Part shown: piece after piece, positions 1-64,000 of the stretch | Position numbering within the stretch: the first letter of the stretch is position 1 | Layout: the number at the start of each line of letters is the position of its first letter | Assembly (NCBI GenBank): GCA_963778545.1 | Contig: CAVZUW010000002.1 | Location: 90,454-154,453, forward strand | Reading direction: 5' to 3' | Source of the DNA: an uncultured Actinomycetes bacterium | Lineage (GTDB): Bacteria > Actinomycetota > UBA4738 > HRBIN12 | Length of the DNA: 64,000 nt | Notes under the pieces: generated by a model | The model's input: only the letters and a program-made list of their open reading frames with translations | Databases searched by the model: none | Told to the model about the DNA's origin: nothing | Position numbers and translations under genes: made by a program

Positions 1-1059
1 CAGGAAGAACAGCGCGGCGAAGATCGCGACCGGGACGATCACGAGCGGCGAGACCGCGACGCCCGGTACCGACGTGTCGAACAGGTAGAGCCCGCCGAGC
101 ACGAGGCACACGACGCCCGCGATCGCCGGGAGGCCGACGCCGGGGTGCAGCAGCTCGAGCACGAAGAACACGACCGAGGCGACGAGCAGGACCACACCGA
201 TGATCTGGACCGGCAGCATCCCGAGCGCGACCAGCGAGGCGACGAACATCAGGACCCCGAGCGTCCCCACGACCCCGCCGGGGATGAAGAACTCGGCCAC
301 GATGAACGCCAGGCCGAGCCAGAAGAAGACGAAGGCGAGGTTCGGGTCCAGGAGCGAGTGGAAGAAGTTGGCGAAGAAGCCCATCGTGTCCTCGGTCACG
401 GTGGCGCCCGCCACGTCGAGCGTGACGGGTTCGCCCGACACCTGGACCGTCATGCCGTTCACGTCCGCGAGGAGCGTGGGCACGTCCGGGGCGATCAGGT
501 CGATCACCCCCAGCTGCAGCGCCTCCTCGGCCGAGGCGCTCTCGGCGTCTCGGACCGCCGATTCCGCCCAGACGGCGTTCCGCCCGCGAGTCTCGGCGAT
601 GCTCACGATGTATTTCGCCGCGTCGTTCACGGCCTTCTCCGAGGCGACGGCGCCGGACAGCCCGACCGGCTGTGCCGCCCCGACGTTGGTGGCCGGCGCC
701 ATCGCCGCGACGTTCGTCGACAACAGGATGAACGTGCCGGCGGAGGCCGCTCGGGCCCCCGACGGCGAGACGTACCCGATGACCGGGACCTTCGCGTTCA
801 AGATGGCCTGCGTGATCTGCCGCATCGACGAGTCGAGCCCGCCGGGCGTATCGAGCGTCAGCAGCACGGCGGCGGCGCCCGCGTCGGCGGCGTCGGCGAT
901 GCCGCCCTCCACGTGGTCGGCCACGAAGGGATCGACGACGCCGTCGATCCGCAGCTCGACGACCTCGGGGGCGCCGGACTGCGCGAGCGCGCCCTGCGCT
1001 CCGAACGACACGCACGCCGCCGCGAGGGAGGCGAGCACGGCTGCGCGTCGGAGGATCAT
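1..1059 (-). CDS. nfeD: NfeD family membrane-bound serine protease (ClpP class); runs off the window start
   Basis: Manual minus-strand translation: MILRRAAVLASLAAAC signal, then LLTLDTPGGLDSSMRQITQAILNAKVPVIGYVSPSGARAASAGTFI, then TM helices. Absent from the ORF track because it has no stop inside the window. Confidence 0.88.
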   Translation of the reverse strand, partial: MILRRAAVLASLAAACVSFGAQGALAQSGAPEVVELRIDGVVDPFVADHVEGGIADAADAGAAAVLLTLDTPGGLDSSMRQITQAILNAKVPVIGYVSPSGARAASAGTFILLSTNVAAMAPATNVGAAQPVGLSGAVASEKAVNDAAKYIVSIAETRGRNAVWAESAVRDAESASAEEALQLGVIDLIAPDVPTLLADVNGMTVQVSGEPVTLDVAGATVTEDTMGFFANFFHSLLDPNLAFVFFWLGLAFIVAEFFIPGGVVGTLGVLMFVASLVALGMLPVQIIGVVLLVASVVFFVLELLHPGVGLPAIAGVVCLVLGGLYLFDTSVPGVAVSPLVIVPVAIFAALFFL

Positions 1060-1118
1060 CACGTCACCGCCTTCATCATCGCACCGGCGCGAACGGAAGG
1101 CGCGTTACCCTGCTCGGC

Positions 1119-1772
1119 GTGAGGGCCGTCGTCGCGCTGGCGTGCGTCTGGGCGATCGCGTGGTCGGCATCGCCGGCCGCCGGCGGCGAGGGCGACGAGC
1201 CGTTCGCGGGTTCCGTCTCCAGGATCGACCGGGACACGCGGCGGCTCATGGTCGGCTCGTCGTGGCATGCGGGGTGTCCCACGCCGCTCCGGGACCTCCG
1301 CATCGTGCGGGTGACCTACCGAGGGTTCGACGGGGCGCCGCACCGCGGGCGGCTCGCGGTGCACCGACGGTGGGCGGAAGAGATCTTGGCGCTCTTCCGC
1401 CGCCTGTACCGGAGCGGGTTCCCGATACGGCGGGTGCGGCTGGTGGATCGTTTCGACGCGGACGACCACGCGTCGATGCGGCACGACAACACCTCCGCGT
1501 TCAATTGCCGGTACGTCGCGGGGACCACGACCTGGTCCCAGCACGCCTACGGCCGCGCGATCGACATCAACCCGGTCGAGAACCCGTACGTCGTGGGCTC
1601 GCACGTCTCGCCGGGCCGGGGTCGCCGGTACCTCGACCGGACGGACGTCCGGCCGGGGATGATCGTCCCGCACGAGGTCGTCGTCCGGGTCTTCCGGCGG
1701 ATCGGCTGGGGATGGGGAGGGCGCTGGACCTCCGCCAAGGACTACCAGCACTTCTCGGCGAACGGGCGGTGA
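1119..1772 (+). CDS. M15 family D-Ala-D-Ala carboxypeptidase-like metallopeptidase, secreted
   Basis: Signal peptide; DNTSAFNCR, SQHAYGRAIDINP, WGWGGRW and KDYQHF motifs. Confidence 0.9.
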   Translation: MRAVVALACVWAIAWSASPAAGGEGDEPFAGSVSRIDRDTRRLMVGSSWHAGCPTPLRDLRIVRVTYRGFDGAPHRGRLAVHRRWAEEILALFRRLYRSGFPIRRVRLVDRFDADDHASMRHDNTSAFNCRYVAGTTTWSQHAYGRAIDINPVENPYVVGSHVSPGRGRRYLDRTDVRPGMIVPHEVVVRVFRRIGWGWGGRWTSAKDYQHFSANGR

Positions 1773-1810
1773 CGTAGGCCCGACGGGGGACCGGCTCTGG
1801 GCAGCCCGAA

Positions 1811-1836
1811 CGAGCCGAGGCGGACCCGGCGTCGAA
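1811..1836 (+). promoter_or_regulatory. Candidate ECF (SigK-like) promoter CGAGCC-N15-TCGAA
   Basis: Intergenic, upstream of the sigma gene; same geometry recurs at 51823 and 58195. Confidence 0.35.
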
Positions 1837-1918
1837 TGCCACCTCGCATGGCATGATGACGAAGACCCACCGTCAAGCTCGCGGCGGTGCGGCGGGCGTA
1901 TACCTGGAAGGAGTTCGG

Positions 1919-2491
1919 GTGAGCACTCGGCCCGACGGTCCGCTCCTCGCCCGCGAGGAGCAACAACTCGTGGAGGGGCTCCTTGGGGGGAACGAGGACG
2001 CGGTGCGTGCGCTCTACGCGCGGTACGCACGTCCGATCTTCACGCTCGGGCTGCGGCTGCTGGGGAGCGCGGAGGCGGCCGAGGAGTTGACCCAGGACGT
2101 CTTCCTCGCGGCGTGGCGCAAGGCCGCGCGTTTCGACCCCGCTCGAGGGCGCCTGTCGACGTGGCTCATGACGATCGCCCACAACCTCGCCGTCGACCGG
2201 CTGCGCCGGGAGACCGGCGTGACCCGTCCGCACCTGGTCCTGGTCGACGAGGTCCCGGAGCTCGAGTGGGTGGACGAGGAGGAGCCGCTCATCGAACGCG
2301 ACGCGGCGATCCGCGCCCTCGCGTCGCTCTCGGACGCCGAGAAGCGGCTCCTCGCGCGCGCGTACTTCGGCGGCCTCACGGCTCGCGAGATCGCCGAGGC
2401 GGACGGGATACCGCTCGGCACGGTCAAGACGCGCCTGCGGACGGCGCTCATCAAGGTCCGGCGCGCGAACCAGGACAAGGAGCGGCCGTGA
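1919..2491 (+). CDS. ECF RNA polymerase sigma factor (SigK-like)
   Basis: AEELTQDVFLAAWRKAARFDPARG..STWLMTIAHN, EIAEADGIPLGTVKTRLR; AAGGAG before GTG 1919 (alternative start 1853). Confidence 0.9.
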   Translation: MSTRPDGPLLAREEQQLVEGLLGGNEDAVRALYARYARPIFTLGLRLLGSAEAAEELTQDVFLAAWRKAARFDPARGRLSTWLMTIAHNLAVDRLRRETGVTRPHLVLVDEVPELEWVDEEEPLIERDAAIRALASLSDAEKRLLARAYFGGLTAREIAEADGIPLGTVKTRLRTALIKVRRANQDKERP

Positions 2492-3258
2492 CCTGCCTCG
2501 AGGTGCGCGAGCTCCTGCCCGAACACGCGATCGGCGTCCTCGGCGAGCTCGAGCACGAACGCATCCAGCGCCACCTGCAGACGTGCGCCGGGTGTCGCAA
2601 GGAGGCGGGGGACCTCGGGCAGGCGGCCTCGACGCTGGCGTTCGCGCTCGCGCCGGTCCCGGTGCCCGAGGGCCTGGACGACCGGGTCGTCGCGCGGGTC
2701 CGACGCGCGGCGGGGGCACCCGGCACGCGGCGTCGGGCCCGGACGGCGACGGTCGCCCTGGTCGCCGCCGCGCTCGTGTTCGCGAGCCTGGGCTGGGGCG
2801 CCGTGATGGCGGGCCGCGCCGAACGGTTCGCCGACCGGGCCGCGCAGGCCCAACGCGAGCAGGCGGTCGCGATCGAGCACTTCCAGCAGGTGCTCGGCAA
2901 CGTGATCCCGGGGGGGTCCCTGTCCGACAACGAGACGCACATCGGTCAGCTCGCCCCGGTCGCCGCGGGGACGGGCGGCGGGTTCGCCCTGCAGCTGGTG
3001 TCGCCGCGGATCCTGGACTTCGTGATGGTGATCGTGAACGGGCTCGACGACCCGTCGGTGCTGCCGCTGCGCGTGCAGCTCGTGAACGAGCGGGGCAGGG
3101 TCCTGCGTGCCGGCCGCATCGACACGCTCGATGCGAACGGCGGCGCCGAGGTCTACCACCAGTTCCAGACGAAGGGGCTCGGCGGTTTCACCACCGTCAA
3201 CGTGGTGGACCCGGCCGGCCGGCTCGTCCTCACCGGCACGGTCGACCAGGCGGACTAG
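2488..3258 (+). CDS. Membrane-anchored zinc-binding anti-sigma factor (zf-HC2/RskA-like)
   Basis: GTGA overlap with sigma stop; HLQTCAGC (HxxxCxxC), one TM helix, extracytoplasmic domain. Confidence 0.85.
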   Translation: MTCLEVRELLPEHAIGVLGELEHERIQRHLQTCAGCRKEAGDLGQAASTLAFALAPVPVPEGLDDRVVARVRRAAGAPGTRRRARTATVALVAAALVFASLGWGAVMAGRAERFADRAAQAQREQAVAIEHFQQVLGNVIPGGSLSDNETHIGQLAPVAAGTGGGFALQLVSPRILDFVMVIVNGLDDPSVLPLRVQLVNERGRVLRAGRIDTLDANGGAEVYHQFQTKGLGGFTTVNVVDPAGRLVLTGTVDQAD

Positions 3259-3268
3259 CCGCCCGCGG

Positions 3269-4267
3269 TCAGCGGAGCTCGAGCCCCTGGGTGAACGAGC
3301 CCGTGAAGCTCATCTCCACCGGCGCGTCGGACAGGCCCGGGATCCCCTCGAAGCTCATCGAGATGTCGAAGTCCCCGCTGCTCTGCGTCTTCAGCATCTC
3401 GGCGGCCGCGAGGTCGACGTAGCTGGTCTGGGCGAACGTGCCCTGCCCGGCGTAGGCGATCGAGCCCTCACCCAACGCATCGAGCCCGGCCGCGCCCGTC
3501 ACGCCCGTGATCTCGGGGCCGAGCGCGTCGAGGAGCGTGGCCAGGTCCAGGGTCACGTCGATCGGGACGGTCATCTGCGTCTGGATCACGGCTGCCTCGC
3601 GACCGTTGACGGTCTCGTTGCGGACGTACGTGCTCGTCGCCGAGAAATCGATCGTCCCGTCGCCGAACGGGAAGTCCTGCGAGAACTCCTTGTCCCACGT
3701 GTCACCCACCGAGACCGCGTCGCCGTCGTCCGGGAGGATCGGCGTGAGCTGTCCCATGCCCGGGAACCCGAACCCCTGCGTCTCGGCCGCGCCGCCGAGC
3801 GACAGCCCGCCCGCGGAGAGCACCCGGCCGTCGGACGCGATCTGGATCTCGATCGGGGGTGCCGGCGTGGACGGCACCTCGCTCCCGTTCAGCGTCCCGC
3901 TCATGTCCGAGACCGTGACCTCGATCGTGGCGGTCCCGGCGTCGTCCACCGAGACCACCTTCCAGCCGACCACCTGCGAGACGTCCATCGACAGGGGCTC
4001 TTCGCCGAACAGCGGTGAGGAGATCTTCGCGTCCATCGTCTGGTGGACGTCGTAGGTCCGCTCCTCGCCCTGCGTGAACGACAACGCCAGCGGCTGCGCC
4101 TCCGCCGTGTCGCTGCGGGTGATCGCGAACGCGGCAAGGCCGGCCACGATGATCAGCACGACGGCGATCGCCGCGGCGACCACGCCTCGGCGGCGCTTCG
4201 GCGGCTCGGGTTCGGGTTCGGTCGGCGGAGCGGGCAGCGGGACCTGCGGGGGAGCGGCCTGGCTCAT
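3269..4267 (-). CDS. Membrane-anchored exported beta-rich protein (DUF6263-like)
   Basis: Pro-rich N-terminus, one TM helix, LPDDGDAVSVGDTW motif, GGAA/AGGA-rich SD region. Confidence 0.65.
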   Translation of the reverse strand: MSQAAPPQVPLPAPPTEPEPEPPKRRRGVVAAAIAVVLIIVAGLAAFAITRSDTAEAQPLALSFTQGEERTYDVHQTMDAKISSPLFGEEPLSMDVSQVVGWKVVSVDDAGTATIEVTVSDMSGTLNGSEVPSTPAPPIEIQIASDGRVLSAGGLSLGGAAETQGFGFPGMGQLTPILPDDGDAVSVGDTWDKEFSQDFPFGDGTIDFSATSTYVRNETVNGREAAVIQTQMTVPIDVTLDLATLLDALGPEITGVTGAAGLDALGEGSIAYAGQGTFAQTSYVDLAAAEMLKTQSSGDFDISMSFEGIPGLSDAPVEMSFTGSFTQGLELR

Positions 4268-4322
4268 CGGGGGTTCCTTCCTGCGCGGGAGATGGTGCCT
4301 CATCCTCCCACACGGGAGCGGT

Positions 4323-5345
4323 TCACTCGGCGAGCGCCGTCGCCAGGAACGCGAGCGACCGAGGGTAACGGTAGCCGATCGACATGTGCCCGGCGTCGAA
4401 GAGCTCGAGCGTGTGCTCGACCCCGAGCGCCTCGAGCTCCTTGGAGACCGCGACCGCGCCGTTGTCCAGGAACCACTCGTCGTGGATGCCGCCGTCCACC
4501 CAGATCGCGCGCATCGAGCGCAGCTCGTCCGCGTGCGTCGGGATCATCCTGACGGGGTCCTTGTCCAGCCATCGCTGCCACACGTCGTCGATCAGCCTGC
4601 CCGTGGTGACGTCGAACGGGAGGTGGACGGTTCCGTCGTCGTCCGCCGAGTAGCAGGCGGCCATGCACCAGCTGTTGAGGAGCACGCCGTCCTCCTGCTT
4701 CGTCATGGCCGGCCGCGACCGGAAGTCCTCCCAGAAGCGCTCGTACGAGCCCTCGTACGTGTCGCGGAGCGTCCGAACCGTCTCGCGGAACTCGGGGAGG
4801 TAGCAGGCCTCGAACAGGGCATCGCCGGCGTGCGACGCCAGGGCCGAGAACACGTCGGGCCGCAGCATCGGCGTCACCAGCGCGCCGTAGCCGCCGCTCG
4901 ACTTGCCCTGGATGCCCCGGTGGTCGCGGTCGGCGATCGTCCGATACCGGGCGTCCACGAACTCCACCACCTCGTCGCACAGGAAGTCCTGGTAGCGCCC
5001 GGTCGCGGGCGAGTTGAGGAACTGGCTGCCGCCGATCGAGGTCCAGCAGTCGACGAACGCGACCAGCGTCGGCGGCGCCTCGCCCGACGCGAACAACGCG
5101 TCGACGTTCTCGGGGTAGCTGGGGCGGAACGCCTCCCGGTTCCGCCACATGTCGAGCTGGCCGGTCAGACCCTGGATCACGTACACGCACGGGAACCGGC
5201 GATCGGGGTCGTCGTCGTACCCGGGCGGCACGTAGACCCAGAGCGGCCGGACGTTCGGGTCGCCCAGCGCGTTGCCCCGCAGGACCTCGCTCTCGATCTG
5301 CAGCTCGTCGATCCTGCCGGTGAACTCGCGGCTCCACGGTTCCAC
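4323..5345 (-). CDS. Alpha/beta-hydrolase esterase (enterochelin esterase-like)
   Basis: VYVPPGYD, GKSSGGYG nucleophile elbow, C-terminal FDAGH. Confidence 0.88.
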   Translation of the reverse strand: MEPWSREFTGRIDELQIESEVLRGNALGDPNVRPLWVYVPPGYDDDPDRRFPCVYVIQGLTGQLDMWRNREAFRPSYPENVDALFASGEAPPTLVAFVDCWTSIGGSQFLNSPATGRYQDFLCDEVVEFVDARYRTIADRDHRGIQGKSSGGYGALVTPMLRPDVFSALASHAGDALFEACYLPEFRETVRTLRDTYEGSYERFWEDFRSRPAMTKQEDGVLLNSWCMAACYSADDDGTVHLPFDVTTGRLIDDVWQRWLDKDPVRMIPTHADELRSMRAIWVDGGIHDEWFLDNGAVAVSKELEALGVEHTLELFDAGHMSIGYRYPRSLAFLATALAE

Positions 5346-5402
5346 GTCTCGGCTCCTTCGGTCGGGTGTGCGAGCAACGGAACCCTCCTATCATGGCCGC
5401 AC

Positions 5403-6752
5403 ATGCCCGAGGTGTCCGACGTCGTCGGGATCGGCCTCGCGGGCGGGCAGGGGATGCGCGCCCGTCCGCTGACGCTGAAGGCTCCCGGGTACCTGCGTTC
5501 GAAGGCGGCGATGTCGTTCCTGGGTCGCCGACTGATCCGCTGGGTGATGACGATCCTGTCGAGCGAGGGCATCAAGGACTACTACGTCATCGCGCACGGG
5601 AAGGAGAACCGCTACCAGATCAAGGTGATGATCGGGTACGGGGAAGGGTTCGGCGTCGACGTCAAGTACTCGCCGGTCAAGTACGACGCGTTGTCGACCG
5701 GCAGCGCCGACTCGGCGCTGCGGCTGATGGAGTACTGGGACATCTCGCAACCCGCGCTCGTGTTCCCGACCGACTCCGTGATCGACTTCGACCTCGCGCC
5801 GATGGTGCAGACGCACGTCGGGCGCGGCGCGGTGGCCACGATCGCGGCGATGACGCGGGAGCCGGACGAGGTTGCGGAGAAGTACGGCGTCATGCTCACC
5901 GACGGCGACGGGCGGGTCACCGAGTTCGTCGAGAAGCCCACGCTGGGCGAGCTGCGAGAGCACTTCCACGCGGAGACCGAGGACGACTTCCGGCAGCTGC
6001 CGCTGATGACCAACGCCGGGTTCTACCTGCTGGACACCGAGGTGATCCGGGGCTTGATCGGCAACGCGGAGATCGAACGGCTCCGCCGGACGCGGCTCGA
6101 CTTCGGCAAGGACCTGTTGCCCTGGCTCGTCGGCCACGGCTACCCGGTGTACGCGTTCCCGGTGCGCCGGATCGGCGATCTGGGGAACGTGCGGGACTTC
6201 CTCGAGACGATGATCGACGTGCTCCGGGGGGAGTTCAAGGCGGTGGACCGGCTCCTGGGGCCGCCGTTCGACGCCGAGCGCAACGTCTGGATCGCGCCGG
6301 AATCGCTCGCGATGCGCGACTCGACCAGCGGCACGACGCTGGCCGAGAAGATCTCGGAGGGTGCCGTGCAGATCGGTCCGGCGGTTCGGATCGGCAGGTT
6401 CTGCGAGATCCACCCCGGCGTCCGGATCCGCGAGTCGAACCTCGACGACGACATCGAGGTGCAGCGAGACGCGTCGATCGAGCGTTCGCAGATCCGCGAC
6501 GGCGCGGTGATCGGTCCGTCCGCCCGCCTGTTCGAGGCGGTCGTCGGCTCGATGTCGGAGGTCCGGTCCGAGCCCTTCAACCCCACGTCGATCGAGCGCT
6601 TCGTGGCGCTCGGCGACGAGGTCATCGTCTATCCCGGGGTGCATCTGGCGGACGAGGTGGCCGTCTACCCGCGGCTGCGGCTCCCGTTCGGGATCAGCGT
6701 CCCCGCCGGCACCGAGCTCGCCGGGCCCGCGGACGTGCTCAACCACCTCTAG
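5403..6752 (+). CDS. NDP-sugar pyrophosphorylase family protein with C-terminal beta-helix
   Basis: LAGGQGMRARPLT..SKA, GSAD, FVEKP, NAGFY, DFGKDLLP; hexapeptide-like C-terminus. Confidence 0.85.
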   Translation: MPEVSDVVGIGLAGGQGMRARPLTLKAPGYLRSKAAMSFLGRRLIRWVMTILSSEGIKDYYVIAHGKENRYQIKVMIGYGEGFGVDVKYSPVKYDALSTGSADSALRLMEYWDISQPALVFPTDSVIDFDLAPMVQTHVGRGAVATIAAMTREPDEVAEKYGVMLTDGDGRVTEFVEKPTLGELREHFHAETEDDFRQLPLMTNAGFYLLDTEVIRGLIGNAEIERLRRTRLDFGKDLLPWLVGHGYPVYAFPVRRIGDLGNVRDFLETMIDVLRGEFKAVDRLLGPPFDAERNVWIAPESLAMRDSTSGTTLAEKISEGAVQIGPAVRIGRFCEIHPGVRIRESNLDDDIEVQRDASIERSQIRDGAVIGPSARLFEAVVGSMSEVRSEPFNPTSIERFVALGDEVIVYPGVHLADEVAVYPRLRLPFGISVPAGTELAGPADVLNHL

Positions 6753-6770
6753 CGGTGCGGGCCTGACCGG

Positions 6771-7778
6771 ATGCGGATCGGCCTGGCGCTCCCGCACTAC
6801 GACTTCTCGATCCCCGGGGTGTCGCCGATCCGGTTCGAGGCGCTCGCCGAGGTGGCGGTGCGCGCCGAGCGGCTCGGGTTCGACAGCGTGTGGATGTCCG
6901 ATCACCTGTTCGCGACGCTCGGCCGCTACGGAGGCGGCGACGAGCGGTACGGGTCGCTCGAACCCCTCTCGACGCTCGCGGCGCTCGCGCCGCTGACGGA
7001 GCGGGTCCGGCTCGGAACGCTCGTGCTCTCGACGGCGTTCCGTCACCCCGCGATCGTCGCGAAGACCGTCACGGCGATCGACCGACTGTCGAACGGGCGC
7101 GTCGAGCTCGGGCTCGGCGCCGGCTGGTTCGCCGACGAGTACGAGGCGTTCGGCTACGGGTTCGGGTCGGTCGGGGAGCGGTTCTCGCTGCTCGAGGAGA
7201 CCATGGGGTACCTCGACGCGTTGTTCGGGGACGAGCCGGCGTCGTTCGAGGGGCGTCGGTTCGCGTTGCGCGAGGCCTACAACCATCCGCGGCCGGTGCA
7301 GGAGCCGCGGCCCCCGCTGCTCGTCGGCGGCAAGGGCGGCCCTCGGCTGCTGCGGCTCGCGGCGCGGTTCGCCGACGGCTGGAACACGGTCTGGCGGTGG
7401 ACGCCCGAGGCGTACGCGGAGCGTGCGGCCGCCGCCCGCGAGGCCTGCGAGCGCGTGGGCCGCGACCCCGCGACGCTCCGGCTCTCGCTCGGCCTGTTCA
7501 CGGTCCTCGGCGAGGACGAGGCGGACCTGGTCCGTCGCTACGCGCTGATGCGCGACCGCCTGCCGGCAGGCGTCGTCGACGCGGCGCCGCTCGAGGAGCT
7601 GCGGCGCGACGGGCTGGTCGGCACGCCCGACGACGTGCTCGAACGGCTCGAACGGTTCGCCGCGCTCGGGGTGCGCGAGCTGATCGTCGGGCCCGCGCCG
7701 GTCTGGTTCGCGCTACCCGACCCCTCGATGCTCGATCTGCTCGCCGAACGCGTCCTGCCGGCCGCGAAGGAACTCTGA
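6771..7778 (+). CDS. LLM class flavin/F420-dependent oxidoreductase
   Basis: AERLGFDSVWMSDH, TERVRLGTLV, SNGRVELGLGAGW, ADGWN. Confidence 0.9.
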   Translation: MRIGLALPHYDFSIPGVSPIRFEALAEVAVRAERLGFDSVWMSDHLFATLGRYGGGDERYGSLEPLSTLAALAPLTERVRLGTLVLSTAFRHPAIVAKTVTAIDRLSNGRVELGLGAGWFADEYEAFGYGFGSVGERFSLLEETMGYLDALFGDEPASFEGRRFALREAYNHPRPVQEPRPPLLVGGKGGPRLLRLAARFADGWNTVWRWTPEAYAERAAAAREACERVGRDPATLRLSLGLFTVLGEDEADLVRRYALMRDRLPAGVVDAAPLEELRRDGLVGTPDDVLERLERFAALGVRELIVGPAPVWFALPDPSMLDLLAERVLPAAKEL

Positions 7779-7999
7779 TGGAGCCGCTCGAGGCGGCGGT
7801 CGCGGTGCTCAAGGAACAGGAGCAGCCCCTGCACTGGACGAAGATCCAGGACCTGGCGCTCCGCCGCGGCTACCTCGACCCGTTCGAGATCGCCGACGTG
7901 CGCAAGGCGCTCCTCGCCGCGCTCGCCGACGGCGTACGATCGGGCGTGCTCGAGAAGCGGGGGACCGGCGTGTACGCGGCGGCCTCGCCCGACCGATGA
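7778..7999 (+). CDS. Stand-alone winged HTH (HARE-HTH-like) protein, 73 aa
   Basis: MEPLEAAVAVLKEQEQPLHWTKIQDLALRRGYL...GTGVY; TGATG and ATGA overlaps with both neighbours. Confidence 0.7.
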   Translation: MEPLEAAVAVLKEQEQPLHWTKIQDLALRRGYLDPFEIADVRKALLAALADGVRSGVLEKRGTGVYAAASPDR

Positions 8000-8586
8000 G
8001 CTCGACGACGCTCGCGCTCGCCGCGTCTCCACCGCGCGTCCGATCGCGCGTTGCGTGGCGCGTCCTGCTCGCGTTCGCCGGGAGCTGGATGGTCGCCGCG
8101 CTCGCCCAGATCGAGATCCGTCTGCCCTTCACCCCCGTGCCGATCACCGGCCAGACGCTCGGCGTCCTGCTCGTCGGCGCATCGCTCGGGGCCGGGTTCG
8201 GTGCCGTGTCGATGGCGCTGTACCTGCTGCAGGGTGCCCTCGGGTTGCCGTTCTTCTCCGGCGGCGGCTCGGGGACGGACTTCCTGACGTTGTCCTCGGT
8301 CACCGGCGGGTACCTCTGGGGGTTCGTACTGTCGGCCGCCGTGGTCGGGGCGCTCGCGGGTCGGAAATGGGACCGGTCGGTCCGCAGCTCGATCAGCGAG
8401 ATGTTCCTCGGCGAGTTGGTCCTGTACGCGGTCGCGATCCCGTGGCTGATGCAGGCGCTCGACGTCTCGCTGGGGGAGGCGCTCGAGGTCGGGCTCGCGC
8501 CGTTCGTCGTCGGGGACACGCTCAAGCTGCTCGCCGCGGCCGGGCTCCTGCCGCTCGCGTGGCGGATCGTGCGCAGGAAGACCTGA
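7996..8586 (+). CDS. bioY: Biotin transporter BioY
   Basis: LPFTPVPITGQTLGVLL, GLPFFSGG, TGGYLWGF, PFVVGDTLK. Confidence 0.92.
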   Translation: MSSTTLALAASPPRVRSRVAWRVLLAFAGSWMVAALAQIEIRLPFTPVPITGQTLGVLLVGASLGAGFGAVSMALYLLQGALGLPFFSGGGSGTDFLTLSSVTGGYLWGFVLSAAVVGALAGRKWDRSVRSSISEMFLGELVLYAVAIPWLMQALDVSLGEALEVGLAPFVVGDTLKLLAAAGLLPLAWRIVRRKT

Positions 8587-8606
8587 CGAACGGGGCGGCC
8601 GGTCGA

Positions 8607-9599
8607 TCAGCGCCGGTAGGCGATCCGCGAGAACCGTTCGAGCTTCTCGAACCGGTGCTCGGCCTCGATCAACCGGACCGTTCCGGAACGGCTGCGCATG
8701 ACCATCGAGAACGTCGTCGCGCCGTCGGGCCAGTACTTCACGCCGCCCAGCAGCGAACCGTCGGTGACCCCGGTGGCCGCGAAGAACACGTCCTGCCCGG
8801 CGACGAGGTCGTCGGTGGTGAGGACGCGTTCGATGTCGTAGCCCGCGTCGAGCAGCTGTTGGCGTTCGCCTTCGTCGCGCGGGAACAGGCGGCCCTGCAT
8901 CGCGCCGCCGAGGCATTTCAGCGCCGCTGCGGCGACGACGCCCTCGGGCGTCCCGCCGATCCCCAGCAGGAGGTCGAGCCCCGAGGTGCGGGTGGTGGCG
9001 GCCGCGATCGCGCCGGCGACGTCCCCGTCGGTGATCAGGTGGACGCGCGCGCCGACCTCGCGGACGCGCGCGATCATGTCGGCGTGGCGGTCGCGGTCCA
9101 AGATCACGACGCCGATCTCTTCGGGTTTGATGCCCTTGGCCTTGGCGACCAGGCGAACGTTCTCCTCGGGCGACGCGGTGATGTCGATCGCGTCCGCCGC
9201 CTCCGGACCGGTCGCGACCTTCTCCATGTAGACGGCCGCGCCGGGGAAGAACATCGAGCCGCGTTCGGCGAGCGCGATCACCGAGAGCGCGTTCGGCTGT
9301 CCCAGGGCGGTCAGGCGGGTCCCGTCGATCGGGTCGACGGCGACGTCGCACGCGGGGCCCTCCCCGGTCCCGACGGACTCGCCGTTGTAGAGCATCGGGG
9401 CCTCGTCCTTCTCGCCCTCGCCGATCACGACGACGCCGTCCATCGAAACCGTGTCGATCATCAGGCGCATCGCGTCCACGGCGGCCTGATCGGCCGCCAG
9501 CTTGTCGCCCCGGCCCACCCACCGGCCCGCGGCGAGCGCGGCGGCCTCGGTGACCCGGACGAGCTCCAGCGCGATGTTGCGGTCCGGACGCTCCTCCAT
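8607..9599 (-). CDS. glpX: Fructose-1,6-bisphosphatase class II
   Basis: [51 protein letters not shown]. Confidence 0.96.
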
Positions 9600-9660
9600 C
9601 GCTCGATCCTCTCGATCCGTGCGGTCTTCGTTCCGGTGCTCCGAGGGCCTGGTGGCCATC

Positions 9661-10671
9661 CTACGTGCGCGTGCGCCGCTCGCGCGCGGGCGGGACCAGG
9701 CCTCGTTCCTCGCACCACTCCAGCGTCCTGCGGAGCGTCGTCTCCACCGGCGCGTAGCGCAGTCCGAGCTCCCGGGCCGCCTTCGATCCGTCGTACCGGT
9801 GACCGTGGAGCAGCGTTCGAACGGCCTCGGGGCACAGGGTCGCGTCGCGACGGAGCACCCTCGCGACGGCCCCGGCGAGCTCGCCGCCCGCCCTCGCGAC
9901 CCATCCCGGCGCGAACCGCACCCGGCGCGGCAGCCCCCAGATCCGTTCGAGCAGGTCGACCGCCTCGCGCGTGGTCAGGCTCGCGCCCGAGAGCAGGTAC
10001 CGCTCGCCCGGCGTCCCACGGGTCTCGGCCAGGACGTGGCCCTTCGCGCAGTCCTCGATGTCGATCAGCGAGATCGTCGTGTCCACCAGGACCGGGAGCC
10101 GCCCGTTGACGACCTCGAGCAGGAGGCGCGCGGAGCCGGTCGCCCGCCCCGGTCCCTGCACCGACGAGGGGTTCACCGACACGACGTCGACCGCCAGGGT
10201 CCTCGCGAGCTCGAACGCCCGCCGTTCGGCGAGGTGCTTGGAGCGCTCGTAGTCGGACAGGTACGAGCCCCGGTGCGGCGAGTCCTCCCGTCCGACCGTG
10301 TGCCGTGGTTCGCCGATCGCCGACGAGGACGAGGTGTAGACGACGCGTCCGACCCCGGCGTCGGCCGCGGCGCGGACCGCGTTCGCCGAGCCCTCGACGT
10401 TGGTGCGGATCATGTCGCTCGGATCGCGCAGGCACATCGCGTTCACGCCGGCGACATGGAAGACGGTGGAGCACCCGCGCATCGCCTCGGTCAGCGACCC
10501 GAGGTCCAGCACGTCGCCCCGGACCGCCTCCGCCCCGAGCGCGGCGACCGCGTCCTCGGAGCCCTTGGATCGAGCCAGCGCGCGCACGGCACGCCCGTCG
10601 GCGACGAGGCGGCGTAGGACGGCCCGGCCGACGACGCCGGTCCCTCCGGTGACCAGGACCGGTTCGGTCAC
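9661..10671 (-). CDS. NAD-dependent epimerase/dehydratase (HpnA/dihydroflavonol reductase-like)
   Basis: [28 protein letters not shown]; GTG overlaps the pgsA stop. Confidence 0.88.
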
Positions 10672-11252
10672 GCGGCCGGGTCGCGGCCGCTGGTGATCGC
10701 GCCGCGGAACCGAAGGACGTACTCGAGCCCGGAGAGCACGGTGATCACGGCGGCCGCGATCATCGCCCACTGATCCAGGTACAGCGGTCCGATCGGCTCG
10801 CCGGGGCGCAGGATCGCGAGGAAGATCGCGAGGAACTGCACGTTGGCCTTCGCCTTGCCCCAGACGGACGGCTGCACGAGGTCGCCGGTCGAGGCGACCG
10901 CACCCTTCAGGCCGATGATCAAGATCTCGCGACCGATGATGATCACGGCGATCCAGGGCGACACCCGTCCGACGACCAGCAGGCCGATCAGGGCGCCCGC
11001 CACGAGCAGCTTGTCGGCCGTCGTGTCCAGGAAGTTGCCGAACACGCTCGTCTGTGCCCAGCGCCGGGCCAGCAGCCCGTCGAAGAAATCGGTGAGCGCG
11101 GCGACCGCGAACAGCACCGCGGCGATCGTGAAGGCCGTGTCGTCGTCGGGTCCGGCGAGGATCAGCGCCAGGATCACCGGCACGAGCGCCACGCGAGCCC
11201 ACGTCACGACCTTGAGGAACGCTGCGGCACGGAGGTCGGCGGCGGTGGTCAC
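10668..11252 (-). CDS. pgsA: CDP-alcohol phosphatidyltransferase (PGP synthase)
   Basis: TDFFDGLLARR...FGNFLDTTADK motif, GREIL, GKAKA. Confidence 0.85.
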   Translation of the reverse strand: MTTAADLRAAAFLKVVTWARVALVPVILALILAGPDDDTAFTIAAVLFAVAALTDFFDGLLARRWAQTSVFGNFLDTTADKLLVAGALIGLLVVGRVSPWIAVIIIGREILIIGLKGAVASTGDLVQPSVWGKAKANVQFLAIFLAILRPGEPIGPLYLDQWAMIAAAVITVLSGLEYVLRFRGAITSGRDPAA

Positions 11253-11328
11253 GGCTTCGTCGGCATCGTAGCAGCGCGTCTGGCCCGAACGGCCGCGGCG
11301 TCGGCGTCCCTCGGTGTAGCGTCGGCGT

Positions 11329-12138
11329 GTGGACCGACGGACGAGGACGACGCTGATCGTGGGTGCGGCGGTGCTGTTCGTGGTCGGGGTGCTGTTCGGG
11401 TTCCTGCTGGGCCGATCGGACAACGACGAGGAGCTCGCGATCCCGACGCCGAGCCCGGAGATCACCACGACCGTGACGCAACCCACCGAGGTGGTCACAC
11501 CGACGCCGGGTGAGGCGCCGGCGATCTCGAGCCGGGGGCAGGTGCTCCGGCAGGGCGACCGGGTCGTGACCGCCGCTCCCACCAGCGCGACGTGCGCCGC
11601 GTTGATCACGCCGGGGACGCTCGGCGACTGCGGCGAGGTGATCGTCGCCGACCAACGCGTCGTGTGGGTCGTCGAACGGGCGGCCACGCCGACCGGGGCG
11701 CCGGCGTTCTCGGTCCGGATCTCGACCTTCGTCCCGGACGAGGGCGGGTGGGTCGAGTGGCTCCAGGCGTCCGACCCCGCGGGCGAACGCTGGTCGGACG
11801 TGAGCGTGCTCGCGGCCGACCTGACGGGCGACGGCGTCCAGGAGCTGCTGGTGGGGTTCCGCTCGATCGGCGAGGATCAGACGCTCGAGTACGACATCGT
11901 CGGGTATTCCGAGATCGCCGTGCCCGAGGTGCTCGCCCATCCCGATCCGGCGCCCAAGGGCTCCGTGATCGTGTCCGGTGGAACGATCCAGGAGTACTCG
12001 GCGCAGTACCCCAACGGCGAACCGGTCTGTTGTCCCGCGAGCTACCTCCGACAGTCGATCGCGTTCGTGGACTCGTTCTTCCGGGTGGTCGATTCGGAGA
12101 CGGTGGTCATCACCGCGGTCCCGCCTTCGCAGCTCTGA
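11329..12138 (+). CDS. Membrane-anchored exported protein of unknown function
   Basis: N-terminal TM, Thr/Pro linker, DLTGDGVQELLV loop, EPVCCP motif reminiscent of LppP/LprE; TAGCGT -10 six nt before GTG. Confidence 0.7.
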   Translation: MDRRTRTTLIVGAAVLFVVGVLFGFLLGRSDNDEELAIPTPSPEITTTVTQPTEVVTPTPGEAPAISSRGQVLRQGDRVVTAAPTSATCAALITPGTLGDCGEVIVADQRVVWVVERAATPTGAPAFSVRISTFVPDEGGWVEWLQASDPAGERWSDVSVLAADLTGDGVQELLVGFRSIGEDQTLEYDIVGYSEIAVPEVLAHPDPAPKGSVIVSGGTIQEYSAQYPNGEPVCCPASYLRQSIAFVDSFFRVVDSETVVITAVPPSQL

Positions 12139-12156
12139 CTGACTAGGCTGCGCACC

Positions 12157-13170
12157 GTGGATACGCCGATGATCACGGTCGACGACTACGAGCCGCTGGC
12201 GAGGGAGGCCCTGCCCGCCGACGTCTTCGACTACTACGCCGGCGGGGCGGGGGACGAGTGGACCCTGGCGGAGAACCGCCGCGCGTTCGAGGATTGGGTG
12301 ATCCGCCCGCGGATGCTGACCGGCGCCTGGCCCGCGGACCCGTCGACCTCGATCCTTGGCAACGAGATCGCGTTCCCGGTGCTGGTGGCACCGTGGGCGT
12401 ACCAGAAGCGCGCGCATCCCGACGGCGAGCTCGCCACCGCGCGCGCCGCCGCTCGCGCCGGGACCGTCATGGTGGTGTCGAGCACCGCGTTCGAGTACCT
12501 GGAGGACGTGGCGGCCGCCTCCGAGGCGACGAAATGGTGGCAGCTGTACGTGTTCACCGACCGCGAGCTGACCGTCGACCTGCTGCACCGGGTCCACGCC
12601 GCGGGGTTCGGCGCGGTCTGCCTTACCGTCGACTTCCCCGATAGCGGGCTGCGCCATCGCGACACGCGCAGCGGCTTCCAGATCCCGATCGGCCTGTCGT
12701 CGGACGAGCACACGTTCGCGCCCGACCTCACGTGGGACGACCTCGCGTGGATCCGCGAAGCCGCTCCCGTGCCGTTGCTCGTCAAGGGCCTGATGACCGC
12801 CGAGGACGCGCGGCTCGCCGTCGAGGCCGGCGTCGACGCGATCGTCGTCTCGAACCACGGCGGGCGGCAGCTCGATTCGGTCCACGCGCCGATCACGGTG
12901 CTGCCCGAGGTCGTCGAGGCCGTCGAGGGACGGATCCCGGTGCTCGTCGACGGGGGGTTCCGCCGGGGGACGGACGTCTTCAAGGCGCTCGCCCTCGGTG
13001 CCGCCGCGGTGCTGGTGGGGCGCCCCGCGTGCTGGGGGCTCGCGGCCGCGGGCGAGGACGGCGTGGTGGACGTGCTCCGCATCCTGCGGGCGGAGCTCGA
13101 GAACACGATGGTGCTGGCCGGCACGCGGTCGGTCGCGGATATCACGGTGGCTCACGTCGAGCGTGCGTGA
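12157..13170 (+). CDS. FMN-dependent alpha-hydroxy acid oxidase/dehydrogenase
   Basis: DYYAGGAGDE, WQLY, VKG, SNHGGRQLD, DGGFRRGTDV. Confidence 0.93.
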   Translation: MDTPMITVDDYEPLAREALPADVFDYYAGGAGDEWTLAENRRAFEDWVIRPRMLTGAWPADPSTSILGNEIAFPVLVAPWAYQKRAHPDGELATARAAARAGTVMVVSSTAFEYLEDVAAASEATKWWQLYVFTDRELTVDLLHRVHAAGFGAVCLTVDFPDSGLRHRDTRSGFQIPIGLSSDEHTFAPDLTWDDLAWIREAAPVPLLVKGLMTAEDARLAVEAGVDAIVVSNHGGRQLDSVHAPITVLPEVVEAVEGRIPVLVDGGFRRGTDVFKALALGAAAVLVGRPACWGLAAAGEDGVVDVLRILRAELENTMVLAGTRSVADITVAHVERA

Positions 13171-13194
13171 CGGCGTTCGCCGTCGTCTGCCAGC

Positions 13195-14064
13195 ATGAGC
13201 GTCCGCATGCCGCGCATCGATCTGCACACGCACTCGAACCGCTCCGACGGGACCTTCACCCCGGCCGAGGTGATCCGCCTGGCCGCCGAACGCGACCTGG
13301 ACGTCGTCGCGCTGACCGACCACGACACGACGGACGGCCTGCCCGAGGCGCTCGCGACCGGGCTCGAGGCCGGCGTCGAGGTCGTCCCCGGTGTCGAGTT
13401 CTCGGCCGAGTACCTGGGCACGAGCGTGCACGTGCTGTGCTACTGGATGGACACGGGGGACTCCGCCTTGCAGCTCGAGCTCCGGCGGCTGCGCGAGGAT
13501 CGCTACCGCCGCGGCGAGCTGATGGTCGAGAGGCTCGGCGCCCTCGGGCTGCCGGTCTCGTTCGAACGCGTCCGCGAGATCGCCGGCGACGCCACGATCG
13601 TCCGCCCGCACATCGCGCAGGCGATGGTCGAGGCCGGCGTCGTCGCCACCGAGAAGGAGGCGTTCGAGCGCTACATCGGCGACGGCGGGCCGGCGCACGT
13701 CGCCAAGCACGCGCTCGACCCCGTCGACGCCGTCGCGTTGATCGAGGGCGCGGGCGGCGTGTGCGCGCTCGCGCACCCGGGGATGTGGGGCGACCAGAGC
13801 TCGGTCCCGGACGAGCTGATCGAACGCATGGCGGCCGCCGGCATGCGGGGTCTCGAGGTCGACCATCCCGACCACACCCCCGAGGCTCGCGAACGCTACC
13901 GGGCGCTGGCCGAACGGCTCGGCCTGATCGCGACCGGCGGCTCGGATTGCCACGGGACCCGGTACGACCCCGTGCGTCTCGGGAGCTCGCTCTGCGACCC
14001 GGAGGCGTTCGTCGCGCTCCGCGCCGCGGCGCTCCGCGGATCGCCGGCGGCGCCCACCCCGTAG
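13195..14064 (+). CDS. PHP domain phosphoesterase (TrpH/YciV-like)
   Basis: DLHTHSNRSDG, LTDHD, RPHIA, LAHP, TGGSDCHG. Confidence 0.92.
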   Translation: MSVRMPRIDLHTHSNRSDGTFTPAEVIRLAAERDLDVVALTDHDTTDGLPEALATGLEAGVEVVPGVEFSAEYLGTSVHVLCYWMDTGDSALQLELRRLREDRYRRGELMVERLGALGLPVSFERVREIAGDATIVRPHIAQAMVEAGVVATEKEAFERYIGDGGPAHVAKHALDPVDAVALIEGAGGVCALAHPGMWGDQSSVPDELIERMAAAGMRGLEVDHPDHTPEARERYRALAERLGLIATGGSDCHGTRYDPVRLGSSLCDPEAFVALRAAALRGSPAAPTP

Positions 14065-14073
14065 CATCGGCGC

Positions 14074-15387
14074 GTGGCCGGCAAGCGGATCCTCGTCGTC
14101 GGCGCCGGGTTCGCCGGGCTCTACGCGGCGATGCGACTGCGCCGGGCGGTCGAGCTCGGTCACCGCGTGACGGTGGTCAACCCCGAGAACTTCATGCTGT
14201 ACCACCCGTTCCTGCCCGAGGTCGCGTCCGGGACGATCGATCCACGGGCGGTGGTCGTCCCGCTCCGGCGCGTGCTGCGTCACTGCGACGTCGTGATCGG
14301 CGAGGTCGAACGCGTCGACCACGCCGAGCGCAACGCGCACGTCCGCCTCGCGGACGGCCGCGGGACCGCGCTCGGCTACGACGCGGTCGTCCTCGCGCCC
14401 GGCTCGTGGGCGCGCGTGCTGCCGATCCCCGGCCTGGCCGAGCACGGGGTCGGGTTCAAGACGGTGCAGGAGGCGATCTGGCTGCGCAACCACGTGCTGT
14501 CGCGGCTCGACGTCGCCGCGGTCACCGACGACCCCGAACGCCGCCGGGCCGCGCTCACGTTCGCGTTCGTCGGGGGCGGGTACGCGGGGGTGGAGGCCCT
14601 CGGCGAGCTCGAGGACCTCGCGCGGGACGCGATGCAGAGCTACCCGAACCTCCGCCCCGAGCAGATGCGGTGGATCCTGGTCGAGGCGACCGGCTCGATC
14701 CTGCCCGAGATCGGCTCCGACCTGGCCGACTACGCGATCGAACGTCTGCGCGAACGCCGGATCGAGGTCCTGCTCAACACGAAGCTCGATTCCGCGGAGG
14801 GCGGCGTGCTCCGCCTCTCCGACGGCCAGGTGTTCCCGGCCGAGACGCTCGTGTGGACGGCCGGCGTGAAGCCGTCACCGCTCGCCGCCGAGTCGGGGTT
14901 CCCGGTCGACGACGCGGGACGGATCCGGACGGAGACCAACCTCCGGGTCGAAGGCCTCGAGGACGCCTGGGCGGCCGGCGACGCGGCCGCGGTGCCCGAT
15001 CTCCTCGGCGGCGGCGTGATGCCCCCGACCGCGCAGCACGGGATGCGGCAGGGCAAGCGCCTGGGGGACAACGTCCTGGCCGTCCTGGAAGGGCGCCGGC
15101 CCCAGCCGTTCGAGTACCGGGCGATCGGGGCGGTCGCCTCGCTCGGCCGGTACAAGGGGGTGGCGATCATCCGAGGCGTTCGGCTCCGCGGGTTCCCGGC
15201 GTGGTTCGCGCACCGTACGTATCACCTGTACGCGATGCCGACGCTCGGCCGCAAGGTCAAGATCGCCACCGACTGGACGGTCGCGTTGCTGTTCCCCCGC
15301 GATCTCGCGCAGCTCGGGTCGCTGCAGCACCCACGCGAGCCGTTCGAACGCGCCGCGGGGAAGGGTCCTACGGACCGACGCGATTGA
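14074..15387 (+). CDS. ndh: Type II NADH dehydrogenase-like FAD oxidoreductase
   Basis: VVGAGFAG, VGGGYAGVE, LVWTAG, WAAGDAA, PPTAQH. Confidence 0.88.
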   Translation: MAGKRILVVGAGFAGLYAAMRLRRAVELGHRVTVVNPENFMLYHPFLPEVASGTIDPRAVVVPLRRVLRHCDVVIGEVERVDHAERNAHVRLADGRGTALGYDAVVLAPGSWARVLPIPGLAEHGVGFKTVQEAIWLRNHVLSRLDVAAVTDDPERRRAALTFAFVGGGYAGVEALGELEDLARDAMQSYPNLRPEQMRWILVEATGSILPEIGSDLADYAIERLRERRIEVLLNTKLDSAEGGVLRLSDGQVFPAETLVWTAGVKPSPLAAESGFPVDDAGRIRTETNLRVEGLEDAWAAGDAAAVPDLLGGGVMPPTAQHGMRQGKRLGDNVLAVLEGRRPQPFEYRAIGAVASLGRYKGVAIIRGVRLRGFPAWFAHRTYHLYAMPTLGRKVKIATDWTVALLFPRDLAQLGSLQHPREPFERAAGKGPTDRRD

Positions 15388-15823
15388 CCTCGGCGGCGGC
15401 CGACAGCGCCGAGTGGCTCCGCTCGAGGTCGGGGAGCTCGTGACCCGAGGTGAGCTCGTGCACCGCCCAGTTGGTCAGGTCGCGGATCGAGATGATCCCG
15501 GTGAGCTGGCCGTCCTGCACGACGGGGAGGTGACGGATCTTCAGCCGGGCCATGTGGTCGGCGGCCTCGGCGATGTCCGTCTTCGGGTCGACCGTGTCCA
15601 GGTCGGTCGACATGCGTTCGGACACCGTGGTCGCCTTCGGGTCCCCACCCTCGGCCACGAGGTTGACCAGGTCGCGTTCGGTCACGATGCCGGCGAGGGT
15701 GTCGCCCTCCATGACGATGACCGAGGAGATCCCGTGCTCGCGGAGCATGGTGGCCACCTGCTCGAACGTGTCCGAGGGCGAGGTCGTCTTCACGTCGGTG
15801 TGCATGATGTCGCGGACCTGCAT
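15368..15823 (-). CDS. CBS domain pair protein
   Basis: VRDIM, GIVTERDL, IRHLPVV..GIISIRDL; GGAGG SD before ATG 15823. Confidence 0.9.
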   Translation of the reverse strand: MQVRDIMHTDVKTTSPSDTFEQVATMLREHGISSVIVMEGDTLAGIVTERDLVNLVAEGGDPKATTVSERMSTDLDTVDPKTDIAEAADHMARLKIRHLPVVQDGQLTGIISIRDLTNWAVHELTSGHELPDLERSHSALSAAAEVNRVGP

Positions 15824-15906
15824 GTCGGCTACCTCCGCTTGGGGGAACACAGCCTAGCGCGTGCCCGTTCGAACCGGCCAGCCACCCAGGACCGCCGGTC
15901 AGGCCC

Positions 15907-17256
15907 TCAGTGGTCCGAACGCCCGCTGAAGTTGAACGACGAGACCTTGAGGGCGGGGACGCGGCTGGCCGAGAAGAAGAACTCGCTCGCGAGCTCGGTG
16001 TCGCGACCCACCATCTCGGTGCCCTGGAGCGCCTCGATGATCGACTGGGTGAACCGCAGGTTCTTGACGGGGTGGGCGATCTCGCCGTCTTCGATCAGGA
16101 ACGTGCCGTCCCGCGTCATGCCGGTGATCGTCGACTCGACCGGGTGGACGATGTTCGTGTAGTGGAACCGCGTCACGAGCAGCCCGCGTTCGGTCGACGC
16201 GATCATGTCCTGGAGGCCCGCCTCGCCGGGCGCCATGAACAGGTTGAGGGGGAACGGGCCCTCGGGGTTCGGCGGCGGGAGGGCGTGGCCGGTCGTCGTG
16301 GTCCCGGCCTGCTTGGCCGTCCGCAGGTCGTAGACGCCCGAGCGGAACACCCCGCCGTCGATCAGATCCACGCGGGATCGCGGCACGCCCTCGAAGTCGA
16401 ACGGCAGACCGAGCGTCCCCTCGGACAGGGCGTCGTCGTAGATCGTCACGATCGGCGCCGCCACCTGTTGCCCCTGCTTGCCCGAGAAGCACGAGCGTCC
16501 CTCGTGCAGCGACCGCCCGCCGAACCCGACCCACGCCAGGAACCCGACGAGCGTCGAGACCGCCGACGGCTCCAGGACGACCGTGTACCGGCCGGCGTCG
16601 ATGTCGCGCGGCGATCGCGAGGCGATCGCCTTGTCCGCGGCTCGTTTGCCGACGGCCGCGGGGTCGAGCTCGTCCCGACCGGCCGCGAACACCTCCGCGA
16701 AGCCGCTGCCGCCCTCCGGGCCGGTCACGACGGTCGTCACGGAGGCCTGCGAGGACGGCGCCCAGCAGAACTGGCCGTCGGTGTTGGCGATCGCGACCTC
16801 GCTCGCGAGCGTCTCGTACGCGCCGGCCGCCGTGAACCCCTCGGGGCACATCGCGACGAGCTGCGCGACGGACTCCGCGCGTTCGGAGGGCGTGGTCTCG
16901 GCCGCCGCCTCGTCGAACGCGTGGTGCTCGGGCGTCGGCGCCCGCGGCGCGAGCCCCGGGAACAGCTGGTCGGGCGCGACGACGTTCGCCATCTCGAGCG
17001 CACTCTCGGCCGCCCGCCGCGCGCCCTCGAGGGAGAAGTCGTTCGACGCCGCGACGCCGATCCTGCCGTCGGAGACGACGCGGACGCGGATCCCCGTGTC
17101 CTCGCGGTGGGTGCTCTGGTGGATCGAGCTCGAGGCGAACCGCGTGAGCCCGCCCCACTCGTGCATGAACAGGACCTCGACGCCGTCCGCGCGCGGCAGG
17201 CTCAGGGCCGCGTCTGCGACGCGGCGGACCTCGTCCGGTCCGATGAGACCCGTCAT
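15907..17256 (-). CDS. tldE: TldE/PmbA family protein
   Basis: LTRFASSSIHQ, GRYTVVLEPSAV, PFDFEG, GMTRDG, PVKNLRF. Confidence 0.88.
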   Translation of the reverse strand: MTGLIGPDEVRRVADAALSLPRADGVEVLFMHEWGGLTRFASSSIHQSTHREDTGIRVRVVSDGRIGVAASNDFSLEGARRAAESALEMANVVAPDQLFPGLAPRAPTPEHHAFDEAAAETTPSERAESVAQLVAMCPEGFTAAGAYETLASEVAIANTDGQFCWAPSSQASVTTVVTGPEGGSGFAEVFAAGRDELDPAAVGKRAADKAIASRSPRDIDAGRYTVVLEPSAVSTLVGFLAWVGFGGRSLHEGRSCFSGKQGQQVAAPIVTIYDDALSEGTLGLPFDFEGVPRSRVDLIDGGVFRSGVYDLRTAKQAGTTTTGHALPPPNPEGPFPLNLFMAPGEAGLQDMIASTERGLLVTRFHYTNIVHPVESTITGMTRDGTFLIEDGEIAHPVKNLRFTQSIIEALQGTEMVGRDTELASEFFFSASRVPALKVSSFNFSGRSDH

Positions 17257-17293
17257 CGTCCCGCCCCGCACGTCATCGTCCAGCCCTCGCTCA

Positions 17294-18736
17294 TCAGCCG
17301 CGCACCCCGAGCTGCACGTTTCGGAACCTCGAGGGCGAGGCACCGTGGCCGACGCGCGCGACCTGTCCGGGCTGACCCTTGCCGCAGTTCGGCGTGCCCC
17401 ACAGCGTCCAGTCCTCCCGACCGCCCACCGCGTCGCACGAACCCCAGAACTCGGTGGTGATGCCCGTGTAGTTCGGGTTCCGGTACATCGTCGTCAGCCG
17501 GCCCTTCTCGATCCTCCACGCGATCTCGCACCCGAACTGGAAATTCACGCGGTGGTCGTCGATCGACCACGACGTGTTGGTCGACATGAACACCCCGTCG
17601 TCGGTGTCGCCGATGATGTCGGCGAGCGAGCCCTCGCGCGGTTCGATCGAGATGTTCGTCATGCGGATCAGCGGGTAGTGCGCCCACCCGTCCGCGCGCA
17701 TCGCCCCGGACGATGTGAGCCCGAGGACGCTCGCGGTCTCCCGGCTTGAGATGAAGTTCTCGAACACCCCGTCGACCAGGATCGGCACGCGCTGCGCCGG
17801 GACGCCCTCGTCGTCCCACCCGAACGACCCGAGCCCACCAGGAAGCGAGGCGTCCGCCGTGATCGAGACGAGCGGGCTCGCGTAGCGGAGGGAGCCTCGG
17901 TCCTCGGGTCGGACGAACGAGGACCCCGCGTACGCCTCCTCCATCCCCAGTACCCGGTCGAGCTCGACCGGGTGCCCGATCGACTCGTGGATCTGGAGCT
18001 CCACCTGCCCCGAGTCGAGCACGAGCGTGGTGACCTCGCTCGGGCACTCCTTCGCCGAGAGCAGCTCGACGGCCTCGGTCGCGGTCCGCTCGGCCTCCTC
18101 GATCAGGCCGAGCTTCTGGATGTGCTCCCAGCCCGCGGCCGAGATGTGGCCGCGGAACGAATTCGGGAACGAGCGCCGCTGGAGCTCGCCGTCACCGAGC
18201 GCCGTGGCCTCGATCCCGGCACCCGACTGGACGGTCGTCTGCTCGATCGCGGTGCCCTCGCTCGTGGCGAGGAACGTTCTCCGGCGGAACAGGTCGATCC
18301 CGCCCTCCCCGAACGCCAGCCCCTCCACCGACTGCATCCGCCGGGTCGCCTCCATCAGCATCGCGACCTTCTCCTCGAGCGGGACGTTGAACGGGTCCAC
18401 CTGCATCGGGGAGTGCCAGGTGCCGGTCACGGGTTCGATCGGGGCCAGGACGACGGGCTCCATCGGGAGCCGGGCGGCGGCCTCCGCGATCTCGACCGCG
18501 AGCTTGGCGGTGCGCTCGATCTCCTCGGGCTCGTGACGGGCGGTGGCGGCGAACCCCCAGTACCCGTTCACCAGCACCCGGATCCCGAGACCCTCGGAGG
18601 TCGAGCGGTCGATCCCCTCCATCTCCTGGTTCCGGACGGTGATCGACTCGGAGTCGTCGGCCACGACGCGCCCGTCGGCATAGTCGGCTCCGGCGGCTTT
18701 GGCCGCCTCGACGGCCTGCTTCGCGACGTCGAGCAT
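17294..18736 (-). CDS. tldD: TldD family metalloprotease
   Basis: HESIGH (HExxxH), WDDEGVP, RMTN, PNCGKGQP. Confidence 0.92.
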   Translation of the reverse strand: MLDVAKQAVEAAKAAGADYADGRVVADDSESITVRNQEMEGIDRSTSEGLGIRVLVNGYWGFAATARHEPEEIERTAKLAVEIAEAAARLPMEPVVLAPIEPVTGTWHSPMQVDPFNVPLEEKVAMLMEATRRMQSVEGLAFGEGGIDLFRRRTFLATSEGTAIEQTTVQSGAGIEATALGDGELQRRSFPNSFRGHISAAGWEHIQKLGLIEEAERTATEAVELLSAKECPSEVTTLVLDSGQVELQIHESIGHPVELDRVLGMEEAYAGSSFVRPEDRGSLRYASPLVSITADASLPGGLGSFGWDDEGVPAQRVPILVDGVFENFISSRETASVLGLTSSGAMRADGWAHYPLIRMTNISIEPREGSLADIIGDTDDGVFMSTNTSWSIDDHRVNFQFGCEIAWRIEKGRLTTMYRNPNYTGITTEFWGSCDAVGGREDWTLWGTPNCGKGQPGQVARVGHGASPSRFRNVQLGVRG

Positions 18737-18955
18737 CCGATCGGACCTCCAGGAAAGGGAACGACTGCTGGAGGACCAGCCTACCCCGGCGTGGCGGAGG
18801 TCGCGTTCCGAGATCCGGGCGTGGTCTGGGAAGATGCGGCGCGCGGCTCCCGGCGGTCGAAGCCGACGGACGAGCCAAGGGACGAGCCGACGGACCAGGA
18901 GGCGATGGATGACGATCCTGCGGGCGGACGGGGAGCGCGTCCCGCCGTGGAGCGG

Positions 18956-20155
18956 GTGACGGTGCCGACCTACGTCTCGAACGTCACGCTGTTCGACGGC
19001 CGGACCGTCAAGCAGCGGGCCGGCGTGCTCGTCGACGAGGGCCGCGTCGCGTGGGTCGGCGCGCATGCCCGAGCGCCGCGCTCGGCGCGCGACGCCGACG
19101 AGATCCACGGGCGCGGCAGGACCCTGACCCCGGGGCTGATCGACTGCCACGTGCACCTGTGCTTCGACGGGGGTGCCGACTTCGCCGGCGAGTCGCGCGA
19201 GATGACGACGGACGCCGTTGCCACGGTCAAGGCCGTGCGCAACGCCGCGCGAACGCTCGACCACGGCGTGACGACGGTTCGCGACCTGGGCGGACGCGGC
19301 GACTCCGTGATCCAGGTGGCGCTCGGCGTCGAACGCGGTCTGGTCGCCGGACCCAGGATCCTGGCGGCCGGCCACGCGCTCACGATCACGGGCGGCCACG
19401 GCCACAGCGTCGGGTTCGCGCGTGAGGTGGACGGACCCGACGCGCTCCGGCGCGCGGTCCGCGAGGAGATCCGCGCCGGCGCGACGGCGATCAAGCTGGT
19501 CGCGACCGGCGGCGTGCTGACGCCGGGGATCACCCACGACTTCACCGCGTTCACCCAGGAGGAGCTCGACGCCGCCGTCGACGAGGCGCACTCGTGGGGA
19601 CGCGTCGTCGGCGCGCACGCGATCGGGCCCGAGGGCATCATCCGGGCGGTCCGCGCCGGGGTCGACTCCATCGAGCACGGCTCGATGCTCTCGGCCGAGG
19701 GAGTCCGGCTGATGAAGGAGCGCGGCGCGGTCCACGTGCCGACGATCTCGGCGATCCGCGGCATCGTCGACCATGCCGACGAGGTGCCCGCGTACGCGGT
19801 CGAGAAGGCGACGGCGCTCGTCGAGCTCGCGCGCGAGGGGTTCCGGCGCTCGCTCCGGGGCGGGGTGAGGATCGCGTGCGGGACGGACGCCGGGACGCCG
19901 TTCAACCCGCACGGCAACACGCTGTTCGAGATCGTCCGCATGGTCGAGTGGGGCATGACGCCGCTGCAGGCGATGCGATCGGCCACGTCGAACGCGGCCG
20001 CGCTGCTCCGGCTCGACGACGTCGGCGTGGTGGCCGTGGGCGCTGCCGCGGATCTCGTCCTGTTCGGCTCGAACCCGCTCGAGGACATCGAGGCGGTGCT
20101 CGAACCCGCCCTCGTGCTCAAGGGCGGCGAGATCGTGGCCGGTTCCGCTTCCTAG
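18956..20155 (+). CDS. Metal-dependent amidohydrolase (Xaa-Pro dipeptidase-like)
   Basis: PGLIDCHVH, GVTTVRDLG, ITGGHG, IKLVATGG, SIEHG, GTDAG. Confidence 0.9.
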   Translation: MTVPTYVSNVTLFDGRTVKQRAGVLVDEGRVAWVGAHARAPRSARDADEIHGRGRTLTPGLIDCHVHLCFDGGADFAGESREMTTDAVATVKAVRNAARTLDHGVTTVRDLGGRGDSVIQVALGVERGLVAGPRILAAGHALTITGGHGHSVGFAREVDGPDALRRAVREEIRAGATAIKLVATGGVLTPGITHDFTAFTQEELDAAVDEAHSWGRVVGAHAIGPEGIIRAVRAGVDSIEHGSMLSAEGVRLMKERGAVHVPTISAIRGIVDHADEVPAYAVEKATALVELAREGFRRSLRGGVRIACGTDAGTPFNPHGNTLFEIVRMVEWGMTPLQAMRSATSNAAALLRLDDVGVVAVGAAADLVLFGSNPLEDIEAVLEPALVLKGGEIVAGSAS

Positions 20156-20228
20156 GCAGGCGCCGAGGTCGTCGCCACAGGTTTTGTCACTCCCGGTCCC
20201 TACGCTGCTCGGAACCAAGGAGGAGTGG

Positions 20229-21227
20229 ATGACCCAGCTCGGCTACGTGGTGCTCGGACTCGTGCTCGGCGCGGCGCTCGGAGCGGTGGTGTTCGGCACG
20301 TGGCGGCGCTCGGCCGCGACGCCCTCGACCCGGGTGGAGGCTCGGCTCGAGGTGCAGGCGGCGGAGCTGCGGCGTCTCGCCGACGCGTCGGCCGCTCGCG
20401 AGGGCTCGGCCGAGCACCTGCGCTCGGAGTTCGCGGGAGCCCGACGGGTGCTGGATGCCCTCGCGCTGCGCGAGGACGAGCGCCGCGAACGCGACGCCGA
20501 ATCGTGGGAGATCGTCCGTCGGCTCTCGACGGTGCTGGTCGGGAGCGCCTCGAAGGGCCGCGCCGGCGAGAACGTGCTTCGCGAGCATCTCGCGCAGCTC
20601 CCGCCCGGGATGCTCGTCACGGACCTGCGCGTGAACGGCCGCGTGGTCGAGTTCGGGCTGCTGCTGCCGGACGGCCGGCGCCTGCCGGTGGACTCCAAGT
20701 GGTCCGCGGTGGCCGAGCTCGAGGCGCTCGAGGCGGCGGACGACCCGATCGAGCGCGAGACGCTCGCGCGCGAGGTCGAACGGCAGGTCGCGCTCCGGGC
20801 GCGCGAGGTGGCGCAGTACCTGGACCCCTCGCTCACCGCGCCGGTCGCGGTCGCGGCGGTTCCCGATGCCGCGTACGAGGTGCTGCGACGCGCCCACGCG
20901 GATGCGTTCTCGCGCGGCGTGGTGATCGTGCCGTACTCGACCGCGCTGCCGGTGCTCCTGTTCCTGTACAGCCTCGCGCATCGCTTCGGCGACGCGGACG
21001 ACGCGCGTTCGGCGCTCGAGGAGGTCGTGTCGGTGCTCGACGCGATGCAGCTCGTCCTGGAGAACAAGGTCGCCCGCGCGGCCACGATGGTCTCGAACGG
21101 TGTCGACGAGCTTCGCTCGGGTCTCGGCAAGGCCCGCGGCTCGATCGCGCGCGGTCGAACGGCGGCGGCCGTCGCGGCCGAGCCGGACCCCGAGCTCATC
21201 GAGGGTGTGTTGAAGGCCGTCCCGTAG
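20229..21227 (+). CDS. rmuC: DNA recombination protein RmuC family
   Basis: N-terminal TM, coiled coil, KGRAGENVL, LPDGRRLPVDSKW nuclease motif. Confidence 0.8.
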   Translation: MTQLGYVVLGLVLGAALGAVVFGTWRRSAATPSTRVEARLEVQAAELRRLADASAAREGSAEHLRSEFAGARRVLDALALREDERRERDAESWEIVRRLSTVLVGSASKGRAGENVLREHLAQLPPGMLVTDLRVNGRVVEFGLLLPDGRRLPVDSKWSAVAELEALEAADDPIERETLAREVERQVALRAREVAQYLDPSLTAPVAVAAVPDAAYEVLRRAHADAFSRGVVIVPYSTALPVLLFLYSLAHRFGDADDARSALEEVVSVLDAMQLVLENKVARAATMVSNGVDELRSGLGKARGSIARGRTAAAVAAEPDPELIEGVLKAVP

Positions 21228-21250
21228 ACCGCGCGGGTACGCTGCGCGCG

Positions 21251-21580
21251 ATGGAGTTCGAGGAGACGCTCGCGACGCTGGGCTTCCACCCCGCATCGGG
21301 ACGGACGCCCAAGGGCGTGCAGGTGCTCACCGCCGAGCCGAACCCGTTCCTGACCTACACGGTGCAGAAGCTCGAGGACGGGACCGCGTTGTTCTCGTGG
21401 GAGTTCGCGGTCGGCGAGTACCTGCGGACGAAGGGGATCCAGTTCGGCTCGGACGAGACGCTGAACCAGTTCATGTTCCCGCGCGAGGACGCCCGCGGAC
21501 CGCAGGACGGCACCTGGTTGGTCGAGGCGATCGAACGCGCGGTTGCCCAGCTCGCATCCCTGCGGTTCGACCGGCCCTAG
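21251..21580 (+). CDS. Hypothetical protein, 109 aa
   Basis: MEFEETLATLGF...; coding-like GC3; TACGCT -10 seven nt before ATG. Confidence 0.7.
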   Translation: MEFEETLATLGFHPASGRTPKGVQVLTAEPNPFLTYTVQKLEDGTALFSWEFAVGEYLRTKGIQFGSDETLNQFMFPREDARGPQDGTWLVEAIERAVAQLASLRFDRP

Positions 21581-21622
21581 GAGGGACATTCCCCTTGGCG
21601 CTGCCGATGCGGAGCTAGGATC

Positions 21623-22408
21623 GTGTTCACGGTGGAGCAGCGCGATGCTCTCCGCGAGCGCGTACTGAGGCTCGGAGAACAGGACGATCGCGTCGTCGCC
21701 GGGGCCATCGTCGGCTCGCTCGCCGTCGACGCGGGGGACCGCTTCTCCGACCTCGACCTGACCTTCGGCGTCGCCGACCAGGTTCGGGTCGCCGACGTGC
21801 TCGAGGATTGGGCGCGCACACTGGTCGACGAGCTCGACGCCGTGCAGCTCGCCGAGCTCGAGCGCGGGCCGACCACCTACCGGGTGTTCCTGCTTCCGGA
21901 CGCGCTGCAGTTGGATCTCTCGATGACGCCGGCGTCTCGGTTCCGTCCCGCCGGGCCACGGTTCCGGCTCGTGTTCGGCCAGACGGCTCCGGGCGAGTCC
22001 GAGACGATGATCGGGGACCTCTTCATCCCCACGCCGGCGGTGGCAGGGGACATCTTCGGGTGGGGCGTGATCTACGCGCTCCACGCGCGCGCGTGCATCG
22101 AACGCGGGCGTGGCTTGCAGGCCGAACACTACGTCGGGGCCGTGCGCGACCACGCGCTCTCGCTCGCGTGTCTCCGCGAGGGGCTGCCCGCGGTGCAGGC
22201 TCGCAGCTACGACGATCTCTCGGCCGAGACCCTTGCTCGATCCGATGACGCTCACGTCGGCGCGCTCGAGACCGGGGCGCTCCGGACCGCTCTCGCCGCC
22301 TGCGTCGCTGCGCTTCTCCTCGAGGGCGTGGAGGCGCGACTACCGCACGCTCAGGTGGTGTCGGAGCGTCTCGCCGAGCTGAGTGACGAGCCCGATGGCC
22401 GATCCTGA
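21623..22408 (+). CDS. Nucleotidyltransferase (Pol-beta superfamily; aminoglycoside adenylyltransferase-like)
   Basis: VGSLAVDAGDRFSDLDL (GS..D.D) plus helical C-terminal domain. Confidence 0.8.
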   Translation: MFTVEQRDALRERVLRLGEQDDRVVAGAIVGSLAVDAGDRFSDLDLTFGVADQVRVADVLEDWARTLVDELDAVQLAELERGPTTYRVFLLPDALQLDLSMTPASRFRPAGPRFRLVFGQTAPGESETMIGDLFIPTPAVAGDIFGWGVIYALHARACIERGRGLQAEHYVGAVRDHALSLACLREGLPAVQARSYDDLSAETLARSDDAHVGALETGALRTALAACVAALLLEGVEARLPHAQVVSERLAELSDEPDGRS

Positions 22409-22420
22409 CGCGGCGCGGCG

Positions 22421-23357
22421 TCAGCCGAGGCCCTTCTCGTACACGTCCCAGCCGCGGACCGTTCGCATGCCGAGCCGTTCGTAGAGCCGGACCGCCCCGG
22501 TCGGGTTCGCGGCGTCGACGTTGAGCATCACCCGGGGCAGGTCGCGCGAGGCGAACGTCGCGAACGCGCGCCGCAGCAGCGCCGACGCGATCCCGCGCCC
22601 TCGCCAGGGCTTCCGCACGCCGAGCTCGCCGACCCAGCCCCGGTCCCCCCACACGACGCCCGAGAGCGCTCCGACCGCCTCGTCCCCGTCGGTGGCGAGG
22701 AGCCACAGGCTCGGGTCGTAGCTGGTCGTCTCGACCTCGAGGCTCGACCACTCCTCGAACGGGATCACGCGGTAGCCCCACTCCTCTCGGAACGCCTCGA
22801 CGAAGATCGCGTGGATCCTGGCCAGGTCGCGCTCGGGTTCGATGCCCTTGATCTCGATGCCCGGTGGGGGCTCGCCGGGTTCGGGTGGGGGCCCGTCGAG
22901 GTCGAGCTGGAGGTGCCGGAACGACCGCACGCGCTCGAAACCGCGGGAGCCGACCAAGCGCGGCTCCCGCCTGGTCGACGTCGGTGACCGCCGTGAACAC
23001 GGATCCCGACCCCGGCTCGAGCCGCTCGGCCGCCCGGGCCTCGATCCGGTCGAGCAGCACCGAACCGAGCCCGCGGCCACGGTGGTCGGGATGCACGAGG
23101 CCCCACGACTTGAGCTTGCCGTCGCCCTCGGGGGCGACGTTGGCGTGGCCGACGATCGTCGACCCCGGGTCCGTCACGACCCACGCGTCCACCGACAGGT
23201 CGAGTCCCGGCGAGGACCACTGGTCGCGGAGGAAGTCGGCGTCGAAATCGGACTGGCCCGTGTCGGCCAGGTCGTCGGCCAGCAGCATCTCGGCGACCCC
23301 GTCGAGGTCGTCGAGGGAGGCCGGCCGGATCGCGTAGCCGTCGGGGAGCGAGCGCAT
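22421..23357 (-). CDS. Tandem GNAT acetyltransferase, one +1 frame break near 22955
   Basis: VHPDHRGRGLG in the first frame; VRKPWRGRGIA and LNVDAANPTGAVRLYERLG in the second. Confidence 0.85.
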
Positions 23358-23407
23358 CCGGGGAGCCTACGGGTTGCGGTCGGGCCGAGGTCGCCGATGA
23401 TGCCTCC

Positions 23408-24762
23408 ATGGAGACGGAGACGCGGCCGCCGGGTCCGGACCTGTCCAAGCTCGCCGCGCTCCGGGCGTTCCGCAACGATCCGATCGCGCTCCTCGAGCGG
23501 CTGGCCACGTACGGGGATGTGGTCCGCGTCGACGTCCCGGGTTCGGCCGCGTTCCTGTCTGAACCATCCCGACCTCGTCCGGGACGTGCTCGTCACCGAG
23601 CACCGGTCCTTCCACAAGGGGCCGACGATCCGGGCGGCGAAGATGCTGCTCGGCGAGTCCCTGCTCACGAGCGAGGACGAGAGCCACCTCCGTCAGCGGC
23701 GCCTGATCCAGCCGATGTTCCACCACGAGCGGATCGCGGCGTACGCGGTGTCGATGGTCCGGTCCGCGGAGCGGGCCGCCGAACGTTGGAGCGACGGCGA
23801 GGAGCTCGACGTGCAGGCCGAGATGTCGGCGCTCACGCTCGCCGTGGTCGGCGAGACGCTGTTCGGGACCGACGTCGACGCGGAGCGGAGCGCGACGGTC
23901 CGGCGGGCCCTCACCGACACGCTGGGGATGTTCGACCGCGTGTACTCACCGCTGTTCCGCCTGCTCGTCCGGCTGCCCTCGCCCACGATGCGCCGCTACC
24001 ACCGCGTCGAATCCGACCTGAACCGCGTGATCGCCGAGATGATCGCCGAGCGCCGCGCCGCGGGTGCCACCGGCGACGACCTCCTCTCGCTGCTCCTGCG
24101 TGCACGCGAGGACGGGGCCGGCATGACCGACGAGCAGGTGCGGGACGAGGCGCTCACGCTGTTCCTCGCCGGTCACGAGACGACGGCGATCGCGCTCACG
24201 TGGACCTGGTGGCTCCTCGCCCGGAACCCCGACGCCGAGACGCGTCTGCATGCCGAGCTCGACACGACGCTCCCGGACCGCGAGCCGTCGGTCGGGGATC
24301 TGCCGAACCTCCCGTACACGCAGGCGGTGATCTCGGAGTCGATCCGGCTCCGCCCGCCGGCCTGGGCGATCGGCAGGACCGCCGTCGCCGGCCACCGCGC
24401 GAACGGCTACTCCGATCGCCGAAGGTTCGACCGTCGTGGTCTCGCCGTGGCTCCTGCACCACGATCCCCGTTGGTGGCCCGATCCCGAGGCGTTCCGTCC
24501 CGAGCGCTGGCTCGTCGAGGACCCCGAGCGACCGCGGTACGCGTTCGTCCCGTTCGGCGGCGGTCCGCGCGTGTGCATCGGGGAGCCGTTCGCGAGGCTG
24601 GAGGCGGCGATGCTCCTCGCGACGATCGCGCGCCGATGGCGGTTCGCGAGCCGGAACGACCGTGAGCCGGACCTGCAGGCCGTCATCACCCTGCGTCCGC
24701 GCGGGGGGCTGCCGATGCGCGTGCTCCCCAGAAGGACCGACAGACGGACCGACGGGTCCTAG
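23408..24762 (+). CDS. Cytochrome P450, two +1 frame breaks near 23557 and 24412
   Basis: LFLAGHETT, ESIR (ExxR), PERW, PFGGGPRVCIG heme motif spread over three frames. Confidence 0.9.
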
Positions 24763-25865
24763 CCCACCGGAACGGCCCGGTCCCGGTCGGCGAGCAGCTC
24801 GAGGTACTCGCCCCGCTCGCGGAACGTCTCCTGCAGCTGCTGCGAGAGCCGTTCGATGAACTCGTCCCGGTAGGTCGAGTCCACGGCCGAGGCCACCGCG
24901 TAGTACAGCGCCGAGAACGAGGCGACGCCGGCCGCGGTCCGGACCAGCTGCTTGGTGATCTCGAGCTGTTCGCCGAAGAACGGGATCGTGAACAGCTCGG
25001 TCCCCGAGGTCCCGATCCAGCTCACGCGGATCGCGGGTGTGACGAGCAGCGCCCCGAAGACCATGAAGAAGACCCAGATCGCGACGCCGACGAACGCGAT
25101 CTGCAGCGCCTGCGCGAGGAAGATCACGAGCCCCACGTTCACGCGCTGCCGCCGGCGGAGCGGGACCGCGAGCGAGCTGCCGCGCTCGAGGTCGCGGACG
25201 CTCCCCGGGAGCCGGACGATCAGGAAGATCGCCGTGATCAGCGCGAACAGCCCGGCGCCCGCGTAGAAGGTCACGTTGCTCGCCTCGCCGAACAGCTGCC
25301 AGTACTCGTTGGTGAAGAACGTCACGAGCGAGAAGAACAGCAGGAGCGGGAGCGCGCGGACCAGCAGCGTGAGGGACGCGCCGAGCAGCTGCACGAACCG
25401 CGCGGCGATCCACCGCAGGATCGAGAACACCCCGAACCCGACGACGAGCCAGATCACGCCGAGCAGCAACAGGTTGCCGAGCCCGGTGACGAGCGCGCTC
25501 GTGAGCTGCCCGCCGAACACGAGCGGGAGCACCACCGGGAGCAGGACGAACGCCGTCAGCTCGGGGACGCCGAGCTTGTTCGGGACCGAGAAGAACCGGC
25601 GGCCGCGCGAGACGTTCAGCAGCCCGAACGCCACGAGCACCAGGGTGACGCCGCCGAGCAGCGCGAGGATGTTCCAGGCCGGCGGCCAGTCCAGGTTGAT
25701 CGCACCGAGGATCTCGACCACGAACACCACCGCGAGCAGCGGGATCGCCCGGTTGAAGACGTCCTCGGTGGCCGAGTAGTCCTCGGCCAGCAGGGGCAGC
25801 CCCGCGCTGCGGAAGCGGCGTTCGAGCTCGCGGATCCGGCGGTCGCGTTCGGGCGGCTGGTCCAC
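24759..25865 (-). CDS. Conserved actinobacterial integral membrane protein
   Basis: Multiple TM helices, RALPLLLFFSLVTFFTNEYWQ, DSTYRDEF. Confidence 0.78.
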   Translation of the reverse strand: MDQPPERDRRIRELERRFRSAGLPLLAEDYSATEDVFNRAIPLLAVVFVVEILGAINLDWPPAWNILALLGGVTLVLVAFGLLNVSRGRRFFSVPNKLGVPELTAFVLLPVVLPLVFGGQLTSALVTGLGNLLLLGVIWLVVGFGVFSILRWIAARFVQLLGASLTLLVRALPLLLFFSLVTFFTNEYWQLFGEASNVTFYAGAGLFALITAIFLIVRLPGSVRDLERGSSLAVPLRRRQRVNVGLVIFLAQALQIAFVGVAIWVFFMVFGALLVTPAIRVSWIGTSGTELFTIPFFGEQLEITKQLVRTAAGVASFSALYYAVASAVDSTYRDEFIERLSQQLQETFRERGEYLELLADRDRAVPVG

Positions 25866-25941
25866 GACCGCTATCGAACCCCGCCGCCCACCCACCCGCA
25901 AGCGCCTCGCATCCGCGATGGCAGCCGGTACGCTGTCCCGA

Positions 25942-26661
25942 GTGGGGTTCGCCAGCGCGCTCGTGATCTTCGCCCACCCCGACGACGCCGAGTTCATGTG
26001 CGGCGGCACCGTCGCGGCCTGGGCGAACGAAGGCACCGACGTCCACTACTGCGTGGTCACCGACGGCTCGGCCGGCTCGAACGAACCGGGCATGACGCGA
26101 GAGGCGATGCGGCCGATCCGCGAGCGCGAGCAGCGGGCGGCGGCGGAGGTGCTCGGCGTTGCGAGCGTGTCCTTCCTCGGGTTCGTCGACGGCGAGCTGC
26201 AGGTGGACCTGGACACCCGCAGGGCCGTCACGCGGGTGGTGCGCCGGGTCCGGCCGGAGGTGCTCGTCGCGCCCGACCCCTCGCGGCTGTGGTTCGCGAA
26301 CCGGTACATCAACCATTGGGACCACAAGCAGGCGGGGACGCTCGCGCTGTGCGCGGTGATGCCGGACGCGCCGAGCCGTCCGCAGTTCCCCGAGCTGCTC
26401 GACGAGGGTATGGAGCCCTTCGAGGTGCCCAACCTATGGCTCGCCTCCGAGGATGCCGATACGTACGTCGACATCACCAAGACGCTGGAGACCAAGATCG
26501 AGTCCCTGCGTGCGCATGAGTCGCAGGGCGTAGGGGACGCGCTGGACTGGGTCCGCGAGCGCGCCCGCGAGCTCGGCGAGGAGGGTGGGTTCGAGTACGC
26601 GGAGGGGTTCAAGACGTTCGACCTCCGCGACGACGAGCAGGACGTGACGGAGCCGGTGTGA
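25942..26661 (+). CDS. PIG-L/LmbE family deacetylase
   Basis: AHPDDAE, REREQRAAA, NHWDH, AHESQ. Confidence 0.9.
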   Translation: MGFASALVIFAHPDDAEFMCGGTVAAWANEGTDVHYCVVTDGSAGSNEPGMTREAMRPIREREQRAAAEVLGVASVSFLGFVDGELQVDLDTRRAVTRVVRRVRPEVLVAPDPSRLWFANRYINHWDHKQAGTLALCAVMPDAPSRPQFPELLDEGMEPFEVPNLWLASEDADTYVDITKTLETKIESLRAHESQGVGDALDWVRERARELGEEGGFEYAEGFKTFDLRDDEQDVTEPV

Positions 26662-27176
26662 TGGAAGAACCCCTCGACGACGACGAACGCGAGACCTTCG
26701 GGCTCGAACCCGAGGAGGCGCAGAACATCCGCGCCGACCTCGAGGACCTCGAGGGGATGCGGCGCACGTTCCAGGCCCAGGGTGTCAAGGGCGTGGTGAT
26801 CGTCTGCGAGCGCTGCGAGGAGAACCACTTCTACGAGTGGGACCTGCTCCTCGAGAACCTCGAGCACATGCTCCAGACCGGCGAGTCCCAGATGCACGAG
26901 CCGGCGTTCGAGGTCCGGGAGGAGGAGTACATCCAGTGGGACTACGGCAAGGGCTACGTGGACGCGCTCGCGGACACCGGGCTCGAGCCCGACAACCGCG
27001 TCGAGGTCACGCGGTGTCCCTGGTGCGAGACGCCGGCCGATGCTCACTTCCAGTTCTGCCCGAAGTGCGGACGGTCGTTCGCGGCGGTCCGCGTCTACAA
27101 GGAGCTCGTCGACCGCGGCCTGGACGAGCGCGAGGTGCGCGCGATGCTCGTGCGCGCGGGGTTCGAACCCTTCTGA
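26658..27176 (+). CDS. DUF5319 family protein with C-terminal zinc ribbon
   Basis: EPLDDDER..DLEDL..GVKGVVIVCERCEENHF, HEPAF, WDYGKGY; CPWC..CPKC. Confidence 0.8.
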   Translation: MMEEPLDDDERETFGLEPEEAQNIRADLEDLEGMRRTFQAQGVKGVVIVCERCEENHFYEWDLLLENLEHMLQTGESQMHEPAFEVREEEYIQWDYGKGYVDALADTGLEPDNRVEVTRCPWCETPADAHFQFCPKCGRSFAAVRVYKELVDRGLDEREVRAMLVRAGFEPF

Positions 27177-27185
27177 CCCGAGGAG

Positions 27186-29684
27186 TCATCGTCCGCGAGG
27201 ACGCTCCAGGACGCACTCGTCGGGCGACTTGTCGTCGCGGAGGCCCTTGAACGAGGGCGCGCGCATCTTCTTCGTGCTCCTCGTGATCTCGAGGTACTCG
27301 ACCTCGCACACGAGCTCGGGTTCGACGAACGTCGCGCCCTTGACCCTGGCGAGCTCGGGATCGTCGATCGGCGGGGTGGGTCGCTTCAAGGGCTCGAGCG
27401 CCTCGAGGATGCGGTCCAGCTTGTCGCGCGTGAACCCGGTGCCGACCTGCCCGATCCAGATCAGCTCGCCGTCGTCGTAGGCGCCCACGAGCAGCGCGCC
27501 GAACGTCCCCGACCTGCCGCCCTGACCCGGCGTCCAACCCAGGATCACGCAGTCCTGCGTGTTGGTCAGCTTGATCTTGCGCCACTCGGGCGAGCGCCGG
27601 CCGGGTTGGTACTTGGAGCCGGTCCGCTTGGCGACGACGCCCTCGAGCCCGAGCTCGCGGGCGACCTCGACGAACGCCTTCCCGCCGCCCTCGACGTGGG
27701 TGACCACCTGGAGCCGGTGGTCCTGCTCGACGATCGTCTCGAGCAGCACGCGCCGCTCCTCGAGCGCCAGGCCGGTCAGGTCGTTCCCGTCGAGCCACAG
27801 CAGGTCGAACGCGACCAGCGCGACCGGGATCTTGCCCGAGATCCGCTTGATCTCGCGTTCGTTCGACAGGTTCATCCGCTGCTGGAGCGCCTCGAACGAG
27901 TTCTTCCCGTCCTCGTCGAACGCCACGATCTCGGCATCGAGCACCGCGTTCACCTGGTCGACGAGCTCGTGGATCATCTTCAGCTCCGGGTACTTCTCGG
28001 TCACGTCGCGCCCGTTGCGCGTCACCAGGTGCGTGGCGTCGGTCGCGATCGGCGTGATCGAGCGGATCCCGTCGAACTTGGGCTCGAACCACCAGGCGTC
28101 GTCGTCGAACGCCTTCCAGCCGCCCTCGGCCAACATCGGCGGGAACGCGGCCGGCGAGGGGATCAGCGGGGCCTCCTGGTGGGAGGCGAGGAAGGCGAGC
28201 CAGTCGGTCCGCGTCTTCACGAAGTGGAACTCGATCCCCGGGTACCTGCGGCCGTGCAGGCGGAAGCTCACCTTCGAGTCGGTCCACTCGACCGGCTCGT
28301 ACCAGCCGTCGTCGAAGATCCGCACCTCGCCCGCGCCGTAGTGGCCCTCGGGGATCGTGCCCTTGAACGACCCGTACTCGAGCGGGTGGTCCTCGGTGCG
28401 CACGGCCAGGCGCTTGTCGCCGGGTTGGGTCGGCAGTCCTCTCGGCACGGCCCACGAGGGGAGCGCGCCGTCGCGTTCGAGCCGGACGTCGTAGTGCAGG
28501 CGCGTCGCGCGGTGCTTGTGGATCACGAACGAGTTGCCCCCGCCCTCGGCGTCGCCCGGGGGAGGCTCGGTCGTGCCCTCCGGCCCGAACGACCGCTTGC
28601 GCAGGTACTCGGCCAGGTCGGGATCCTTGGAGGCGGCGATCACCTCCTCGGAGGTGCGGCGCCGTGGTGCCTTCCCCACCTCGATCGTCTTCTCCGACGG
28701 CAGCCCCACCGCCTCGAGGGCCGGTCCGAGCTCCTGATGTGAGGTCCGCACGCCCTCGAACAGGTCACCCAGCTTGTCGAACCGTTCGAAGACGTTGTCG
28801 ATCCGGAAGTCCTGCGGGGTGACGCCCTCGTCGACCTCCTCCCACAGCAGCGGCGTCGAGGCCGTCGCGCCGGCCTCGGGACGCAGCGAGTAGACGGCGG
28901 AGATGTTCGCTCCCCGGCGGTTCATGTTGTGGTCGATGAAGACCTTGCCGGTGCGCTTGTCGATCTGCCACGCCATCGTCACGTGCTCGCGGTCGGCGCG
29001 TTCGATCGTCCGGCCGAGCGTGCCGACGAAGTCGCGCACCTGGTCGTAGGACCAGCCGGGTTCGACCGGCACGTAGATCTGGATCCCGGTCGCGCCCGAG
29101 GTCTTCGGGTACCCGGTGAGCCCGAGGGCCCCGAGCGCGGCTCGGACGTGGCGCGAAACGATCAGGACGTCCTCGAAGCTCGCGCCCATCGGGTCGAGGT
29201 CGAAGAAGAAGTAGTCCGGCGTCTCGACCGTCGCGCACCGAGAGTGGAGCGGGTGCATCTCGATGCAGCCGAGGTTCGCGACGAACAGGAGCGTGGAGAG
29301 GTCGTTCACCATCAGGTAGCCGATCACGCCGTCCTTGCTGTCGTCGGACAGGACGGGGCATCGCGCGATCCAATCCGGCGTGTGCGAGGGCGCCGTCTTC
29401 TCGTAGAAGAACGGTCCCGCCATCCCGTCGGGCATCCGCTTCATCGTGAGCGGGCGTTCGCGCAGGTACGGCAGGATCAGCTCGGCGACGTTGTAGTAGT
29501 AGGCGAGGAGGTCGCCCTTGGTGTAGCCCTCGACGGGCCAGAAGACCTTGTCGAGGTTCGAGAGACGGAGCTCGCGCCCCTCGGCCTCCATCCACCAGGC
29601 GTCTCCGCGTTGCTCGACGGGGAGCGGCGTCGGGAACTCGACCGTGAACGCGCGGCCGCTGGAGGCCTTCTTGCGCGGGGACAT
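27186..29684 (-). CDS. ligD: NHEJ DNA ligase D (polymerase-phosphoesterase-ligase)
   Basis: LSNLDKVFWP, FDLDP, KTSG (Pol); HRATRLHYDVRLE, SWAVPRG (PE); EPKFDG, EGVVAKR, WRKIK (ligase). Confidence 0.95.
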   Translation of the reverse strand: MSPRKKASSGRAFTVEFPTPLPVEQRGDAWWMEAEGRELRLSNLDKVFWPVEGYTKGDLLAYYYNVAELILPYLRERPLTMKRMPDGMAGPFFYEKTAPSHTPDWIARCPVLSDDSKDGVIGYLMVNDLSTLLFVANLGCIEMHPLHSRCATVETPDYFFFDLDPMGASFEDVLIVSRHVRAALGALGLTGYPKTSGATGIQIYVPVEPGWSYDQVRDFVGTLGRTIERADREHVTMAWQIDKRTGKVFIDHNMNRRGANISAVYSLRPEAGATASTPLLWEEVDEGVTPQDFRIDNVFERFDKLGDLFEGVRTSHQELGPALEAVGLPSEKTIEVGKAPRRRTSEEVIAASKDPDLAEYLRKRSFGPEGTTEPPPGDAEGGGNSFVIHKHRATRLHYDVRLERDGALPSWAVPRGLPTQPGDKRLAVRTEDHPLEYGSFKGTIPEGHYGAGEVRIFDDGWYEPVEWTDSKVSFRLHGRRYPGIEFHFVKTRTDWLAFLASHQEAPLIPSPAAFPPMLAEGGWKAFDDDAWWFEPKFDGIRSITPIATDATHLVTRNGRDVTEKYPELKMIHELVDQVNAVLDAEIVAFDEDGKNSFEALQQRMNLSNEREIKRISGKIPVALVAFDLLWLDGNDLTGLALEERRVLLETIVEQDHRLQVVTHVEGGGKAFVEVARELGLEGVVAKRTGSKYQPGRRSPEWRKIKLTNTQDCVILGWTPGQGGRSGTFGALLVGAYDDGELIWIGQVGTGFTRDKLDRILEALEPLKRPTPPIDDPELARVKGATFVEPELVCEVEYLEITRSTKKMRAPSFKGLRDDKSPDECVLERPRGR

Positions 29685-29849
29685 CCCGCCAGGGTAGCCG
29701 TCAGGCCGACGTCAGCTCGACCGAGTCCGTGGATCCCGCGCCGGCCGGGTCGAACGGGGACGGATCCATCGCACCTGGATATGTCCTCGGCGGCGACTAG
29801 AATCCCAGTCCCTGCGTCGAGCAGGACGCCCAGGCACGAGGAGCGCGAC

Positions 29850-30746
29850 ATGCCACCTAGATCGATGTGGAAAGGGGCCATCTCGTTCGGCCTCGTCACG
29901 ATCCCGGTCGCCGTCTACCCGGCCACCGAGGAGAAGTCGCTGAAGTTCAACCAGCTCCACGACGAGGACATGGGCCGGATCCGCTACAAGCGCGTGTGCT
30001 CGGTCGACGGCGAAGAGGTCGAGTTCGACCACATCGTCAAGGGCTTCGAGGTCGAGAAGGACAAGTACGTCGTCCTGACCGACGAGGACTTCGACGCCGT
30101 CCCGGTGGAATCCAGCCGCGCGATCGACATCCAGCAGTTCGTCGATCTCGAGGAGATCGACCCGATCCTGTTCAAGAAGTCTTACTACCTCGTCCCGGAC
30201 GAGACCGGTGCCAAGGCCTACGCGCTGTTGCGCAAGGCGCTCTCGGACGAACGCAAGGTCGGGATCGCGAAGGTCAGCTTCCGCGACAAGGAGCACCTGT
30301 CCGCGCTCCGGTTCAAGGACGATGTATTCGTCCTGGAGACGATGTACTGGCCCGACGAGGTCCGGGCGGCCGAGTTCGACACCGTTCCCGCCGACGAGAA
30401 GGTGCGCGAGAACGAGGTCGACATGGCGCGTTCGCTGATCGAGAGCCTCACCGAGCCGTGGAACCCCGAGGCGTTCACCGACGCGTATCGCGAGGCGATG
30501 CTCGAGATCGTCGAGAAGAAGCTCGCCGGCGAGCCGATCGAGGCGCCCACCGAGGAGGCCCCCGCGCGCGTCGTGGACCTGATGGAGGCCCTGAAGGCGT
30601 CGGTCGCGGCCGCCAAAGACAAGACGCCCTCGGCCGGCGGCGCCAAGCGCAGCAGCGCGAAGCGACCGGCGGCCAAGAAGACCACGGCCAAGCGCGCGAC
30701 CGCGACGAAGAAGGCCGCGCCGCGCAAGAAGGCTTCCGGAGAGTGA
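29850..30746 (+). CDS. ku: NHEJ DNA end-binding protein Ku
   Basis: RSMWKGAISFGLVTIPV, IVKGFE, YYLVP, VVDLMEALKAS, Lys/Ala-rich tail. Confidence 0.96.
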   Translation: MPPRSMWKGAISFGLVTIPVAVYPATEEKSLKFNQLHDEDMGRIRYKRVCSVDGEEVEFDHIVKGFEVEKDKYVVLTDEDFDAVPVESSRAIDIQQFVDLEEIDPILFKKSYYLVPDETGAKAYALLRKALSDERKVGIAKVSFRDKEHLSALRFKDDVFVLETMYWPDEVRAAEFDTVPADEKVRENEVDMARSLIESLTEPWNPEAFTDAYREAMLEIVEKKLAGEPIEAPTEEAPARVVDLMEALKASVAAAKDKTPSAGGAKRSSAKRPAAKKTTAKRATATKKAAPRKKASGE

Positions 30747-30811
30747 GCGGGATCGGCGCGGGCCTTCGGCTCGCGGGCTAGGCTGGCCCCGTCCAGGCCC
30801 TCGGGAGCGCC

Positions 30812-31150
30812 GTGAAGCTCGTCGTCGCGATCGTCAAACCACATCGGCTCGACGAAGTGAAGGAGGCGCTCCAGGACCTCGGCGTGCACGGGCTCACCAG
30901 CACCGACGTCGAGGGATTCGGCCGCCAGCGAGGGCACACCGAGATCTACCGAGGCGCGGAGTACCAGGTCGACTTCGTCCCGAAGATCAAGGTCGAGGTG
31001 CTGTGCGAGGACGAGCAGGTGAGCGGGATCGTCGAGGCGCTCGCGAAGGCCGCTCGCACCGGCAAGATCGGCGACGGCAAGATCTGGGTGACGCCCGTCG
31101 AGCAGGTCCTGCGGATCCGGACCGGCGAGATGGGTCCCGACGCCCTCTAG
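30812..31150 (+). CDS. glnB: Nitrogen regulatory protein P-II
   Basis: GFGRQRGHTEIYRGAEY, TGKIGDGKIWV, RIRTGE. Confidence 0.95.
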   Translation: MKLVVAIVKPHRLDEVKEALQDLGVHGLTSTDVEGFGRQRGHTEIYRGAEYQVDFVPKIKVEVLCEDEQVSGIVEALAKAARTGKIGDGKIWVTPVEQVLRIRTGEMGPDAL

Positions 31151-31151
31151 C

Positions 31152-33618
31152 GTGAGCGAGCGGCCCGCGCCGGTCGGCCGGCTCCTCGAGGACCTCCGCT
31201 CGCTCGACCGCGCGTACTCGACCGGTCATCACGGCCGGTGGTCGGGGCGGCGCCGCGCCGAGCTCGCCGACGCCTGTCTCCGCGATCTCGCGGCCGCCGC
31301 CGGCATGCCGGAGGACGTCGCGCTCGTGGCGCTGGGTGGGTACGGACGCGGGACCCTCGCGCCCGGCTCCGATCTCGACCTGCTGATCCTGCACGACGGG
31401 AGGTCGGCGGACGCGGTCGCGGCGCTCGCCGAGACCCTCCTGTACCCGCTGTGGGACGCCGGTCTGCGCGTCGGTCACGCGGTCCGGACGCCGGAGGCCT
31501 GCGCCGAGATCGCGGCCGAACGGCTCGACGCGACGACGGCGATGCTCGACGGCCGGGTGCTCGCGGGATCCGCGCCGGGATGGGACGACGTGCGTTCGGC
31601 GGTGCTGGCGTCCGGTCCGCGGCGATCCGCGCGCGTTCGCGCAACGCCTGGTCGCCGATCGCGACGCCCGGCGTGAGCGGTTCGGCTCGGTCTCGTCCCT
31701 GCTCGAACCCGAGCTGAAGGAGGGCGTCGGTGGGCTCCGCGACATCCACGCGCTCGCGTGGATGCTGACCGCGATCGGCCGCCCGCTCGAGGAGGCGGGC
31801 ATCCTGCGCGAGGCGGAACGTCGTTCGGTCGACGGCGCCGAGGAGTTCCTCACGCGGGTCCGGAGCGCGCTGCACCTGGAGACCGGCCGGGGTTCGGACC
31901 GGCTCCTGGCCGAGCAGCAGCCGTCGATCGCGGCGGCGATGGGCTTCGCGGACGAGCCCGGACTCCCGGCGGTCGACGGGCTGATGCGTTCGGTGTTCGA
32001 GCAGGCTCGTCAGGTCGAGCACGTCACCGCCTCGGTGTTCGACCGGTTCCTGCGCGGGACCTCGCCGCCGGCACCGCTCGACGCCACCCCCGAGGGGATC
32101 CTGCGTGCGTTCGTCTCGAGCGCGCGCGACCGGCAGGTGATGCCGGCCGCCTCGCTCGACGCGATGTCGGCGGTGTCGATCGACGCCGATCGACCGTGGA
32201 CCGAACCGACCCGATCGGCGTTCCTCGAGCTCCTGCGGTGCGGCCCCGCGGCGGTCGACGCGCTCGAGACCCTCGATCGCATCGGCCTGCTCGAACGCTA
32301 CGTGCCCGCGTGGGGGCCGGTCCGGTGCCGCCCCCAGCGAGATCCCTATCACCGGTCCTCGGTCGACGTGCACCTGCTCGCGACGCTCGCCGGCGTCGCC
32401 CGGCTGCTGGAGGATCCGCGCGACGACCCGTTCGTGGCGTTCGCGGTCCGGGCGATCCCGGACGCCGACGCGCTGCGGCTCGGTGCGCTCCTGCACGACA
32501 TCGGCAAGACCGGGCAGGGGCACCACGTCGAGACCGGGACGAGCGTGGCCCGCGAGACGCTCGAGCACGTGGGCGCGTCCGGCCCGACCGCCGACCTCGC
32601 GCTGTTCCTCGTCGCGGAACACCTGCTCCTGTCGGACACGGCGACCCGTCGCGACCTCGACGACGAGCGGTTGATCGTCGACGTGGCCGATCGTGTCGGC
32701 GACCACGGTCGTCTGGGGGCGCTGTACCTCCTGACGATCGCCGACGCCGAGGCGACGGGTCCGCTCGCGTGGACGCCGTGGCGCGCGGCCCTGGTCCGCG
32801 AGCTCGTCGCCAAGGTCCGGCACGTCCTCGACCGCGACGACGTGGGTTCGGGTACGGCCGAGCGGCTGACGGCGCGGGCGGAGGAGATCCGCGCGGCGCT
32901 GGCGGACGAGGACGCCGAGGCGGTCGAACGCTTCCTGCTGCGGATGCCGCGCGGCTACGTCCTGACGGTCCCGATCGACCGCGTGCCGATCCATCACCGC
33001 CTGCTCGCCCCCGCCGTGGGCTCCCACGAGGTGCGCACGCATGCCACCGATGGCTCGCGCGCGGACGCCTACGAGCTCGCGGTCGTCGCCGCGGACCGGC
33101 CCGGGTTGCTCTCGATGATCGCCGGGGCCCTCTCGCTCGCGGGGCTGTCGATCCTCACCGCCCAGGTGTTCACGACGGACGACGGCGTCGCCGTCGACCT
33201 GTTCGAGATCGAGGGGGTGTTCGAGCCCGAGGTCGGCGAGGAGCGGTGGCGCGAGTTCCGTACGACGCTGCGCAAGGCGATCGAGGGCCGGCTCTCGCTC
33301 GACCACCGCGTCCGCGAGAAGCGGCGCCACTACCCGGACCCGCCGACCGGCGTGCCCGTGCGGGTCGAGGTCGACAACGCGGCGTCGGACTTCTTCACCG
33401 TGATCGAGGTGGGCGCGCCCGACCGCCTGGGGTTGCTGTTCGACATCACCCGAACGTTCGCCGAGCTCCAGCTCGACGTGCACCTCGCGAAGGTGGCGAC
33501 GTTCGGCGGGCGGGTGGTCGACGCCTTCTACGTCCGCGACCATCTCGGTCGCAGGGTCGACGATCTCGAGCAGGTGCGCGAGCTCGAGGACGCGCTCCGG
33601 GGTCGGCTCGGGGTCTGA
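31152..33618 (+). CDS. glnD: [Protein-PII] uridylyl/adenylyltransferase GlnD, +1 frame break near 31612
   Basis: ALGGYGR..SDLDL, LYPLWD, EPELKEGVGGLRD, LLHDIGK (HD), two ACT domains. Confidence 0.92.
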
Positions 33619-33644
33619 GCACGGCGCCGGCGCCGCCCGTTCGG

Positions 33645-34353
33645 CTAGAGCATCGCCCGGAGACGGTCGGCCATCTGCGTGCTGTGGCCCTCGTCCTCGT
33701 GCTTGAAGTAGCAGTAGACGTCGCGGCCGGCCTCGAGCGACGGGCGGATGCGATCCGGCCCAGCCCCGCAGCTCCTCGTCCGAGTACTCGGTCTTGCGCA
33801 GGCGCAGGAACCCGAACGGCTCCCACGACAGGTCGTCGGGACCCGGGTCGTGCTCATCGGTCTCGGCCACGCACCAGGCCACGCCCTGCTCGAGCAACAG
33901 GTCGCGCGCCTGCACCCACGAGGGGTGGCGGAACTCCATCGCCGATCTCGGCGTGGGAGGCAGGTAGCCGACGAACGACTCGATCAGGGCACGATCGTAG
34001 GTGAGCGTGGGCGGGCACTGGTACAGCACGGTCCCGAGGCGATCGCCCAACAACCGCCCGAGGTCCAGGAAGTCCCGGACGTCCTGGTCCACGTCGGTCA
34101 GCCGCTTCCAATGCGTGATCCGTTGGTTGGCCTTGAGCGTGAACCGGAAGCCTTCGGGGGTCTCCGCCTTCCAGGTCTCGAGCGACTTCTGGGTCGGGAA
34201 GCGCCGGAACGTGTAGTTGATCTCGACCGAGGGGAACCGGCTCGCGTAGTACGAGAGCATCTCGCGGTTCTTCAACCCCTCGGGATAGAAGACGCCGTGC
34301 TTCCACTGGTCGTAGGAGAACCCTGAGGTGCCGAGGTAGAAGGTGCCGGCCAT
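33645..34353 (-). CDS. DUF72 (UPF0759) protein, +1 frame break near 33755
   Basis: YLGTSGFSY..W..VFYP, VEINYTF, LYQCPP, EFRHPSW, YCYFKHE. Confidence 0.9.
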
Positions 34354-34354
34354 C

Positions 34355-34370
34355 TGACAGGATTCTGTCA
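34355..34370. promoter_or_regulatory. Palindromic bidirectional promoter candidate TGACAG-GATT-CTGTCA
   Basis: Fills the 16-bp gap between divergent ATGs at 34353 and 34370. Confidence 0.5.
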
Positions 34371-35048
34371 TGGCCACGCCCGAGAGCCGAAGCCGCATCC
34401 AGCTCCCCACGTCCGGCGAGGTCGGTGCGGCGTGGATCCGCCCGAAGGACGCCGCGGCGACCCTCGTCGTCGCCCACGGCGCCGGAGCGGGCATGGACCA
34501 CCCGTTCCTCGTCGGTTTCTGTCGCGCGATGGGCGAGGCCCGCGTGGCGACGATGCGCTTCGACTTCCCGTACATCGAGCGCGGGCGCCGCGCACCCGAT
34601 CCCGAACGCGTCCTGCGCGAGACCTGGCTGGCGGCCTTCGACGCGGCGTCCGAACGCGCGGAGGGCCGGGCCGTCCTCGCGGGGGGCAAGTCGCTCGGCG
34701 GTCGCATCGCCTCGATGTGCGCGGCCGACGGGATGCCGGCGGCCGGACTCGTGTTCCTCGGCTACCCGCTGCACGCGCCGGGCAAGACCGACAAGCCGCG
34801 CGCGGACCACCTCGAGCGGATCCAGGTCCCGATGCTGTTCCTGCAGGGGACCAGGGATCCGTTCGCGAACCCCGAGCTGTTGGCGAAGGTGATCGCGAAG
34901 CTCGGCGACCGGGCCGTGCTCGAGCCCGTCGAGGGCGGCGATCACTCGTTCAGGATCCGCGGCGTCAAGGCGGACGATCGCGAGATCGGCGCCGCGCTGG
35001 CCGGTACGGCCGCGCCGTTCGTCCGCCGGGTCGGCGGGGGAGCGCTGA
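34370..35048 (+). CDS. Alpha/beta hydrolase (KANL3/Tex30-like); apparent fusion to the next gene probably from an extra G near 35036-35040
   Basis: AHGAGAGMDHPF, GGKSLGGR, LGYPLH, QGTRDPF, GDHSF; removing one G restores a TGATG stop/start junction. Confidence 0.85.
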
Positions 35049-35323
35049 TGCCGCGCCGGAACCGGCGAGCCCCGGACGACGCTCCGCAACCCGCACGGAT
35101 GCCGCAGTCGGCGGCGCCGGCATGGGCGAGCGTTCCCGGCGTCGAGGTGCGGCGGCTCACCAGCGACAAGCCCTACCGATGCCCCGGCTGCGACCTCGAG
35201 ATCCGACCGGGGACGTGGCACTTCGTCGTCGTCCCGGCCGTCGCCGAGGAACGGCGCCACTGGCACGAGCGCTGCTGGCAGATCGAGCTCAACCGGACGC
35301 GCGGGCGCCGTTCGGGCGGCTGA
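35048..35323 (+). CDS. Small conserved actinobacterial Cys/His (zinc-binding) protein
   Basis: MPRRNRR..KPYRCPGCD..H..RRHWHERCW. Confidence 0.78.
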   Translation: MPRRNRRAPDDAPQPARMPQSAAPAWASVPGVEVRRLTSDKPYRCPGCDLEIRPGTWHFVVVPAVAEERRHWHERCWQIELNRTRGRRSGG

Positions 35324-35353
35324 ACGTCCCTGCGCCGGGGCTATCATCGGCCC

Positions 35354-35707
35354 GTGCCGCCACCACCCGTGCGGGCGTCGATGCATCACGAGCCACCGGT
35401 CTGGGTGGGCACGGTCCACGGCCGCGAGATCCGGCGCCGCACCCGGGATGGCTGCGTGAACGCCCTCCGGCGGCTCGCGGGCGACGACGCGTTGCTGTCG
35501 ATCGAGATCACCCCCGACGTCGTCGGGGTGAGCGAGGCCGCGACGATCCTCGGATGGGATCGCCGACGCGTGGCGACGTACGTGAGCCGCGGCGCGTTCC
35601 CGGAGCCGATCGCCGCGCTCGCGTCCGGCCGCGTCTGGCGGCGCGAGGACGTCGAGGCATTCGGCCGCGACCGCCTCCGGCGCAAGGGCCGCAGGATCGC
35701 CCGGTGA
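35354..35707 (+). CDS. Small AlpA/excisionase-like HTH DNA-binding protein
   Basis: VVGVSEAATILGW..RGAFPEPIAALASGRVW; TATCAT -10 six nt before GTG. Confidence 0.75.
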   Translation: MPPPPVRASMHHEPPVWVGTVHGREIRRRTRDGCVNALRRLAGDDALLSIEITPDVVGVSEAATILGWDRRRVATYVSRGAFPEPIAALASGRVWRREDVEAFGRDRLRRKGRRIAR

Positions 35708-36352
35708 CCGAACGGATCCTGTACCTGGTCCGCCACGGCCAGTCCGATTTCGACTCCACGCGGACGACGCCGGGCCCCAGGGGCGCGCAGTGGGACCCTC
35801 CGCTCGGCGAGCGCGGGCGGGAGCAGGCGGCGTACCTCGCCGCCCGCCTCCGTGCGATGACCGAACCCGCGGTGGTCGCCTCCTCGCCCCTCCTGCGAGC
35901 CCGCGAGACCGCGTCGGCGTACGCGGAGCCCGCCGGCATCGAGGTGCTCGTCGACGACGATCTCGCCGAGGCCCACCTGGGCGAGTGGGAGGGCAAGTCG
36001 TTCGAGGAGATCCTGTCGACCGACGAGCAGATGCTGCACCGGGTCCGCAACCAGGAGCCGATCTGGCGCCACGCCCCGTTCGTCGAGGAGCTCGGGCCGT
36101 TCCGGGCGCGGGTCGGCGCCGCCGTCGAACGGCTGCTGGCGCGCCGCTCCGGAGGGCAACGTCCTCGTCTTCTGCCACGGCGGGGTGATCAACGCGTTCA
36201 TCGCGCCGCTGCTGGGGGTGGATCACGAGATGTTCTTCGTGCCCGAGAACACCTCGCTCAACTCGATCGTCGTCGACGGCGAGCACCGCCGCGTCCGGTT
36301 CCTCAACGACGCGCTCCACCTGACCGACCCCCACCTGTTCGCGGACGCCTGA
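35704..36352 (+). CDS. Histidine phosphatase family protein, +1 frame break near 36142
   Basis: LVRHGQS, SSPLLRARET, then CHGGVINA, PENTS, LNDALH in the shifted frame. Confidence 0.88.
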
Positions 36353-36417
36353 GGCGTTCGGGTCCTAGACTCCGCGCGTCAACCGCAGCACGTACGACCG
36401 ACGAACAGGAGGCCGGC

Positions 36418-36801
36418 ATGCCCGTCCAGTTCCTTTCCCCCGAGTGGACCGAGGAGCTCGAGAAGCGCCTGAACGCGAGCGATACGTTCCGTGCCGCTGC
36501 GTCCGCCGCGAACGTGACGATCCAGAACGTCATCGAGACCCCGGACGGTGCGAAGCGCTACTGGATGCGGTTCGAGGGGGGCTCGGTCAAGCTCGAGGCC
36601 GGGGACGCGGAGAAGGCCGACGCCACGATCGAACAGGACTACGCCACGGCGGTCGCGCTCGCCAAGAGCGAGCTGAACCCCGTCTCGGCCTTCATGACCG
36701 GGAAGATCCGCATCAACGGCAGCATGATGCTCCTGATGCAGCTCCAGGGGGCCCTGTCCGAGCTCGCCAAGGAGATGCAGGAGATCGACGTCGACTACTG
36801 A
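36418..36801 (+). CDS. SCP2 sterol-binding domain protein
   Basis: FLSPEW, AFMTGKIRING; AGGAGG SD. Confidence 0.85.
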   Translation: MPVQFLSPEWTEELEKRLNASDTFRAAASAANVTIQNVIETPDGAKRYWMRFEGGSVKLEAGDAEKADATIEQDYATAVALAKSELNPVSAFMTGKIRINGSMMLLMQLQGALSELAKEMQEIDVDY

Positions 36802-36887
36802 GGATGGCGTTCGGGCCTGTCCGCTAGGGCCCCGTACATCCGATCGTGCGCTCCCCGACGTACCTGGGATGGGTGCGCAGACCTCGT

Positions 36888-36917
36888 TTGACGGGTTCGA
36901 CCCGGCGAGCGGAGAAT
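36888..36917 (+). promoter_or_regulatory. Candidate housekeeping promoter TTGACG-N18-GAGAAT for the ABC operon
   Basis: Near-consensus -35 and -10 about 50 nt upstream of the BMP start. Confidence 0.45.
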
Positions 36918-36967
36918 CTACGGCCGTGCCCCGTGTTCGGGGCGCCCATCGGATGGGAGGGGGAAGC

Positions 36968-38086
36968 ATGCGCTCATGGCGAGCGAAGGCGCTGGTCCTC
37001 ATCGGCGTACTGTCCGTCGTCGCTGCAGCGTGCGGCGGGGATGACGACGGCGGCGAGACGGGCGGGGCCGGCGGTACCGCGACGGGCGGTGGCGCAGCCG
37101 AATGCAACGCGGACCTGAAGGTCGGGGTGGCCTTCGACATCGGAGGCTTGGGTGACAAGTCGTTCAACGACTCCGCGAACGCCGGGCTGCAACAGGCGAT
37201 CGCCGACGGCCTCGTGTGCGAGGACAATGCCATCCTCAACGAAGCGAACTCGACCGGCTCGGACCGGGACCAGAACGTGCAGGCCTTGGCCGACGCCGGC
37301 ATGAACATCGTGATCGGGGTCGGGTTCTCGTTCTCGCCGGGGATCAACACGATCGCCCCCGACTACCCGGACGTGAACTTCATGATCGTGGATGGCTTCG
37401 CGACCTGCGGCACCGCGTGCGGGCTGACCAACGACGCCGAAGCGATCCCGAACGTCGCCGACTACACCTTCAAGGAGCAGGAGGGCTCGTTCCTGGTGGG
37501 TGCGGCGGCCGTGCTGAAGTGCGAGTGCGAGACGATCGGGTTCCTCGGTGGCCAGCAGGGCACCGGCCTGATCGAGAAGTTCCAGGCCGGATACGAGGCG
37601 GGTGCGCATCAGATCGACCCGAACGTCGAGATCCTCGTCGAGTACATCGGCGACAGCACCGAGGCGTTCAACGACCCCGTCAAGGGCCAGCAACTCTCGA
37701 CGAAGATGTACGACGAGGGCGCCGAGATCGTCTACCACGCGTCGGGCGCGTCGGGTGCCGGACTGTTCAACGCGGCCGTCGAGGCCCAGAAGGAAGCCAT
37801 CGGCGTGGACTCGGACCAGTACCTGACGGCGAGCCCCGAGCAGCAGCCGCTGATCCTGACCTCGATGATCAAGCGCGTGGACGTCGCGGTCTACAACTCG
37901 ATCCAGGCGCAGGGGGAGGGCACGTTCGGCGGCAGCCAGGTGTTCGGGATGGCGGAGGACGGGGTCGACTACGCAACCTCGAACCCGGAGGAGCTCACCG
38001 CGGACATCACCGAGCAGCTGGATGGGTTCAAGCAGCAGATCATCGACGGCACCATCGTCGTGCCCGACACGCCGGAAGGCGCCTAG
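36968..38086 (+). CDS. BMP family ABC substrate-binding lipoprotein (nucleoside-type)
   Basis: Lipobox AAAC, GGLGDKSFND, IGVDSDQY, TSMIKRVD. Confidence 0.93.
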   Translation: MRSWRAKALVLIGVLSVVAAACGGDDDGGETGGAGGTATGGGAAECNADLKVGVAFDIGGLGDKSFNDSANAGLQQAIADGLVCEDNAILNEANSTGSDRDQNVQALADAGMNIVIGVGFSFSPGINTIAPDYPDVNFMIVDGFATCGTACGLTNDAEAIPNVADYTFKEQEGSFLVGAAAVLKCECETIGFLGGQQGTGLIEKFQAGYEAGAHQIDPNVEILVEYIGDSTEAFNDPVKGQQLSTKMYDEGAEIVYHASGASGAGLFNAAVEAQKEAIGVDSDQYLTASPEQQPLILTSMIKRVDVAVYNSIQAQGEGTFGGSQVFGMAEDGVDYATSNPEELTADITEQLDGFKQQIIDGTIVVPDTPEGA

Positions 38087-38103
38087 GGCCCGGCGAGGAC
38101 ACC

Positions 38104-39636
38104 GTGACGACCGGTGCAGGGGCGGGGGGCAACGGCTCCCCGCCCCTCGTCGCGCTCGAGCACATCACCAAGCGCTTCCCCGGTGTCCTGGCCAACGATG
38201 AGGTCGACCTGGAGCTGCGCGCCGGCGAGGTCCATGCGCTGATCGGCGAGAACGGCGCGGGCAAGTCCACCCTGATGCGCGTCCTGTACGGGATGTATCC
38301 GGCGGACGGCGGGCGGATCCTCGTGCGGGGCCAGGAGATCAAGATCGGATCCCCGCGCGACGCGATCGCCAACGGGATCGGGATGGTCCACCAACACTTC
38401 GTCCTGGTGGACCCGTTCACCGTCACCGAGAACATCATCCTGGGCGAGGAGGGCGGCGAGCGACTCGATGTCGTCGCGGCGCAACAGCGCATCGCCGAGC
38501 TCGCGGAGTCCTACGGGTTCCGCGTGGATCCCGGGGCGGTCGTGGAGGAGCTGTCGGTCGGCGAGGAGCAGCGCGTCGAGATCCTGAAGGCGCTCTACCG
38601 CGGCGTGGAGATCCTCATCCTGGACGAGCCGACGGCGGTGCTCACCCCCAGCGAGACCAAGGACCTGTTCGACAACCTCCGGAAGCTCCGAGAGGCGGGC
38701 CGGACGATCGTGTTCATCAGTCACAAGCTGGACGAGGTGATGGAGATCGCCGACCGCATCACGGTCCTTCGGCGCGGGCGCGTGGTCGGCGAGACCCGTC
38801 CGGCCGAGACCTCGAAGGCCAAGCTCGCCGAGATGATGGTGGGCCGTCCCGTCCTGTTCCGTCTCGAGAAGCCGACGGTCCAGATCGGCGAGCCGGTGCT
38901 GCGGGTCCAGGACCTCACCGGCGACGGCAAGCTGAACGGCGTGAGCCTGGAGGTACGCGCCGGGGAGATCCTGGGGGTCGCCGGCGTCGAGGGCAACGGA
39001 CAGCGCGAACTGGCGGAGTCACTGATCGGCCTGCGGACCCCCGCATCCGGCACGATCGAGCTCGAGGGAGCGTCGATCGCGGGGCGCGGCGTGTTCGACA
39101 TCCGCAACGCCGGGGTCGGGTACATCCCCGAGGACCGGCACGAGCAGGGGCTGGTGCTCAACATGACGTTGTGGGAGAACACCCTGCTCGGGCGCCAGGA
39201 CGACCCCGAGTTCTCGGGGACCCTCGGCGTCCTGTTCATCAAGAAGGTCAAGGAGCTGACCGCTCGGCTGGTCAAGCTGTTCGACGTCCGGGCGCGCAGC
39301 GTCGACGTGGCGGCTTCGACACTGTCGGGCGGCAACCAGCAGAAGCTCATCCTCGCGAGGGAGCTCGAGACCGATCCGAAGCTCCTGATCGCGGCGCAGC
39401 CGACCCGCGGCCTGGACGTCGGGGCGATCGAGTTCGTCTGGAAGCAGATCCTCGACCAGAAGGCCGCCGGCAGGGGCGTGCTGCTCATCTCGGCCGAGCT
39501 CGACGAGATCTACGCGCTCTCGGACCGGATCGTGACCTTGTACGAGGGCAAGATCACCGGCGAGTTCCCGCCGGACGCCCCGCCCGAGCAGATCGGGATC
39601 GGCATGCTCGGACGGGCGCCGGAGGAGGCGGCGTAG
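38104..39636 (+). CDS. Sugar/nucleoside ABC transporter ATP-binding protein (two NBDs)
   Basis: GENGAGKST, LDEPTAVL, ISHKL, LSGGNQQK, QPTRGLD. Confidence 0.95.
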   Translation: MTTGAGAGGNGSPPLVALEHITKRFPGVLANDEVDLELRAGEVHALIGENGAGKSTLMRVLYGMYPADGGRILVRGQEIKIGSPRDAIANGIGMVHQHFVLVDPFTVTENIILGEEGGERLDVVAAQQRIAELAESYGFRVDPGAVVEELSVGEEQRVEILKALYRGVEILILDEPTAVLTPSETKDLFDNLRKLREAGRTIVFISHKLDEVMEIADRITVLRRGRVVGETRPAETSKAKLAEMMVGRPVLFRLEKPTVQIGEPVLRVQDLTGDGKLNGVSLEVRAGEILGVAGVEGNGQRELAESLIGLRTPASGTIELEGASIAGRGVFDIRNAGVGYIPEDRHEQGLVLNMTLWENTLLGRQDDPEFSGTLGVLFIKKVKELTARLVKLFDVRARSVDVAASTLSGGNQQKLILARELETDPKLLIAAQPTRGLDVGAIEFVWKQILDQKAAGRGVLLISAELDEIYALSDRIVTLYEGKITGEFPPDAPPEQIGIGMLGRAPEEAA

Positions 39637-40872
39637 TGTCCGCCGAGGGACTCGCGGCCCCGATCGGCGCGACCCGCACTCGCCCGGCGTGGCTGGAGAG
39701 CTTCGCCGGCCAGTTCCTCGCGTTGCTCGCCTCGTTCGGGCTCGCCCTGCTTGCGGGGTCGCTCCTGATCATCGCGTACGGCGAGAACCCGATCGACGTG
39801 TACACGTCGATCTTCGACGCCTCGCTCGGATCGGCCGACGGCATCGGGTACGTCCTGGCGATCGCGACCCCGCTGATCTTCGCCGCCCTCGCCGTGTCCG
39901 TCTGCTTCAAGGGCGGGCTGTTCAACATCGGCGTCGAGGGCCAGTACCTCGTCGCGATGATCACGGCAGCCGTGGCCGAGCTCAACCTGGACTTCCTCCC
40001 CGCCCCGCTGCTGCTGCCGGCCGTGCTGCTCGCCGCCATGCTCGGCGGGATGATCTGGGCCGCCGTCCCGGGCATCCTGAAGGTCAGGACCGGGGCGCAC
40101 GAGGTGGTCACGACGATCATGATGAACGGGATCGCGATCAGCCTCGTCGGGTGGGCGCTCAACGGACCGCTCCATTACAACGACGCGCCCGAGGGTGCCT
40201 TCGTCGACCTGCGGTCCAACGTCTTCCCCGCCAAGGGCCTGGCGGGCGATCTGGGCGCGATGTTCGGTGTCACGCCGGGGGCGCACCTGTCGTGGCTGCT
40301 GTTCCTCGCGATCGGGGCCGCGATCGTCGTGTGGTTCCTGATCCGGCGAACCCGTCTGGGCTACGAGGCCCGTGCGGTCGGCTCGTCGCCGGGATCGGCC
40401 AAGGCCGGGGGCGTGTCGATCGGCGCGACGCAGCTGCGCCTGTTCCTGATCTCGGGGGCGCTGGCGGGCCTGATCGGGATGCAGATGATCCTGGCCGATC
40501 GCGGGCTACCTCCCCCTCAACTACGTCGTCGGTCTCGGGTTCACGGGGATCGCCGTGGCCTTCCTGGGCCAGAACAACCCGATCGGCATCATCTTCGCCG
40601 CGATCTTGTGGGGGATCCTGTCGCGGGGCGAGGTGGCGCTGCAGATCTCGAGCGAGGTGCCGCGCGAGTTCATCATCATCCTGCAGGGGCTGCTGATCTT
40701 GACCGTCGTGATCACGTACCAGATCGCCAAGCGCCGGCTGGCCGCCCGCCAGCTCCAACGCGCGGGCATGGCCGGCGCGCTGGACGACTCCGACGCGCCG
40801 GAGGAGAGCTCGGGACCGCGCGGTCCCGAGGACACCGGCGCCGAGGCGCTCGAACCCGGGAAGAGGGTCTGA
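39636..40872 (+). CDS. Nucleoside ABC transporter permease, +1 frame break near 40505
   Basis: GLFNIGVEGQY, HEVVTTIMMN, GFTGIAVAFLGQNNP. Confidence 0.9.
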
Positions 40873-41846
40873 TGCCGTTCACCGACATCGCCGTCGCGGT
40901 CCAGATCTCGTTCACGTACTTCACGATCATCTACCTGACCGGTCTCGGCGGCCTGTTCAGCGAGCGCTCGGGCATCGTGAACATCGGCCTGGAGGGGCTG
41001 ATGATCATCGGGACCGTGACCGGTGCGTTCGGCGCGCGCTTCTTCACCGACACGGTCGGGCTGGAAACCGTGTGGGGTCCGATCCTCGGCCTGCTCTTCG
41101 GGGCGTTGTGCGGCGCGATCTTCGCCAGCATTCACGCGGTCGCGACGATCACGTTCCGGGTCGACCACATCGTCTCCGGGGTGGTGATCAACCTGATCGC
41201 GATCGGGGTGGCGCGCTTCCTGTCCTACGCGTTCTTCAACGGGCAGTCCACGCAGTCAGACCCGGGCGGCCCGCACCTGGCGCGGCTGGACATCCCCGGG
41301 TTGTCGTCCTTGCCGGGAGGTCTCGATCGAGCGTTCGAGGGCTTATCGCCGATGGTCGTCGTCGCCGCGCTCATGGTCATCCCCGTGTGGTACTCGCTGT
41401 ACCGCACGCGGTGGGGGCTGAGGCTGCGCTCATGCGGCGAGAATCCCGAGGCGACCAGGTCGCTCGGGGTCAGCGTGCCGCGGTACCGCTACCAGGGCGT
41501 GCTGCTCTCGGGGGCGTTCGCCGGGCTGTCGGGCGCCTTCCTGGCGGCCGAGGTGATCGGGAGCTGGCGGGAGGGCCAGACGCTGCAACTGGGGTTCATC
41601 GCCCTCGCGGCGCTGATCCTGTCCAACTGGAACCCGGTCCGGCTCATGTTCTTCGCGTGGTTGTTCGGGTTCGCGGTCGCGATCCCGCTCCGATTGAACG
41701 ACGCACCCGTGATCTCGTTGCTCCCCGAGCAGTTCATCCGGATGATCCCGTACATCGTCACGATCGTGGCGATCGCGGGCTTCGTCGGTCGCGTCCGACC
41801 CCCCGCGGCCGCCGGCCGCGCGTACGAGGGCGGCGGGGGGAGCTAG
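40872..41846 (+). CDS. Nucleoside ABC transporter permease
   Basis: SERSGIVNIGLEG, GLRLRSCGENP, GFIALAALI, PYIVT. Confidence 0.92.
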   Translation: MPFTDIAVAVQISFTYFTIIYLTGLGGLFSERSGIVNIGLEGLMIIGTVTGAFGARFFTDTVGLETVWGPILGLLFGALCGAIFASIHAVATITFRVDHIVSGVVINLIAIGVARFLSYAFFNGQSTQSDPGGPHLARLDIPGLSSLPGGLDRAFEGLSPMVVVAALMVIPVWYSLYRTRWGLRLRSCGENPEATRSLGVSVPRYRYQGVLLSGAFAGLSGAFLAAEVIGSWREGQTLQLGFIALAALILSNWNPVRLMFFAWLFGFAVAIPLRLNDAPVISLLPEQFIRMIPYIVTIVAIAGFVGRVRPPAAAGRAYEGGGGS

Positions 41847-41850
41847 CGGG

Positions 41851-42469
41851 CTACTCGGTCCCGAACAGCCGGTCCCCGAAGTCGCCGAGCCCCGGCACGA
41901 TGTACCCCCGCTCGTTCAGCTGGCGGTCGATCGCCGCGGTGAAGATCGGCACGTCGGGGTGGTCGGCCTCCATCTTCCGGATCCCCTCGGGCGCGGCCAC
42001 GACGCAGACGAAGCGGATCGACGCGGGCCCGCCCTCCTTGACGGCGGACGTCGCCGCCGAACCCGAGCCGCCCGTCGCGAGCATCGGGTCGAGCACCAGG
42101 ACGTGCCGGCCCTCGACCGGACGGGAGCTTGCGGTAGTACGACTGCGGCTCGAGCGACGCCTCGTCGCGTTCGAGGCCGATGTACCCGACGGCGACCTCG
42201 GGGAACAGCTCGGTCACCGCCTCCAGCATCCCGAGCCCCGCGCGCAGGATCGGCACGGCGACGAGGTCGTCCAGCACGCGTCCGGTCGTCTCCTCGAGCG
42301 GGGTCCGCACCGTGATCTCCGTCGTCGGCAGATCGCGGATCGCCTCGAGCGCGAGGGTCAGGGCCAGGCGCTTGGCCAGCGTTCGGAACACCGGGGGCGC
42401 CGTCTCCTCCGATCGGAGCTGCGCCAGGAGGTGGCCGGCGAGCGCGTGGTCCACGACGGTCACGGACAC
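41851..42469 (-). CDS. upp: Uracil phosphoribosyltransferase, +1 frame break near 42121
   Basis: [42 protein letters not shown]. Confidence 0.93.
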
Positions 42470-42534
42470 GCGCGCATCCTACCGGGGGTGGCAGAACCCC
42501 CGCTCACATGGCCCGCCGTCGGTCCGCCGATGGG

Positions 42535-42563
42535 TTGCCAGAGCTGGGCGAGGCTGCCACGAT
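42535..42563 (+). promoter_or_regulatory. Promoter TTGCCA-N17-CACGAT for leader peptide and DAHP synthase
   Basis: 17-nt spacer; the expected start site falls a few nt before the leader ATG at 42573. Confidence 0.55.
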
Positions 42564-42572
42564 GGCGCCCTG

Positions 42573-42623
42573 ATGCGGGAGACCTTCGGCTTCTGGTTCT
42601 ACGGCGGGCGGTGCCCGGCCTAG
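42573..42623 (+). CDS. Aromatic-rich attenuator leader peptide MRETFGFWFYGGRCPA
   Basis: F-G-F-W-F-Y codon block upstream of DAHP synthase, followed by a terminator-like hairpin. Confidence 0.75.
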   Translation: MRETFGFWFYGGRCPA

Positions 42624-42647
42624 TCGCCTGAACCGAAGGGAACAGGG

Positions 42648-42673
42648 ACCCCGGGCCGGAAGCCCGGGGTTTC
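42648..42673 (+). terminator. Attenuator terminator hairpin
   Basis: ACCCCGGGC-cggaa-GCCCGGGGT followed by TTCGTCGTT; lies between the leader and the aroF SD. Confidence 0.7.
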
Positions 42674-42745
42674 GTCGTTCCCGAGGCCGTTCGAGGACGT
42701 GCCGGGACCGGGCGGGAGGGCCGCCCGGGGAGACGGAGGAACGCG

Positions 42746-43771
42746 ATGGTCGTGGTCATGAAGCGCGAGGCCACCGAGGCCGACGTCGAGGCGGTCTCCG
42801 AACGCGTACGCGCCGCCGGGGGCGAGGCGTTCGTCTCGCGCGGCGCGGTCCACACGATCATCGGCCTGGTCGGCGACACCGAGCGGTTCCAGGAGATCCC
42901 GTGGCGACAGCTCCCGGGCGTGGACCACGTGATCCAGGTCGGCAAGCCCTACAAGATGGTGGCCGCCGACCTGCACCCGACGCCGACCACCGTGAACGTT
43001 GGCTCGACGCCGGTCGGTCGCGGCACGTTCACCCTGATCGCAGGTCCGTGCGCGGTCGAGAGCGAGGAGCAGGCTCTGCTCGCGACCAAGGCCGCGAGGG
43101 CCGCCGGCGCGACGATCCTGCGCGGCGACGTCTACAAGCCGCGGACGTCGCCCTACTCGTTCCAGGGGCTGGGGGAGCGAGGGCTCGAGGTGCTGGAGGA
43201 GTGCCGGCGCCAGACCGGGCTGCCGATCGTCGTGGAGGTCGTCGACGTGTCGCAGGTGGAGCACGTCGCCGCGGTGGCCGACTGCATCCGCGTCGGCACG
43301 CGGAACGCCCAGAACTTCGAGCTGCTCAAGGAGGTCGGACTCTCGCGCAAGCCCGTGATGCTCAAGCGCGGCCTCGCGATGACGATCGAAGAGTGGCTCC
43401 AGGCGGCCGAGTACGTCGCGCAACGCGGCAACTCCGAGATCATCCTGTGCGAGCGCGGGATCCGCACGTTCGAGCCGGCCACGCGGAACACGCTCGACCT
43501 CGCCGGGATGGCGGTCGCGCAGACCGAGTCCCACCTGCCGGTGATCGTCGATCCGTCGCACGCGGTCGGGAAGCGGCACCTCGTCGCGCCGATGTCTCGC
43601 GCGGCGCTCGCCGCCGGCGCGGACGCGGTGATGATCGACGTGCACCCCGATCCCGAGAGCGCCCTGTGCGACGGTCCGCAGGCCCTCACGCCCGACGAGA
43701 TCCTCGACCTCGGTCGCGAGCTCGAGCAGCTCGCCGCGGCGCTCGGGCGTCCGTTCAACCGCGCCGAGTAG
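42746..43771 (+). CDS. aroF: 3-deoxy-7-phosphoheptulonate (DAHP) synthase type I-beta with N-terminal ACT-like domain
   Basis: IAGPCAVES, KPRTSPYSFQG, LKRG, LCERGIRTF, VDPSH, CDGPQAL. Confidence 0.95.
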   Translation: MVVVMKREATEADVEAVSERVRAAGGEAFVSRGAVHTIIGLVGDTERFQEIPWRQLPGVDHVIQVGKPYKMVAADLHPTPTTVNVGSTPVGRGTFTLIAGPCAVESEEQALLATKAARAAGATILRGDVYKPRTSPYSFQGLGERGLEVLEECRRQTGLPIVVEVVDVSQVEHVAAVADCIRVGTRNAQNFELLKEVGLSRKPVMLKRGLAMTIEEWLQAAEYVAQRGNSEIILCERGIRTFEPATRNTLDLAGMAVAQTESHLPVIVDPSHAVGKRHLVAPMSRAALAAGADAVMIDVHPDPESALCDGPQALTPDEILDLGRELEQLAAALGRPFNRAE

Positions 43772-43776
43772 CGGCG

Positions 43777-44553
43777 CTACCCCGGCAAGACCGGCGTGAG
43801 CTCGGCGATGTCGCACGAGCCGCGCCAGCGCGTGAGCCATTCGGCGGGGGCGCCGGCTCGGCTCTTGCGCTTGTCGACGAGGAGCTTGGCCGCCTCTTCC
43901 CACTCGGGGCCCTGCAGGACGCGCGAGGCCGCGTGGAACTCGTTCGCCGCGGTCTCGCGGCCCTTGCGCCGCGTCACGACGACGAGCTCGGATGAGCCGG
44001 GGATGCCCGGCACGGTCTGATCTTCGGGGCCGGGCTCCCGCTTGGACAGCACGAAGATCTTCCCGTTGCGGTAGACGAACCACGACGGGATCAGCTTGCG
44101 CCGCCCGCCGGCCTCGACGCCGACCCAGATCACGTCCGACCGTTTGAGCCCGTCCTCGATCGACTTCGGCAGCTTCGCCGCACCGAGCTGGACCTGGATC
44201 GGCACCTCGATCTCGCCGACGATCTCCTGGTCGATCACGAACGAGACGACGTACGTCCCGGTCTCGTCGAACCGAGCGTCCGAGATCGTGTCGGTCTCGA
44301 CGGTCAGGTCCATCGACCCGATCATGCGGCGGACCGCCGGACCCCAGCGGTACACCAGGCGTCCGGAGGGACCGTAGAAGTGGATCTCCTCCGTCACCAT
44401 CCCGGTCCCGATCTTCCACGCCCGGGTGACCACGAAGGGGAGCGCCGTGCCCGGCGAACCGAGCAGGTAGGTGCCCGGTGGTCCCTGTTCGCCGTAGGTG
44501 TCCCAGACCCGCTGGTCCACGACGTTGGCGGAAACGAGCTCGCCGACGGTCAT
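43777..44553 (-). CDS. Two-domain hypothetical protein; C-terminal split-barrel (PNPOx-like) domain
   Basis: KRSDVIWV..PSWFVYRNGKIFV..WEEAAKLLVDKR resembles actinobacterial split-barrel proteins; beta-rich N-terminal domain. Confidence 0.65.
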   Translation of the reverse strand: MTVGELVSANVVDQRVWDTYGEQGPPGTYLLGSPGTALPFVVTRAWKIGTGMVTEEIHFYGPSGRLVYRWGPAVRRMIGSMDLTVETDTISDARFDETGTYVVSFVIDQEIVGEIEVPIQVQLGAAKLPKSIEDGLKRSDVIWVGVEAGGRRKLIPSWFVYRNGKIFVLSKREPGPEDQTVPGIPGSSELVVVTRRKGRETAANEFHAASRVLQGPEWEEAAKLLVDKRKSRAGAPAEWLTRWRGSCDIAELTPVLPG

Positions 44554-44611
44554 CGCCGCGTGAGGATACCCGAGGTCCGCCCGCCGACGCGTGCCACGTT
44601 CGCGAGGAGCG

Positions 44612-45796
44612 TCAGGCGCTGCGAGCGAGCCACAGGCGTGGTTCCTCGAGCTCGGGCATCGACGGGAGCGCCTCGGCCGAGTCCCACATCCGCGCCAGCG
44701 TCGCCTCGTCGGTGAGCTCGACGACCGTGTCGCAGAAGGCCCGACCCAGCCGGTACTGCTCGCGCTTGACCTCGATCCCGAGAAGCCGCTCGAACACGGG
44801 GTCGACCCGCTCGGTCTCGCGGTAGCGCCGCATCGCCTCGTCGATCCGGGCGTAGGAAGGCAGCATCCGCGCCCCGAGCGCGTGCATCACGTGGTCGCCG
44901 TAGCCCTCGGCGGCGGTCATGAACGCCTGGACCCGGCGGAGCTTGAGCCGCTGCTCGTCGTCCATCACGGCGCCGAACATCGAATCCTGCCCAGCGAGCA
45001 TCTCCTGCATGCTCTCCGGGTTCGAGGGATCGAGCGACGCGAGCCGCTGCTGGAGCTCGCCGACGTCGAGCGTGAGCGTCGAGGTGAAGTCGTCGATCAG
45101 CTCCCGGAACCGCGCGAGCGCCCACGGCCGCGCGAACTCGAACCGATGGGTCACCTCGTGGATCGCGATCCAGGTCCGGAAGTCGGTCGGCTCCAGGCTC
45201 CACTCCTTCTCGAAGCGGGCGATGTTCGGGACGACGAACAGCAGCGCACCCGAGCCGTCGGGCCGCGGCACGGCGATGTCGTACTGCCCCAGCACCTGCT
45301 GGGCGAGCGTCCCGAGGACGGTGCCGACCTGCGCGCCGAGCAGCAACGGCGAGAGCTGCCCCAGCACCTGCGCGACCCCGGCCTGCGACGTGTCCGGCAT
45401 CTCGTCCGGCTGCGCGGCGGCGATCGCGTCGCCGATCTTCGCGGCCGCCGGCTCCAGCACGGCCCGCAGGCCCTCGATGTTCGCCTGCACCCATTGCCCG
45501 CGCCGAACGGCCTCGACCTTCGGGATGTCGGAGGGCGCCTCGAGGCCGGTGAACCCGGCGACCTGGAGCTCGGCGACCCGAACGGCCTCCTCGAACCCGC
45601 GACGGTCCCCTTCGCCGGGGGCCGGGTCCTCGGTGTCCCAGGACGCCGACGCGATCCCGACCTGCCTCGCGAGCTCCCAGTTCACCGGTCCGCTCGACGA
45701 CATCAGCACCCGCTGGATCTCGCGGAACAGCGGGACGTCGTTCCAGACGTCGCCGGGCGGGACGCCGAACGGTTGCTCCTCGGGCGCGGGGCTCAT
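44612..45796 (-). CDS. Zincin-like metalloprotease (DUF2342 family)
   Basis: GPVNWELARQ, LGQYD, FVVPNI, HEVTH, EGYGDHVM, KREQY. Confidence 0.9.
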   Translation of the reverse strand: MSPAPEEQPFGVPPGDVWNDVPLFREIQRVLMSSSGPVNWELARQVGIASASWDTEDPAPGEGDRRGFEEAVRVAELQVAGFTGLEAPSDIPKVEAVRRGQWVQANIEGLRAVLEPAAAKIGDAIAAAQPDEMPDTSQAGVAQVLGQLSPLLLGAQVGTVLGTLAQQVLGQYDIAVPRPDGSGALLFVVPNIARFEKEWSLEPTDFRTWIAIHEVTHRFEFARPWALARFRELIDDFTSTLTLDVGELQQRLASLDPSNPESMQEMLAGQDSMFGAVMDDEQRLKLRRVQAFMTAAEGYGDHVMHALGARMLPSYARIDEAMRRYRETERVDPVFERLLGIEVKREQYRLGRAFCDTVVELTDEATLARMWDSAEALPSMPELEEPRLWLARSA

Positions 45797-45819
45797 GCGG
45801 TCATCCTACGGCCGGGCCG

Positions 45820-45906
45820 GCCCAACGCCGGGCCCAGGCGAGGCATCCCCGCCCGAAACGCCGGACCCGAGGCAAGCGGCCCGCCGGGAACGCCGGATCT
45901 CGGGTC
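45820..45906. repeat. Three degenerate ~32-bp direct repeats with core AACGCCGG
   Basis: Cores at 45824, 45857 and 45889 in the divergent intergenic region. Confidence 0.55.
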
Positions 45907-45944
45907 GGGGCCTCGACGGCCGGGACCCTCGTTACGATGGGTCC

Positions 45945-46370
45945 GTGCGACCCGACCTGCTCGTGCGCGTCACGGCGGACCCGATCGGCGCCGACGAGGC
46001 GGTCGGGTTCGTGAGCGACCCCGCGGCGGGTGGCACCTGCGTCTTCCTGGGGACCGTGCGCGACCACTCGGACGCCGGCGCCGTGACCGGCCTCACGTAC
46101 GAGGCGTGGGAGGACCAGGCCGAACGCCGGCTCGAGGAGCTCGCGAGCGAGATGTTCGAGCGCTGGCCGCTCCGCAAGGTCGCGTTCCTGCACCGGTTCG
46201 GCGAGCTCGGGCTCGGCGACGTGTCCGTCGTGGTCGCCTGCTCCTCGGCGCACCGTGCCGAGGCGTTCGAGGCGTGCCGCTACGGGATCGAGCAGCTCAA
46301 GCGGGACGTGCCGATCTGGAAGAAGGAGCACCTGACCACCGGCGTGTCGAGCTGGGTGATGGGGTCGTGA
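45945..46370 (+). CDS. moaE: Molybdopterin synthase catalytic subunit
   Basis: FLGTVRDH, LTYEAW, HRFGEL, SSAHRAEAF, LKRDVPIWKKE. Confidence 0.93.
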   Translation: MRPDLLVRVTADPIGADEAVGFVSDPAAGGTCVFLGTVRDHSDAGAVTGLTYEAWEDQAERRLEELASEMFERWPLRKVAFLHRFGELGLGDVSVVVACSSAHRAEAFEACRYGIEQLKRDVPIWKKEHLTTGVSSWVMGS

Positions 46371-46408
46371 CCCGCGGCGGTCATGACGTTCGGGGCCTCG
46401 GACCGCTG

Positions 46409-47416
46409 ATGGGACGGGATCTCGCGATCGACCTCGGGACCGCGAACACGCTCGTCTACCGCCAGGGCGAGGGGATCGTGTTCAACGAGCCGACCGTCGT
46501 GGCGATGAACTCGTCCACCGGCAAGGTCGAGGCGATGGGCGACGAGGCCTGGCAGATGATCGGCGGGCGTTCGGGCAGCGTGGTCGCCATCCGGCCGCTC
46601 CGTCACGGGGTGATGACCGAGTTCGACATCACCCAGCGGATGATCGAGGTGGTGCTGCGCCGCGTCGGCGTCTCCCGATTCCCGAAGCCGCGGGTGCTCG
46701 CCTGCGTGGCGAGCGAGTCCTCCGAGGTCGAACGGCGGGCCGTCCGCGAGGCCGTGCGGTTCGCCGGCGGTCGCGACGTGGTGCTGGTCGAGGAGCCGCT
46801 CGCCGCGGCGGTGGGGGCGCGGCTCCCGATCCACGAGCCGATCGGGAACCTGATCGTCGACATCGGTGGCGGCATGACCGAGATGGCGGTCGCCTCGATG
46901 GGCGGGGTCGTGTCCGGCGGCTCGACGCGGCTGGGCGGGTTCGATCTGGACTCCGCGATCCAGGATCACCTGCGTCGTGCGTACGACGTCGCGATCGGAG
47001 AGAAGTCGGCCGAGGAGATCAAGATCGCGATCGGTTCGGCGTTCCCCGCTCCGCGCGGGCGCGCCGCGATCGTGACGGGCCGGGCGCTGGCGACGGGCGC
47101 GCCCACCGAGATCCGTGTGACCGAGGACGAGATCCGGCAGGCGATGTCCGAACCCGTCCAGCAGATCGTCGAGGCCGCGAGACGGACGATCGCCGAGGCG
47201 CCCCCCGAGCTCACCCACGACGTGCTCGAGGCCGGGATGTTCCTCACGGGTGGCGGCGGCCTGCTCCGGGGCCTCGACCTCCTGCTGTCGCAGGAGTGCG
47301 AGGTGCCGGTGCACCTCACCGAACGGCCGCTCGAGACCGTCGTCCTCGGCCTGGGGGCGATGCTCGAACACCTCGACGACTACCGGACGTCGTTCCAGCT
47401 CGTGCGCAAGCACTGA
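46409..47416 (+). CDS. mreB: Rod shape-determining actin homologue (MreB/Mbl)
   Basis: DLAIDLGTANT, EEPLAAA, VDIGGG, AEEIKIAIG, LTGGGGLL. Confidence 0.93.
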   Translation: MGRDLAIDLGTANTLVYRQGEGIVFNEPTVVAMNSSTGKVEAMGDEAWQMIGGRSGSVVAIRPLRHGVMTEFDITQRMIEVVLRRVGVSRFPKPRVLACVASESSEVERRAVREAVRFAGGRDVVLVEEPLAAAVGARLPIHEPIGNLIVDIGGGMTEMAVASMGGVVSGGSTRLGGFDLDSAIQDHLRRAYDVAIGEKSAEEIKIAIGSAFPAPRGRAAIVTGRALATGAPTEIRVTEDEIRQAMSEPVQQIVEAARRTIAEAPPELTHDVLEAGMFLTGGGGLLRGLDLLLSQECEVPVHLTERPLETVVLGLGAMLEHLDDYRTSFQLVRKH

Positions 47417-47443
47417 CCGTCACCGCGTCCGCAGACGCGCCCG

Positions 47444-47767
47444 CTAGTCCAGGAACGCCTCGATCGTCCGGTTGATCAGGTGGCCGAGCTCGTACAGCGC
47501 GAACGCGAGTGCCGCGGCGCCCACTCCGAGCAGCACGATGACGCCGAGGACCCCCTGCAGCCGGTCGCGGAGCCCCGGACCCTGCGTCGAGACCTGGAGG
47601 TAGGCGTACCCGGGCGGCGGAGCGCCCGGCTCGAGCGCCTCGACGGCCTCGTCCTGCTCCGACTCGCCGAACCCGGTCGCCGACGGCGACCGCTGGCTGC
47701 GGACCGTCCCGAGGTACACGGCGCAGCCGACGAGCACCGACAGCACGGCCACGAACATGAGCGGCAT
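47444..47767 (-). CDS. Small two-TM membrane protein
   Basis: Two hydrophobic segments, coding-like codon use. Confidence 0.6.
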   Translation of the reverse strand: MPLMFVAVLSVLVGCAVYLGTVRSQRSPSATGFGESEQDEAVEALEPGAPPPGYAYLQVSTQGPGLRDRLQGVLGVIVLLGVGAAALAFALYELGHLINRTIEAFLD

Positions 47768-47828
47768 CGCGAGGGGAGCGTACCGCCGCTCCTGCCTCCT
47801 ATGCGCGACCTGCCCGTACCATCGCTGC

Positions 47829-48803
47829 ATGCTGCGCTGGAAGCGTGTGGTGCTCTATGTCGCGATCGGAGCGATCGCGGGTCTGGCCGTCACCGTCTAC
47901 CTCCCCTGGTACGCCGTCGGTCCCGGCCCGGCGCGCGCGGTGCAGCCGCTGATCCGGTTCGAGGATCGGACCCGGTACGAATCGCAGGGGAACTTCGTGA
48001 TGACCTCGGTGCGGTACACGCGACTGACCGGGTTCGACATGCTCCTGGCCTGGCTCGATCCCGATCGCGCCGTCGTCGCTCGTTCGGTCCTGTACCCGGA
48101 CGGCGAGGACGTCCAGGTGGAGCGCGAGCGCGCGATCTCGCAGATGGATTCGAGCAAGCTCGACGCGTCGGCGGTGGTCCTGCGGGCCCTCGAGGGCTAT
48201 CCGAAGGACCACGGGGACGGCGTGCTGGTCGAGAGCGTCGTCACGGGTTGCGCCGCGGACGGCGAGCTGTTCCCCGGCGACCGGATCCTGTCGATCGACG
48301 GTGCACCGACCGACAGCTACCGCGACGCGAGCCGGGCGATCGAGGCGGCCCCCTCGGGGTCCTCGCTCACCTTCGACCTGTCGGTGGACGGCGATCCCGA
48401 GACCGTCGATCTCGTCCGCGAACCGTGCGGTGACAGCGCCGAGCCGTTGGTCGGCGTCCGGATGATCAACAGCTTCCCGTTCGACGTGCAGATCTCGAGC
48501 GGTGAGATCGGCGGCCCCTCGGCCGGCCTGATGTGGGCGCTCGGTCTGTACGACCTGCTCACCCCGGGCGACCTGACGAGCGGCCGCACGATCGCGGGCA
48601 CGGGGCAGATCGCGCTCGACGGCACCGTGATCCCGATCGCGGGGATCGAGGAGAAGCTCGCGGCGGCGGCCGACGCCGGCGCGTCCGTCTTCCTGGTCCC
48701 GGAGGGCAACATGGAGGCGGCCAGGGCCTCGGGCGGTCACGGCCTCGAGCTCGTTCCGGTCGCCACCTTCGACGACTCGCTCGCGTACCTCGACGGTCGC
48801 TAG
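47829..48803 (+). CDS. PDZ and Lon-type (S16) protease domain protein, YlbL-like
   Basis: PGPA, IGGPSAGLM, IAGTGQI, IAGIEEK, FLVPEGN. Confidence 0.9.
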   Translation: MLRWKRVVLYVAIGAIAGLAVTVYLPWYAVGPGPARAVQPLIRFEDRTRYESQGNFVMTSVRYTRLTGFDMLLAWLDPDRAVVARSVLYPDGEDVQVERERAISQMDSSKLDASAVVLRALEGYPKDHGDGVLVESVVTGCAADGELFPGDRILSIDGAPTDSYRDASRAIEAAPSGSSLTFDLSVDGDPETVDLVREPCGDSAEPLVGVRMINSFPFDVQISSGEIGGPSAGLMWALGLYDLLTPGDLTSGRTIAGTGQIALDGTVIPIAGIEEKLAAAADAGASVFLVPEGNMEAARASGGHGLELVPVATFDDSLAYLDGR

Positions 48804-48884
48804 CCCGATCCGTCCTCTGCGAGGACCGGTGATAGGCTTGCGCCGCTTTCCCCATCGACCGCGAAAGACGGACACCAGGGACCT

Positions 48885-51792
48885 ATGGTCGTACGCGTTC
48901 CGACCGCAACACCCGCGCCGGGACGGCGTCGGCTCATCATCATCGTCATCGCGGTGGTGGCCGCCCTCCTCGTCGCCTTCACCGCGCTCTCGGGGTTCTT
49001 CGTCGACGTCCTGTGGTTCCGCGAGGTCAACCTCTCGGACGTCTTCTGGACGGTCCTTCGGACCAAGGTCCTGCTCGGGCTCGCGTTCGGGCTCGCGTTC
49101 TTCGTGCTCCTGTTCTCCAACCTGTGGATCGTCCGCCGGATCACGCCGCGCTTCCACGCGCTGACGCCCGAACAGGAGATCATCGAGCGCTACCGGATGC
49201 AGTTCGAGCCCTACATCCGCTGGCTCCTGCCCCTGTTCGCGCTGGTGATCGCGGTCTTCGTCGGGCTGGGGGTCACGACCCAATGGCAGACGTACCTGCT
49301 GTGGCGCAACGGCTCCGGGTTGTCGTTCGGGAACCCCGAGCCGCTGTTCGGTCGCGATCCCGCCTTCTACGTGTTCACCCTGCCGTGGCTGAAGTTCATG
49401 CAGGGGTGGTTGTTCTCGGCGCTGGTCGGCGTGACGTTCCTGACCGCGCTCGCGCACTACCTGTGGGGCGGGATCCGGCCACAGGCGCCGGGCTTCGTCG
49501 ACAAGGTGACGCCGCAGGTCAAGGCCCACATGTCGGTGCTCCTGGGCCTGATCATGCTCACGAAGGCGTGGGGCTACTACCTGGGGCAGTTCGACCTGCT
49601 GACCTCCACCCGCGGGGTCGTGGTCGGCGCCTCCTACACCGACGTGAACGCGCAGCTGCCAGCGCTCAGGATCCTGGTGGTGATCGCGATCGCCTGCGCG
49701 GTCCTGTTCCTGGTCAACATCCGGCTCCGGGGGTGGGCACTGCCCGTCATCGCGGTCGGCCTGCTCGCACTGGTTTCCATCATCGCCGGAGCTGCGTACC
49801 CCGCGTTCGTGCAGCGCTTCCGCGTGACGCCCCAGGAGTTCCAGCGGGAGCAGCCGTTCATCGAAGACAACATCGAGGCAACGCGTCGCGCCTTCTCGCT
49901 GGATGGGATCGAGAGCAGCTCGCGCCCGATCGGGGAATCGACCAGCGCCGAGGAGGTGCGCGCGAACGACGAAACGATCTCGAACATCCGACTGTGGCGT
50001 CCCGACGTCCTGCGCGACAACTACATCTCGCTGCAACGTTTCCGCTCGTACTACGAGTTCAACGACGTCGACGTCGATCGCTACATCATCGACGGGGAGC
50101 GGCGCGTGCTGATGGTCTCGACGCGCGAGGTGAGCCAGGCCGGGATCCCGGCGGGCGGCAGGACCTGGCAGAACGTCCACCTGCAGTACACGCACGGGTT
50201 CGGGGCCGTGACCTCTCAGGTGAACACCGCGACGTCCGAGGGCCAACCGGTCTTCACGCTCCGCGACATCCCGCCGGTCGGGGCGCCCGCGCTGGAGGGC
50301 AACGGGCAGCGCGTCTACTACGGCGAGGGAGCGCCGGGCGACGCCGCCTTCGTCGTCGTGGACACCGGCACCGATGAGCTCGACTACCAGGGCACCGCGA
50401 CCGACGACCAGGCGCAGGCGACGTTCTCCTACGACGGCGACGGCGGGATCCCGGTCGGAGGCTTGTTCCAGCGCGCGCTGTTCGCGTGGCGCTACCGCGA
50501 CGTCAACCTGTTGATCTCGGACCTGATCACGGACGACAGCCGGATCATGATCTACCGGAACATCACGGCCCGGGTCCCCAAGGCCGCGCCGTTCCTGCGC
50601 TTCGACGCCGACCCGTACTCCGCCGTCGTGGACGGGCGGCTCGTGTGGATCTGGGACGCCTACACGACGACGAACCAGTACCCCTACTCGGACTTCGTCG
50701 ACCTCGCGGAGGTCGCGTCGCCGTCGGCCCAGCAAGGGGCACCGTCACTCGGCGGGGACGTGAACTACCTCCGCAACTCCGTGAAGGTCGTCGTCGACGC
50801 CTACGAGGGCTCGATGCGCTACTACGTCGCGGATCCGAACGACCCGATCATCCAGGCGTGGAGCCTCGCCTTCCCGACGATGTTCACCCCGCTCGACCAG
50901 GCGCCGCCCGAACTGCTCTCGCACTTCCGCTACCCGGAGAACCTGTTCCAGATCCAGGCGTTCGAGTACACGAACTACCACGTCACCGACCCGAACGTGT
51001 TCTACGGCAAGCAGGACTTCTGGGCGTTGCCGATCGATCCGACCGTGTCCACGGCGGCCGACCGCCGCCTGATGCGGCCGTACTACGTCCTGATGCGATT
51101 GCCGGGGGAGGCGGACGAGACGTTCGTGCTGATCCTCCCCTTCACGCCGCTCGACCGGCAGAACATGGTGGCCTGGCTCGCGGCCAAGTCGGACCCCGGG
51201 CCCGACTACGGCGACATCGTGAGCTTCGAGTTCCCGTCGGGGGTGAACGTCGACGGGCCGACGCAGGTCTTCTCCCGGATCAACCAGGACGCGCGCTTCT
51301 CCTCGGAACGGACGCTGCTCGGTCAGGGCGGATCGGCGATCGTGTTCGGCGACTTCCTCGTGATCCCGCTCCAGGACTCGCTGCTGTACGTCCAGCCCGT
51401 GTACGTCCAGTCCAACCAGGAGAACGCGATCCCCGAGCTCAAACGCGTGGTGGTGGTGAACGGTTCCGCGATCGGGATCGGGTCGTCGCTGCGCCGCGGC
51501 GTTGACCGATTCGCTCGGCGAGGTCGTGCCTCCCGAGGACGGCGGCCAGCCGCCGCAGGGTTCGGTCGAGGAGCAGATCCAGGTCTTCCTCGACCAGGCG
51601 GCCCAGCACTTCGCCGCGGCCGACGCCGCGCTGCGCGCGGGTGACCTGGCCAAGTACCAGACCGAGATCAAGGCCGCCCAGGACGCCACCTCGCAGGCGC
51701 AGCAGCTGATCGCCAGCCTGCTCGGCGCACAGCCGGCGGGTTCCCCGTCGCCCTCGGTCACCGCCTCGCCTTCGCCGAGTCCCTCCGGCTGA
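48885..51792 (+). CDS. UPF0182 family membrane protein, +1 frame break near 51491
   Basis: GASYTDV, NIRLW, DVDRY, YTHGFG, NYLRNSVK, HFRYPE, YVQPVY, PELKRV. Confidence 0.93.
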
Positions 51793-51822
51793 CCGACGGG
51801 CTCCATCCGGTCGAACGGGGAA

Positions 51823-51848
51823 CCACCCGGTCGGGCGCGGCCGTCGAA
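51823..51848 (+). promoter_or_regulatory. Candidate SigK-like promoter CCACCC-N15-TCGAA
   Basis: Resembles the mycobacterial SigK consensus CCATCC-N15-CCGAA; 32 nt upstream of the start codon. Confidence 0.45.
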
Positions 51849-51880
51849 CCGCGATACGCCGACCGGAAGGAGCACCTCCG

Positions 51881-52966
51881 ATGCGACCCCTCCGTCTGCC
51901 GCTCGCGATCGTCCTCGGTCTGTTCGTGCTGCTCGTCGCCGCGCCCGCGTGGGCGTGCGGTGGGCTCATCAACACGAATGGCAGCGTCACGCTCGTTCGC
52001 ACCACGACGCTCGCCGCCTACCACCGCGGGATCGAGCACTACGTCACGTCGTTCGAGTTCGCGGGGGGCGAGGGGGAGTTCGGGTCGATCATCCCGCTCC
52101 CGGGCGTGCCGACGAGGGTGATCCGCGGCGGTGACTGGACGCTCCAACGGTTGGTGCAGGAGACCCAACCGCAGCCGGAGGCGTTCGCGCTCGCCGCGAC
52201 GGGGGCCGGCGCGGCCGAGGACCGGGCCACGGTCATCCTGAAGACGGAGATCGACGCGCTCGACATCGTCGTGCTCGAAGGCGGCGGGACGGCGGTCGGG
52301 GACTGGGCGCGCGAACACGGGTTCTTCCTTCCCCCCGACGCGCCCGAGGTGCTCGACTTCTACGCCGAACGGAGCCCGATCTTCATGACGGTGCGGTTCG
52401 ACGCGAGCCGCGCCGCCGAACAGGGTCTGGGCGCCGGCGACGGCACGCCCGTCCACGTCGTGATCCCGACCACGAACCCGTGGGTCCCGCTTCGGATCCT
52501 CGGGCTCGGCGCGGGCGCCGAGGCGCCGGTCGAGGCCGACGTGTACCTGCTCACCGACCTCGAGCCCGCGACGCTGCCGGCGCCGCTGAGCCCGGGCCTC
52601 GCGACGCGCTTGCCCCAAGGCGTGCGCCCGGGCCTCGTGCTCGAACGCAGCGAGCCCGCGTCGCGGTTGTTGCTGACCGACCTCCGCAACGACAAGGGGA
52701 TGGACTGGTTGCCCTCGACGGGCATGTGGCTCAGCTACCTCCGCGTCGACGCGAACGCCGGCGACCTCGACTACGACCTCGCGATCGATGCGAGCGGTGC
52801 CGGCCAGCCCTCGCCCGTGGCCGCGGGGCTAAGCCTCGAGGCGGCGCCGGATCCCGCCGGCACACCCTCGTTCGGGCCGGCGATCTGGACGGCGATCGCC
52901 GTGCTCGTGCTGCTGGGCGTGGCGGGAGGTCGCGAGCGTCGTCGGACCGGACGCCCGGCGGTCTGA
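51881..52966 (+). CDS. DUF2330-like exported protein with C-terminal TM anchor
   Basis: Signal AWACGG, FGSIIPLPGVP, WAREHGF, PWVPLRI. Confidence 0.75.
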   Translation: MRPLRLPLAIVLGLFVLLVAAPAWACGGLINTNGSVTLVRTTTLAAYHRGIEHYVTSFEFAGGEGEFGSIIPLPGVPTRVIRGGDWTLQRLVQETQPQPEAFALAATGAGAAEDRATVILKTEIDALDIVVLEGGGTAVGDWAREHGFFLPPDAPEVLDFYAERSPIFMTVRFDASRAAEQGLGAGDGTPVHVVIPTTNPWVPLRILGLGAGAEAPVEADVYLLTDLEPATLPAPLSPGLATRLPQGVRPGLVLERSEPASRLLLTDLRNDKGMDWLPSTGMWLSYLRVDANAGDLDYDLAIDASGAGQPSPVAAGLSLEAAPDPAGTPSFGPAIWTAIAVLVLLGVAGGRERRRTGRPAV

Positions 52967-52974
52967 GGTCCGCG

Positions 52975-53367
52975 ATGCGGCGAGGTCTGTTGGCGGCCGC
53001 GCTCGTGGCGCTCGCCGCGTGCGCGCCCGCGTCCGCGTCGCCGTCCGTGCGGACCGTGGCGATCGGCGTCCACTACTCGGCGTTCTCGCTCGACACGATC
53101 GACGTCGAGCCGGGCGAGACCGTGCGGTTCGTCGTCACGAACACGGATCCGATCGATCACGAGTTCATCATCGGGGACCGGACCGTGCAGGTCGCGCACG
53201 AGCTCGGGACCGAGGCGTTCCACCCTCCGCGGCCGGGGGAGATCACGATCCCGGCCGGCGAGACGGTCAGCACGACGTTCACGTTCGGCGAGCGCGAGCT
53301 GTTGTTCGGGTGCCATCTGCCGGGCCACTACGTGTACGGCATGCGGGGCACGATCGAGATCGCCTGA
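52975..53367 (+). CDS. Cupredoxin (blue copper) lipoprotein
   Basis: Lipobox LAAC, GETVRFVVTN..HEF, CHLPGHY..GM type-1 Cu ligands. Confidence 0.9.
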   Translation: MRRGLLAAALVALAACAPASASPSVRTVAIGVHYSAFSLDTIDVEPGETVRFVVTNTDPIDHEFIIGDRTVQVAHELGTEAFHPPRPGEITIPAGETVSTTFTFGERELLFGCHLPGHYVYGMRGTIEIA

Positions 53368-53413
53368 ACGGCCTGGGCTTGGCGGGTCCGTGAGCGGTCG
53401 GGTAGCATCGTCG

Positions 53414-53487
53414 TGCGGGGTGGAGCAGTCCGGTAGCTCGCTGGGCTCATAACCCAGAGGTCACGGGTTCAAATCCCGTCCCCGCGA
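53414..53487 (+). tRNA. Initiator tRNA-fMet (CAT), CCA not encoded
   Basis: Cloverleaf TGCGGGG...CCCCGCG-A; anticodon arm CTGGG-CTCATAA-CCCAG with three G-C pairs; A11-U24; GGTTCAAATC T-loop. Confidence 0.96.
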
Positions 53488-53492
53488 CGAAC

Positions 53493-53516
53493 GGAGGGCG
53501 CCGAGAGGCGCCCTTC
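53493..53516. terminator. Hairpin terminator between tRNA and the convergent gene
   Basis: GGAGGGCGCC-GAGA-GGCGCCCTTC. Confidence 0.7.
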
Positions 53517-53523
53517 GGCGTTC

Positions 53524-53706
53524 CTAGGCCTCGGTGGGCGGGGCCGGTGCGTCGTCGGCGTGGACGACGAGCCACGGGATGATCGAGTACGGGATCACCG
53601 TGACGAAGAGCGGCCAGCTCGAGTCCAGCGCGTTGGCCAACCCGATCAGCCCGAACCCGATCAGGAACAGGACGACGATCGCCGCGAACCGCCGCTGCTC
53701 GCTCAC
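53524..53706 (-). CDS. Small two-TM protein, 60 aa
   Basis: Two hydrophobic helices; TAGGAT -10 six nt before GTG. Confidence 0.65.
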   Translation of the reverse strand: MSEQRRFAAIVVLFLIGFGLIGLANALDSSWPLFVTVIPYSIIPWLVVHADDAPAPPTEA

Positions 53707-53827
53707 GCAGGCATCCTAGCGGTTCGCGCCCCTCGATCGGATCGCGATAGGATCGCGTGCCCCGCCGGGCGAACCGCCCGGCCGAGCACCAGGAACGAGC
53801 CCGCCGAGGACCGAGGAGGAGCACCAG

Positions 53828-54247
53828 GTGGCAGCCCCGAGCGTCGCGAACAACCTCGCCAACGTGCCGATCTTCTCCGGCTGCTCCAAGCGGGAGCTCG
53901 GGATCATCGCCCGGGCCTCCAAGGAGGTCTCGCACAAGGAAGGCACCGTGATCGCCCGGGAGGGCGAGCGCGGCATCGGCCTGTTCCTGATCCTCGACGG
54001 GCAGTGCAAGGTCACGATCGGCGGCAAGACCAAGGCGCGCCTGGGTGCCGGCGACTTCTTCGGCGAGGTCGCGCTGCTCGACGGCGGTCCCCGGACCGCG
54101 ACCGTGACGGCGCTCTCGCAGGTCCGCCTCGTCGGCATCACCGGCTGGGTCTTCCGGGGCCTGCTGATGGAGCACCCGACGATCGCGCTGAAGACACTCG
54201 AGGCCGTGGCCGGGCGACTGCGTTCGGTCACCAAGGAGGCCGTCTAG
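53828..54247 (+). CDS. Stand-alone cyclic nucleotide-binding domain protein
   Basis: GDFFGEVALLDGGPRTATV; GGAGGAG SD. Confidence 0.9.
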   Translation: MAAPSVANNLANVPIFSGCSKRELGIIARASKEVSHKEGTVIAREGERGIGLFLILDGQCKVTIGGKTKARLGAGDFFGEVALLDGGPRTATVTALSQVRLVGITGWVFRGLLMEHPTIALKTLEAVAGRLRSVTKEAV

Positions 54248-54269
54248 TCCCGCCGCGCGGGCGGAGGCC

Positions 54270-55175
54270 ATGACCGAGGTCCCCGACGAGGTCCGCGCGC
54301 TCGCGGCCGAGCGTGACGAACGCCGCCGGGCCAAGGACTTCGCCGCCGCGGACTCGCTCCGCGACCGCATCGCGCAGCTCGGCTTCGCGGTGATCGACGG
54401 GCCCGCCGGACCGTCGTTCGAGCCGCTCGCCACCGCCGAACCCCGTCGCATCCGCGCGCACGACGTCGAGAGCGTGCTCGACGAACCGCCGACCGCGGAC
54501 GCGAGCGTGCACTGGGTGGTCGAGGGCTGGCCCGAGGACGTGGCGCGAGCGCTCGCCGGCTTCCGCAGGAACGAGGGAGGCCGCGACGTCCAGTACGTCG
54601 TCGCCGACGTCACCGAGGCGGACCCCGCGACCTACGGCGAGGGCGTCGAGGTCCTCGCGATCGAGACGGGGGCGGGCTGGGGCGCCGCGCGGAACGCGGG
54701 ACTCAAGCGTTCGCGCGGCCGGGTCGTCCTGGTGATGGATGGGTCGGTCGAACCCACGGGGGACGTGTTCGGGCCGCTCGAGGCCGCCCTCGGCGATCCG
54801 AGCGTCGGTGTCACCGGTCCGTTCGGCATCTCGACGGAGGACCTGCGCGAGTTCCACGACAGCGACGGGCCGGAGGTGGACGCGATCGAGGGGTACCTGA
54901 TGGCGTTCCGCCGGGACGTGATCCGCGACGTCGGGCTCTTCGACGAGAAGTTCCGTTGGTACCGGACGGCGGACATCGAGTGCTCGTTCCGGATCAAGGA
55001 CGCCGGGATGCGCGCCCTCCGGGTCGACGTGCCGGTGACCAAGCACGAGCACCGGATGTACCACGCCACGCCCGAGGCCGAACGCGACCGCCTGTCCAAG
55101 CGCAACTTCTACCGGTTCCTCGAACGCTTCCGAGACCGTTACGACCTGCTCGTGGAGCCCCCGACCGACATCTAG
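54270..55175 (+). CDS. Family 2 glycosyltransferase with N-terminal CysRS anticodon-binding-like domain
   Basis: ERDERRRAKDFAAADSLRDRIAQLGFAVIDG then GWGAARNAGLKRSRGRVVLVMD, GYLMAFRR, GLFDEKF. Confidence 0.8.
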   Translation: MTEVPDEVRALAAERDERRRAKDFAAADSLRDRIAQLGFAVIDGPAGPSFEPLATAEPRRIRAHDVESVLDEPPTADASVHWVVEGWPEDVARALAGFRRNEGGRDVQYVVADVTEADPATYGEGVEVLAIETGAGWGAARNAGLKRSRGRVVLVMDGSVEPTGDVFGPLEAALGDPSVGVTGPFGISTEDLREFHDSDGPEVDAIEGYLMAFRRDVIRDVGLFDEKFRWYRTADIECSFRIKDAGMRALRVDVPVTKHEHRMYHATPEAERDRLSKRNFYRFLERFRDRYDLLVEPPTDI

Positions 55176-57172
55176 GACTGGCCGGGCTGCAGCACGATGT
55201 CCGGACCGCTGGAGCCCGACGCGCTGCCGTCGTCGCCGTTGCGCCGCGCGTGGGCCTCGAGCTCCTCGGGCGTGGGGATCGGCTTGCTCCCGTCGAAGTA
55301 CGCCTGCAGGTCCGGACCGTCGATCACCTCGTCGACGATCAGGATCTTCGAGAGCTGATCGAGGAGCCCTCGGTAGCGCGTGAGCACCTCGGTGGCGCGA
55401 TCGTGCGCCTCGTTCACGAGCCGGGCGGTCTCCTCGTCGATCAGCGCGGCCAGATCGTCCGAGAGCTCGGGCGAGCTCCCCGGGTACAGGAACGCCGCGG
55501 CCCCGCGGAACCCGTCGTGTCCGAACGACACCGGTCCGATCTTCGGGCTCATGCCGTACTCGGCCACCATCGCGCGCGAGATCTCGGTGGCGCGCTCCAG
55601 GTCGTTCTGGGCGCCGGTCGAGACCACCATGTCGAACAGGATCTCCTCCGCCGTGCGACCGCCGAGCAGCACCGCGAGGCGGTCCTTGAGCTCGGGCTCG
55701 GTGAGCAGGTACCGGTCCTCGAGCGGTCGTTGCATCGTCATCCCGAGCGCTGCCGCGCCGCGCGGGATGATCGAGACGCGGTGCACCGGGTCGGCCGTCG
55801 GCGCGGTGAGCGCGACGATCGCGTGGCCCATCTCGTGGATCGCCACCCGCTCCTTGTCCTTCACGGACATCACGCGGCTCTTGCGTTCCAGGCCCGCGAC
55901 GGTGCGGTCGATCGCCTCCTCGAGCTCGGACATCGCGACCGAGTCCCGTTCCCGGCGGGCGGCGAGCAACGCGGCCTCGTTCACGACGTTGGCGAGGTCG
56001 GCGCCCGTGAACCCCGGCGTCCGCGATGCGAGCACGCGGAGGTCCACCTGGGGGTCCAGCGCGACGCCGCGGACGTGGACCTTGAGGATCTCCTCACGAC
56101 CCCGGAGGTCGGGTTGGTCGACCACGACCTGGCGGTCGAACCGGCCCGGACGCACCAGCGCGGGGTCCAGTACGTCGGGGCGGTTGGTGGCCGCCATGAT
56201 GATCACGCCCTTCTGCGAGTCGAACCCGTCCATCTCGACCAGCAGCTGGTTCAGCGTCTGCTCGCGCTCGTCGTGCGCGCCGAACCCGGCGCCGAGCGCA
56301 CCCCCGCGTCCCTTGCCGATCGTGTCGATCTCGTCGAGGAAGACGAGCGCGGGCGCCTTCTCCTTGGCCTGTTGGAACAGCTCGCGGACGCGCGCGGCCC
56401 CCAGGCCGACGAACATCTCGACGAACTCGGAGCCGGACATGAAGAAGAACGGCACGTTCGCCTCACCGGCCACCGCCCTGGCGAGCAGGGTCTTCCCGCA
56501 CCCCGGCGGTCCGAGCAGCAGCACGCCCTTGGGGATCCGGCCGCCCAGCCGCTGGTACTTCTTCGGGTTGCGCAGGAACTCGACGATCTCCTTGAGCTCC
56601 TCCTTCGCCTCGTCCACGCCGGCGACGTCGGCGAACGTCGTCTTCAGCTCCTTGCGGTCGTAGATCTTGACCTTGTTCTTGCCCAGGTTCAGCGCCGCGC
56701 CCGCCTGCGCGCCGCTCATGCGCCGGACGAGGAAGAACCACAGGAACCCGAACAGCAGGAGCGGAACCACCCACCCGACCAGGAAGGTCTGCAGGCCGTT
56801 CGGCGTCACGCCGGTGTAGTTGATCCCGGCGGCGTCGAGCTGATCGGTCAGCGTCGACGTCCCCTGCAGGATCGGGGGGATCGTCGTGTTGAAGTCGACC
56901 TCGCCGGTCGAGTCCTCGTACCGGCCCGACACCGTGGTCTGGCTGATCTCGAGCGTCCCGACGATCTGGCCGTCCTTGACCCGCTCGAGGAAGTTCGAGT
57001 AGTCGATCGTGTTGGGGCGCGGCGAGGTGAGGAACTGGAACGTGATCAGGATCAGGACGAAGACGACGGCCCAGACCCAGGGCGACGAGCGCATCCGGCG
57101 GGGTCCGCCGGGCGCTCCGCCCCCCAGGTCGAAGCCCTGCCAGCGTCCGCGTTTGCCGTCGTTGTTCGCCAC
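55172..57172 (-). CDS. ftsH: ATP-dependent zinc metalloprotease FtsH
   Basis: Two TMs, [38 protein letters not shown]. Confidence 0.96.
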
Positions 57173-57327
57173 TGGCCTCCCATCTTCCCATCGAAGTTCG
57201 CCGAACGACATTCGGGTTGGAGGTCGCGGTCGATGCGGGATACTGAGGGTTCGCTCGGTGGTCGAGCGGGTGACCATACGCGGCCGAGACGCGGGCCAAG
57301 AGGCGGCCGAGAGCGGAAGGAGGGTCG

Positions 57328-57918
57328 GTGGTGGCGCGGAGCCAAGTGGCGCCCCCGGACGATCCCGCCCTGCGCGAGCGGTTCGAGCGCGAGGTCCTGC
57401 CGCTGCTGCCCAACCTGTACGGGGCCGCCCTGCGGATGACCCGCAATCCCCAGGACGCCGAGGACCTCGTGCAGGAGACCTACCTCCGCGCCTACCGCGG
57501 GTTCTCCGGCTTCCGCGAGGGCACGAACCTGCGTGCCTGGGTCTACCGGATCCTGACCAACACGTTCATCAACTCCTACCGCAAGAAGCAGCGCGAGCCG
57601 GTCACCGTGCCCGACGACGAGACGTCGGACTGGTACCTGTACGACAAGCTCGGCGCCTCGAACGTGGAGGCCTCGGCGGAGTCCGAGGTGCTCGAGAAGA
57701 TCCCCGACGAGGACGTCCAGCGAGCGCTCGAGGACCTGCCCGAGGGATTCAGGATGGCCGTGCTGCTCGCGGACATCGAGGGGTTCAGCTACAAGGAGAT
57801 CGCCGAGATCATGGACGTCCCGATCGGGACCGTGATGTCCCGTTTGCACCGGGGAAGGAAAGCCCTGCAGAAGGCGTTGTGGGAAACGGTACGGGAGCGA
57901 GGCCTTGTCACCGACTGA
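57328..57918 (+). CDS. sigH: ECF sigma factor SigH/SigR
   Basis: [54 protein letters not shown]. Confidence 0.92.
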
Positions 57919-58153
57919 CTGCGAACATGTGCTGAAGCAGATCGAGCTCTACCTCGACGGTGAGCTCGTCGCTTCCATGCGCCTCGAGATCGAGCAGCAC
58001 CTGGGCGGGTGCGACCCCTGCAGCGGGCACGCCGCGTTCCAGGGACGGCTGAAGGAGCTCCTGCGGTCCAAGTGCGGGTGCGACCAGGTGCCGCCCGAGC
58101 TCGTCGACCGCCTCCGGACGCTGCTCGACCCGCCCCAGGTCCACCCCTCCTAG
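57905..58153 (+). CDS. rsrA: Redox-sensing zinc anti-sigma factor RshA/RsrA
   Basis: [16 protein letters not shown] (HxxxCxxC), KCGCD; overlaps the sigH end. Confidence 0.88.
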
Positions 58154-58228
58154 CCCCGACCGCCCGGGTCGGCCGAGCCGCGGGAACCTGGGACCGAACC
58201 CCCCTCGCGCGGGCGTCGAATCGGGAAC

Positions 58229-58417
58229 ATGACCAAGGGATCGCGACCCGGCAACCTGCCCGCCCCGTCCAGGGCGCTCGAGCCGGGACGGGTCTGCGCG
58301 CACGAGGGGTGCCGCACGACGCTCTCGGTCTACAACGAGGGCGACTACTGCTGGCAACACGCCGACGTCGTCTTCCCCAACTACCGCGGCAAACGTCTGC
58401 GGAACGACCGCGCCTAG
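58229..58417 (+). CDS. Small Cys/His zinc-finger-like protein, 62 aa
   Basis: CAHEGC..LSVYN..CWQH, basic tail RGKRLR; ECF-like promoter immediately upstream. Confidence 0.7.
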   Translation: MTKGSRPGNLPAPSRALEPGRVCAHEGCRTTLSVYNEGDYCWQHADVVFPNYRGKRLRNDRA

Positions 58418-58583
58418 GGCGCGGTCGCACGAGGTATCCCGCGCACCCTCCCTCGCGTGGGATCGGAGAACGGTCCGGTTCCCGGACCGTTCTCCTGCAT
58501 CCGGGCCGCGACGCTAGGATGCATCGCCGGGATCGGTGAGGCCCGCGATCGGCCGGCCGAGTGCCGTGAGGCGAGGAGGGGTG

Positions 58584-59295
58584 ATGGACGAGCTCGGGAA
58601 CATCCTCGGCGTGTGGGCACACCCCGACGACGAGGCGTACCTCTCGGCGGGGATCATGGCCCGCGCGGTCCGCAACGGCTCGCGCGTCGTCTGCGTGACG
58701 GCGACCCGGGGCGAGGGCGGTTCGATGGACGAGGAGAAGTGGCCGCCCGAGTCGATGGGCGAGGTCCGGACCGAGGAGCTCGAACGGAGCCTGCAGATCC
58801 TGGGCGTCGACGAGCACGTCTGGCTCGACATGCGCGACGTCGACATGGACACGGGGCTGCCCGACGAGGGGTACGACCGGATCCGCGAGATCGTCGCCGA
58901 CGTCCAGCCGGACACCATCCTCTCCTTCGGACCCGACGGGATGACCGGCCACGCCGCGCACAAGGACGTGTCGAGCTGGGCGACCAAGGCGCTGCACGAG
59001 GCCGGAAAGCCGGGCTCGAAGGTGCTGTACGCCACGGTCACGCCCGAGTTCGCGGCCGAGATCCTGCCGGTCTGGGAGCCGTTCGAAGGTCTTCCGGCCC
59101 GGGACCCCGCCGATCACCGCTCGGGACGAGCTCGCCGTCTACTACGAACTGCCCGAGGACGTCCTCGCGACCAAGGTGGAGGCGATCAACGCCCACGTGA
59201 GCCAGGTCGAGGCGATCCTCGAGGCGGTGGGGCCGCAGCTGTGGTGGAAGCAGATGTCGATCGAGGCGTTCCGACCCGGGGAGGAGCGGACGTGA
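58584..59295 (+). CDS. PIG-L family deacetylase, +1 frame break near 59088
   Basis: WAHPDDE, ATRGEGG, FGPDGMTGHAAH, then AHVSQ in the shifted frame. Confidence 0.87.
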
Positions 59296-60033
59296 GCGAG
59301 ATCTCGCTCGGGTTCCTCGGCTCCGGCGAGTTCGACCCCTGGTCCGAGCCGGTCGAGCGTTGGTTGCTCGCGCGCTCCCGCATGCCCCGGGGGCGCGTGC
59401 TCGTCTGCGCGACCGCGTCCGCGCACGAGGGTGATGAGACCTACGACGGCTGGGCCAACAAGGGTCTGGAGCACTACGGCTCGCTCGGGATCGCGGCCGA
59501 GGTCCTCCCGCTCAAGACGCGGGAGGACGCGTACCGCGACGAGGTGGTCGCCAAGCTCGGCGACGCCTCGGCGATCTTCTTCTCCGGCGGGAACCCGGCC
59601 CGGCTCGCGCAGGTGGTGGTCGGGACGCCGTTCTGGAGCTCATTGCAGACCGCGATCCGCGCCGGCCTGCCCTACGCGGGGTGCAGTGCCGGTGTCGCGT
59701 GCCTCACCGAGAAGACGTTCGACTCGGATAGCCAGGACGTCGACTCGATCTGGGCGCCGGGCATCGGGTACGTGCGGGACACGCTGTTCGGCCCGCACTG
59801 GGACATCGTCGACACCTGGATCCCCGGCGCGACGGACTTCATCGCGGGCTCGGTCGAGCCCGGTGACACGTTCATCGGGCTGGACGAGGACACCGCGATG
59901 GTGGGGGACGGACGCAGCTGGGAGGTCATCGGCCGGTCCAAGATCCACGTGATGCGGGACGGCGAGTGGACGCGGTACGCGGAGGGCGACGTGATCGAGC
60001 TCGCCGCTGCCGCTCGCCGACGACCCGGCGTGA
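59292..60033 (+). CDS. Peptidase S51 (cyanophycinase/dipeptidase E-like); apparent fusion to nth from a +1 break near 60003
   Basis: LGSGEF, FFSGGNP, AGCSAG, PHWD, GLDEDTA. Confidence 0.85.
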
Positions 60034-60701
60034 GCGCTCGCAAGCCGGCGAAGGCGCTCGGGCGCGACGCGCCGATCGAGGAGCGGGCGCCCGAGATCAT
60101 CCGGATCCTGTCCGAGGCGAACCCCGACGCCAAGGTCGCCCTGAACTTCTCGAACCCGCTCGAGATGCTCGTCGCCACGATCCTGTCGGCCCAGTGCACG
60201 GACGAGAAGGTCAACGAGGTGACGGCGACGCTGTTCGCGAAGTACCGGACCGCCGAGGACTACCTGAAGGTCCCCGAGGACGAGCTCAAGGCCGACATCA
60301 AGCCCACGGGATTCTTCAACCAGAAGGCGATCTCGATCCGCGAGGCGTGCCGGCGGATCGTCGAGGAGTACGGCGGTCAGGTGCCCGACACGATGGAGGA
60401 CCTGATCACGCTCCGGGGGGTGGCGCGCAAGACGGGGAACATCGTGTTGGGCAACGCGTTCGGCAAGGTCGAGGGGATCGCGGTGGACACCCACGTGAAG
60501 CGGCTCGCCAACCGGCTCGGGTTCAGCCAGGAGTCCGATCCCGACAAGATCGAGCAGGACCTGATGCGCCTGATCCCGCGGGAGCGGTGGTTCGACTTCA
60601 CCTACGTCCTGATCGACCACGGCCGAGCGGTCTGCATAGCTCGCAAGCCGAAGTGCGAGATCTGCCCCGTGAACCACCTCTGCCCGTCGAGCCTCGTCTG
60701 A
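60030..60701 (+). CDS. nth: Endonuclease III
   Basis: LSAQCTD, LRGVARKTGN HhH, VDTHV, CIARKPKCEICPVNHLC Fe-S motif. Confidence 0.95.
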   Translation: MSARKPAKALGRDAPIEERAPEIIRILSEANPDAKVALNFSNPLEMLVATILSAQCTDEKVNEVTATLFAKYRTAEDYLKVPEDELKADIKPTGFFNQKAISIREACRRIVEEYGGQVPDTMEDLITLRGVARKTGNIVLGNAFGKVEGIAVDTHVKRLANRLGFSQESDPDKIEQDLMRLIPRERWFDFTYVLIDHGRAVCIARKPKCEICPVNHLCPSSLV

Positions 60702-61487
60702 ATGGGACAGCCGCATCGCTTCGCCGACGACGCGTTCCCGATCGTCGTGGCGCATCGAGGCGCCTCGTCGACCCGGCCCGAGAACACGATCCCGTCGTTC
60801 GAGGAGGCGATCCGGTTGGGCGCGGGCATCGTCGAGTTCGACGTCCGGCTCTCGCGCGACGGCGTGCCGGTCGTGATCCACGACGCCGCGGTCGACCGGA
60901 CGACGGACGGCACGGGCATGGTCCACGAGCTCACCGCGGAGGAGCTCTCCTCGCTCAACGCCGGCACCTCAGCCGAGCCCGCGCCGCTGCCGACGCTCGC
61001 CGAGGTCTTGCGGTGCGTGAGCGGACGCGCCGCGATCGCGGTGGAGATCAAGAACATCCCCGGCGAGCCGGCGTTCGAGCCGACCCGCGAGCCGATCGTG
61101 GAGGCCGTGCACGCCGAGCTCGAGCGCCAGGGGTTCGAGGGCGGGGTCCTCGTCGTCTCGTTCAACCCGTCCTCGGTCGCCGCCTCGAAGGCCATCGCCC
61201 CCGACGTGCCGACCGGGTTCCTCACGACGGACCTGGTGGAACCGCGGGAGGCGCTCGCCTACGCAGTGTCCGCCGGACACGACATGATCCTGCCCGGCAC
61301 GCGCGCCTCGATCCCCGCGGGGACGTCGTTCGTCGGCGAGGTGCACGCCGCGGGTCTGCGCGTGGGGACGTGGACGGTGGACGACCCCGAGACCTTCGGC
61401 ATGCTGCTCGACCGTGGCTTCGATGCGGTCGCGTCCAACGACCCCGAGATGGCGCTCGGCGTGCTCGCCGAGCACCGAGGTTCGTGA
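60702..61487 (+). CDS. Glycerophosphodiester phosphodiesterase
   Basis: AHRGAS..PENT, EFDV, HD, VEIK, WTVDD. Confidence 0.92.
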   Translation: MGQPHRFADDAFPIVVAHRGASSTRPENTIPSFEEAIRLGAGIVEFDVRLSRDGVPVVIHDAAVDRTTDGTGMVHELTAEELSSLNAGTSAEPAPLPTLAEVLRCVSGRAAIAVEIKNIPGEPAFEPTREPIVEAVHAELERQGFEGGVLVVSFNPSSVAASKAIAPDVPTGFLTTDLVEPREALAYAVSAGHDMILPGTRASIPAGTSFVGEVHAAGLRVGTWTVDDPETFGMLLDRGFDAVASNDPEMALGVLAEHRGS

Positions 61488-61885
61488 GCCCGCGGCGCCG
61501 GCGGTTGCCCGAGCACCTCGAGGCGCCGGCGAAGGCGTTCGACGACCTGCTGCCCGCGCTCGAGCGCGCCCGGGCCGTCCTTACCGAATCCGTGCCCGGG
61601 ACGCGTCTGCCGGGTCGCCCGCTCGCCGAGACGCTGTCGGAGTTCGAGGACGGGCTCCGTGAGGTGCGCGGAGGGATGGACGCCTGGCGTTCGCCCGACC
61701 TGGAGCCGGAATGGCATGCATGCTCGCGCGGTCTGGACGAGTCGCTCGGGCTCGCCGACCGGGTCCGGACCGAGGGCGTGCACCCCGCGGGCTTCGAAGG
61801 GTTGATCGGCCTGATCGGCGACCTGATCGCGCCGCTCGACCCGTTCGAGCGGGCGGCGGCGCGCCTCCGCGAGCTGCGCGGATGA
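61484..61885 (+). CDS. Hypothetical helical protein, 133 aa
   Basis: GTGA and ATGA overlaps with both neighbours. Confidence 0.7.
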
Positions 61886-62562
61886 GCGCCCGGGACCTGG
61901 GGGGGATCGCCGCCGAGATCGTCGCCTGCCGCGCCTGCCCTCGGTTGGTCGAGTGGCGCGAGCGGGTCGCGCGCGAGAAGATCGCCCGTTTCGCCGATCA
62001 GACGTACTGGGGTCGGCCGGTCCCGGGCTTCGGGGACCCGGCCGCGCGCATCCTCATCGTCGGGCTCGCGCCGGCCGCGCACGGGGGCAACCGGACCGGC
62101 CGGATCTTCACGGGCGACCGCTCGGGCGACTTCCTGTATGCCTCGTTGCATCGCGCGGGTCTGTCGAACCAGTCCACCTCGGTGTCTCGCGACGACGGCC
62201 TCCGCCTGACCGGCGCGTACCTGTCCGCGGTCAACCGGTGCGCACCGCCGAACAACAAGCCCACCCCGGCCGAACGCGACGCGTGCCTCCCCTTCCTCGA
62301 ACGCGAGATCGCAGCGCTCGAGCGGCTCCGCGTGCTCGTCGCGCTCGGGGCGTTCGCCTGGGACGGTGCGCTGCGCGCCCTGTCCGGGCTCGGGCATGCC
62401 ACGAGGCCGCGCCCTCGGTTCGGGCACGCGGCGGAGGTATCGCTCGGGCCCTTCGCGCTGGTCGGCTCGTACCACCCGAGCCAGCAGAACACGTTCACCG
62501 GCACGCTCACGCCGCAGATGCTCGACGAGGTATTCGAGCGCGCGGTCGCGCTCGCCGGCTGA
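61882..62562 (+). CDS. udgB: Uracil-DNA glycosylase family 5
   Basis: [40 protein letters not shown]. Confidence 0.93.
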
Positions 62563-63096
62563 TCAGTCGTCGCCCGAAGAGGGTTCCTCGCCCGGCGTGG
62601 CCGGGAACGCCGTCGTCCCGAACCTCGGGTCGTACCCGCCGGTCGCCTCGTCGCGACGGGCCTTGCCGGGGTCGAGCTTGCGGTAGAGCGGCAGACGGTT
62701 GATCTCGAGGATCACGAGGATGATGGCGCACGCCGCGACGGCGGAGAAGTAGAGGCCGGCGCCGGCGAGGATCCCGACCGCCGCGGCGGCCCACGACGAT
62801 GCCGCGGTCGTGAGTCCGAGGACCTGGCCCTGGCCGGTCATGTCGCGTTCGCGGAAGATCAGGCCCGCGCCGAGGAACCCGACGCCGGTGATCACGCCCG
62901 CGATCACCTTCTCGGCCGAGAGCGGGAAGAAGAGCGCACCGACGCCGGTCACCGCCGCCGCCCCGAGCGCCAGCAGGGCGAACGTCCGCTCGCCGGCCGA
63001 CTTGCCCCGGTACTCCCGCTCGAAGCCGATGACGTAACCGAGGAACGCGCCGAGCGCGATCCGCCCGATCAGGGTCGCCTGCTCGGGGAGGTCCAT
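62563..63096 (-). CDS. MgtC/SapB family membrane protein
   Basis: IGFERE..KSAGERT, TGVGFLGAG, GLTTAASSW. Confidence 0.9.
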   Translation of the reverse strand: MDLPEQATLIGRIALGAFLGYVIGFEREYRGKSAGERTFALLALGAAAVTGVGALFFPLSAEKVIAGVITGVGFLGAGLIFRERDMTGQGQVLGLTTAASSWAAAAVGILAGAGLYFSAVAACAIILVILEINRLPLYRKLDPGKARRDEATGGYDPRFGTTAFPATPGEEPSSGDD

Positions 63097-63167
63097 GACG
63101 CCAAGGGTAGCCCTCGCCGTGCGTGCCGGGGGAATACCAGTCGCAGCACGGTCTTATCCTGGAGGCC

Positions 63168-64000
63168 ATGGGAATGGGCATGGGGATGGGCAGGTACGGG
63201 CGCGCCCCCGCCCAGGAGGACGTTCGCCCGATCCGGGCCAAGACCGTCCGACGCGTGATCGGGACCTTCAGGCCCTACCGCCGGAAGGTGGCGTGGGTCG
63301 GGCTTGCGATCGTCGTGACGTCCGGCCTCGGTGTCGTGAACCCCCTGCTGATCAAGTGGATCTTCGACAACGGCCTGTTCGGTGACCCGGCCGGTTCCTG
63401 CTCGGGGCAGCCCTGTCCCCAGTTGGACACCGTGTACGTCGGTGTCGCGCTGATGATCGCGATCCCGATCGTCACGGGCGTGATCGGCGTGGGACAGACC
63501 TACCTCGCGAACTGGGTGGGACTTCGGGTCATGCAGGACCTCCGCAACGCGCTCTACTCCCACCTGCAGTTCATGCCCCTACGGTTCTTCACCACGACCC
63601 GCACCGGCGAGATCCAGTCGCGGATCGCGAACGACGTCGGCGGCGTGCAGTCGGTGTTCACCGACACCGTCTCCAGCATCCTGTCGAACATCGTCGTGAT
63701 CGTGAGCACGCTGATCGCGATGCTCCTCCTGTCGTGGCAGCTCACGGTGCTGTCGCTGTTCATGCTCCCGTTCTTCCTTTGGCTCACGGTGAAGGTCGGT
63801 CGCGCGCGCCGGGAGGTGGCCACGAGCACGGCCAAGACGTACGCGGACCTGACCGCGGTCACCGAGGAGACCTTGTCGGTCTCCGGGATCTTGCTGTCGA
63901 AGTCCTTCGGGCGTCAGCGGCACGAGATCGGCCGCTTCCAGGACGAGAACGAGCGCCTGACCGGTCTGCAGATGCGGCAGACGATGATCGGCCGGTCGTT
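63168..64000 (+). CDS. ABC exporter, fused permease/ATPase; runs off the window end
   Basis: Manual translation: MGMGMGMGRYG..., VMQDLRNALYSHLQFMPLRFFTTTRTGEIQSRIANDVGGVQ, ETLSVSG. Confidence 0.9.
   Translation, partial: MGMGMGMGRYGRAPAQEDVRPIRAKTVRRVIGTFRPYRRKVAWVGLAIVVTSGLGVVNPLLIKWIFDNGLFGDPAGSCSGQPCPQLDTVYVGVALMIAIPIVTGVIGVGQTYLANWVGLRVMQDLRNALYSHLQFMPLRFFTTTRTGEIQSRIANDVGGVQSVFTDTVSSILSNIVVIVSTLIAMLLLSWQLTVLSLFMLPFFLWLTVKVGRARREVATSTAKTYADLTAVTEETLSVSGILLSKSFGRQRHEIGRFQDENERLTGLQMRQTMIGRS

What the first reader, a model, noticed from the sequence alone, without database searches (positions are those of the whole stretch)
42535..43771. Candidate attenuator reading Phe, Trp and Tyr together at the entry step of the shikimate pathway
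Seen: promoter-like TTGCCA-N17-CACGAT (42535-42563); sORF 42573-42623 encoding MRETFGFWFYGGRCPA, with 5 aromatic codons in a 6-codon block and no SD, so likely near-leaderless; mutually exclusive pairings 1:2 (CGGGC-ggt-GCCCG, ~42605-42617), 2:3 (GCCCGG 42613-42618 with CCGGGC 42651-42656) and 3:4 terminator (42648-42670 plus a short T tract); then the DAHP synthase gene. Known: trp and phe attenuators work by ribosome stalling on cognate codons, and DAHP synthase feeds all three aromatic amino acids. Inference: one leader integrates charging of three tRNAs. I do not know of a described actinobacterial aroF attenuator of this kind, but could not search.
Basis: partly seen in the sequence, partly recalled or inferred. 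Interest (0 to 1): 0.85.

Follow-up and report, generated by a model that had tools for sequence, protein, structure and literature searches.

The report
Aromatic leader-peptide attenuator before DAHP synthase
A 16-codon mini-gene rich in Phe, Tyr and Trp codons, followed by a switchable terminator hairpin, sits in front of the first gene of aromatic amino-acid synthesis and is conserved across many uncultured Actinomycetota; it is a well-supported new example of a textbook control mechanism.

Summary
Comparative data show it is not chance.

- **Conservation near the window.** The same arrangement lies upstream of the orthologous type I-beta DAHP synthase in 29 of 29 related loci with enough upstream sequence.
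- **Blind DNA pattern.** A pattern that names no aromatic codon and no gene had 89 hits in public genomes. All 89 carry an aromatic short ORF (sORF). In 87 of 89 DAHP synthase follows; the other two are cut by contig ends.
- **Translation.** Aromatic codons fill 29% of the sORF reading frame, against 1% and 3% in the other two frames.
- **Promoter.** A conserved promoter places the ATG 7-11 nt after the -10 element in 92 of 92 distinct upstream sequences, so the sORF is leaderless or nearly so.
- **Structures.** Pairings 1:2, 2:3 (antiterminator) and 3:4 (terminator) have the classical energy order. In masked folding they switch with ribosome position.
- **Wider spread.** Related leaders carrying F, Y and W occur in other Actinomycetota classes.

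The best reading is a ribosome-mediated transcription attenuator. The kind is known: Corynebacterium glutamicum has aroR, a Phe-Tyr-Phe leader before aroF. This is therefore a new, widespread, uncatalogued member, not a new mechanism. Three-way sensing is plausible but untested: Trp codons are missing from 18 of 75 distinct peptides.

The parts
42535..42540 (+). -35 element TTGCCA
   Evidence: TTG is invariant in alignment A1. The geometry TTGnnn-N17/18-nAnnnT-N7-11-ATG is found in 92 of 92 distinct upstream 60-mers, against 5 of 2000 random positions.
42558..42563 (+). -10 element CACGAT (A2 and T6 conserved). The sORF ATG begins 9 nt after it, so the 5' UTR is about 0-3 nt.
   Evidence: The distance from the -10 end to the ATG is 9 nt in 63, 10 in 18, 8 in 6, 7 in 4 and 11 in 1 of 92. 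The transcription start itself is inferred, not mapped.
42573..42623 (+). Leader sORF of 16 codons plus TAG, encoding MRETFGFWFYGGRCPA
   Evidence: An orthologous sORF is present in 29 of 29 loci and in 118 of 119 loci overall (the exception is cut by a contig end).
42585..42602 (+). Regulatory codon block F-G-F-W-F-Y (TTC GGC TTC TGG TTC TAC)
   Evidence: Across 88 distinct leaders, aromatic codons make up 461 of 1580 codons in frame 0, 17 of 1492 in frame +1 and 48 of 1492 in frame +2.
42583..42609 (+). Region 1: the 5' strand of the 1:2 hairpin. It overlaps the aromatic codons.
   Evidence: hairpin 42583-42639, -30.9 kcal/mol. Across 88 sequences, 16 of 31 pairs of the terminated-state structure show changes on both sides, and 0 of 500 shuffles reached the observed covariation score.
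42613..42639 (+). Region 2: the 3' strand of 1:2. Its first 18 nt (GCCCGG..TAG GTC..CCTG) also form the 5' strand of the antiterminator.
   Evidence: GCCCGG is kept even though the codons encode C/G/S/R-P-A/G, so synonymous positions are fixed.
42643..42657 (+). Region 3: CAGG-GAC-CCCCGGGCC. It is the 3' strand of the antiterminator and the 5' arm of the terminator.
   Evidence: 2:3 fold of 42612-42657, -22.9 kcal/mol; the consensus antiterminator is 92.1% pairable and its 6-bp core is 100% pairable, but that core does not vary.
42648..42679 (+). Intrinsic terminator: 9-bp stem (42648-56 with 42662-70), loop CGGAA, then TTTCGTCGTT
   Evidence: -19.3 kcal/mol. The stem is present in all 88 distinct leaders, with 4-7 T in the next 8 nt (4 T in 22, 5 in 51, 6 in 14, 7 in 1). 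It was not detected by the simple scan.
42735..42739 (+). Shine-Dalgarno GGAGG of the DAHP synthase gene
   Evidence: read from the sequence.
42746..43771 (+). Regulated gene: type I-beta DAHP synthase with an N-terminal ferredoxin-like domain (341 aa)
   Evidence: PF00793 at 1.2e-74, PF18152 at 2.1e-19; NF006421 above its cut-off.

Best explanation
This is a classical ribosome-mediated (leader-peptide) transcription attenuator that controls the DAHP synthase gene.

**Proposed sequence of events.** Transcription starts about 0-3 nt before the sORF AUG, so a ribosome loads on a leaderless or near-leaderless 5' end.

- **Aromatic aminoacyl-tRNAs plentiful.** The ribosome runs to the UAG at 42621-23. 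There it covers GCCCGG, GUC and CCUG (42613-42630), which together form the 5' strand of the antiterminator. Region 3 stays free, pairs with region 4, and RNA polymerase terminates at the T tract around 42670-42679.
- **Phe-, Tyr- or Trp-tRNA scarce.** The ribosome stalls within codons 5-10 (42585-42602). This melts hairpin 1:2 but leaves 42613 onward free. The antiterminator 2:3 forms before region 4 is made, and transcription reads into the gene.
- **No translation.** Hairpin 1:2 sequesters region 2, and the terminator forms.

**Shown here:** the anatomy, its conservation, the frame-specific codon bias, covariation in 1:2, and the in-silico switch.

**Inferred:** the transcription start, the termination site, and the response to each amino acid. 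Phe is probably the dominant input, with 3 codons here and a mean of 3.0 per peptide. Tyr averages 1.4 and Trp 0.8.
For: 1. **Conservation with the gene.** The sORF, promoter and terminator are present in 29 of 29 DAHP-synthase loci of the same class found by protein search, with protein identity of 62-100%.
2. **Blind DNA pattern.** The pattern fixed only the sORF tail and the terminator. It gave 89 hits among the GTDB species genomes. All 89 carry an aromatic sORF, and 87 of 89 have DAHP synthase starting 30-87 nt after the terminator; the other 2 are cut by contig ends.
3. **Peptide composition.** Of 75 distinct peptides, 75 contain F, 72 contain Y and 57 contain W. Aromatic positions shift between peptides while the frame bias holds at 29% against 1% and 3%. 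That is the pattern expected of regulatory codons, not of a functional peptide.
4. **Promoter geometry.** It is conserved in 92 of 92 distinct upstream sequences, against 5 of 2000 random positions. An SD-like 4-mer occurs before the sORF ATG in only 13 of 92.
5. **Energy order.** 1:2 is -30.9, 2:3 is -22.9 and 3:4 is -19.3 kcal/mol.
6. **Covariation.** In the terminated-state structure 81.7% of cells pair, 16 pairs show double changes, 0 of 500 shuffles match the score, and slid controls pair in at most 51% of cells.
7. **Masked folding.** I folded transcripts truncated before region 4, using 88 leaders. With a ribosome stalled on aromatic codons, the mean probability of the antiterminator is 0.88, and the maximum exceeds 0.7 in 87 of 88. 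With no ribosome the median is 0.13. With region 1 shuffled the median is 0.84, and the real value is below its own control in 71 of 88.
8. **Other classes.** Aromatic sORFs plus terminators occur before the orthologous gene in all 18 of the best loci outside this class and in 4 of 40 further loci. All 20 sORFs recovered by rule contain F, Y and W.
9. **Precedent.** C. glutamicum aroR-aroF, and leaderless leader peptides in Corynebacterium and Streptomyces (passages read in PMC11802643, PMC4046766 and PMC8079986).
Against: - No experiment bears on this locus.
- The T tract is weak in the window (4 T of 8), and the consensus scan found no promoter and no terminator.
- The whole-leader fold is not exceptional against shuffles (z = -1.55).
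- At equilibrium on the full-length RNA, the terminator stays favoured in many relatives even with a stalled ribosome (for example L021-L023 and L030 at about 1.0). The switch therefore works only in a kinetic, co-transcriptional model.
- The 6-bp antiterminator core never varies, so it rests on conservation and not on covariation. About 60 of the 88 sequences were retrieved with a pattern that fixes those bases. In the set unbiased by that pattern, 27 of the 30 loci held matched it; L005 and L030 differ, and L016 is cut by a contig end.
- The no-ribosome state keeps the antiterminator below 0.3 in only 48 of 88 leaders.
- The 'stop codon' state scoring 0 is true by construction.
- RNA-library contigs also cover 42463-42576 and 42480-42659, upstream of the inferred start. 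These could be DNA carry-over or transcripts of the divergent gene.
- Outside this class, a simple test for a stretch complementary to the terminator's 5' arm was mostly no better than shuffles. The stretch reached 6 nt or more in 14 of 19 sORFs with a terminator by the rule, but few beat the shuffles.
- One relative (L136) has the promoter and terminator but no sORF.
- The window has a single Trp and a single Tyr codon, and Tyr had no effect on C. glutamicum aroR.
Confidence: 0.85

Rival explanations
1. A nascent-peptide (arrest-peptide) sensor. The conserved aromatic peptide would stall the ribosome in response to a free amino acid or other ligand, as TnaC does, without reading tRNA charging.
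For: Some peptide-level regularity exists: W-F-(F)-Y is frequent, and the tail G-x-x-P-A/G-stop is nearly constant.
Against: Aromatic residues change identity and position freely among the 75 distinct peptides. The constant tail is explained at RNA level, because GCCCGG is fixed at synonymous sites and pairs with the terminator arm. At the stall site the nascent chain would be only 4-10 residues long, which from general knowledge is too short to fill the exit tunnel as known arrest peptides do.
Confidence: 0.04
2. A translation-independent RNA element, such as a riboswitch or a protein-binding leader, that senses an aromatic compound. On this reading the sORF is incidental.
For: Conserved hairpins and a conserved terminator would also fit a riboswitch-type expression platform.
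Against: ATG, stop codon and frame are kept in 118 of 119 loci, with a strong frame-specific aromatic codon bias. The promoter is fixed 7-11 nt before the ATG. No Rfam family matches at E up to 10. The only sequence before the first hairpin is the sORF itself, so there is no room for an aptamer.
Confidence: 0.04
3. A constitutive partial terminator plus a leaderless mini-ORF. It would set a basal level or aid ribosome loading and re-initiation, without responding to amino-acid supply.
For: Leader ORFs have been proposed to boost downstream translation in Actinobacteria (PMC4833913; search listing and abstract start seen, and a term search that found no aromatic terms). One relative keeps the promoter and terminator without the sORF (L136).
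Against: This does not explain why the codons are specifically the three end products of the pathway in every lineage. It does not explain why region 1 pairs with region 2 with covariation. The gap of 30-87 nt and the gene's own SD argue against coupling.
Confidence: 0.05

Closest known systems
aroR leader peptide upstream of aroF (cg1129) in Corynebacterium glutamicum (Neshat et al. 2014, cited in PMC11802643; Mentz et al. 2013, PMC4046766)
   Same: It is a short leader peptide with aromatic codons (Phe-Tyr-Phe) in front of a DAHP synthase gene in an actinobacterium. It acts by ribosome stalling and transcription attenuation, and it responds to Phe limitation (passages read).
   Different: The regulated enzyme differs. 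The ferredoxin-like-domain DAHP synthase family matches Thermotoga and Thermus among the 14 control genomes, but not C. glutamicum. The leaders here carry 3-8 aromatic codons and mostly include Trp. The lineage is a different, uncultured class.
pheL-pheA and trpL-trpE leader-peptide attenuators of Escherichia coli (Rfam Phe_leader and Trp_leader; names recalled)
   Same: They share the four-region logic: regulatory codons in region 1, a 2:3 antiterminator, a 3:4 terminator, and a default of termination without translation.
   Different: Each of those reads one amino acid, has a Shine-Dalgarno-led sORF, and controls a branch pathway. This element is leaderless, mixes three amino acids and controls the common entry step. 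There is no Rfam match.
Multivalent attenuators ilvGMEDA, ilvBN(C) and thr (textbook knowledge; ilvB leaders of Corynebacterium and Streptomyces are mentioned in PMC4046766 and PMC8079986)
   Same: One leader peptide mixes codons for several end products of a shared pathway. The actinobacterial ones are translated without a ribosome-binding site.
   Different: They concern branched-chain or Thr/Ile amino acids, not aromatic ones.

Membership tests
Leader-peptide (ribosome-mediated) transcription attenuator | A short translated ORF enriched in codons for the end product(s) of the controlled pathway | tested here: met
   The window has 5 aromatic codons in 6. Aromatic codons fill 29% of frame 0 against 1% and 3% off-frame across 88 leaders. 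F is present in 75 of 75 peptides, Y in 72 and W in 57. Translation itself is not shown.
Leader-peptide (ribosome-mediated) transcription attenuator | An intrinsic terminator between the sORF and the structural gene | tested here: met
   A 9-bp GC stem of -19.3 kcal/mol with a T-rich tail is present in all 88 distinct leaders. The T tract in the window is weak and was missed by the simple scan.
Leader-peptide (ribosome-mediated) transcription attenuator | An antiterminator that shares a strand with the terminator, and a 1:2 pairing that shares a strand with the antiterminator | tested here: met
   1:2 shows covariation. The 2:3 core is invariant and 100% pairable, so it is not supported by covariation.
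Leader-peptide (ribosome-mediated) transcription attenuator | The ribosome position on the regulatory codons, versus the stop codon, selects the fold | tested here: inconclusive
   In silico only. A stall gives a mean antiterminator probability of 0.88, and the free state a median of 0.13. Equilibrium folding of the full RNA does not switch in many relatives.
Leader-peptide (ribosome-mediated) transcription attenuator | Read-through rises on starvation for the cognate amino acid | not testable with these tools
   This needs reporter, Term-seq or Ribo-seq data. RNA-library contigs bridge the terminator into the gene (X2, 42593-42784) but cannot show ends or levels.
C. glutamicum aroR-aroF attenuator (as a homologous family) | The same regulated gene family, and a leader alignable to aroR | tested here: not met
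   The ferredoxin-like-domain DAHP synthase (PF18152) does not match the C. glutamicum control genome. Alignment of the leader to aroR was not possible because no sequence was held.
Rfam amino-acid leader families (release 15) | A covariance-model match | tested here: not met
   cmscan of 41500-44500 at E up to 10 gave 7 weak, unrelated hits, all far below their gathering scores, and no leader-peptide family.
Type I-beta DAHP synthase with a ferredoxin-like regulatory domain | DAHP_synth_1 catalytic domain plus the N-terminal DAHP_snth_FXD domain | tested here: met
   PF00793 at 251 bits and PF18152 at 69.6 bits. NF006421 at 453.8 bits against a cut-off of 335.

The most novel reading that the evidence does not exclude
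This may be the founding member of a widespread, uncatalogued RNA family in which a single leaderless leader sums the charging of Phe-, Tyr- and Trp-tRNA at the committed step of the shikimate pathway. It spans at least two classes of Actinomycetota. Its input weights appear to be retuned in evolution by gain and loss of single codons: Trp codons are lost in about a quarter of the peptides of this class and kept in all those sampled elsewhere. If so, the variants form a natural series showing how a multi-input attenuator is tuned.
Probability: 0.45. Interest if true: 0.6.

Novelty: new member of a known kind. Interest (0 to 1): 0.45.

Why it matters
It supplies a regulatory annotation for the entry step of aromatic amino-acid synthesis in a large group of soil Actinomycetota known only from metagenome-assembled genomes. 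It shows that the aroR-type logic found in Corynebacterium is not an oddity: a recurrent solution is attached here to a different DAHP synthase class. It is also a clean candidate for a new Rfam family, with about 90 distinct sequences already aligned.

The element is compact, about 100 nt, and leaderless. That makes it a convenient aromatic amino-acid-responsive part for high-GC hosts. The natural variants, with and without Trp codons and with different Phe/Tyr counts, make the question of how a multivalent attenuator weights its inputs directly testable.

It does not change the understanding of attenuation itself.

Tried and rejected
- **Simple consensus scan.** It found 0 promoters and 0 terminators. 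It is too strict for this -10 element (CACGAT) and this T tract.
- **Rfam.** Nothing relevant.
- **Whole-leader fold z-score.** It was -1.55, which is uninformative.
- **Equilibrium folding with masks.** The result was mixed, so I replaced it with a truncated-transcript model.
- **'Any pairing of region 3' as a metric.** It was uninformative, because region 3 finds other partners. I replaced it with the specific 2:3 probability.
- **The window's own 2:3 register, CCGGCCU:GGGCCGG.** It is not conserved: one of its pairs forms in only 9 of 88 sequences. The conserved register is GCCCGG:CCGGGC.
- **RNA runs.** Four rhizosphere metatranscriptome runs from one study hold the region as contigs. Contigs cannot show starts, ends or strand, and DNA carry-over is not excluded. 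Depth differences along the stretch are not evidence.
- **Other aromatic leaders in the same genome.** No W-rich or aromatic sORF was seen within about 350 nt upstream of three chorismate-binding-enzyme genes or the prephenate dehydratase gene. The scan was crude, the genome is 84% complete, and absence is not shown. A first terminator filter was faulty: it missed the known locus.
- **Rule hits L172, L175 and L177.** They proved to be out-of-frame readings of an upstream gene. Rule hits L167, L170 and L178, from low-GC genomes, were not inspected.
- **L182 and L197.** They are doubtful distant variants.
- **Test for a stretch complementary to the terminator arm outside this class.** Mostly no better than shuffles.
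- **Literature search.** It was useless because the prefix 'aror' matched unrelated words.
- **Claim of 'not in print'.** It rests only on the searches, and on term look-ups in PMC1262725, PMC2965389, PMC4833913 and PMC8079986. The original aroR paper (J Biotechnol 2014) is not in the library and was not read. Supplements were not consulted.
- **Organism name.** The lineage could not be named. Records are titled only 'Actinomycetota bacterium' or 'uncultured Actinomycetes bacterium'.
Full report
**Observation.**
- TTGCCA lies at 42535-40, followed by a 17-nt spacer and CACGAT at 42558-63.
- Nine nt later is the ATG at 42573.
- A 16-codon ORF ends in TAG at 42621-23 and encodes MRETFGFWFYGGRCPA. 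Five of codons 5-10 are aromatic.
- The small hairpin CGGGC-ggt-GCCCG is present.
- GCCCGG (42613-18) is complementary to CCGGGC (42651-56).
- A 9-bp GC hairpin at 42648-70 is followed by TTTCGTCGTT.

The downstream gene (42746-43771) is a type I-beta DAHP synthase with the N-terminal ferredoxin-like domain. It is monocistronic here, because the next ORF is on the other strand. The upstream gene is divergent and resembles uracil phosphoribosyltransferase. The consensus scan saw neither a promoter nor a terminator, and Rfam has no match.

**Is it more than chance?** I examined all six frames of the 3.0-Mb, 70% GC genome. Blocks of 5 or more aromatic codons in 6 occur at 19 places, apart from one poly-T tract. 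Four lie within 25 codons of a stop, and on my reading of the printed downstream sequence only this one is followed by a terminator-like hairpin.

**Comparative evidence within the lineage.** A protein search of 41 related genomes returned 30 DAHP synthase loci with 62-100% identity.
- All 29 loci with enough upstream sequence carry a 16-19-codon sORF with an aromatic block and a tail G-x-x-P-A/G/E-stop. The same promoter and terminator accompany it. The thirtieth locus is cut by a contig end.
- I then built a DNA pattern from the sORF tail and the terminator only. It names no aromatic codon and no gene, and it matched 27 of the 30 loci.
- Scanned against one genome per GTDB species, the pattern hit 89 stretches. 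All 89 have an aromatic sORF. In 87 of 89, DAHP synthase starts 30-87 nt after the terminator; the other two end 42 and 148 nt after it.
- Of the 80 records whose titles the call printed, 78 are titled as Actinomycetota or Actinomycetes metagenome-assembled genomes. Two carry other labels and are probably mis-binned.
- Overall, 118 of 119 loci hold the leader. There are 88 distinct leader RNAs and 75 distinct peptides. F is present in 75, Y in 72, W in 57, and all three in 55.

**Evidence that the sORF is read as codons.**
- Aromatic codons make up 461 of 1580 codons in the sORF frame, 17 of 1492 in frame +1 and 48 of 1492 in frame +2.
- Aromatic residues move and interchange between peptides, while the ATG, the stop codon and the frame are kept.
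- The promoter geometry TTGnnn-N17/18-nAnnnT, followed 7-11 nt later (mode 9) by the ATG, is present in 92 of 92 distinct upstream sequences. It occurs at 5 of 2000 random positions.
- The transcript should therefore begin 0-3 nt before the AUG. This is inferred, not mapped.
- Leaderless leader peptides are the rule for actinobacterial attenuators (passages in PMC4046766 and PMC8079986).

**Structures.** A 57-nt hairpin (42583-42639, -30.9 kcal/mol) folds the aromatic codons onto the sORF tail and the first 16 nt after the stop codon.

The conserved antiterminator 2:3 has three parts, totalling -22.9 kcal/mol:
- GCCCGG:CCGGGC
- GUC:GAC, where the G is the last base of the stop codon
- CCUG:CAGG

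The terminator 3:4 is -19.3 kcal/mol. This is the classical order of stabilities.

On the 88-sequence MAFFT alignment, which was not fitted to any structure:
- **Terminated state.** It pairs in 81.7% of cells. Sixteen of 31 pairs show changes on both sides, 0 of 500 shuffles reach the covariation score, and slid controls pair in at most 51% of cells.
- **Antiterminator.** It pairs in 92.1% of cells, but its 6-bp core never varies. Its support is therefore conservation at synonymous positions (xGC-CCG-GCx encoding C/G/S/R-P-A/G), not covariation. About 60 of the 88 sequences were ascertained with those bases fixed.

**Ribosome-masked folding.** I truncated transcripts before region 4 to mimic the moment of decision.
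- With a ribosome whose A site is on an aromatic codon, the mean 2:3 probability is 0.88. The maximum exceeds 0.7 in 87 of 88 leaders.
- With no ribosome, the median is 0.13, and 48 of 88 are below 0.3.
- With region 1 shuffled, the median rises to 0.84, and the real value is below its own control in 71 of 88.
- A ribosome at the stop codon covers the whole 5' strand of 2:3, so that state scores 0 by construction.
- Equilibrium folding of the full RNA does not switch in many relatives. The mechanism has to be kinetic, as in textbook attenuators.

**Range.** The class holding the window consists of a single order in the collection.
- Members of two of its families have a DAHP synthase only 43-47% identical. 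It lies directly behind another gene, and they lack the leader.
- In a phylum-wide sample, the 18 best loci outside this class (58-63% identity; four other families) all carry a leaderless-looking aromatic sORF plus a strong terminator.
- Of 40 further loci from 28 families, 4 clearly carry it, 2 are doubtful and 3 rule hits were not inspected.
- All 20 sORFs recovered by rule outside the class contain F, Y and W. Nineteen of the 20 have a terminator hairpin of -17 to -25 kcal/mol.
- The antiterminator there is not established by my crude test.

**Expression data.** Contigs from four rhizosphere metatranscriptome runs of one study cover the leader. One contig bridges the terminator into the gene (42593-42784, with 3 differences). 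Others extend upstream of the inferred start (42480-42659). Contigs give no ends or strand, and DNA carry-over is possible. This neither supports nor refutes the model.

**Comparison with what is known.** The mechanism is the textbook leader-peptide attenuator.
- An actinobacterial DAHP-synthase attenuator is already described. In C. glutamicum, aroR encodes a Phe-Tyr-Phe leader before aroF. Transcription rises under Phe limitation, while Tyr availability has no effect (passages read in PMC11802643; predicted earlier in PMC4046766).
- The present element controls a different DAHP synthase class. The ferredoxin-like domain family matches Thermotoga and Thermus but not C. glutamicum among 14 control genomes.
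- It carries more aromatic codons, usually includes Trp, and occurs in uncultured classes.
- I found no description of it in the held library. The searches were those. The comparative study of actinobacterial attenuators, PMC1262725, contains none of aroF, aroG, aroH, pheA or DAHP.
- Mixing codons for several end products in one leader is known from the ilv and thr operons (recalled).

**Verdict.**
- The attenuator interpretation is well supported (confidence 0.85).
- Three-input sensing is plausible, at roughly even odds for a measurable Trp effect in this organism.
- It is a new member of a known kind. It is widespread and absent from Rfam, and worth cataloguing and testing, but it is not mechanistically surprising.

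Noticed in passing
L136 (genome handle G043, same family as the window), upstream of its DAHP synthase: The promoter (TTGCCA ... CATCAT) and a terminator-like hairpin with a T tract are kept. The aromatic sORF is missing, apparently deleted from the leader. How the gene escapes termination there is unclear.
   Followed up: no
L124-L130 (handles G036, G077, G087, G031, G127, G100, G030; two other families of the same class): The DAHP synthase there is only 43-47% identical. It lies directly behind another ORF with no leader, terminator or aromatic sORF. The same class therefore uses two different arrangements for this step. The upstream ORF was not identified.
   Followed up: partly
G000 contig C11, reverse-strand coordinates about 53119-53263 (outside the window): Two long runs of T interrupted by a short CT-rich stretch, about 145 nt in all, in a 70% GC genome. 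This may be an assembly artefact or foreign DNA.
   Followed up: no
L043 and L089 (records titled Planctomycetaceae MAG and Candidatus Velamenicoccus archaeovorus MAG): Both carry the same actinobacterial leader plus a DAHP synthase 74-77% identical to the window's. These contigs are probably mis-binned.
   Followed up: no
window 41843-42469 (-): The divergent upstream ORF (208 aa) matches uracil phosphoribosyltransferase models only over its first 117 residues or so, and it scores below the NCBIfam cut-offs (106.9 against 114 bits). It may be truncated, frameshifted or divergent.
   Followed up: no
G000: C19:22407-23165(-), C3:6220-6999(-), C8:95844-96617(+), C12:240654-241184(+): No Trp-rich or aromatic leader sORF was seen within about 350 nt upstream of the three chorismate-binding-enzyme genes or the prephenate dehydratase gene. 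The DAHP synthase leader may be the only aromatic attenuator in this genome, which is 84% complete. The scan was crude.
   Followed up: partly
L182 (handle G182, another family of the phylum), about 160 nt upstream of DAHP synthase: A 30-codon ORF with 8 aromatic residues lies behind a promoter-like TTGGCA. It is followed by long-range complementary segments but no evident T tract. It may be a distant or Rho-dependent variant of the same idea.
   Followed up: no
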